A DNA stretch of 32,000 nt from assembly GCA_021650915.1 (NCBI GenBank), contig CP091279.1, positions 1,350,001-1,382,000 on the forward strand. Direction: 5' to 3'. Every line of letters begins with the position of its first letter. The first letter of the stretch is position 1. The stretch comes from Candidatus Brocadia sp. (GTDB taxonomy: Bacteria > Planctomycetota > Brocadiia > Brocadiales > Brocadiaceae). Below are positions 1-32,000 of the stretch, in pieces. The position numbers and the translations under genes are program-made. The notes beneath the pieces were generated by a model that had not been told where the DNA came from, ran no database searches, and saw nothing but the letters and a program-made list of their open reading frames with translations.

Positions 1-156
1 GTTTACACCCAAGGCGTACAATAAGACAAAACCAACTAACAAGCTAGCCGCACTATTTAAATCAGGACTAAATGCAACGCTTCCCTTATTGCGTGCTTCA
101 TCCAAACGCCTGCTGGTTGGTTGTTCCGTTTTTTCCGTGTCTGAGCCAAAAGCCAT
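1..156 (-). CDS. flhB: Flagellar export apparatus protein FlhB, first 52 codons only (the CDS runs off the left edge of the window)
   Basis: Minus-strand ATG at 156..154, 6 nt after the fliR stop. Translation MAFGSDTEKTEQPTSRRLDEARNKGSVAFSPDLNSAASLLVGF has the EKTE-PT..R..EAR..G N-terminal FlhB motif. Absent from the ORF track because it is truncated. The fliR-flhB order is conserved. Confidence 0.8.
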   Translation of the reverse strand, partial: MAFGSDTEKTEQPTSRRLDEARNKGSVAFSPDLNSAASLLVGFVLLYALGVN

Positions 157-162
157 CTTGTA

Positions 163-951
163 TTAACCTCGCATAACGGATAGGAATGAAGCCATACTGC
201 TTTCAAGAGGCGTCAAATAAGATTTCATGGCATTAATCACAAAGGGAAGTGCAACAATAAGTATTAAAAACCCGATCAGTATTTTCAGAGGAAAAGCAAT
301 AAGAAACACATTTATTTCCTGCGCAACCTTAGTCATTAATCCAAGAACTACCACGGTTAACAATAAAACGACCAGAGAAGGCGCTGATATTCTAATCCCC
401 ATTATCAAAAATGTTTTAAAGGCGGCAAGTATCTTTGTAAGTGTTACCGTTGTATATTGAAATTGTCCGAGAGGAATTATTTCAAAACTCTGTGCCGTTG
501 TTTTAATAAACCAATGATGTCCATTGATCGTAAAGAATATTAAAAAGGCAATCATGTTGTAAAATATTGATATTGATTGTTCTTCTTCCCCTGTCTCTGA
601 AGATGGATCTACAATCGCAGCAGTATCAAGCCCCATTTGATTACTTATTAAATATCCTGCCATAGTAAACGTTGCAAAAATAAGCGAGGCAGCAAAACCA
701 ATTACAGCGCCAATTGCAATTTCTTTCGTGACGATAAAAGCATATGATATAATATCCGCCGGCAACGGGGGCGAATGTTTTATTACTACCGGATAGAGAA
801 TACACGTGAACATTAGAGAGATGGCAATCCTTATTTGTAAAGGCACATTGGCATTTCCAAAGATAGGTGCAAAAAGAAGCATCCCCCCCACGCGAAAAAA
901 AACGATCATGAAGAATGGAAGGTTATTGATAAAATATAAAAGATTTTCCAT
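163..951 (-). CDS. fliR: Flagellar biosynthesis protein FliR (export gate)
   Basis: 262-aa polytopic membrane ORF lying between fliQ and flhB. Hydrophobic FliR-like sequence (GFAASLIFATFTMAGYLISNQMGL). Confidence 0.9.
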   Translation of the reverse strand: MENLLYFINNLPFFMIVFFRVGGMLLFAPIFGNANVPLQIRIAISLMFTCILYPVVIKHSPPLPADIISYAFIVTKEIAIGAVIGFAASLIFATFTMAGYLISNQMGLDTAAIVDPSSETGEEEQSISIFYNMIAFLIFFTINGHHWFIKTTAQSFEIIPLGQFQYTTVTLTKILAAFKTFLIMGIRISAPSLVVLLLTVVVLGLMTKVAQEINVFLIAFPLKILIGFLILIVALPFVINAMKSYLTPLESSMASFLSVMRG

Positions 952-957
952 GCAAAG

Positions 958-1227
958 TTATTGACAATATCTGGTCAGATTCTCCAGCAAATTTACCGTG
1001 TATGAAGTTATCATGCGAAGCATCCAGGGTAAGCACAACAAAAACACACCCATAACAGCAAAGATTTTTGGCAAGAAGGTAATCGTCTGCTCATGGACGC
1101 TCGTAACCGTTTGAAATATACCTATGACCAAACCAACCACCATTGCTACGACAAGCAATGGCGCCATAAGGATAACTGTTATTTGCAATAAATCTTTTCC
1201 AATATTGATAACTATCTCTGGGGTCAT
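958..1227 (-). CDS. fliQ: Flagellar biosynthesis protein FliQ (export gate)
   Basis: The track ORF is 958..1260, but FliQ proteins are about 89 aa. The internal Met at 1227 (MTPEIVINIGKDLLQITVIL...) is preceded by GGAGG (rc of 1233-1237). Two TM helices; located between fliP and fliR. Confidence 0.9.
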   Translation of the reverse strand: MTPEIVINIGKDLLQITVILMAPLLVVAMVVGLVIGIFQTVTSVHEQTITFLPKIFAVMGVFLLCLPWMLRMITSYTVNLLENLTRYCQ

Positions 1228-1286
1228 AGCGGCCTCCTTTTGTATCCTCGCAATAAACACTGTGTAAAACTACAGCGTCATCCTCC

Positions 1287-2051
1287 TTAAGACACACTTG
1301 AAATTAAAGACTGAATAATTAATTGCCATCCATCCACCAACACAAAAAGAATCAACTTAAACGGCATGGAAATCATGGCAGGCGGCAGCATAACCATACC
1401 CATCGCAGTCAACACGCATGCAACTACCATATCAATTACAAGAAAGGGAAGGAATAGGAGAAAACCCATCTGAAATGCTGTTTTCAGTTCACTGGTAATA
1501 AAGGCTGGAATTATTATGTGTATCGGAACATCCTTTACCGATTTAGGCTTTTCCATTTTTGCAATTTTCATAAAGAGGGCAATGTCTTTTTCACGGGTCT
1601 GCTTGAGCATAAAATTTTGAAACGGAACAAGCCCCCTCTGTAATGCCTCATTCTGAGTAATTTCTTCTTTGAGGTATGGTTGAACCGCCTCGGAATTTAC
1701 CTGTTTCCATACCGGCGCCATGACAAATATGGTTAAAAAAAGTGAAATGCCAATGAGTATCTGATTCGGTGGGAGTGTTTGAAATGATAGCGCTTTGCGC
1801 ACGAAAGAAAGGACAATGATGATTCTCGTGAAGGAAGTCATTGTCAACAATAATCCAGGTAATAATGAGAGTACCGTTAAGAAAAGGACAATCTTCAAGG
1901 TACTGGCTACCTCTTTTGGTTTTCCTATATTATCGATACTCATGGTTAATTTCAATGGCACTGAAGCCTCGTTGGCAGCCTGCACTATATCCATACAGCC
2001 ACATATTACTATTGTTGCACAGACACCATATGCTATTAACCTGCTTTTCAT
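1287..2051 (-). CDS. fliP: Flagellar biosynthesis protein FliP (export gate)
   Basis: 254 aa with a signal-like N-terminus and FliP motifs (TSFTRIIIVLSFVRKALSFQTLPPNQILIGISLFLTIFVMAPV; FLLFLPFLVIDMVVACVLTAMGMVMLPP). Confidence 0.95.
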   Translation of the reverse strand: MKSRLIAYGVCATIVICGCMDIVQAANEASVPLKLTMSIDNIGKPKEVASTLKIVLFLTVLSLLPGLLLTMTSFTRIIIVLSFVRKALSFQTLPPNQILIGISLFLTIFVMAPVWKQVNSEAVQPYLKEEITQNEALQRGLVPFQNFMLKQTREKDIALFMKIAKMEKPKSVKDVPIHIIIPAFITSELKTAFQMGFLLFLPFLVIDMVVACVLTAMGMVMLPPAMISMPFKLILFVLVDGWQLIIQSLISSVS

Positions 2052-2075
2052 ATTATAATCCTTGTAACCCAGAAA

Positions 2076-2558
2076 TTACGATCCTGTGCACACGCGTTTA
2101 AAAAAGCTCATAAATTCACTACCCCTTGATTCTGATACAAGAGAATCAACAATATCTTTTTCCGTTATTTCTGAAAGAAATTGAATTCGTTCATTCGTAA
2201 CGCCAATGAACAAAACCTTTCCTGGCACTTTGACTAAATGAACCGACTTTTTCGAACCTAGTGATAGAGAATCCACAACATGAATATATCGCTTTCTCCC
2301 TATCATGCCTGTTTTCATTCCCAGCTTTTTATATAAAAAAAAGATTCCGACTATGATAACAACGATTACCAACCCTAGTGTTTTTATCCACGGTGTGATC
2401 TTTAAGAAATTAACTGGCTCTGCAATATTCGCACTTTCTGTTTCAGTAACAGCAGTCCCATGTATTCCTCCATTTTCCATGCGTTCAGGTACACAATATC
2501 CCTTATCGCAAGTAACCAGTAAAATGAGGAACATCACAAACAACCATTTTTTGATCAT
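2076..2558 (-). CDS. fliO: Flagellar protein FliO/FliZ
   Basis: 160 aa with a single TM (GLVIVVIIVGIFFLY) followed by a FliO-type segment (VVDSLSLGSKKSVHLVKVPGKVLFIGVTNERIQFLSEI). Sits in the fliN-fliP slot. Confidence 0.75.
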   Translation of the reverse strand: MIKKWLFVMFLILLVTCDKGYCVPERMENGGIHGTAVTETESANIAEPVNFLKITPWIKTLGLVIVVIIVGIFFLYKKLGMKTGMIGRKRYIHVVDSLSLGSKKSVHLVKVPGKVLFIGVTNERIQFLSEITEKDIVDSLVSESRGSEFMSFFKRVCTGS

Positions 2559-2622
2559 TGTATTGTGCCTAAAGCGGTATTAAGTGACAAAATAAAGCGG
2601 ACATGCCCCTCGATTCCTCAAA

Positions 2623-3000
2623 TTATCCAAGATTTCTTATTCGCTCCTCAGAGGCACATATATTGGTAATCTTTAAACCAAAGTTTTCATCTACCACCAC
2701 AACCTCTCCCTGGGCAAGTAATTTTCCCCGAATAAGCAAGTCAACCGGAGCCCCTGCAACCTTATCTAGTTCCACAATAGAACCCTGTGCTAAGGATAAA
2801 ATATCTTTCACCAGCATCATAGTATGGCCGAGCTCAACAGAGACGGGGACCGGGATGTCTAATATCAAGTCCAGGTTACGTTTCCCTTCATCTTTCAGAT
2901 CAGGAGAATTAAATGTGTTCAGTTGGCTAAATTGAATTGATTGTATGTGAGCCTCGTTTCCCGTGCTTGCATTCCCGTTATTCTCTTTTACCTGTTCCAT
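2623..3000 (-). CDS. fliN: Flagellar motor switch protein FliN
   Basis: C-terminal SpoA/FliN domain: ILDIPVPVSVELGHTMMLVKDILSLAQGSIVELDKVAGAPVDLLIRGKLLAQGEVVVVDENFGLKITNI. Confidence 0.95.
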   Translation of the reverse strand: MEQVKENNGNASTGNEAHIQSIQFSQLNTFNSPDLKDEGKRNLDLILDIPVPVSVELGHTMMLVKDILSLAQGSIVELDKVAGAPVDLLIRGKLLAQGEVVVVDENFGLKITNICASEERIRNLG

Positions 3001-3030
3001 ATCTTATTCCTTTCCAACAAACACATTCAA

Positions 3031-3987
3031 TTACAGAACCTTTGATGACACCTGAAATGCCAATTTTTTCCCCATTGCACCAGGTTTTCCATAGTATTTC
3101 GCTCTTTCCTCTATCACCAAACAAACATCTTCCGTGATCTTATTGTCTAATCGCAGGACATCTCCAACCTTCAGATTAATGAGGTCATTTAGTACCAACT
3201 GAGTGGAACCTAAAACCACGGTAGTAGTTAATTCTGTTTCTCTAATAACATCTTCGATAAGCGCCAATTCATCTTTCCTCTCAATTTTTTTCATCCGTGA
3301 TTTTCCCATTATCATTTCAAGGCTTGTAACCGGAATACACAGGATAATTGTCCCGTTACCCAAATCACCATTTGCTGCAAAATTAATTGCAATAACCAAC
3401 TCTGTAGCAGGCGCAATTTGCAACGATTTTATATCCATATCCATTTTTTCAATCTTCCATTCCGGTTGCATTAATTTAAACCAACAATGTTTTACGTCTT
3501 CCACAATACTTGACAATACAACACTTATCACGGATTCCTCGATAAGTGTAAGTGCTCTTATTTTTTGGGGTATTTTTCCAGGACCTCCTAATCCTCTGTC
3601 CACAATTGCAAGGCAAAAGCCGACATCAATGGTTAAACAACCATATCCGTTGAGAGGTTTTAAGTTCAATACATTCGCACAAATACGATCAGTAAACGAA
3701 TTTAAAAATACGTCATAACAAAATTCTTCAATGGCAATAAGTTCGACGTCTACGGAAACTCTTAAAAATCTGGATAGAGTAACACCTATTGTTTTAGCCA
3801 TCTCTTCACTAATTTTTTGTAAACGGCGCTTTTGCTCTCTTGGAAATCTATCAGGACGCCTGAAATCATAGTGCTGTATTTTTCTTTCCTTTTTAGGCTC
3901 AACTTTTTGTCCTACTAATACTTGTCCATTCTCAATTGCAGAAAGAAGAGCTTCCACTTCCTGGTTGGTTAGTATAGCATTTGACAT
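3031..3987 (-). CDS. fliM: Flagellar motor switch protein FliM
   Basis: 318 aa with an N-terminal LTNQEVEALLSAI peptide, a YDFRRPDRF motif and a C-terminal SpoA-like region. Adjacent to fliN. Confidence 0.95.
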   Translation of the reverse strand: MSNAILTNQEVEALLSAIENGQVLVGQKVEPKKERKIQHYDFRRPDRFPREQKRRLQKISEEMAKTIGVTLSRFLRVSVDVELIAIEEFCYDVFLNSFTDRICANVLNLKPLNGYGCLTIDVGFCLAIVDRGLGGPGKIPQKIRALTLIEESVISVVLSSIVEDVKHCWFKLMQPEWKIEKMDMDIKSLQIAPATELVIAINFAANGDLGNGTIILCIPVTSLEMIMGKSRMKKIERKDELALIEDVIRETELTTTVVLGSTQLVLNDLINLKVGDVLRLDNKITEDVCLVIEERAKYYGKPGAMGKKLAFQVSSKVL

Positions 3988-4010
3988 TGAATCGTCCCCA
4001 AGATACTTGA

Positions 4011-4643
4011 TTATTGTATAACGAACTCACTAAAATATACCTGCAATATGCCATCTTCTGCTTTTACCACCATATCAGCCGCATCTTTTATCTCCCTTCG
4101 CAGGCTTTCTTGTCCTTCCAATCCCTCAATATCCTCTAATGTTTTTGACGAAAGAATGGAAATTAATCTATCTTTTATTTGCACCATTTTTGCTTCAATT
4201 TTATGCTTTGTCTCCCCATCTTTTGCCTCTAAGTTTACCACAGTCTTAAGATACCGCCTGCCACCAGAACCACTTAGATTAACGATAACGGGCTCAAAGG
4301 GGACCATGGTAGATTCCTCTTCGATGCTATCCTGCTGTCCTTTTCCCTTTTCCTCTTTTTTTTTGGAGGCGGATTTTGGAACTACTTCTACTTCAACATC
4401 CTTTTCTGCGTGTTTTTCTTCACCATCTTCATTAAGTATTTTTTCCTGATCAGGTACATCGATCTGAACATTTCCTGATAAAGAAGGATACACTTTTGAA
4501 ACAAATAGGAATGCACACCCAACGGAAATTAATACCACGCTTCCCATCAACATAAGACTTTTGTTTGTCTTTCTCTGTTTAATTGATGGATCAGGAACTT
4601 CACTTATTTCCACTCCCTTATTCTTATCTTCCTTGTTTTCCAT
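4011..4643 (-). CDS. fliL: Flagellar basal-body-associated protein FliL
   Basis: 210 aa with one N-terminal TM followed by a FliL domain (FEPVIVNLSGSGGRRYLKTVVNLEA ... LRREIKDAA ... VYFSEFVIQ). Confidence 0.9.
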   Translation of the reverse strand: MENKEDKNKGVEISEVPDPSIKQRKTNKSLMLMGSVVLISVGCAFLFVSKVYPSLSGNVQIDVPDQEKILNEDGEEKHAEKDVEVEVVPKSASKKKEEKGKGQQDSIEEESTMVPFEPVIVNLSGSGGRRYLKTVVNLEAKDGETKHKIEAKMVQIKDRLISILSSKTLEDIEGLEGQESLRREIKDAADMVVKAEDGILQVYFSEFVIQ

Positions 4644-4781
4644 ATTGTTATTCCCTTTGCTATACCTTTGTTTTATGGATCATTTCACTGTGAGATCAAG
4701 ATAACTCTCTATAACAATCACCAATTGCCGTCACTTCATTCTTCGGTCATAGTTCCAACCGTCTTTATCAAATAACACGAT

Positions 4782-5531
4782 TCATTTTCCCCCTTGTTTA
4801 AAATCGCTCTTCAATAGTTTTAATCTTTCACTTAATTTAACGGCAAGGTTAAGATCGACAGACTCTAAAATTCTAGCAGAACTTTTTCCATCCATCATTG
4901 TCAACAATTTAACGGCGGTATCCTCATCCATTTCCTTAATAATCATTGCCGCTTTTTCAGGCTTCATTCCACTATAGACAGCCGCCAATTTTTTTATATT
5001 TTTAGATTCTATCTCATCAAGCTGAACAGATTCATTTTTCAGTTCTGTCTTTTTTGTGGCAATAACGTCGACCATTTTATTTAATTCCAACTTTAAAGCG
5101 GTAAGCTCTTTCCTTTCTGTTTCGAGATCGGTTCGCAAAGACTCCAAAATCTTTTCCTTAAAATTTAACAAGTCATTCCTTTTCTCATACTTATACTTTT
5201 CTATTTCAATTTCTTTCAGCATCTGTGCTATTTCATTTGCAGAAAGAGGTTTAAATAGGTTCGCTGCATTTTGTTTATATACGACAGGTATCTTTGTCGT
5301 TACTCTCTCTTTCTTGTCTTTGATTGACTTTGCAATGCCTGGGGTAGAGGTTCCAATCTGTTTTATAACGGCATCATCTTTTTTTTCTCCCTGTAGTGCA
5401 GGATTGGATACTTGCTTAGGCAATGGATGTTTAGAACCCTTCATGAAAAGCATGCCCATGACAGAAATACCAAAAACAAAAATTCCTATCCCAGGAAGCA
5501 TCATCATTTTTTTGTTTATTGGAATCTTCAT
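4782..5531 (-). CDS. MgtE_N-domain flagellar protein (FlbB / YlxF / MotE-like)
   Basis: 249 aa with an N-terminal TM, a coiled coil and a C-terminal MgtE_N-like helical segment (AAVYSGMKPEKAAMIIKEMDEDTAVKLLTMMDGKSSARILESVD). It occupies the slot after fliJ that ylxF (Bacillus) and flbB (Borrelia) occupy. Confidence 0.7.
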   Translation of the reverse strand: MKIPINKKMMMLPGIGIFVFGISVMGMLFMKGSKHPLPKQVSNPALQGEKKDDAVIKQIGTSTPGIAKSIKDKKERVTTKIPVVYKQNAANLFKPLSANEIAQMLKEIEIEKYKYEKRNDLLNFKEKILESLRTDLETERKELTALKLELNKMVDVIATKKTELKNESVQLDEIESKNIKKLAAVYSGMKPEKAAMIIKEMDEDTAVKLLTMMDGKSSARILESVDLNLAVKLSERLKLLKSDFKQGGK

Positions 5532-5552
5532 AATTGATTTCCTCAGGAATTT

Positions 5553-6011
5553 CTAACAAATATCTTTTTTTCTGCCTTTGTAGTAAAACCTGGATATTGC
5601 AATCTCATCGTATTTTTTATTTTCTGATTTTAATGCCTGCTCTTTATATTCATTTTCATAACGCTCCCGTAATTTCTCAAACACCTTTCTTTTTTTAAAT
5701 ACCTTTAAGAGTGCATTCTGAACAGACGATACTCGCATGGAAGCCTCTTTTACTTTAGCCTCCTGTATGCTAATGTCATGGTTCAGCTTTGAAAGGTATG
5801 ATTCAAATAAAATAAACACGGTTGCATCTCCCAAAGTATGCATCTTTCTTTCCATTTCCACCTGTTGCAATGATAAAACAGACTGTAAAAATACAAGTAA
5901 TTTTTCTTCTTCGTGCAATTTATTTTTTAAGACGCTTATCTCTTTTGTAAGATCCTTCTCCCGATATTTCTCAATTTCTAACAACTTCTGAAATTTAAAC
6001 TGAAATCTCAT
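5553..6011 (-). CDS. fliJ: Flagellar export chaperone/stalk protein FliJ
   Basis: 152-aa all-helical, heptad-rich protein (MRFQFKFQKLLEIEKYREKDL...) immediately downstream of fliI. Confidence 0.8.
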   Translation of the reverse strand: MRFQFKFQKLLEIEKYREKDLTKEISVLKNKLHEEEKLLVFLQSVLSLQQVEMERKMHTLGDATVFILFESYLSKLNHDISIQEAKVKEASMRVSSVQNALLKVFKKRKVFEKLRERYENEYKEQALKSENKKYDEIAISRFYYKGRKKDIC

Positions 6012-6023
6012 GCAAGAATAATA

Positions 6024-7394
6024 TTAGACTTGTCTTTCCATCTTAGAAACAGTATTCCTTTTCATTCCCTCATTGTTCGCAAACAAGTTTATTAGCCTGG
6101 CAACAGCATCATCAAACTTGATTTCCTCCACCACCTCTTGTTTCAGATACTCCTTTATTCGATCAATCATAGAGATCGAATAATCAACTTTTGAATTACT
6201 CCCTTTGGCATATGCCCCTATATTAATCAGGTCTTCTGATTCTTTATACGTTGCATATAATGATTTAAGTTCTGTCGCTGCCTTCTTGTGTTCCAAGGGA
6301 ACAATATCATCCATACATCTGCTGATACTTTCCAAAATATCAATGGCAGGATAATGATTTTGGTTGGCCAGCATCCTTGATAGCACAAGGTGTCCATCAA
6401 GAATACCTCTGACGGCATCTGCAATAGGTTCATTCATGTCATCACCATCCACTAGCACCGTATATAGACCTGTAATATTCCCTTTTAAGCCAGTTCCGGA
6501 TCGCTCTAAAAGTTTTGGCAATAAAGCAAACACAGATGGTGGGTAACCTTTCACGGTAGGAGGCTCTCCTATCGCCAAACCAATTTCACGCTGCGCATTG
6601 GCGAATCTTGTAACAGAATCCACCAGCAACATCACCTGCATGCCCTGGTCCCGAAAATATTCGGCAATGGTAGAAGCTATATACGCTCCTTTAACTCTCA
6701 GTAGAGCCGGTTTATCAGACGTAACAGAAACTATTACAGATTTTTTTTGTCCGTCCAAACCAAGATTTTTTTCAACAAATTCACGAACTTCTCTTCCTCT
6801 TTCACCAATAAGGGCAATAACATTTACATCAGCCTCAGAATTTCTCGCAATCATTCCCATCAAGGTGCTTTTTCCCACCCCACTACCCGCAAATATCCCC
6901 ATTCTTTGTCCTTTTCCACAGGTACATAATCCATCCAGCACACGAACTCCTGTCCTTAGCACTTCTTTAATCCTGTTTCTGGTTAGTGGGTCAGGTGGAG
7001 AATTATAGATCGAGCGATATTCCCCGGCATCTATTGAACCCTTCCCGTCTATTGCTTCACCAAGGCCTCCAACAATACGACCCATCAGTCTCATTCCTAC
7101 CTTAATCCTCATGGGTAATCCGGAAGCAGTAACATGAGCATCCGGTCTGATTCTGTCTAATTCACCGATAGGCATTAAAAGTATCCTTTTCTCTTTGAAG
7201 CCTACAACTTCTGCCGGTATCGGCGCATGCCCATTGTTTATGTGAATATAACATAAATCTCCGATAGGCACGGAAGGACCATTCGCTTCAATCACCAAAC
7301 CTGCAACATGAACCACTTTACCCGCGTATCTGACAGGGATCACGTCCGACAAGTGTTTTCGATATTGCTCAAAATGAATGCGCTGTTTTATCAT
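6024..7394 (-). CDS. fliI: Flagellum-specific ATPase FliI
   Basis: 456 aa with Walker A GSGVGKST and Walker B region VMLLVDSVTRFA. T3SS/F1-type ATPase sequence throughout. Confidence 0.97.
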   Translation of the reverse strand: MIKQRIHFEQYRKHLSDVIPVRYAGKVVHVAGLVIEANGPSVPIGDLCYIHINNGHAPIPAEVVGFKEKRILLMPIGELDRIRPDAHVTASGLPMRIKVGMRLMGRIVGGLGEAIDGKGSIDAGEYRSIYNSPPDPLTRNRIKEVLRTGVRVLDGLCTCGKGQRMGIFAGSGVGKSTLMGMIARNSEADVNVIALIGERGREVREFVEKNLGLDGQKKSVIVSVTSDKPALLRVKGAYIASTIAEYFRDQGMQVMLLVDSVTRFANAQREIGLAIGEPPTVKGYPPSVFALLPKLLERSGTGLKGNITGLYTVLVDGDDMNEPIADAVRGILDGHLVLSRMLANQNHYPAIDILESISRCMDDIVPLEHKKAATELKSLYATYKESEDLINIGAYAKGSNSKVDYSISMIDRIKEYLKQEVVEEIKFDDAVARLINLFANNEGMKRNTVSKMERQV

Positions 7395-8052
7395 TTTTAT
7401 TTTCCGACAACGCCTTGATAATTTCTTCCCAACGTGTTTCTATTCTGCTATCTATGCTTCCGAAATCCGTTTCAATAACACATCCACCAGGAGAAATCGT
7501 TTTATCTTCAATAAATTTTATGCTTTGTTCCGCTATTTTTATTTCCTCTGATTCATTCATCTTTTTTACATCATCACATGAAAGCCTTATTACTATAATT
7601 TTTTTTTCTTTTGCATAGGTGAGCGCATCTTTCATTACTTGCTGTGTAACATTCATGGAATCATTCTTGATCTCATACCCTACCGCCTTACCTGCTATAG
7701 CTAAGACAAGGTTCATAATCTCAGGTTCACACTCTTCCCATAGCTTCTCTCTTCTCTCCACAAAATGTTTTACCGCGTCATGCAACATCGTTATCAACGA
7801 TGCATTATTATTTTTTATTTCTTCCAATTCCCGCTGGAAACCCTTCTCAGCATCTAATTTCCCATTTCTATATGCCTCATCCTCTCTAGCCTTAAACTCC
7901 GCAATCATTTTTTCATTATCTTTTTCTTTTTCTTTTTCGCAATCCTCTTTTAACTCATAGTCCTTAGGAGATGGATTGCTTTGATGTTCAACAGACTGTA
8001 AAATATGAACGCCTTTTACCGCTGGCGATATATAAACCTTTTTGCTTTTCAT
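7369..8052 (-). CDS. fliH: Flagellar assembly protein FliH
   Basis: 227 aa with an acidic N-terminal half and a FliH/YscL-like C-terminal half (LVLAIAGKAVGYEI; GGCVIETDFGSIDSRIETRWEEI). ATGA overlap with the fliG stop (8049-8052) and a 26-nt overlap with the fliI start. Confidence 0.85.
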   Translation of the reverse strand: MKSKKVYISPAVKGVHILQSVEHQSNPSPKDYELKEDCEKEKEKDNEKMIAEFKAREDEAYRNGKLDAEKGFQRELEEIKNNNASLITMLHDAVKHFVERREKLWEECEPEIMNLVLAIAGKAVGYEIKNDSMNVTQQVMKDALTYAKEKKIIVIRLSCDDVKKMNESEEIKIAEQSIKFIEDKTISPGGCVIETDFGSIDSRIETRWEEIIKALSENKNDKTAHSF

Positions 8053-9065
8053 ACAAATTTATCGACGCTCCCTTTTGCACCCTTCTTTTTCAATACTGCT
8101 TCGCCTTTTGTTTCGAGTCGTTTTATTGCATCAACAATCTGTTGTTGTGCGGCCTCTACTTCAGACAAAAGCCTTGGTCCTAACAAGTCCTTCACCTCTC
8201 TTACCGAATCTCCAACGCGTTTGGACATATTTTTAAAAAACTTTTCCTCAATCTCTGGGGTTGCAGTTTTTAATGCCAGAGCGATTACATTATTGTCTAC
8301 CTCTGCTAGAATTTTTCTTAACGCCTCGTCCTGCACATTGACGATATCGTCAAAGGTAAACAACAATTTTTTAATCTCTTCCGCAAGTTCTGGGTTTTTG
8401 TAACTTATTTGATCTATAACGTTTTTGTCTGCAGTTCCTTCCATATTACCGATTATTTCAGAAGCGAGTTTGTATTTTTTCTTCGTTGGTGTTTTTTGCC
8501 GACGGTCGTCACTTTTTATCTTTGATACAACAACTTCATTTACCTGCAATAATAATTTTGTAGGAGGTGTTTCCATTGTGGCTATTCTCATAATAATTTC
8601 CGACTGGAGTTCCGTTGGAAAATTCGCTAATATTTTTGCTGCACGCTGTGAATTAATATAGGACAATACTAACGCAATTGTTTGTGGATGCTCGCCGACA
8701 AGTATGCGCAATACATCTTCATCGCTCGACTCTCTTATTGCGTAAAAAGGCGCGGGGAATAATGCTCCTTCTTCAACACTAGTTATTATTTCTTCGCTTT
8801 TTTGAACGCCTATCGCCTTTTCAAGAAGTTTTTTAAAGGAATTGTTGTCATATTTTACAACCTTTTCATTCGATTTTAATTCAGTTGATAAATCAAAAAG
8901 CACTTTCTCGACAACTTCCTTATCAATCCGCTCAATATCAGTCATTGCCGCAGTTATTGCTGCGATTTGCTCATCACTAAATTCCTTAATTACCTCTGTC
9001 GCCGTATCAGCATCAAGAGTCGATAACAAGATTGCCACCTTCTGGATTCCTTTTAAATTTACCAT
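8049..9065 (-). CDS. fliG: Flagellar motor switch protein FliG
   Basis: 338 aa with typical FliG N, middle and C domains (GIQKVAILLSTLDADTATEVIKEFSDEQI; EHPQTIALVLSYINSQRAAKIL). Follows fliF after a 2-nt gap. Confidence 0.95.
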   Translation of the reverse strand: MVNLKGIQKVAILLSTLDADTATEVIKEFSDEQIAAITAAMTDIERIDKEVVEKVLFDLSTELKSNEKVVKYDNNSFKKLLEKAIGVQKSEEIITSVEEGALFPAPFYAIRESSDEDVLRILVGEHPQTIALVLSYINSQRAAKILANFPTELQSEIIMRIATMETPPTKLLLQVNEVVVSKIKSDDRRQKTPTKKKYKLASEIIGNMEGTADKNVIDQISYKNPELAEEIKKLLFTFDDIVNVQDEALRKILAEVDNNVIALALKTATPEIEEKFFKNMSKRVGDSVREVKDLLGPRLLSEVEAAQQQIVDAIKRLETKGEAVLKKKGAKGSVDKFV

Positions 9066-9067
9066 GC

Positions 9068-10711
9068 TTATTTATTTCCGCTTGCCAGGTCTGCAACGAT
9101 CCATTTTTTTAAAGAGTTGGCCGTTGAGCTTGGATCTTTTCTTATATCGGTAAGGATCTTCGAGCGTAATTCTGCCTGCAATTCTTCACTGTCAATCTCT
9201 TTAGCTACTCCATGCATCTTCTCACGCTCCGCTGTATTAGTGCCTTTAGCGAGCGCTTGAAAATTATAATCACGAGTATCTGACCTCTTCGCATTTCTCA
9301 ATTTTTTCATATTTCGCATCACAAACATGAGGAAGGCCAATACGGTAATTGCAAGCGACCCATTTTTAGCCATCTTTATCATAAATTCCTTTTGTTGTTC
9401 TTTTTTCATTGCGGCCTCTTCTTGCTCATACGATGGTTCATAAAATTGCACATTCTGTATCTCAAATCCATCATTTCGATTGCCAGATTCGTCTATTCCA
9501 ATCGCCTGCTTTACCAGTGATGCAATCCGTGTCATGTCTTCTTTGTTTCTGGAAACGTATGTTTTTTCAATTTTCCCATCATCAGATTTATTCTCTTCAT
9601 AGGTACCATCGACCAGAACGGCAACAGACAATCTTTTTAAACTTGCGCCATGGTCAGCGATGATTCGTTCCGTTTTGCTTAATTCATATTGTGTCTGCGC
9701 TGTCTCTTCTTCTTCTGATGACCCTACCGATTGTATAATTCCGGATTGAGAAAGATTAAGATTTGCCTGCATTCCTGGCATCCCGCCTCCAGAAAATGGC
9801 GCACCACCAGACACACGCGTAGTTACTGTTTGAACTTTTGGCACTCGGCGTTCAGGATCATAGTCAACAAGCTTTTCATCTATATGCTTAAAATCTAGAT
9901 CCGCACTGACACGCACAACTGACTTGCCAACTCCAACAATTCGGTCTAACAAATCCTGAGCCTTGGCAACGAAATATTCCTCAATTTTCTTCTTGACCTC
10001 TAATTGATCGTTACTCGCACCAGCATTTGAAGAAGAAGATTCTTTTTGAGAAAGCAAATTTCCTCTGGTGTCTGTAATGGTTACATTTTCTGGCCTAAGT
10101 CCCTCAACACTTGAACTCACAAGGTGAGTGATACTGGAGACCTGCTCCGGCTTTAAAACACCCCCACTCTTCGTTCTCAACTTTAAAATGACAGAAGCGG
10201 TAGAAGGTTTTTCATCTTCCACAAAAAGAGAGGCTTCCGGCATAGCAAGATGCACCTGTGCCCACTCTACGTAATCAAGATGCCTAATCGTCTTTGCAAG
10301 TTCCCCCTGAATGGCTCTGCGATAATTAACTCGCTGTACAAAATCGGACGTACCAAAACCCACCTTATCAAGCAACTCATAACCCGATTCTTCTCTTGGC
10401 AGCCCTTTACTTGCAAGCTTCAATCTGATCTCATGTATCTTTTCTGTGGGAACTAGGATACTAGTTCCATTACCACTTATTTGATAATGAATGTTTTCTT
10501 CCTTAAGCACTGCTATAATTTCGCCACTCTCTTTTGGATTAAGTTCCCCATATAACAATCCTAAATCAGGCTTCCTTGCCCACTGGGTTACTCCAATGAT
10601 GCTTCCTATAAACCCAATAGTCATCATTATCATAATGAATTTGTGCGAAAAACTGATTTCATTCCAGATGTTTCCAAATTGATTCATTGTTTTTTTTAAA
10701 TCGAAATTCAT
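9068..10711 (-). CDS. fliF: Flagellar MS-ring protein FliF
   Basis: 547 aa with an N-terminal TM, FliF motifs LRLKLASKGLP and YRRAIQGELAKTI, and a second TM near the C-terminus (LAITVLAFLMFV). Confidence 0.95.
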   Translation of the reverse strand: MNFDLKKTMNQFGNIWNEISFSHKFIMIMMTIGFIGSIIGVTQWARKPDLGLLYGELNPKESGEIIAVLKEENIHYQISGNGTSILVPTEKIHEIRLKLASKGLPREESGYELLDKVGFGTSDFVQRVNYRRAIQGELAKTIRHLDYVEWAQVHLAMPEASLFVEDEKPSTASVILKLRTKSGGVLKPEQVSSITHLVSSSVEGLRPENVTITDTRGNLLSQKESSSSNAGASNDQLEVKKKIEEYFVAKAQDLLDRIVGVGKSVVRVSADLDFKHIDEKLVDYDPERRVPKVQTVTTRVSGGAPFSGGGMPGMQANLNLSQSGIIQSVGSSEEEETAQTQYELSKTERIIADHGASLKRLSVAVLVDGTYEENKSDDGKIEKTYVSRNKEDMTRIASLVKQAIGIDESGNRNDGFEIQNVQFYEPSYEQEEAAMKKEQQKEFMIKMAKNGSLAITVLAFLMFVMRNMKKLRNAKRSDTRDYNFQALAKGTNTAEREKMHGVAKEIDSEELQAELRSKILTDIRKDPSSTANSLKKWIVADLASGNK

Positions 10712-10767
10712 ACTTCATCATCTCCATTTTTGAAATAATTTTATTTTTTTGGGTGCTGAACATTTTA

Positions 10768-10783
10768 AGCAATTATAGTACCA
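10768..10783 (-). promoter_or_regulatory. Sigma54 (-24/-12) promoter candidate for fliF and the downstream genes
   Basis: The minus strand reads TGGTAC-TATAA-TTGCT. GG and GC are separated by exactly 10 nt (consensus TGGCAC-N5-TTGCW). The -12 element lies about 58 nt upstream of the fliF ATG (10711). Two sigma54 EBPs are encoded nearby. Confidence 0.6.
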
Positions 10784-10805
10784 AGAAAAACTATTGAATC
10801 ATTCA

Positions 10806-10821
10806 TGGCAAAATGTTTGCA
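10806..10821 (+). promoter_or_regulatory. Sigma54 (-24/-12) promoter candidate facing away from fliF
   Basis: The plus strand reads TGGCAA-AATGT-TTGCA with correct GG-N10-GC spacing. It lies 22 bp from, and divergent to, the fliF candidate. The predicted start near 10832 is about 26 nt before the 58-codon ORF at 10859. Confidence 0.5.
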
Positions 10822-10858
10822 ACTATTAATGTTAATATGAGTTACGAATTGATTATCT

Positions 10859-11035
10859 ATGATATTTTTAATACCGATTCCCATGAATAACTCTAAAAGT
10901 ACAGAATTCCAATATAATACCCAATTCACTGTATATTATTTTAACGATTGTATTAGATACAGAGTTGTTGATTATCACGAAAACGCAGGAAGATTCGTAT
11001 ACAACTGGGATAGCAAAAAGAATTGGTTTGACTAA
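10859..11035 (+). CDS. Unannotated small ORF (58 aa) in the fliE-fliF spacer; hypothetical
   Basis: Hand translation: MIFLIPIPMNNSKSTEFQYNTQFTVYYFNDCIRYRVVDYHENAGRFVYNWDSKKNWFD, followed by TAA at 11033-11035. It falls below the 60-aa track cutoff. The composition is non-repetitive and aromatic-rich, and the ORF lies downstream of the plus-strand sigma54 motif. No clear Shine-Dalgarno; an alternative Met is at 10883. Confidence 0.3.
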   Translation: MIFLIPIPMNNSKSTEFQYNTQFTVYYFNDCIRYRVVDYHENAGRFVYNWDSKKNWFD

Positions 11036-11111
11036 TTGAAAGGAAGTTTATAGATCAAATGGCCAGATAAGAACGACTGGGGGTAGAAGCTGTTATCGAA
11101 CTGAGGTAACG

Positions 11112-11414
11112 TTAAATCTGCATACGCATGACTTCTTTGTAGGTTTCCACAAGTTTATTGCGTGCCTCCATCATAAATTTAAAACTGACTTCTGCTTTTG
11201 CCATGGCAATCATAACTTCATGAACATTTTTAACCTTTTCAGTTGCGAGATCTTCAATACTTTCATTCGCTTTTAACTGAAGATCATTTACCTCGTCAAG
11301 GAAACTACTTAATGTTTTTTTAAATGACTCCCCTTGCTCTTGTTCCTGTACGGAGTTCACAATCTCTTTGTTTATTGGATTTGCTTCTTTGCCTTTTATA
11401 TGCATAATATCCAT
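11112..11414 (-). CDS. fliE: Flagellar hook-basal body protein FliE
   Basis: 100 aa with the C-terminal FliE signature VHEVMIAMAKAEVSFKFMMEARNKLVETYKEVMRMQI. Follows flgC. Confidence 0.9.
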   Translation of the reverse strand: MDIMHIKGKEANPINKEIVNSVQEQEQGESFKKTLSSFLDEVNDLQLKANESIEDLATEKVKNVHEVMIAMAKAEVSFKFMMEARNKLVETYKEVMRMQI

Positions 11415-11426
11415 CGATCTCCCCCC

Positions 11427-11870
11427 CTATTTCCCAATAATTGATAAAGCTCGGCTGCTCATATCCTTTGTAGAATTTATCACCGCAAGGTTTGCCTCAT
11501 ATGATCTTGTTGCAGTAACAAGATCCACCATCTCCATCATAACACTTACATTCGGCATATCCACAAAACCCTTTGCATCAGCTTTCGGATGTCCCGGAAT
11601 ATATATTCTGTTAAACGGTTCATTACTTTTGACAATTCTTTGAACTTTAACACCCCCAAGCCTCTCCGTACCTTTGATGTTATTATTCCTCATTGTTTTG
11701 TTAAGGACTGAAGAAAACTCAACTTGTTCTCTCCGATATGGCCCACCTTCCAGCGTCTCTGTAGCATTCGCATTTGCAATGTTATTGGCAATTACGTTCA
11801 TCCTGATTCTTTCAGCAGATAGTCCGGAACTACTAATGTCAAATACTGAGAACATGTTCTCCATACCCAT
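11427..11870 (-). CDS. flgC: Flagellar basal-body rod protein FlgC
   Basis: 147 aa with the N-terminal rod motif RMNVIANNIANANATET and the C-terminal motif ATRSYEANLAVI. Confidence 0.95.
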   Translation of the reverse strand: MGMENMFSVFDISSSGLSAERIRMNVIANNIANANATETLEGGPYRREQVEFSSVLNKTMRNNNIKGTERLGGVKVQRIVKSNEPFNRIYIPGHPKADAKGFVDMPNVSVMMEMVDLVTATRSYEANLAVINSTKDMSSRALSIIGK

Positions 11871-11882
11871 TTTATTACTCCT

Positions 11883-12260
11883 TTAAACCCTTGAATTCTC
11901 TATTGCGGATTTTACTAGTTCCATCTTCTTTGCAAGTAACTGTGAATATATATTATAAGAGAGTGTATTTTTCATCAAAGATGAAATCTCTTTATCCACG
12001 TCAACATTATTGCCATCATTTCGAACAGTTTCATTTTTTTCTTTTTCTGCAATAACAATTTTTGGCTGAAAGGTATCAAATTTGTCCACAGAGGTGTCTC
12101 TTAATACTTTTTCAAGCTGATCTGAAAAACTAACCTCCATCTTTTTGTATCCGGGGGTATTAATATTTGCAATATTGTTTGCAATAACCTTGTGTTTGAT
12201 TGCAGAAACATCTAACATCTTCCCCAGCAAGCTAATGCTTTTATCTACATCTGTAATCAT
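11883..12260 (-). CDS. flgB: Flagellar basal-body rod protein FlgB
   Basis: 125 aa with HKVIANNIANINTPGYKK and a C-terminal NTLSYNIYSQLL. AGGAG lies upstream of the ATG. Confidence 0.95.
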   Translation of the reverse strand: MITDVDKSISLLGKMLDVSAIKHKVIANNIANINTPGYKKMEVSFSDQLEKVLRDTSVDKFDTFQPKIVIAEKEKNETVRNDGNNVDVDKEISSLMKNTLSYNIYSQLLAKKMELVKSAIENSRV

Positions 12261-12385
12261 ATAAATCTCCTTAGCAAATCAAAAGCCATCTATTTAAGGT
12301 TAATTTCAAATTGAATTGTTGCTGCTAAACACCGGCAATATACTGGGTTATTGCTATACATAATAATAAATGCCATGGAAAACAT

Positions 12386-13780
12386 TCATTTCTCACAGGA
12401 AATTGTTTCTCGCTGATATAAAGACTTGTCTGCTGCATCATATTTGTTAAGTTTATTGCGCAATGTCCTTGTTGTAATTTTAAGTAACTCAGCAGCCCGA
12501 GTTTTATTCCCACCCGTTTTTTCCAATGTACTGTAAATTAAATCTCTTTCAACATCCTCAATTGCTTTTCCATCAGTCCATATGTCTTCTAACCTCTTTG
12601 TATCCTGATGGATACAAAGATCGCTAAACTGCTCTAATTGAAGTCCATCGGAAGAATTCATAACCACAGCTCTTTGAATAACATTTTTTAATTCTCTTAC
12701 ATTTCCTGGCCAATTGTATTGACACAAATAATCCATGGTTGCCGTATCTATAGACTTAACAATTGTGCTATTTTCAAGGCTATATTTTTTAAGATAGTGG
12801 TTTACCAGCAAGGGTATATCCTCTCGTCTTTCTCGTAAGGGCGGCAAATAGATGGGAACAACATTCAGTCTATAGTAGAGGTCTTCACGAAATGCACCTT
12901 TACGAATCTCTTCTAGTAAGTTTCTGTTTGTAGTTGCAACAATCCTTACATCAACCTTTATCGTTTTTTCACCACCCACTCGCTCAAACTCTTCTTCCTC
13001 AAGGACTCTTAGTAATTTAGCTTGTATATTTGGCGATATTTCGCTGATCTCATCAAGCAACAGTGTGCCGTCATTTGCTAGCTCAAAGCGTCCCATGTGC
13101 TTTGAAATTGCTCCAGTATAGGCACCACGTTCATGCCCAAATAGTTCGCTTTCAAGGAGTGTTTCGGTCAAAGCTGCACAATTAACCCGAATGAAAGGCT
13201 TTTCATATCGGTTGCTATGAAAATGTATTGCGCGCGCAACAAGTTCTTTCCCAGTACCGCTTTCCCCTTGAACAAGAACACTTGCCTTGCTTTGCGCAAT
13301 CCTATTAATCTGTTCGTATATTTGGAGCATCTTAGAATTTGTAGAAAATACTGGGTTCATTTTTTCATCGACGTTAGCATTAGACCTCCAATATCTATTT
13401 TCCATAATCAACTTTTGCCGTTCGTTAACCCTCGCAATTACAAGCTCTACTTGGTCAGGTGAAAATGGTTTGATTATATAATCATATGCGCCTTTTTTCA
13501 TTGCTTCAACTGCAGTCTCTATTGTTCCATAAGCTGTCATAAGAACGACGACTGTTTCGGGAGAAATGGTTTTTATTCTTTCAAGAACCTCCATACCACA
13601 CATTCCCGGCATCTTCATATCCAAAAAAACGAGATCACATCCATTTTTACTAAAACTGGCAAGCGCTTGTAGTCCATCACTTGCCAATGCTACTTCGTAG
13701 CCATTTCTTGTCACGGTCTCTGCTAAATACTCGCGACCCAAAAGATCATCATCTATCACCAATACTTTTTCTATACTCAT
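12386..13780 (-). CDS. Sigma54-dependent response regulator (REC + AAA+ + Fis-type HTH), FlrC/FleR-like
   Basis: 464 aa. REC domain (VLVIDDD ... DLVFLDMKMPGMCG), Walker A GESGTGKE, GAFTGA-variant loop ERGAYTGA, and a C-terminal HTH (NKTRAAELLKITTRTLRNKLNKY). Directly downstream of a histidine kinase and upstream of flgB. Confidence 0.9.
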   Translation of the reverse strand: MSIEKVLVIDDDLLGREYLAETVTRNGYEVALASDGLQALASFSKNGCDLVFLDMKMPGMCGMEVLERIKTISPETVVVLMTAYGTIETAVEAMKKGAYDYIIKPFSPDQVELVIARVNERQKLIMENRYWRSNANVDEKMNPVFSTNSKMLQIYEQINRIAQSKASVLVQGESGTGKELVARAIHFHSNRYEKPFIRVNCAALTETLLESELFGHERGAYTGAISKHMGRFELANDGTLLLDEISEISPNIQAKLLRVLEEEEFERVGGEKTIKVDVRIVATTNRNLLEEIRKGAFREDLYYRLNVVPIYLPPLRERREDIPLLVNHYLKKYSLENSTIVKSIDTATMDYLCQYNWPGNVRELKNVIQRAVVMNSSDGLQLEQFSDLCIHQDTKRLEDIWTDGKAIEDVERDLIYSTLEKTGGNKTRAAELLKITTRTLRNKLNKYDAADKSLYQRETISCEK

Positions 13781-13809
13781 TTTTATTCCTCTTCAACAGG
13801 ACAATATCG

Positions 13810-15132
13810 TTATAAATACTGTGATACTAAATATTCATTATTCTCCCAGGTACTACCAAAGGTATCTATTTCATAAGCACTTTTTGTCGGTAAATGAACA
13901 TAAAATGTTGTCCCGATGTTCTCTTGGCTTTCAACTGAAATCTTGCCGTTGTGGGCATCAACAATCTTACTCACAATTGCCAAACCCAAACCGGTTCCTT
14001 CTTGTTTAGTTGTAAAAAAGGGGTCAAATATTTTATGAATGACTTCTTTTTTTATACCAATCCCCGTATCCCTTATTCCGACTTGAACACCTTCAAATCC
14101 ATCGACCTCATACGAACGTGTAAATACACTCAAACTACCCCCATGAGGCATAGATTGGAGTGCATTTAAGCAAAGATTTAAAAAAGCCTGTTGTAATTTT
14201 TCAGGATCACACGTTAAACCATCCACATTACAACTGTATTCTTTTCGAATATTGATATTCTGCACACTCTTTTGTTTTATATCCTCCGCCACAAAGAAAA
14301 GCGTTTTGTTCAATATCTCGGAAATTTTACTGTTTTTTAAATTCATTCTAAGCGGACGGGCAAAAACGAGCAGCTCCGTTATTGTCTTATTTAAATTCTT
14401 TGTACCCTGTATGATATTGTTTACTAGTTTTTTTCTTGGGTCTGAATCATCAAAATCTCGCGAAAGCAAAGCGGAAAATCCCTCTATTCCATTAAGAGGA
14501 TTTCGGATTTCATGGGCAACAGATGCCGCCATGGCACCAATCGCGGCTAATTTATCCGCATTTCTCAGTCGCTTCTCTAGTTCCCGAATTTCAGACAAAT
14601 CTCTAAATATCTCTACAGCACCTACCGTATTTTCATTTGCATCTTTAATTAATGACACACTACTTTCGATCAATTTTGTGACTCCTTGACTTGTCACTAT
14701 CTTCCGTTCGACATCGATACAGTCCTTTTTTTTCTCAAGAGCCACTTGCAATAACGAAGTACTCCCATCACTATTTTTAAAGATCTCCTCAACTTTTTTT
14801 CCCACAAAATCTAACTTAGGCAATTTTAATATTTTTTCAGTTGCTGTATTAACAGTCGACACTTTTCCTTCCATATTTACCGCTATAACCCCACTATGAA
14901 TACTGCTTAAGAGATTGTTCAAATATTTTGTTAAACTATCAAGCTCTTGTACTTTGTCCTTTAAGCGTGCATTTGCCAACGCCATTTCCCTATCAATCTC
15001 TTTAACCCTTCTTTGAAGTTGATTATAAGATTCTTCCAGGCGCTGTGTATACTGATTAAATAAGTGGAATGCTGTGGCAAGTTCGGTATCGCACTTCAGT
15101 GCCATTGGATTTAAAGATGTGGTTTCCGTCAT
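13810..15132 (-). CDS. Cytoplasmic PAS sensor histidine kinase, FlrB/FleS-like
   Basis: 440 aa with an N-terminal coiled coil, a PAS-like segment, H-box SVAHEIRNPLNGI, G1 DTGIGI and G2 GTGLGLAIV. No TM segment seen. Confidence 0.9.
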   Translation of the reverse strand: MTETTSLNPMALKCDTELATAFHLFNQYTQRLEESYNQLQRRVKEIDREMALANARLKDKVQELDSLTKYLNNLLSSIHSGVIAVNMEGKVSTVNTATEKILKLPKLDFVGKKVEEIFKNSDGSTSLLQVALEKKKDCIDVERKIVTSQGVTKLIESSVSLIKDANENTVGAVEIFRDLSEIRELEKRLRNADKLAAIGAMAASVAHEIRNPLNGIEGFSALLSRDFDDSDPRKKLVNNIIQGTKNLNKTITELLVFARPLRMNLKNSKISEILNKTLFFVAEDIKQKSVQNINIRKEYSCNVDGLTCDPEKLQQAFLNLCLNALQSMPHGGSLSVFTRSYEVDGFEGVQVGIRDTGIGIKKEVIHKIFDPFFTTKQEGTGLGLAIVSKIVDAHNGKISVESQENIGTTFYVHLPTKSAYEIDTFGSTWENNEYLVSQYL

Positions 15133-15147
15133 TTTGGGCTGTCTCTT

Positions 15148-16068
15148 TTATTCTGATTTGTGAATTTTTGATATCTCTAAATTACGACGATTGTTTACTG
15201 CATTCTTCTCACACCAGGATTTCCACCAATTTACATCGTCAATATACCATTCTGCCGATTCTATTAGATCACCAGTTGGATACTGGTTAACAAAGCGCTG
15301 GTACTCACTAAGGGCAAGATCAAATTCTCTCATGTTTCTATAACAATTTGCTATCTGATACTGTGTCCATCTATATTGGTCTAATGAAACATCCGACGAA
15401 GTAATTAACTTATATGTCTGCAATGCGTCATTGTACTCACCTAATTTATAAAAACATTCCGCAACATCTAGTAATTTCCCATTGCCAACTACCTTTGACA
15501 ACCGGTAGCTTAAATTTTCACTTATACCCTTCTCTAGCTTTTCATCTTTAGTAACGCGCGGTTTATCAGACGAACTACCAACACTTGAAATTGTATTTTT
15601 CATTGGATACTTTTTTTCCGATTTCTCAACAGATATTACTTTATCGTTACTAAAGGAAGCGGAACTTGATTCGCTCCCCTTACTCACACTCAAATCAGCA
15701 TTTTTTGCATCAACACCTCCCAGCAACTCTTTTTCTAATTTGCTATACTCATTCTCTAATTCGTTAAGCTTCCTTTTTTCCGCACTAAGAATTGATGTTA
15801 TCCCTTCTATATTTTGCTCAGTTTCTGGTTTGAACATGTAATCCACTGATTCCTGATTTGCGATGGTTGTCTTTTCCTTCTCTAATTTAACTGGTCTTAG
15901 TAAGAGCCTTTCAATATCGTTACTCATCTCTGGTTTGGCAAGTACTTTCTTTGATTCTAATGAAAGGGGTTTGACTATTTTATGCGTATCGATATGATCA
16001 TCGCCAATCAGGGAAGGCACATACGATAGGATAATCCAAATACACATGAACCATTTTTTTGTTAACAT
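15148..16068 (-). CDS. Secreted coiled-coil + C-terminal TPR protein (CpoB/YbgF-like architecture)
   Basis: 306 aa with a signal/anchor N-terminus (MLTKKWFMCIWIILSYVPSLIG), a coiled coil (EKRKLNELENEYSKLEKELL), a Ser-rich linker and TPR-like repeats (AECFYKLGEYNDALQTYKLI; QIANCYRNMREFDLALSEYQRFVNQYP). Its stop is 15 nt before the kinase start. Confidence 0.7.
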   Translation of the reverse strand: MLTKKWFMCIWIILSYVPSLIGDDHIDTHKIVKPLSLESKKVLAKPEMSNDIERLLLRPVKLEKEKTTIANQESVDYMFKPETEQNIEGITSILSAEKRKLNELENEYSKLEKELLGGVDAKNADLSVSKGSESSSASFSNDKVISVEKSEKKYPMKNTISSVGSSSDKPRVTKDEKLEKGISENLSYRLSKVVGNGKLLDVAECFYKLGEYNDALQTYKLITSSDVSLDQYRWTQYQIANCYRNMREFDLALSEYQRFVNQYPTGDLIESAEWYIDDVNWWKSWCEKNAVNNRRNLEISKIHKSE

Positions 16069-16129
16069 AAATCACCCTTATTCGCATTGAAATTACTATT
16101 TTAAACATGATTTCTTATAATTATGAACT

Positions 16130-16145
16130 AGCAATAATGATGCCA
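16130..16145 (-). promoter_or_regulatory. Sigma54 (-24/-12) promoter candidate for the TPR - histidine kinase - EBP unit
   Basis: The minus strand reads TGGCAT-CATTA-TTGCT with GG-N10-GC spacing. The -12 element lies about 62 nt upstream of the ATG at 16068, inside a 400-bp AT-rich spacer. Confidence 0.6.
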
Positions 16146-16470
16146 TCATGACAATGATATTAGCGGATCGATAAATCTGGGTATTTTATAGGAAGAAACA
16201 AAATGTCTTAACTAATAACAATATGGAGATTTGAATGGTATTGCTTTGATGGAATAAGAAAAGAAGATTGTCGTGTAATTTGGCGAGGTTTTCAGAGGAA
16301 TAAAGTTATCATGGTTAACTTTATTAATAAAAAAATTAGGCATTTTATTGGATTTTCAGTTGAAAATTCAAACGTAAGTGGACGAGAATAGAGAGGAAAT
16401 GTTCATAGCAAATTACTAAAGTGATATGCCTGTTCGAATGGTTTTGTCTCCTGGTAATAATTTATTCTAT

Positions 16471-18309
16471 CTACATATGCTGCAAGTTACTCGTGGCAAA
16501 ACCCAGGGAGTCATCTCTACGCAAGTTCAGCTGATTTGCATTTTCATCATTATCCAAACTTTGTCTATATGCTTTTATTGCATCTTCTAACTTTCCCAAG
16601 TGTTTATAACACTCTCCTATACGATTAAATACATAGCGTTTTATCTGACCATCATTAACCATTTTCAGCAATCCGTAATAATTATTGATCGCTTCTTCAT
16701 ACTTTTTATCATGAAAAAGCGAATCCGCTATTCCAAGCATGCCTTCAAATGCAAACTCATCATTAGGATACTCTTTTACAAAGGCACCAAATGCATTGTA
16801 TGCCAGCCAATAATCTTCCTTATCAAAATAACATTTCCCTATCTCTAATGCCATTTTAGCTGCGTAAACATCTGCAGAATATGATTGTATTCCATCATAA
16901 AACACTTTTATTGCAGACTTAGCCATATTCATTGCCATAAGGCATTTCCCCATATAGTACATTCCATAAGGTATTTTATTGCTCTTTGGATAATCCTCAA
17001 TTGTTTTTCTAAATATTTGAAACGCACCTATATAATTATTCTGTCGGTATAAGCATTCTCCAAGCAAAAAACCTGCATCTTCCGCAAATTCTAAGCCCTG
17101 ACCACTTGCCAAATAATTTGCCATTACATTACCAGCATCCTGATATTCATTTAATAAATACAGGCAATTGCCAATATAATACTCAATTGCCAGTCTTGTT
17201 TGCTCCGAAAAATGTTTCCACCTCACCTTCAAGAACAACGGTATTGCAGCCCTATAATCACCCATCTGCATACAAGTTTTTGCCATTCTGAATTGCGCAT
17301 CGACAGCAGTACCAGATTCATTTTCGGCATGTTCACGAATAATCTTGCTGTAGATATCTATAGCTTTGTGGTAGAAACCTTGCTCTGCCAATGAGTCACC
17401 AATTGATAGAAACGCTTCACTGGCCAAAGGATCTTTTGGATAACTACACAAAAATTGGAAGTAGGCTCGTCGTGCACTTTCTGAATCTTTCAGCTTGTCA
17501 TAGCACCGGCCTATTTTGAAGAGCGCATCCTTTGCTTCTTGACTGCCTCTATATTTTCCCACAACAATCTGATATTCCTGCAATGCAAGAAAATAAAAAC
17601 CGAGTTCATAATAATAATTCCCCAATTCAAAATATGCCTTTACGATCCTCCGGTCGTTTGGATATTTTATCTGTGCTTTTTGATATAATTGAATGCTCTT
17701 ATCTCTATAATACTCAAAAGGTGTATCAAGCATGAGTTTCGCCATAGATGTAACAAATATAGCATCCTCATCTTGAATGAATTCCAAGCCTTGTAATCCC
17801 AACAAAACCTCTATTATGTCTTGCAAAGGACTTTTTTTAATTGAAATATTTACGTAAGATGCTAAATGGGTAGGATCTAACTCGTCATCAACAAGAATAC
17901 TTTTACCAAAACTTGCAGACAACGCTTGTAATACGTCTATTATTTTTACTTGAGCTGCGTCAATTGAGTATACAGGAACATCATACTCGCCTATTTCTTT
18001 TGTAATCACAATATTCTCATTTGGGGTTATTACAATCGAGGAGCTATTGCCTCCACTACCATTCGTTGGTTTATGGGTTTGAAAGCCCGTTCTTTGCCCA
18101 AGTTTTTCATCTTCATCATTTGTCTTAAGTATTTGTAATTGGGTCCTCAGTTTTTCCAAATTATGCTTTTCAATAGCTAGTTTCTCTTGCATATTATACA
18201 AACTGTTTTCAACTTGTTCTCCTTGTACATAAGTAAAACTTTGTATCATCAAAACAACATACAAAAACAAAGGTACCTCAAACAATAATCTTCTCTTCAT
18301 TTGCCTCAT
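16471..18309 (-). CDS. Secreted multi-TPR protein with an N-terminal STN/secretin-N-like module
   Basis: 612 aa with a signal peptide (LFLYVVLMIQSFTYVQG), a short coiled coil and a segment resembling STN domains (IDAAQVKIIDVLQALSASFGKSILVDD...SPLQDIIEVLLGLQGLEFIQDEDAIFVTS). About 9 TPR/YbgF-type repeats follow. Confidence 0.7.
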   Translation of the reverse strand: MRQMKRRLLFEVPLFLYVVLMIQSFTYVQGEQVENSLYNMQEKLAIEKHNLEKLRTQLQILKTNDEDEKLGQRTGFQTHKPTNGSGGNSSSIVITPNENIVITKEIGEYDVPVYSIDAAQVKIIDVLQALSASFGKSILVDDELDPTHLASYVNISIKKSPLQDIIEVLLGLQGLEFIQDEDAIFVTSMAKLMLDTPFEYYRDKSIQLYQKAQIKYPNDRRIVKAYFELGNYYYELGFYFLALQEYQIVVGKYRGSQEAKDALFKIGRCYDKLKDSESARRAYFQFLCSYPKDPLASEAFLSIGDSLAEQGFYHKAIDIYSKIIREHAENESGTAVDAQFRMAKTCMQMGDYRAAIPLFLKVRWKHFSEQTRLAIEYYIGNCLYLLNEYQDAGNVMANYLASGQGLEFAEDAGFLLGECLYRQNNYIGAFQIFRKTIEDYPKSNKIPYGMYYMGKCLMAMNMAKSAIKVFYDGIQSYSADVYAAKMALEIGKCYFDKEDYWLAYNAFGAFVKEYPNDEFAFEGMLGIADSLFHDKKYEEAINNYYGLLKMVNDGQIKRYVFNRIGECYKHLGKLEDAIKAYRQSLDNDENANQLNLRRDDSLGFATSNLQHM

Positions 18310-18374
18310 AAATACAATACAAATTCGAGTTTTAAGATGTATTTAGATTAAAATCCTTATTTTGATAGAAACAC

Positions 18375-19247
18375 TTACTGATTTGTACTAGAAGTTCCTA
18401 CCGTATTTATATTAAGAAATCGTTTCGCCTCTTCCATGTAATAATCTGCGATCTTAAAATATGAGTCTGCAACGGTCAATTTATCGTCCGCAGAAGAGCA
18501 CTTTCCTTCTAGCGCCAAAATAGTATAAAGCGATTTCCGAGCCTTTTTAAATTCACCAATTTTTGCGTAGCATTCGCCTATTTTCAACCGGCTTTTAAAT
18601 TGATATGTACTATTTATGTAATCGCTGGTTAAAGCATGAAATACCTTTAATGCATCTTCATATCGCTTGGATAATAAATAGCAATCTCCCAAACGATACA
18701 TAATAAAATCCTCATTTAAAAAGGGCATTGAATTGTTTAAACCTGCCTCATAAAAAACCGCTGCATTTTCATAGCATCCCTGTTCATAGAATCTATTTGC
18801 CTCTATTATATATTTTGATCTATCGATGTGCATATCATCTAAGCTATTCATAGAAGCCGAAGCATCCTCACCCTTATTATTGCCGAGAGAACGCCCAGCT
18901 TGTTCATTTTCATTGGAGGCATTGATCCTGGTATTATCTAAGGAAATATTCTTTTTCATTGTCTCTATTACCTTTTCTTCTACAATGGACCCAATATCTT
19001 TATTTCCATAATTCATCCAGTACTTTTGCATCAAAAATAAAAAGCAAACAATACCTATTATAAATATGTTAAGAGCAATCGAAATCCCATATCGTCTGAA
19101 CACTAAGGCAATTCGAGAAACCACAAAAAATGGAATTGCAATCTTTTCATTTTCCGATTTTTTGTTTGTATCAGCTAATACCTCAGTAGACGGTTGGTGA
19201 ATTTCCATTGCGACATGCGATTCGTCTTGTTGAAGAGAATCCGACAT
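18375..19247 (-). CDS. Membrane-anchored TPR protein
   Basis: The track ORF is 18375..19340, but its first 31 codons overlap the STAS gene. The Met at 19247 (MSDSLQQDES...) starts after the STAS stop (19279). One TM (IALNIFIIGIVCFLFLM) and C-terminal TPRs (ANRFYEQGCYENAAVFYEAGL; LGDCYLLSKRYEDALKVF; IGECYAKIGEFKKARKSL). The start codon is uncertain. Confidence 0.65.
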   Translation of the reverse strand: MSDSLQQDESHVAMEIHQPSTEVLADTNKKSENEKIAIPFFVVSRIALVFRRYGISIALNIFIIGIVCFLFLMQKYWMNYGNKDIGSIVEEKVIETMKKNISLDNTRINASNENEQAGRSLGNNKGEDASASMNSLDDMHIDRSKYIIEANRFYEQGCYENAAVFYEAGLNNSMPFLNEDFIMYRLGDCYLLSKRYEDALKVFHALTSDYINSTYQFKSRLKIGECYAKIGEFKKARKSLYTILALEGKCSSADDKLTVADSYFKIADYYMEEAKRFLNINTVGTSSTNQ

Positions 19248-19278
19248 ACTTGCATTTATCAGGAATTTATTAAGATAT

Positions 19279-19665
19279 CTAAATAATGCACTCTTTGGAC
19301 CACAAAAGGTTTTTCTCAAGTTTACCAACCTGAGGACCAATGCTTGCTAGAACGGCATCTTCATTTTCAAATATTGAAATAACTTTATTGACACCTGTAA
19401 TATCAAACAACCCGATTATGTGCTCATTCACATTAACAAGCTTCAAGTTCATCCGCTTGGCTCTATAATCTTTCACACTATCTGCTATTATACTTAGTGC
19501 CTTTGCGGAGAGATATTTTGTATAAGTAAGATCGATTATTATACAACGAACTTCGTCTCTCAGTACTTTTAATAGAGCCTCAAGTTCTTCTATCCCTTCA
19601 TACACTAAATTGCCTTTAGGTAATAAGGTAATAATCTTTTCGTTTTCTTGCTTTTCAATTTTCAT
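19279..19665 (-). CDS. STAS-domain anti-sigma-factor antagonist (HsbA/SpoIIAA/RsbV-like)
   Basis: 128 aa with a STAS pattern (IIIDLTYTKYLSAKALSIIADSV ... LKLVNVNEHIIGLFDITGVNKVISIFENEDAVLA) and a candidate phosphorylatable Ser in YLSAKAL. Its start overlaps the upstream gene by 11 nt. Confidence 0.8.
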   Translation of the reverse strand: MKIEKQENEKIITLLPKGNLVYEGIEELEALLKVLRDEVRCIIIDLTYTKYLSAKALSIIADSVKDYRAKRMNLKLVNVNEHIIGLFDITGVNKVISIFENEDAVLASIGPQVGKLEKNLLWSKECII

Positions 19666-21196
19666 TATAGGTCACTCGCTTTGCCATGTGAACAGTCGTT
19701 CCACTCTTTTCCGAGGACTGTATTATTACCCGATCCATTAAAAGTTTCATAAGCAATATACCTCTACCATTTTTTTCTGTCAAATCTGTATAGACTGTCT
19801 TGTCAGGCTCTCTATAATTCTTTATATCAAACCCACACCCATGATCACACACCTCAGCAATAATTTCATCCCCCAACTTAATAAATCTTATGAAAACTTT
19901 CCCGTATTTATCTTTTTTATATGCAAAAGTTACCGCATTTAAAACAGCTTCATTGACGGCAGTGATAATTTGATGTCTTTTAATATTATCCACTACCACA
20001 GGTGATAATACCTTTTCAAATTGCTCTAAGATCATTTCATAATTGTCAATAGGCATTTCGAAAGAAATTACTTCCATCCAACATGACGAATTTGTTTCAT
20101 GTCTAAAATCTGAAACCACCACGGAAACATCATTTTTCCTGTCAATTAACTCTTCAAATCTTTCTATTTGAAGCTTGATACCTTTTGCTATATTTTCACA
20201 GTTGCTGAAATCTCCACCTGTCATCACATCTTTTAACTTAGCGATACAATTGGTAATTGTCCCATTTCTCATAGCCTTTGAGAGAAAGCTATCGATTATT
20301 AGTATTATTTTGCTATCAGATTCAACGGAAATGGTTCCTTCCGAAATCGTTGCGCCAGGAAACATATTTAGCGAAAGAGGATGTGATTCCAATACCACTG
20401 CTTCTTTTTCAGGTGTATATAAAATACTTGTTAGGTCTTCTCCACACCCAGAAAAACACAGTATTTGTTTTTGTGTATCTAGCACCGCACAAAATAAGGT
20501 AATCGGAAACCGCTGCAAAACATTTTCGCAAAAATATTGATTAATATTTTTCAACAAAAAAGCGGGCGATTTATCCCTTTCCGTCATATAGGTATAACGA
20601 AAAAGTGCCTTAACTACTCTATCTAAATTATCTAAACTACCTTTATTTGAAGCGCTCCCGAACAGAAACGCACTTAATTTTCCCAACGTAACAGAATCAC
20701 AAAAGATATGATCTGCCGATTTTCCCGGATTCTTTGCAAGAAAGCACGCCTTTCCGTGCTTCCACATATCAGCATACTCAACTTTAACTTCTTTGCCACT
20801 TTTGATATCAGCAACATCCTTATTGGTCATTAAAGAATCATTTAAAATTTTATAAATAACACTCTTTATATGCTCTATCTTAAATGGTTTTGTCACAAAA
20901 TCTGATACACCAATGTGCATAGCTTCTATTACTGTTTCTATTGAACCATAGGCAGTAATAATAACAGATTTGATATTTGGACATATCTTTTTAATTTCCG
21001 AAATCAATTGTATCCCACCCATTGTAGGCATTCTTAAATCACTAATTATCAAATCGTAATTGGTCTTTTTGGCAGATTCCAATGCCTTAACACCATCGTT
21101 AATATTCTCAACATCATAACCTTCATCCGTCAGGGCTTCGTGTAATGCCCATCGTAGTGTTTCTTCGTCATCCACTAATAAAATCTTTTTTTTCAT
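19655..21196 (-). CDS. HsbR-like response regulator: REC + SpoIIE/PP2C-like + RsbW-type Ser kinase (HATPase_c)
   Basis: 513 aa. REC domain (ILLVDDEETL ... DLIISDLRMPTMGG). The central region has a SpoIIE-like layout but degenerate metal motifs (ADHIFCDS, GSASNKG, SGCGED, LIIDSF). The C-terminal RsbW-like domain is AVNEAVLNAVTFAY ... VCDHGCGFD ... GRGILLMKLLMDRV. Confidence 0.75.
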   Translation of the reverse strand: MKKKILLVDDEETLRWALHEALTDEGYDVENINDGVKALESAKKTNYDLIISDLRMPTMGGIQLISEIKKICPNIKSVIITAYGSIETVIEAMHIGVSDFVTKPFKIEHIKSVIYKILNDSLMTNKDVADIKSGKEVKVEYADMWKHGKACFLAKNPGKSADHIFCDSVTLGKLSAFLFGSASNKGSLDNLDRVVKALFRYTYMTERDKSPAFLLKNINQYFCENVLQRFPITLFCAVLDTQKQILCFSGCGEDLTSILYTPEKEAVVLESHPLSLNMFPGATISEGTISVESDSKIILIIDSFLSKAMRNGTITNCIAKLKDVMTGGDFSNCENIAKGIKLQIERFEELIDRKNDVSVVVSDFRHETNSSCWMEVISFEMPIDNYEMILEQFEKVLSPVVVDNIKRHQIITAVNEAVLNAVTFAYKKDKYGKVFIRFIKLGDEIIAEVCDHGCGFDIKNYREPDKTVYTDLTEKNGRGILLMKLLMDRVIIQSSEKSGTTVHMAKRVTYNEN

Positions 21197-21282
21197 GCCT
21201 GTTCGATATCATTAAATTTACAAAAATATCACGGATATTGTTTTTTTACTATAAATACATATTCATTATTATTGCCATCCAA

Positions 21283-22692
21283 TCATGATGGGCAAAGACC
21301 GTATTCTTTTATTTTATTGTATAATGTTGTTCTGTTAATACCCAGTATCTTGGCCGCCTCGGTTCTCCGCCAAGAAGTCTCATTAAGAACTTTTTGAATA
21401 TGTTGTCTTTCAATATTGGCTAAAGAACGAATGTCTAAAGTTTCATGATTCTCTCCGTCGTTGTTCTTGTCATTGGCAAAATTGGCATTTACAGCACTTC
21501 CTCTTCTCGAATCAATAGAGGCACCGATCTCTGGATGTAATACCCCGTCACCTGCAATTAAAACAGCTCGCTCAACTACATTTTTCAACTCACGAATATT
21601 CCCAGGCCATTTGTATTCCAAAAGCATTTTCTCTGTTTCTGCAGGTATGTGGTGAACATTTTTATTAAATTCATTATTATATTTATGCACAAAATGCTTC
21701 ACCAAAAGCATAATATCATCTTTTCTTTCCCTCAGTGGTGGTATATAAATGGGTAAAACCTTCAACCTGTAATAAAGATCTTTTCTAAAATTATCAGATT
21801 CTACCTCTTCTTCCAGGTTTCGGTTCGTTGATGCAATGACCCTTACATCAATCTTGATGTCATTAATTCCACCAACCCTTTTAAATTGACGTTCTTGTAA
21901 AATTCTTAAAAGTTTTGCCTGTAAAGTAATACCCATTTCACCTATTTCATCCAAAAAAATTGTGCCTTTATCTGCAACTTCGAATAAACCCGGTTTCCCC
22001 GTCGCAATTGCACCCGTAAACGAGCCTTTTTCATAACCAAACAATTCTGCTTCAAGAAGACTCTCTGTCAAGGCTGCGCAATTAATATCTACAAAACGAC
22101 CATTTTTCCTTGAGCTTAAATGATGGACAGCCCGTGCTACAAGCTCCTTTCCTGTACCACTCTCGCCTTGTATCAAGACTGTTGTCGACGGACTCTTTGC
22201 TACCTGTTTTATAAGGTTATAAATCGCTTTCATCTGATAACTATTTCCTATAATTATGGAGCCCGGCTCGTCAGCAAAAGTACACTGCTGTGCCCGCAAT
22301 TCAAGAACCTCTCTTCTTAGAGCCTGAGTGCTCAGCGCCTTTTCAACAACCAGTTTTAAATGTTCCGTTTTAAACGGCTTTTCCAAATAGTCGTAAGCCC
22401 CGGTTTTCATCGCTTCTACTGCAGAATCAATACTTCCATATCCGGTCATGACAATTATTAATGCATTAGGATCTTTTGTTTTTACTTTTTCCAAAAGCTC
22501 TATTCCGCCCATATTAGGCAATCGCAAATCTAATAACACTAAGTCTGGTAAAAATTCGTTTATCTTCTCTAATGCCTGCTCACTAGTTTCTGCAACAACA
22601 ACGTCATATCCTAGTCCAGATAAAAACTCTTTTATTGAAAAACGAATCGTTTCCTCATCGTCCACAATAAGAATTATTGCCTTTAACGACAT
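21283..22692 (-). CDS. Sigma54-dependent response regulator (REC + AAA+ + HTH), second paralogue with no adjacent kinase
   Basis: 469 aa. REC domain (ILIVDDEETIRF ... DLVLLDLRLPNMGG), Walker A GESGTGKE, GAFTGA-variant EKGSFTGA, and a C-terminal HTH (RRTEAAKILGINRTTLYNKIKEYGL). Confidence 0.9.
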   Translation of the reverse strand: MSLKAIILIVDDEETIRFSIKEFLSGLGYDVVVAETSEQALEKINEFLPDLVLLDLRLPNMGGIELLEKVKTKDPNALIIVMTGYGSIDSAVEAMKTGAYDYLEKPFKTEHLKLVVEKALSTQALRREVLELRAQQCTFADEPGSIIIGNSYQMKAIYNLIKQVAKSPSTTVLIQGESGTGKELVARAVHHLSSRKNGRFVDINCAALTESLLEAELFGYEKGSFTGAIATGKPGLFEVADKGTIFLDEIGEMGITLQAKLLRILQERQFKRVGGINDIKIDVRVIASTNRNLEEEVESDNFRKDLYYRLKVLPIYIPPLRERKDDIMLLVKHFVHKYNNEFNKNVHHIPAETEKMLLEYKWPGNIRELKNVVERAVLIAGDGVLHPEIGASIDSRRGSAVNANFANDKNNDGENHETLDIRSLANIERQHIQKVLNETSWRRTEAAKILGINRTTLYNKIKEYGLCPS

Positions 22693-22850
22693 TTAGACCC
22701 CCCTTTTACTAAAACAACCTACCAGGCATCTTAAATTAACGCCCAATTATTCGACAGACAATCAGAATACTGCCATAACATGTCGAATCTTTCAACATAT
22801 TTGGATGGCATATGCTACAATTTGATGAAGCAAACAATATTCCATCCGTA

Positions 22851-24047
22851 TTATTTCTTATGTACATCTTTCAATAATTGTAATCGTTTAATCTTCTCTT
22901 TTACTCTGGAATTTTCACTAATATTTTTCGTATATTTCAGACTATGCTGATATTGTTCAAGTGCACGTAATATATCTCCGTTAGATTCATAAAGAGAAGC
23001 GAGATTCAATCTTGTCTCAAAATCGGTTTGATCCATACTTAAAACCCGGCTAAATGCTTCTATAGCTAATTCATCTTTGCCCTTCAGTTTATACAATTCT
23101 CCCAAATGCTTAGAGTATTTTATCTGATTCATGGGATAAATAGGAATTAATCGATTATAAACATTAATTGCATCATCGAACATTCCCATCTCATAATAAA
23201 TATTCGCCATTTCAAAAAAAGGATCTACGCCCAAAAATGACAAACAACGGATATCTTCCTCATGTGCGGCAAACAATTTTATTAACACTTTGCCTTCTTC
23301 AATCAAATAGTCTCTCATTTCTTGATGCCCAAAATAATGAGAAAACAACGTACTATGAATTAAAAACGACCCAGGTATCTCAGAAGAAAGATTTTTTAGT
23401 CTTGCAGTTGTCTCTTCGTAGGTAATATTTCCTTGTTGGTAATTGCGTTGTATATAATCAATCTCCCTTTGCACGTTCACATTTTTACATACTTCAATAA
23501 TTTGTTGTGAAAGATGCTCTATCATTTCTGGTATTTTTTCTATTGATTCACACTCACTAACTAACACGCGTATTGTTTCTTTTGCTTTCACTTGTACAAT
23601 CTCAATATTGGTCCTCAGGGTACTTCCGAACTGGTTTAAAGTACCTCTGAGAGCAAAATCGGCATTGGTTTTTTCCGCAACTTGAATGAGTACCTTTGGA
23701 TTAACTTTAGCAAATAAATCTACAATATTTGCCTTTGTCAGCATATTTCTCATATCAGCATTCTCGATCTTAATAATATTAGACAACACAGCTTCTTGAA
23801 TAAACTCATATGTGCGCTCCTGCTCCGTTACTTCACAATAACCAGAACGAATTAATTCGGACCGCATTACATCATCAATTCCCAGAAAAAGATCTTTTGA
23901 ATCACCATTGTAGTGAAAAGGAAAAATAACCACCCTTATCTTTTTCTCATCTCCAGAAATAATACTCTGGAAACTAATCGAAAGCATGAATAGTATTGCA
24001 AGAAATTGACAATATTTTTTCAAACGCATGATCAACCACACTACCAT
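22851..24047 (-). CDS. Secreted protein with an N-terminal TolB_N/CsgG/FlgO-like module and C-terminal TPRs
   Basis: 398 aa with a signal peptide (the start may instead be the Met at 24029, MRLKKYCQFLAILFMLSISF). N-terminal pattern RVVIFPFHYNGDSKDLFLGIDDVMRSELIRSGYCEVTEQE. C-terminal TPRs (MANIYYEMGMFDDAINVYNRLI; LGELYKLKGKDELAIEAFSRVL; LASLYESNGDILRALEQYQHSL). Confidence 0.65.
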   Translation of the reverse strand: MVVWLIMRLKKYCQFLAILFMLSISFQSIISGDEKKIRVVIFPFHYNGDSKDLFLGIDDVMRSELIRSGYCEVTEQERTYEFIQEAVLSNIIKIENADMRNMLTKANIVDLFAKVNPKVLIQVAEKTNADFALRGTLNQFGSTLRTNIEIVQVKAKETIRVLVSECESIEKIPEMIEHLSQQIIEVCKNVNVQREIDYIQRNYQQGNITYEETTARLKNLSSEIPGSFLIHSTLFSHYFGHQEMRDYLIEEGKVLIKLFAAHEEDIRCLSFLGVDPFFEMANIYYEMGMFDDAINVYNRLIPIYPMNQIKYSKHLGELYKLKGKDELAIEAFSRVLSMDQTDFETRLNLASLYESNGDILRALEQYQHSLKYTKNISENSRVKEKIKRLQLLKDVHKK

Positions 24048-24078
24048 TTCTCATCACAAATGTATTTAGGAATTATCA

Positions 24079-24311
24079 CATAACGCAGCACAGCCGCAAC
24101 CAACTTTCCGTTGTGAAAGCGGGAGATTGCTTCGGACAAGACCCTCGCAATGACACGGGCTATGCCTTTGATGACATACGGTACGTTGTCATTGCGAGCG
24201 GAGCGAAGCAATCCTTCTCTTATAAATAAACGGTACCTTCTGATAAGGGGTAAATAGGGTTGTAAAAACCTGCAAAAAAAGAAAGATTTTATACGGCAAT
24301 ATTATAATAAC
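24079..24311 (+). repeat. REP-like hairpin repeat, family A, copy A1
   Basis: Shares cata(a/g)cgc..cacagcc.caaccaa..tt..gaaagcgg.gagattgcttcgg...ccctcgcaatgaca...gtcattgcgag.g.agcgaagcaatc...acggtacc...aaaaaaag.aag.ttttata...aatattataa with copies at 25059 and 28918. Nested inverted repeats: gattgcttcg/cgaagcaatc and ctcgcaatgaca/tgtcattgcgag. Confidence 0.85.
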
Positions 24312-24899
24312 TAAACTGTAACAACTTTATGCGTTTTTTTGGATAAATGGTATAATTTCATTCTCCGTGAAAGGAATCATGCCAAATATTAAGTGTTGCC
24401 GTCACTTTATCAGACATTTTTTGTCCTTTGCATAGACATTGGTGTCTAATTGATATTGAATTTTGAGGCCTTTTTTGTTTGCTCATAAACTATAATCTAA
24501 TTGGTGCAACAGATCTGCAATCTGATTATGGCTTGACTTAGCTCCATTGCGAGCGGAGCGAAGCAATCCTTCTCTTATAAATAAACGGTACCTTCTGATA
24601 AGGGGTAAATAGGGTTGTAAAAACCTGCAAAAAAAGAAAGATTTTATACGGCAATATTATAATAACTAAACTGTAACAACTTTATGCGTTTTTTTGGATA
24701 AATGGTATAATTTCATTCTCCGTGAAAGGAATCATGCCAAATATTAAGTGTTGCCGTCACTTTATCAGACATTTTTTGTCCTTTGCATAGACATTGGTGT
24801 CTAATTGATATTGAATTTTGAGGCCTTTTTTGTTTGCTCATAAACTATAATCTAATTGGTGCAACAGATCTGCAATCTGATTATGGCTTGACTTAGCTC
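24190..24899. repeat. Perfect tandem duplication, 2 x 355 bp
   Basis: 24190-24544 and 24545-24899 are identical base for base by eye, including homopolymer lengths. The next 3 bases (cat, 24900-24902) repeat the first 3 of the unit, giving junction microhomology. The unit comprises the right half of A1 plus 233 bp of the transposase remnant. Confidence 0.9.
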
Positions 24900-25058
24900 C
24901 ATATTCTTCAGTTCATCCGAAATCTTTCTTACGCATCTCAATAGCGGCTTTGGGTCTCCACGAGTAGCTTGCACTATAAGATATTTGACGTCTTTCAGAA
25001 AAGCGGGGTTATTGTTCGTGCTCCGTTTACGTCTATTACCCTTCTTATAGCATTACCG
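24667..25058 (-). pseudogene. ISAzo13-family transposase remnant (internal N-proximal fragment, frameshifted with stops)
   Basis: The minus-strand translation of 25041..24890 gives KKGNRRKRSTNNNPAFLKDVKYLIVQATRGDPKPLLRCVRKISDELKNM. After a frameshift it continues SSHNQIADLLHQLDYSL*ANKK. This parallels the ISAzo13 pattern GGGRKR..DP.L..L..LVEP.TRGDP..PL.W..KS.R.LA..L...GH.VSH..VA.LL..L.(Y/F)SLQANRK. It is bounded by repeats A1 and A2. The 24667-24899 part is duplicated at 24312-24544. Confidence 0.6.
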
Positions 25059-25445
25059 CATAGCGCGGCACCGCCACAACCAAATTTCTTTTATGAAAGC
25101 GGAGAGATTGCTTCGGAAAAGGCCCTCGCAATGACAGCGACCATGCACTTTGATGGCACACTGCACGTTGTCATTGCGAGTGAAGCGAAGCAATCTTTCA
25201 CTCATAAAAAACGGTACCTCTTGAAAGGGGTTTGTGAAAAAACTTACAAAAAAAGGTAACACTTTAGTTTTTTGAAAAAGTAGGGGCGAAGCATTTGCCA
25301 GCTTGGGGTGTGAATACATTTATGCCAATTTATGACAAATGCTTCGCCCCTACACCGTGCGGTAACATCGTTATTATGGTAATTTTTCAAAAAACTAAAG
25401 TGTTACAAAAAAAAGAAGTTTTTATACAGTAATACTATATGAACT
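25059..25445 (+). repeat. REP-like hairpin repeat, family A, copy A2 (interrupted by element B1)
   Basis: Same consensus as A1 and A3. The right tail is split at cttacaaaaaaag | ... | aaaaaaaagaagtttttatac by the 151-bp insert at 25256-25406. Confidence 0.85.
25256..25406. mobile_element. MITE-like element B, copy B1, nested in A2
   Basis: 24-nt perfect terminal inverted repeats: gtaacactttagttttttgaaaaa (25256-25279) and tttttcaaaaaactaaagtgttac (25383-25406). Internal 18-bp perfect hairpin gtaggggcgaagcatttg (25280-25297) with caaatgcttcgcccctac (25336-25353). Flanked by a7g / a8g where the uninterrupted copy A3 has a single a7gg (TSD-like). Confidence 0.7.
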
Positions 25446-25597
25446 CTGGACAACACGATTATTATCGAACCATGTTAAGGCAAACTGTAAAGCCGCCGGG
25501 TATCCTTGTCTTAAGAAATTATCGCGGGGAGCGGTATCAAAAATTTTAGTAGCGTTGTCAAGTGGAGACCTGAGAAAAGTCCTCCAATGTATAGTTG

Positions 25598-26530
25598 TCA
25601 CGCATCAAAGCCGTTGTAGTAATAGGCAAGCCGAATTTTGGTAACGTTCAGCGCCCCGGCAACACTCCATTTGCTCACATTCACCCGCATGTTAACCGTA
25701 CGCATGACGCGCTCTACTTTACTTGTCGTTTTGCCATTGAGCCTCTTTTCTATCGCCGTAAACATATCAGGCCTGGCATTCTCAAGATAGGATGCGGTAT
25801 GAGTATGTCCCTTCGACAAACAATGCTGAATCACCGCATCCAACCGTTTCCTCTTGGATTCTATCATTTTCTCGATGGTCTTCTGGCAATCAACCAATGG
25901 CCGTATCGCACAGACATCCATAAGCTCCGACATTACCTCCAGCCATTCTTTCCCCTTGCTCTTGAGCCCATCTTGCCATAATACATACTTTGCCTGATAC
26001 GGAATATGCCACAAACATCTCTGTACAAGCACCTTGACCTTCCCTTTCAAACTATCCAAAATAGAGGTGTCGCCATCGGTTATCAAAAGAAACCGGGAAA
26101 ACTTCCTGAACACCTTAATACTCTTACCAAAAAGCTTATCCCAACTGCCGTTGTAATTCCCTATGTCAAGCCCTGCCACTCTCACCCCTCCACCTCTCTT
26201 ATATTGCACAAAGACCTTGAGCTCCTTGCCTCGTTTGGCTATCCCCTTAATCCCTACCCCTGTCCCGTCTGCTTCTCCCAGGGGAAGTCCCTTCTCGTCG
26301 AGTTGAAAATCTATCTCTGCTGCCGTCTTTTGCACCGATTTCCCTATCGTCATCTTGTCTACGGTCCAGCCAAACATCGACACGATCTTCTGAATAAAAT
26401 CCCTTAATATCTCCGGCAGTATCTTGCAAAATGCCTTGAGAATCGACTCCAGGCTGCCGTCCTTTAATTCAACCCGAATTTGACAACCAAATTCTATTGT
26501 GATACCATCTGTGCATGGGGTTGCTCCCAT
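25598..26530 (-). CDS. Transposase-like protein (DDE type, family not assignable by eye; possibly N-terminally truncated)
   Basis: 310 aa with a motif layout typical of DDE transposases: EADGTGVGIK, LLITDGDTSIL, QRCLWHIPYQ, and a C-terminal TTSKVERVMRTVNMRVN..KWSVAGALNVTKIRL. GGAGGG RBS present. Lies among repeat debris next to a tRNA. No terminal inverted repeats were found. Confidence 0.5.
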   Translation of the reverse strand: MGATPCTDGITIEFGCQIRVELKDGSLESILKAFCKILPEILRDFIQKIVSMFGWTVDKMTIGKSVQKTAAEIDFQLDEKGLPLGEADGTGVGIKGIAKRGKELKVFVQYKRGGGVRVAGLDIGNYNGSWDKLFGKSIKVFRKFSRFLLITDGDTSILDSLKGKVKVLVQRCLWHIPYQAKYVLWQDGLKSKGKEWLEVMSELMDVCAIRPLVDCQKTIEKMIESKRKRLDAVIQHCLSKGHTHTASYLENARPDMFTAIEKRLNGKTTSKVERVMRTVNMRVNVSKWSVAGALNVTKIRLAYYYNGFDA

Positions 26531-26734
26531 ATAGCCCTCCTTTTCTTTATGGTTTAGTTTCTTGTATCAAAACTATTTTTTACCATATTTGGAGGGCTTT
26601 TTCTTTAACCAAGTCTCTCTTTTTCTACTCTACCAAAGTTTTAACAAAGTAATGTCTGAGAAAAAACTGACTACAATTTGACTACAGTTGAGGAAAACAG
26701 AAATATGTCGATTGCATGAAACCATTAATTTCAT

Positions 26735-26808
26735 TGGCTGGGGAACTAGGATTCGAACCTAGACTAAATGATCCAGAGTCATTTGTGCTACCGTTACACT
26801 ATTCCCCA
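26735..26808 (-). tRNA. tRNA-Gln (anticodon CUG), CCA encoded
   Basis: The reverse complement reads TGGGGAA TA GTGT AACGGTA GCAC A AATGA CTCTGGA TCATT TAGT CTAGG TTCGAAT CCTAG TTCCCCA G CCA. It has a 7-bp acceptor stem, 4-bp D stem, 5-bp anticodon stem and 5-bp T stem with a TTCGAAT loop. The anticodon loop is C-T-CTG-G-A. Confidence 0.95.
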
Positions 26809-26970
26809 GTGTTTTGAATGACGCACGATCGGCTTCTGCGCCATTTAATTGATGTTGAAATTTGATATGAAAAAGAGGAATTTCAAAATCAGGACACAGA
26901 TGTTCACCGGAACATATCTCAATCCCAATCATCTGCTGTGCTTATCCGCGTCCTAAAATTTAATCGCTCA

Positions 26971-26999
26971 ATGATACAATATATTCTTAAGCTAGTCAA
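26971..26999 (-). promoter_or_regulatory. Sigma70-like promoter candidate between ubiE and tRNA-Gln
   Basis: The minus strand reads TTGACT (26999-26994), a 17-nt spacer, then TATCAT (26976-26971). It lies about 155 nt upstream of the tRNA 5' end, so the assignment is uncertain. Confidence 0.3.
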
Positions 27000-27014
27000 G
27001 TCTATTGATGTTAT

Positions 27015-27749
27015 TTAATTACCAGGCTTTGTACCAACATGGACGGTAACAATCCCCAGCGTCTTCGGGTATATTTTCACGTCTTCAAGACCACAGGATT
27101 CCATCTGAGTCCGCAGTCCATATCGGTCGGGAAAGTTTAGCACGGATGACGGGAGATAGGAGTATGCGTTATACTTACTGCGAGAGATGAGTCTTCCGAT
27201 GAAAGGAAGTATTTTTTTGAAATAAAAATAATAGATCCCCTTGAAGACGGGATTGATAGGCTGAGAAAATTCCAGGATCACCACGCGTCCCCCCGGTGCG
27301 GTTATCCGCACCATCTCTGCAATACCAGCCCTCAGATCAGCCACATTCCTGATTCCAAATGCCACGCCAGAGACCTGAAAGGAATTGTCCCGAAATGGCA
27401 AACGCAAGGTATCGGCGTCAATAACCTTTATCTTGTCGGAAAGGTTCCTTCTCTTCAGCTTGAGTTCAGCCAGTCTTACCATTTCGTGGCAGAAGTCACT
27501 CCCGATAACCCTTCCACTGCCATTTAAAACCCTGGAATAAGCAATCGCCAGATCACCTGTGCCGGTACAAACGTCCAGCACCTTTGCATCCGGGGTAACA
27601 TTGCTCACCTTCACGGCAAACTTGCGCCAGCTCTTGTCAAAATTAAAACTTAAAATGGTATTTAAAAGGTCATATACCCTGGCAATCGAGCCAAACATCT
27701 GCTGGATATAGACACCCTTTTTTGTCAGTAAATCGGTTTGTGTAAGCAT
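27015..27749 (-). CDS. ubiE: Demethylmenaquinone/ubiquinone C-methyltransferase (UbiE/MenG family)
   Basis: 244 aa with the N-terminal family motif VYIQQMFGSIARVYDLLNTILSFNFDKSWRK and the SAM motif VLDVCTGTGDLAIAY. Confidence 0.85.
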   Translation of the reverse strand: MLTQTDLLTKKGVYIQQMFGSIARVYDLLNTILSFNFDKSWRKFAVKVSNVTPDAKVLDVCTGTGDLAIAYSRVLNGSGRVIGSDFCHEMVRLAELKLKRRNLSDKIKVIDADTLRLPFRDNSFQVSGVAFGIRNVADLRAGIAEMVRITAPGGRVVILEFSQPINPVFKGIYYFYFKKILPFIGRLISRSKYNAYSYLPSSVLNFPDRYGLRTQMESCGLEDVKIYPKTLGIVTVHVGTKPGN

Positions 27750-27863
27750 ATGCCCGTACTCTTAAACTCTTCTGCGGTCAGAAATCAGCATCCCATCGAT
27801 CAGGAGAACGATATTAAAATACCGTATCAGAAGAAAAAAAACAAATGATATTTATTTTATCCA

Positions 27864-27872
27864 TGCTATAAT
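27864..27872 (+). promoter_or_regulatory. Extended -10 promoter candidate for dus
   Basis: TGcTATAAT at 27864-27872, about 58 nt upstream of the ATG at 27930. No good -35 element. Confidence 0.3.
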
Positions 27873-27929
27873 AATGAAATTGCTTTCTACATCATAGCCA
27901 TGAAGGTTACTCACTTGCACAGATATTAG

Positions 27930-28907
27930 ATGTATACCATGAATCCTCATTTTTATGTACGGAATATTCCTATCTGCGGAGATGTAATTCTCTCCCCCAT
28001 GGCAGGATTTTCAGATATCCCTTTTCGGCTTATCTGCAGGGAATTTGGCATGGCAATGAGTTACACGGAAGTTATTTCTATGGACGGGGTACTGTGGAAT
28101 AACAGGAAAACTTTAAAGCTCCTCGAGTTCAGCCCGAAAGAAAGACCCGTTGTCTTCCAGATTCTTGGTAACGACGAGGATAAAATCGTCGAGGCCTGTC
28201 GCGTTATAGAACAACTGGGGCCAGACATTATCGATGTGAATATGGGTTGTTCTGTCTCAGATATCGCCGGCAAAGGGGCTGGCGCTGGACTTCTTAAAGA
28301 CCCCGCCAAGATCGGACGCATTTTCCATAAACTCACAACGACCCTTCGGGTGCCGGTAACAGGCAAGATTCGTCTGGGATGGGATGACAAATCGAGAAAT
28401 TATCTGGAAGTTGCCAAAATTCTCGAAGACAATGGCGCATCTCTCATCGCCGTTCACGGACGAACGCGATCTCAGTTTTTTTATGGTAAAGCCGACTGGA
28501 ACGCAATTGCCGAAGTCAAACAGTCCGTCAACATCCCTGTAATCGGAAACGGCGATGTAAGATGTGTAGCTGATATTGATCGTATCAGGAAGACGACGGG
28601 ATGCGATGGTGTCATGATTGGGCGCGCAGCTATAGGTCACCCCTGGATTTTCCAGCATAAGGACCGTGATCAGGTTGCAGTCGCCGACAAGATAGAACTT
28701 ATCCGGCGGCATTTGTCGCTTATGCTGGAACACTATGGGTATGATATTGGCGTAATCCTTTTCCGGAAACATGCGACGAAATACATTATGGGTCTGCCGA
28801 ATGCTTCAGAACTGCGCCCGCGTCTTGTAACATGCAATAGTCATGAAGAGATCATTGATCTTATCGCTTCTCACTATGGCCATATCCGGGAACAGGCAGC
28901 GGCATAA
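27930..28907 (+). CDS. dus: tRNA-dihydrouridine synthase (Dus family)
   Basis: 325 aa with LSPMAGFSDIPFR, DVNMGCSV, the HGRT region (IAVHGRTRSQ) and GRAAIGHPWIF. The start could be the Met at 27939. Confidence 0.9.
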   Translation: MYTMNPHFYVRNIPICGDVILSPMAGFSDIPFRLICREFGMAMSYTEVISMDGVLWNNRKTLKLLEFSPKERPVVFQILGNDEDKIVEACRVIEQLGPDIIDVNMGCSVSDIAGKGAGAGLLKDPAKIGRIFHKLTTTLRVPVTGKIRLGWDDKSRNYLEVAKILEDNGASLIAVHGRTRSQFFYGKADWNAIAEVKQSVNIPVIGNGDVRCVADIDRIRKTTGCDGVMIGRAAIGHPWIFQHKDRDQVAVADKIELIRRHLSLMLEHYGYDIGVILFRKHATKYIMGLPNASELRPRLVTCNSHEEIIDLIASHYGHIREQAAA

Positions 28908-28917
28908 CAACTTATTT

Positions 28918-29140
28918 CATAGCGCAGCACAGCCACAACCAAATTTCCTTTATGAAAGCGGGGAGATTGCTTCGGAAAAGGCCCTCGCAATGACAGCAAC
29001 CATGCACTTTGATGGCCACTGCACGTTGTCATTGCGAATGAAGCGAAGCAATCTTTCACTCATAAAAAACGGTACCTCCTGAAAGGGGTTTGTGAAAAAC
29101 TTACAAAAAAAGGAAGTTTTTATAGAGTAATATTATAAGG
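28918..29140 (+). repeat. REP-like hairpin repeat, family A, copy A3 (uninterrupted reference copy)
   Basis: Begins 11 nt after the dus stop and ends 7 nt before the cbiX-cbiC ATG, so it fills the whole intergenic spacer. The track ORFs 28843..29082(+) and 28874..29059(-) are its translations. Confidence 0.85.
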
Positions 29141-29147
29141 AACATCA

Positions 29148-30161
29148 ATGAAAACGGGTGTCATTTTAATTTCACACGGCAGTAAAATCAGCAGCGGTAA
29201 CGATGGATTATTTCAGGTGGCAGACATGCTCCGCGCAATGAGACGATGGGATACGGTAGAAGCTGCTTTCTTGCAATTGGCAAAACCAGATTTCCCCGAG
29301 GTCGTCGCGAAAACAGTTCAATGCGGCGTGGGTCGCATCGTGGTAGTGCCACTGTTGTTGTTTAAAGGGAATCACGTCTATAAAGACATCCCGGAAATGC
29401 TGGAAGCTGAGAAAAAGAAATATCCCCACGTCGAGTTCATTTATTCCAATAATATCGGCGCTGACGAACGCATTGCCCTCATTGCCGCCGACCGAATTCA
29501 CGAGGTTTTAGTAGAAAGAGAGTACGGCGTTGGACAGCGCGTTGAACAACCGCAGGCTATTGTTGACGAGAGTTTCGACATTATTGAAAACCTCGTTGAC
29601 CTGAAATCCGTACCGGAACTACACCGGCCAATCATCCGGCGTGCTATCCACGCCACGGGTGATACGGAATACGCTTATAACCTGATTTTTCATCCTTCGG
29701 CCGTGGAAACCGGCATCCGTCTGATAAGAGGCGGAAAGAATATCGTGACTGACGTGAACATGGTAAAAGCAGGGATCAGCAAGGACCCTATTGAAAAATT
29801 CGGCGGTAAGATCATTTGTAAAATATCAGACCCCTCTGTTGTCGACGAGGCCAAACGCCTTGGTAAGACCCGTGCCATCGTATCAATACAGCAATCGTTA
29901 CCGGAGATGAAAGACGGCATAATGGTCATTGGCAATGCCCCCACCGCTTTGTTTGAACTTATTGATCTGATAAAAAAAGGGCTGGCACATCCCGCCCTGG
30001 TAATAGGCATTCCCGTGGGTTTTGTGGGTGCGGTTGAAGCAAAATCTGCCCTGAAAGATACGGCGGTGCCATACATAACCAACACCAACCGGAAGGGTGG
30101 TAGCGCTGTGGCGGTATCGATCATAAATGCCATGATCAACCTAGCAAAAGAGGCGCAATAA
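29148..30161 (+). CDS. Fusion protein: CbiX-type sirohydrochlorin cobaltochelatase (N) + precorrin-8X/cobalt-precorrin-8 methylmutase CbiC/CobH (C)
   Basis: The N-terminal ~125 aa are CbiX(S)-like (GVILISHGSK ... VVVPLLLFKGNHVYKDIPE ... IGADERI). The C-terminal ~200 aa are CbiC-like (IIRRAIHATGDTEYAYNLIF, IVTDVNMVKAGI, VIGNAPTALFELIDLI, PALVIGIPVGFVGAVEAKSAL, NRKGGSAVAVSIINAM). Confidence 0.85.
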   Translation: MKTGVILISHGSKISSGNDGLFQVADMLRAMRRWDTVEAAFLQLAKPDFPEVVAKTVQCGVGRIVVVPLLLFKGNHVYKDIPEMLEAEKKKYPHVEFIYSNNIGADERIALIAADRIHEVLVEREYGVGQRVEQPQAIVDESFDIIENLVDLKSVPELHRPIIRRAIHATGDTEYAYNLIFHPSAVETGIRLIRGGKNIVTDVNMVKAGISKDPIEKFGGKIICKISDPSVVDEAKRLGKTRAIVSIQQSLPEMKDGIMVIGNAPTALFELIDLIKKGLAHPALVIGIPVGFVGAVEAKSALKDTAVPYITNTNRKGGSAVAVSIINAMINLAKEAQ

Positions 30162-30312
30162 ACCCCGATGGACACCGTATCAGCAATGCTTCATTGTCTG
30201 CTGAATTTGGCAAATACCTTTTTCCCTCGTCTTGCCGGGGAAAAGCCAGTACTTCTGACGGGCAAAAGCCTTGAATTGGTACTCACGGCAAGGAGACATA
30301 TCCTCATCAAAT

Positions 30313-30444
30313 CGTAACAATTTAGCTTTTTGAAAAATTCTCTCTGTGAATAATATTGTCTTGTAGGGGCAGGTTTCAAACCTGCCCCTACACAGTAGGA
30401 GAAACACTGCCTTTATTGGAATTTTTCAAAAACTAACGTGTTAC
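30313..30444. mobile_element. MITE-like element B, copy B2
   Basis: Ends are gtaacaatttagctttttgaaaaa (30313-) and tttttcaaaaactaacgtgttac (-30444), similar to the B1 TIRs. The central GC-rich hairpin is gtaggggcaggttt-c-aaacctgcccctac (30363-30391). It abuts the A4 tail at the same cttacaaaaaaa|gtaacac junction seen for B1 in A2. Confidence 0.65.
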
Positions 30445-30527
30445 TTTTTTTGTAAGTTTTTTCATAAACTCCTTTCAAGAGGTACCGTTTTTTATGAGTG
30501 AAAGATTGCTTCGCTTCACTCGCAATG
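30445..30527 (-). repeat. REP-like hairpin repeat, family A, partial copy A4 (right arm + tail, reverse orientation), truncated by the IS110 element
   Basis: 30445-30527 is the reverse complement of the A segment cattgcgagtgaagcgaagcaatctttcactcataaaaaacggtacctcttgaaagg..ttt.tgaaaaaacttacaaaaaaa. Similarity stops abruptly after ctcgcaatg (30519-30527). Confidence 0.8.
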
Positions 30528-30666
30528 GTAATATGAAAAAGCAGCGTCCTTCCAAGGAGGTTAAAAAGCCTTGAATAGGCGATAACCTTTTGTGATATTA
30601 AATATCATAAAGGCTTTAGACCACCAATTAAGGTGGTAAGTCTTTAAACCTTGGAAAGGAGGCTGT

Positions 30667-31677
30667 ATGATAAAGTATATAGGATTGGATGCACATTCGT
30701 CAACATGTACATTCAATGTGACGGATGAAAGAGGGAGGGAAGTAGACAACACTACGATTGAGAGCAATGGTCGGCTTTTGGTGAAGTACTTGAGGGGAGT
30801 GGAGGGTGTTAAGAAACTGACCTTTGAAGAGTGTGAATTAAGCAACTGGCTGTATGAGATATTGAGACCTGAAGTAGATGAGTTGATCGTATGCAATCCT
30901 GTAGCAAACGGTGATTACAAGAAGAAAAAGACGGACAAGATGGATGCCAGGAAGCTGTCGAATCTTTTGCGAGGAGGTTTTCTCGTACCGGTATATCATG
31001 ATGGTTCAAAGAGGGAGAGGTTAAGGAGTTTAATGTCCGGGTATCAGGATTTCATTGAAGAGGGTGTGAGGCTAAAGAACCGATACAAATCCTTATTTCG
31101 GAAAAGTGGGAAGAAAATCAAAGGTGAAGCGTTATATAACGACGAGAGTTTCCTGGAAGGATTAGAGCGAAGAGACTTTCAATTTATTGGCACGCAGATC
31201 TATCAGCTTTTAGAGAAGATGGAAGAAGGCAGGCAGGAATATGTTAAAGAGATAGTTCGATGCAGTAAGGGATTTAAAGAGATAAAATATCTCAAGAGCA
31301 TTCCCGGCATTGGGAGTATCCAGGCGGCGAAGATCGTATCACAGGTAATAGACCCGGAGAGGTTTAGCAGTAAGTACAAATATTACAGCTACTGTGGGTT
31401 GGTGAGGCATAAGAGGATAAGTGATGGGAGGGGATATGGGAGTGAAAAGATTTGGGGAAATCGGATATTAAAATGCGTATACAAGATGGCAGGACATTCG
31501 GTTTTAAAGGGTAAGAGCGGTTTAAGGAACTATTACGATACCTTGCGGTTGAAAGGCATCGGTCATGACAATGCCTATAATGCAGTATGTCGTAAGATAG
31601 CGGCAATATCTTTAAGCGTGTGGAGGAAGAGTGAGAAATATAATGACAGACTGATCACTGGCAATCTAATCAAGTAA
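30667..31677 (+). CDS. IS110-family DEDD transposase/recombinase
   Basis: 336 aa. N-terminal RuvC-like DEDD region (YIGLDAHSSTCTF; TFEECELSNW; KTDKMDARKL). C-terminal Transposase_20-type region (LKSIPGIGSIQAAKIVSQVIDPERFSS..YCGLV). AGGAGG lies 4 nt upstream of the ATG. Confidence 0.92.
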   Translation: MIKYIGLDAHSSTCTFNVTDERGREVDNTTIESNGRLLVKYLRGVEGVKKLTFEECELSNWLYEILRPEVDELIVCNPVANGDYKKKKTDKMDARKLSNLLRGGFLVPVYHDGSKRERLRSLMSGYQDFIEEGVRLKNRYKSLFRKSGKKIKGEALYNDESFLEGLERRDFQFIGTQIYQLLEKMEEGRQEYVKEIVRCSKGFKEIKYLKSIPGIGSIQAAKIVSQVIDPERFSSKYKYYSYCGLVRHKRISDGRGYGSEKIWGNRILKCVYKMAGHSVLKGKSGLRNYYDTLRLKGIGHDNAYNAVCRKIAAISLSVWRKSEKYNDRLITGNLIK

Positions 31678-31850
31678 AACAGGGCAAGAAGGCATGAAAG
31701 GCTGGTTCGCACCTGTTTTCTTGAGAGAGGGATGAGATCCACGTGTCATTGACCCAAAGAGGTCCAACGCAATGGTTGATCCGCCCTCGTTTAAATCGAA
31801 AATTACCATGCTCAGCAAAGAGCACCGATAGATGACTGAAAACCGATTGC
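31676..31850 (+). ncRNA. Candidate IS110-encoded bispecific guide RNA (bridge/seek RNA): 5' hairpin + target-binding module + donor-binding module
   Basis: Hand fold. Hairpin 31676-31719 (aaaacagg/cctgtttt). Module 1 (31727-31788): closing helix gaggg.tg.gatc / gatccgccctc, loop strands cacgtgtca (31740-48) and cgcaatggtt (31768-77), inner hairpin 31749-67. Module 2 (31794-31848): closing helix aatcg/cgatt, loop strands aaaattacca (31799-808) and ccgatagatgactgaaaac (31825-43), inner hairpin tgctc-agcaaa-gagca. The loop strands match the insertion site and the IS left end (see findings). Confidence 0.6.
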
Positions 31851-32000
31851 CGAAGGTATTTCAGAGAAGGTAGTAGAAAGAAAACGATAATAATCTGTTT
31901 GTCATTCATGCACTCAGGACTTTATGGCTTGATTAGCCTCAGTTAAGCGGAAGGGACGCATGGCAAGAAAACATTTCTTTGGTTTTTTTGTCAACAGGGA

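What the first reader, a model, noticed from the sequence alone, without database searches (positions are those of the whole stretch)
31676..31850. The IS110 right end folds into two similar internal-loop modules whose strands match its target and its own left end (bridge/seek-RNA-type guide)
This rests on direct sequence observations.

- The 3' loop strand of module 1 (31768-31775, cgcaatgg) is identical to the left insertion junction at 30521-30528 (cgcaa-tg-g).
- The 5' loop strand of module 1 (31740-31748, cacgtgtca) is the reverse complement of tgacacgtg. That sequence is what follows cgcaa in uninterrupted copies of the target repeat. It matches tgacacggg at 24151-24159 at 8 of 9 positions. 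It matches tgacaacgtg on the minus strand of 25164-25173 apart from one extra base. The two strands therefore read CGCAA-TG and TG-ACACGTG and share a TG core.
- The 5' loop strand of module 2 (31799-31808, aaaattacca) is the reverse complement of tggtaatttt. This matches the TG plus IS left end at 30526-30535 (tggtaatatg), with the first 7 positions contiguous and 8 of 10 overall.
- In both modules the CA complementary to the TG core sits immediately 5' of an inner 5-6 bp hairpin with a 6-nt loop, so the register is the same.

One RNA that carries a target-specifying loop and a donor-specifying loop is the mechanism reported in 2024 for IS110/IS1111 recombinases. Here it can be read directly and predicts a programmable 14-nt target. 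I could not confirm the 5'/3' strand assignment against my memory of IS621, and the layout may be mirrored.
Basis: partly seen in the sequence, partly recalled or inferred. Interest (0 to 1): 0.9.

Follow-up and report, generated by a model that had tools for sequence, protein, structure and literature searches.

The report
Bridge (seek) RNA of an IS1111-type element
The stretch after the transposase gene of this Candidatus Brocadia insertion sequence encodes a guide ("bridge" or "seek") RNA whose loops spell out the element's target site and its own ends, a mechanism described in 2024, so this is a well-supported new example and not a new kind of system.

Summary
Window 30526 to beyond 32000 is an IS110-family element of the IS1111 type, about 1,507 bp long, cut about 32 nt before its right end. 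It has a DEDD transposase gene (30667-31677), a 10-bp subterminal inverted repeat, and ends that would form a TTGACA-17-TAATAT promoter on circularisation.

Directly after the stop codon lies a ~190-nt RNA-like element (31670-~31860). It has a 5' stem-loop, a target-binding module and a donor-binding module. All four loop strands match:
- CGTGTCA pairs with TG+ACACG.
- CGCAATG equals CGCAA+TG.
- ATTACCA pairs with TG+GTAAT.
- ATAGATG equals the right end plus TG.

In 71 distinct homologues, 15 of 22 helix pairs show compensatory changes. The two target-loop strands change together with each copy's own flanks (16 different left-guide 5-mers; 30 of 39 non-CGCAA pairs match 5/5).

Corrections: covariation supports a target of about 12 nt (5+TG+up to 5), not 14. 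The "mirrored" strand order is the order published for IS1111-type seekRNAs.

Expression and activity are untested. Verdict: a new member of a known kind, of moderate-to-low interest.

The parts
30521..30525 (+). Left target flank (LT) CGCAA, part of a genomic palindromic repeat
   Evidence: Identical to loop strand 31768-31772. In 62 unique homologue pairs the five positions before the core match the 3' loop strand at 89-100%, against 35-79% when pairs are permuted.
30526..30527 (+). TG core dinucleotide at the left junction
   Evidence: Empty sites read CTCGCAA-TG-ACA with a single TG. Occupied sites read CTCGCAA-TG-GTAAT...ATAGA-TG-ACA.
30528..30666 (+). Left end (LE), 139 nt non-coding. 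It includes the donor right half GTAAT (30528-30532), the -10 half of the junction promoter TAATAT (30529-30534), the subterminal inverted repeat ATGAAAAAGC (30533-30542) and a structured leader.
   Evidence: Alignment of 19 homologous left ends starts being conserved exactly at TGGTAA. The inverted repeat covaries with the right-end copy: ATGGAAA/TTTCCAT, ATAAAAA/TTTTTAT, ATGTAAA/TTTACAT, AAAAGGG/CCCTTTT.
30667..31677 (+). Transposase (bridge recombinase) gene, 336 aa
   Evidence: Pfam PF01548 DEDD_Tnp_IS110 (3.5e-11) and PF02371 Transposase_20 (2.5e-10). NCBIfam NF033542 'IS110 family RNA-guided transposase' scores 131 bits, E 4.8e-38. The clade profile hits the IS621 and ISCro4 transposases in the PDB. 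E54/E55/E57, D90, D93 and S252 are invariant and D8 is conserved in at least 90% of 35 homologues.
31670..31724 (+). 5' stem-loop of the RNA, overlapping the last two codons and the stop codon
   Evidence: Folded. A hairpin is present in 77 distinct homologues (median MFE -17.7 against -12.0 for shuffles) with base-of-stem changes CAAG/CTTG to CGAG/CTCG.
31727..31788 (+). Target-binding module. Outer helices are P1 31727-31731/31784-31788 and P2 31736-31739/31778-31781. The inner hairpin is P3 31751-31754/31761-31764 with loop 31755-31760.
   Evidence: In helices 1-3, 11 of 13 pairs have changes on both sides and 96-99% of cells are paired.
31742..31748 (+). Right target guide (5' loop strand) CGTGTCA, complementary to the top strand TG+ACACG
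   Evidence: The reverse complement matches homologues' own right flanks at +1..+5 with 1.0, 0.97, 0.70, 0.44, 0.44, against permuted 0.94, 0.77, 0.41, 0.24, 0.26. There is no signal from +6 on. Contiguous match from the core is 3.29 against 2.17, z 11.6. Clear retargeted cases include L015/L116 TGAGCATA, L107 TGCGTAAA, L096 TGCTACGG, L113 TGAGTTGA and L106 TGAAAAT.
31768..31774 (+). Left target guide (3' loop strand) CGCAATG, same sense as LT plus core, so it would pair with the bottom strand
   Evidence: Identical to 30521-30527. There are 16 distinct 5-mers among homologues. Of 39 non-CGCAA pairs, 30 match their own flank 5/5 and 38 match at least 4/5.
31789..31843 (+). Donor-binding module. 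The outer helix is P4 31789-31792/31840-31843 (GTTT/AAAC). The inner hairpin is P5 31809-31813/31820-31824 with loop 31814-31819.
   Evidence: In helix 4, 3 of 4 pairs have compensatory changes (GCTT/AAGC, GTGT/ACAC, CTGT/ACAG, ATTT/AAAT). Helix 5 is nearly invariant with one covarying pair.
31802..31808 (+). Right donor guide (5' loop strand) ATTACCA, complementary to TG+GTAAT (core plus LE start, 30526-30532)
   Evidence: The TTAC/GTAA part is matched in 89-100% of 47 unique homologue pairs. Both sides are nearly invariant, so this is a match and not covariation. LE position 5 (T/C/A) shows partial covariation (A with A in 7 of 9). The CA opposite the core is present in only 13 of 47 homologues, and UA in 20 of 47.
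31828..31834 (+). Left donor guide (3' loop strand) ATAGATG, same sense as the RE end ATAGA plus core TG
   Evidence: The RE end ...TTTTTCATAGA-TG is seen in identical copies L001-L003. Both ATAGATG in the RNA and ATAGATG at the right end are invariant across homologues.
31844..31866 (+). 3' tail of the RNA region. It holds a short variable hairpin and a conserved TATTTCA motif. The 3' end is not defined.
   Evidence: Hairpins such as ACCG/CGGT, ACTG/CAGT and TTGAC/GTCAA are seen in homologues by inspection of A2. They were not tested formally.
31867..32000 (+). Remainder of the right end (RE), cut by the window end. The full RE continues with TAATATTTTTTCTTGACATGCTTTTTCATAGA-TG.
   Evidence: Identical copies L001-L003 extend 32 nt plus TG beyond the window's last base. 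They carry the -35 TTGACA and the right copy of the inverted repeat, GCTTTTTCAT.
24146..24157 (+). Unoccupied site that matches the predicted 12-nt target CGCAA-TG-ACACG exactly
   Evidence: Five further CGCAATGACA sites lie at 24187-24196(-), 25127-25136(+), 25169-25178(-), 28986-28995(+) and 29027-29036(-).

Best explanation
Window 30526 to about 32034 (cut at 32000) is an IS110-family insertion sequence of the IS1111 type from a Candidatus Brocadia genome. It is inserted at the TG of a CTCGCAA-TG-ACA site inside a genomic palindromic repeat.

The region 31670 to about 31860, immediately after the transposase gene and on the same strand, encodes its bridge (seek) RNA. The RNA has a 5' stem-loop and then two internal-loop modules built the same way: an outer helix, a 5' guide ending in CA, an inner hairpin, a 3-nt spacer, and a 3' guide ending in UG.

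[quoted passage not shown] Together these read the RE-TG-LE junction of the excised circle.

The recombinase bound to this RNA would then exchange strands at the TG core and insert the element without a target duplication.

Shown here: the sequence matches, the conserved and covarying fold, the co-variation of both target guides with each copy's own flanks, the covarying subterminal inverted repeat, and the junction promoter halves.

Inferred from the published family mechanism: circle formation; transcription from the junction promoter through tnp into the RNA, followed by processing; binding by the recombinase; and strand exchange.
For: - Protein: DEDD_Tnp_IS110 plus Transposase_20 domains. 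NF033542 'IS110 family RNA-guided transposase' at E 4.8e-38. Remote homology to the IS621 and ISCro4 transposases.
- Ends: identical copies give the right end. The circle junction reads TTGACA-17 nt-TAATAT, and a 10-bp subterminal repeat ATGAAAAAGC/GCTTTTTCAT is present. The repeat covaries in homologues.
- All four 7-mers sit in the loops. Two or more of the four occur in 0.09% of shuffles.
- Fold: 22 pairs in 5 helices, 97.2% paired, 15 pairs with compensatory changes, 0 of 500 shuffles as good, slid controls 1-4. RNAalifold independently finds 16 of these pairs.
- Strand: 20 G.U cells against 4 A.C cells, which favours an RNA of the tnp strand.
- Target guides track flanks. The left guide matches at 0.89-1.0 identity at -5..-1, against 0.35-0.79 permuted. 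There are 16 different guide 5-mers, and 30 of 39 retargeted pairs match exactly. The right guide's contiguous match has z 11.6, with clear retargeted cases.
- Near-identical elements (91-94% protein identity, L046-L050) differ at one or two left-guide positions (CGGAA, CAGAA). Three of these five (L047, L048, L049) sit in exactly matching flanks. L046 has one mismatch and L050 has two.
- Strand order (top-strand match 5', bottom-strand match 3') and location downstream of tnp are as published for IS1111-type seekRNAs (PMC11187229; PMC11208160).
- No sigma-70-like + strand promoter lies between tnp and the RNA. This agrees with the published view that the RNA derives from the junction-promoter transcript.
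Against: - There is no expression, binding or transposition evidence for this element.
- This copy's right junction lies outside the window, so its own right flank cannot be read.
- Natural right flanks match the right target guide only partly: a mean of 3.3 contiguous nt beyond the core. The occupied site type (TGACAACGTG) matches the guide for TGACA only.
- The donor guides and donor ends are both invariant in the family, so the donor loop rests on sequence match, position and symmetry and not on covariation.
- In homologues the two bases of the right donor guide opposite the core are CA in only 13 of 47 cases.
- No Rfam family matches.
- The protein falls just under NCBIfam's curated cut-off (131 against 140 bits). 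It is only about 26% identical to annotated plasmid IS110 transposases.
Confidence: 0.9

Rival explanations
1. The conserved right-end region acts as DNA, not RNA. It would be an internal set of transposase-binding sites or decoy copies of the junctions, recognised as double- or single-stranded DNA, and the matches to target and ends would reflect protein-DNA recognition.
For: The loop strands are literal copies or complements of the junction sequences. No transcript has been shown. IS1111 elements do have DNA-level subterminal repeats.
Against: Compensatory changes preserve five helices, which a duplex DNA binding site does not need. G.U cells outnumber A.C cells 20 to 4, which points to a single-stranded RNA of the + strand. 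The published biochemistry for relatives shows RNA from this region co-purifying with the transposase (PMC11187229).
Confidence: 0.04
2. The region encodes a regulatory small RNA or a structured 3' UTR/terminator that controls transposase expression, like Ssr9/Asr9 of ISPpu9, and has no role in site choice.
For: It directly follows the stop codon, and its first hairpin overlaps the stop codon. ISPpu9 carries a downstream sRNA that is not required for transposition (PMC12288879). The left-end leader is also structured.
Against: A regulatory RNA has no reason to covary with the DNA flanking each insertion, yet both target-loop strands do. No terminator-like site was found on the + strand in 31676-31870.
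Confidence: 0.04
3. The matches are chance similarities in an AT-rich non-coding end.
For: Each match is short (7-9 nt), and single-sequence folding is only marginally better than shuffles (z -1.97).
Against: Four independent 7-mers sit in symmetric positions; two or more of the four occur in 0.09% of shuffles. The same positions change with the flanks in dozens of homologues.
Confidence: 0.01

Closest known systems
seekRNAs / bridge RNAs of IS1111-group elements (ISEc11, ISPa11, ISKpn4, ISPst6; Siddiquee et al. 2024, PMC11187229; IS1111 predictions in Durrant et al. 2024, PMC11208160)
   Same: - The non-coding RNA lies downstream of a DEDD transposase gene in a long right end, with a short left end.
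- Subterminal inverted repeats are present.
- The segment complementary to the target top strand lies 5' of the segment complementary to the bottom strand, and the two overlap at the insertion point.
- The target is a palindromic genomic repeat, as for ISPa11 and REP.
- A promoter is formed by joining the ends.
- The total length of about 175-190 nt is a little above the reported long forms of 148-172 nt.
   Different: - The transposase is very distant from cultured-organism IS110-family proteins: about 26% identity to plasmid-borne ones, and below the NCBIfam cut-off.
- The donor-binding nucleotides sit in a simple internal loop that mirrors the target loop. Durrant et al. note a multi-loop for many IS1111 orthologues.
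- The target guides are short (5+2 and at most 5+2).
- Nothing is experimentally shown for this element.
IS621 bridge RNA (IS110 group; Durrant et al. 2024; Hiraizumi et al. 2024, PDB 8WT6-8WT9)
   Same: - The order is a 5' stem-loop, then a target-binding internal loop, then a donor-binding internal loop.
- Each loop carries two guides that read opposite strands and overlap on a 2-nt core.
- The recombinase is small (336 aa here, 326-341 aa for solved relatives) and shares the Tnp domain.
   Different: - The RNA is encoded downstream of the gene, in the RE, not upstream in the LE.
- The strand order within each loop is reversed. [quoted passage not shown] - The core is TG, not CT.
- The subterminal repeat is 10 bp against 2-3 bp.
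- The left guide is 5+2 nt against 8-9 nt.
REP/BIME-targeting IS110-family elements (ISPpu9, ISPpu10, ISPa11)
   Same: Orientation-specific insertion at a fixed dinucleotide at the foot of a hairpin-forming intergenic repeat that is present in many copies in the host genome.
   Different: - The repeat family differs (GAGATTGCTTCG...CTCGCAATGACA, in anammox and other uncultivated lineages).
- ISPpu9 lacks a junction promoter and has extra sRNAs. Here a consensus junction promoter is formed.

Membership tests
IS110 family (DEDD transposase insertion sequences) | Transposase with an N-terminal DEDD RuvC-like domain (PF01548) and a C-terminal Tnp domain (PF02371) | tested here: met
   Both Pfam domains score above their curated cut-offs (43.6/29 and 41/21.3 bits).
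IS110 family (DEDD transposase insertion sequences) | Passes NCBIfam equivalog NF033542 (IS110 family RNA-guided transposase) | tested here: inconclusive
   Full-length match at E 4.8e-38, but 131.2 bits is below the curated 140. This is a divergent clade.
IS110 family (DEDD transposase insertion sequences) | Conserved catalytic acidic residues and the Tnp-domain serine | tested here: met
   E54/E55/E57, D90, D93 and S252 are invariant and D8 is at least 90% conserved in 35 homologues of 63-91% identity. Assignment to the IS621 D11/E60/D102/D105/S241 set is by motif resemblance from my own knowledge, not by structural alignment.
IS110 family (DEDD transposase insertion sequences) | Site-specific insertion at a core dinucleotide, without terminal inverted repeats or target duplication | tested here: met
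   Empty sites read CTCGCAA-TG-ACA and occupied sites read CTCGCAA-TG-[IS]-TG-ACA. The TG/TGG junction is invariant in about 80 homologous left ends.
IS110 family (DEDD transposase insertion sequences) | Circular intermediate whose RE-LE junction forms a promoter | tested here: inconclusive
   Joining the ends gives TTGACA-17 nt-TAATAT, and the TTGAC box is conserved in homologues. The circle itself cannot be observed with these tools.
IS1111 group of the IS110 family | Subterminal inverted repeats of 7-17 bp | tested here: met
   ATGAAAAAGC lies 5 nt inside the left TG and GCTTTTTCAT lies 3 nt inside the right TG. The two copies covary in homologues.
IS1111 group of the IS110 family | Short LE, long RE, with the guide RNA encoded downstream of tnp | tested here: met
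   The LE is 139 nt (30528-30666). The RE is about 355 nt (31678 to about 32032). The RNA lies at 31670 to about 31860.
IS1111 group of the IS110 family | Top-strand target match lies 5' of the bottom-strand match in the RNA | tested here: met
   CGTGTCA (31742-31748, complementary to the top strand) precedes CGCAATG (31768-31774, complementary to the bottom strand). The published criterion is in PMC11187229.
IS1111 group of the IS110 family | Transposase branches with IS1111-group transposases in a phylogeny | not tested
   No reference IS1111/IS110 protein set (ISfinder) was available. tblastn at E <= 1e-5 matched 249 plasmid records, all below 60% identity (about 25-27% for the 25 listed), mostly Rhizobium, Sinorhizobium and Bradyrhizobium and annotated only as 'IS110 family transposase'.
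Bridge RNA / seekRNA | Conserved scaffold with two internal loops flanked by helices | tested here: met
   Five helices, 15 of 22 pairs with compensatory changes, 0 of 500 shuffles as good.
Bridge RNA / seekRNA | Target-loop strands complementary to both strands of the target and covarying with it | tested here: met
   The left guide covers 5 nt plus the core. The right guide covers the core plus up to 5 nt.
Bridge RNA / seekRNA | Donor-loop strands complementary to both strands of the joined IS ends | tested here: met
   ATTACCA against TG-GTAAT and ATAGATG against ATAGA-TG. This holds across homologues, but both partners are invariant, so only weak covariation is available, at LE position 5.
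Bridge RNA / seekRNA | All four guides include the core dinucleotide | tested here: inconclusive
   Met in this element (CA, UG, CA, UG). In homologues the right donor guide has CA in 13 of 47, UA (possible G.U) in 20 of 47 and other dinucleotides in 14 of 47.
Bridge RNA / seekRNA | The RNA is made, binds the recombinase and is required and programmable for recombination | not testable with these tools
   Needs RNA-seq or RACE, co-purification and recombination assays.
Rfam families | Match to a curated covariance model | tested here: not met
   No match at gathering score. Nothing relevant at E <= 10 over 30400-32000.

The most novel reading that the evidence does not exclude
This element may stand for a deep, so far uncharacterised lineage of bridge recombinases from uncultivated bacteria (anammox Planctomycetota, Omnitrophota, Elusimicrobiota and others).

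- It combines IS1111-type layout (RNA in the RE, long subterminal repeats, reversed guide order) with an IS621-like pair of simple, symmetric internal loops and unusually short guides (5+2+5).
- In many members the right donor guide does not pair with the core, which would imply a somewhat different donor-recognition or strand-exchange step.
- The clade also offers a dense natural series of retargeted guides on a nearly fixed scaffold.
Probability: 0.15. Interest if true: 0.5.

Novelty: new member of a known kind. Interest (0 to 1): 0.3.

Why it matters
- It shows that the 2024 bridge/seek-RNA mechanism can be read directly from sequence in a distant, uncultivated-lineage clade of IS110-family elements.
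- It supplies an explicit, covariation-backed map for a 336-aa recombinase: five helices, four guides, core TG, a target of about 12 nt, a 10-bp subterminal repeat and a junction promoter.
- For annotation, the roughly 1.5-kb element and its RNA should be labelled as one mobile unit, and the host's CTCGCAATGACA repeats as its landing sites.
- For engineering, the clade offers at least 16 naturally retargeted left guides on one scaffold. That is a ready-made data set on what this scaffold tolerates.
- It does not change what is known about how these systems work.

Tried and rejected
- **Rfam.** Searches at gathering score and at E <= 10 found no family for the region.
Positions +6 and beyond show no more identity to the flanks than permuted pairs do. 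Rejected in favour of the core plus at most 5 nt.
- **A 1-nt bulge in the target.** Allowing a bulge raises observed and permuted scores alike (z 8.2 against 7.5), so it has no specific support.
- **'Handshake'-like extensions.** The G after CGCAATG and the AC after ATAGATG match the recombinant junctions in this copy. They are invariant in homologues whatever the flanks, so they are treated as scaffold.
- **AATCG/CGATT (31794-31798/31844-31848) as the closing stem for module 2.** It does not hold in homologues by inspection of A2. GTTT/AAAC (31789-31792/31840-31843) covaries and was adopted.
- **An internal + strand promoter for the RNA.** None was found between 31580 and 31730.
- **phmmer of the single protein against the PDB.** It gave only one weak hit. 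The clade profile was needed to reach IS621 and ISCro4.
- **Exact-protein look-up.** It returned only four short contigs that break near the IS ends. They were useful for the right end but gave no genome context.
Full report
**What is at the coordinates.** The window carries an ORF at 30667-31677 (+) of 336 aa. It has the two Pfam domains of IS110-family transposases, PF01548 DEDD_Tnp_IS110 and PF02371 Transposase_20. It also gives a full-length match to NCBIfam NF033542 'IS110 family RNA-guided transposase' at E 4.8e-38, although 131 bits is just under the curated 140. A profile of 35 homologues reaches the IS621 and ISCro4 transposases in the PDB. The exact protein is in NCBI as a transposase of a Candidatus Brocadia MAG. 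It is only about 26% identical to annotated plasmid-borne IS110-family transposases, so this is a divergent clade.

**Element boundaries.** The left flank of the element (30444-30527) is one arm of a repeat that occurs intact at about 24073-24230, 25053-25255 and 28912-29111. The similarity stops at ...CTCGCAA-TG (30519-30527). The intact repeats continue with ACA....

The window ends before the right end. Four short public contigs carry the identical protein and nearly identical DNA. They continue the window's last bases with TAATATTTTTTCTTGACATGCTTTTTCATAGA-TG and then ACAGCGACC... or ACAACGTGC..., which are the right halves of the two repeat arms.

The element is therefore about 1,507 bp and is inserted at a TG that occurs once in empty sites. 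It has a 10-bp subterminal inverted repeat: ATGAAAAAGC at 30533-30542, and GCTTTTTCAT 3 nt inside the right TG. Joining the ends gives TTGACA-17 nt-TAATAT. The LE is 139 nt and the RE about 355 nt. These are the features of the IS1111 group: short LE, long RE, long subterminal repeats, guide RNA in the RE (Durrant et al. 2024, PMC11208160; Siddiquee et al. 2024, PMC11187229).

**Checking the observation.** ATAGATG at 31828-31834, on the 3' side of module 2, equals the last five bases of the IS plus the TG core. The four strands are:
- Module 1, 5' strand: CGTGT-CA, complementary to TG-ACACG.
- Module 1, 3' strand: CGCAA-TG, identical to the left flank plus core.
- Module 2, 5' strand: ATTAC-CA, complementary to TG-GTAAT, the core plus left end.
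- Module 2, 3' strand: ATAGA-TG, identical to the right end plus core.

Both modules have the same register. The 5' guide ends in CA next to the inner hairpin. On the 3' side there is a 3-nt spacer, then five guide bases, then TG. In 200,000 shuffles of the region each 7-mer occurs in 0.8-1.9% of shuffles, and two or more occur in 0.09%.

**Related sequences.** One protein search and scans of genome and metagenome contigs with an alignment of 35 homologues gave 116 further loci. Together with the four exact-match contigs, 120 loci were held. The hosts are Brocadiaceae, other Planctomycetota, Omnitrophota, Elusimicrobiota, Nitrospinota and other bins, with transposases 58-98% identical to the query. 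Ninety-two of the 120 loci carry a recognisable module 1.

The scaffold is strikingly conserved, and the loop strands of module 1 are the most variable part.

**Fold.** On 71 distinct sequences (alignment A2), RNAalifold predicts the outer and inner helices of module 1 and the inner hairpin of module 2. I added the closing helix of module 2 (GTTT/AAAC) after seeing changes such as GCTT/AAGC, GTGT/ACAC, CTGT/ACAG and ATTT/AAAT.

The five-helix structure has 97.2% of cells paired and 15 of 22 pairs with changes on both sides. None of 500 column shuffles reaches any of the five measures, and sliding the partners by 1-3 columns gives only 1-4 such pairs. G.U cells outnumber A.C cells 20 to 4, as expected for an RNA of the tnp strand. 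A 5' stem-loop that overlaps the last two codons and the stop codon is present in 77 distinct homologues, with variable interior and covarying base.

For 62 unique pairs of left guide and own left flank, the five positions next to the core agree in 89-100% of pairs, against 35-79% when pairs are permuted. Positions -6 and -7 agree in 6-8%, so they are scaffold. There are 16 different guide 5-mers. Among the 39 pairs whose guide is not CGCAA, 30 match their flank 5/5 and 38 match at least 4/5.

Close relatives of this very element (91-94% protein identity, L046-L050) carry CGGAA or CAGAA. Three of these five (L047, L048, L049) sit in ...CGGAA-TG or ...CAGAA-TG flanks. L046 has one mismatch and L050 has two.

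For the right guide, agreement is 1.0, 0.97, 0.70, 0.44 and 0.44 at +1 to +5, against permuted 0.94, 0.77, 0.41, 0.24 and 0.26. It is at background from +6. The contiguous match from the core is 3.29 nt against 2.17 (z 11.6). Retargeted examples are unambiguous: TGAGCATA, TGCGTAAA, TGCTACGG, TGAGTTGA, TGAAAAT and TGACTTC.

The target specified here is therefore about CGCAA-TG-ACACG, 12 nt and not 14. An exact, unoccupied copy lies at 24146-24157.

**Donor loop.** ATAGATG in the RNA and ATAGATG at the right end are both invariant. So are TTAC in the RNA and GTAA at the left end. This is a consistent match, but it offers little covariation. At the fifth base of the left end, an A in the DNA goes with the matching base in the RNA in 7 of 9 cases, while C is usually mismatched.

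The two bases opposite the core in the right donor guide are CA in this element but in only 13 of 47 homologue pairs. UA, which could wobble, occurs in 20 of 47. This is a difference from the target loop, where CA is nearly invariant.

**How it most likely works.** The strand order, top-strand match 5' and bottom-strand match 3', is the one reported for all tested IS1111-type seekRNAs and the reverse of IS110-type RNAs.

No sigma-70-like + strand promoter separates tnp and the RNA. For ISEc11 the authors likewise found no promoter other than the junction promoter, and they found a long and a short RNA species. I infer the following sequence:
1. The element excises as a circle.
2. Transcription runs from TTGACA-17-TAATAT through the leader and tnp into the RNA.
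3. The RNA is processed and binds the recombinase.
4. The target loop pairs with CGCAA-TG-ACACG and the donor loop with ATAGA-TG-GTAAT.
5. Strands are exchanged at TG.

Only the sequence relationships, the fold and the covariation are shown here. The rest rests on the published family mechanism.

**Rivals.**
- A DNA-level role is disfavoured by the compensatory changes and by the G.U over A.C bias.
- A purely regulatory sRNA or 3' UTR role does not explain covariation with the flanking DNA.
- Chance is excluded.

**Novelty and score.** Bridge/seek RNAs in the right ends of IS1111-group elements were described in 2024, and Durrant et al. predicted them in 93% of ISfinder IS1111 entries. This is a clean new member from a divergent clade of uncultivated lineages. 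It has some particulars of its own: a simple symmetric donor loop, short guides, variable core pairing in the right donor guide, and a rich natural retargeting series. I rate it a new member of a known kind, with interest about 0.3.

Noticed in passing
window 24190-24899: There is an exact 355-bp tandem duplication (24190-24544 and 24545-24899). The unit starts exactly at the CA (the reverse complement of the TG core) of a minus-strand target-type site, CGCAA-TG-ACAAC at 24185-24196. Read on the minus strand, the new junction is CTCGCAA-TG-GAGCTAAG and the far boundary is GAAGAATA-TG-GAGCTAAG, so the only shared bases are A-TG. The cause could be an off-pathway recombination at TG cores by the bridge recombinase or a microhomology-mediated duplication. 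This is unresolved.
   Followed up: partly
window 24146-24157 (+); also 24187-24196(-), 25127-25136(+), 25169-25178(-), 28986-28995(+), 29027-29036(-): Six unoccupied CGCAATGACA sites lie within 5 kb. The one at 24146-24157 matches the full predicted 12-nt target CGCAATGACACG exactly. The occupied site type matches the right guide only as far as TGACA.
   Followed up: yes
window 24073-24230, 25053-25255, 28912-29111, 30444-30527; flanks of L009, L013, L017, L019, L021, L008: The target is a composite palindromic repeat of about 200 bp built from two inverted units, AGATTGCTTCG-N8-10-CTCGCAATGACA. The same GAGATTGCTTCG...CTCGCAA motif flanks homologous IS copies in bins assigned to Omnitrophota, Planctomycetia and 'Nanoarchaeota'. 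The repeat family, and with it this landing site, is therefore shared across distant lineages. What the repeat does is unknown.
   Followed up: partly
window 30547-30557 with 30649-30660: A long-range pairing in the left-end leader, TCCTTCCAAGG with CCTTGGAAAGGA, abuts and overlaps the Shine-Dalgarno sequence of tnp. It covaries in homologues: CCAAGG/CCTTGG, CCGGGG/CCCCGG, CCGAGG/CCTCGG and CTGAGG/CCTCAG. The mean longest helix is 7.04 against 6.24 when pairs are permuted, with a maximum of 6.65 in 500 permutations. It is probably a translational control structure, comparable to the inhibitory 5' UTR described for ISPpu9.
   Followed up: partly
window 30529-30534 plus right end outside the window (L001-L003): Circularisation would create a consensus promoter, TTGACA-17 nt-TAATAT, across the RE-TG-LE junction. 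The -10 half overlaps the donor right half and the start of the subterminal repeat. TTGAC is conserved in homologous right ends.
   Followed up: yes
window 31960-31990 and homologous right ends: A hairpin followed by a T-run (AAGAAAACATTTCTTTGGTTTTTTTG) lies just upstream of the -35 box. Distant homologues carry a different hairpin at the same place, for example CATGCAAAAT...ATTTTGCATG in L017 and L021 and GGCGGCA...TGCCGTC in L015. It may be the terminator of the tnp-RNA transcript. It was not flagged by the terminator scan.
   Followed up: no
window 25256-25406 and 30314-30400: A second family of palindromic intergenic repeats is present. It has a GTAGGGGC...GCCCCTAC hairpin flanked by inverted GTAACA(C/A)TTTAG(T/C)TTTTTGAAAAA arms (pairs I5 and I6; sequence). 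One copy lies about 130 bp upstream of the IS insertion site.
   Followed up: no
window 26738-26808 (-): A tRNA gene gave the only Rfam match at gathering score in the window (67.3 bits).
   Followed up: no
L117, L119 versus L116, L118, L120: Near-identical IS copies share the same right guide (predicting TGAGCATA). Three of them sit next to TGAGCATAGCTC, but two sit next to TGATATCGGCG. These two are either off-target insertions tolerated with only TGA matched or later rearrangements of the flank.
   Followed up: no
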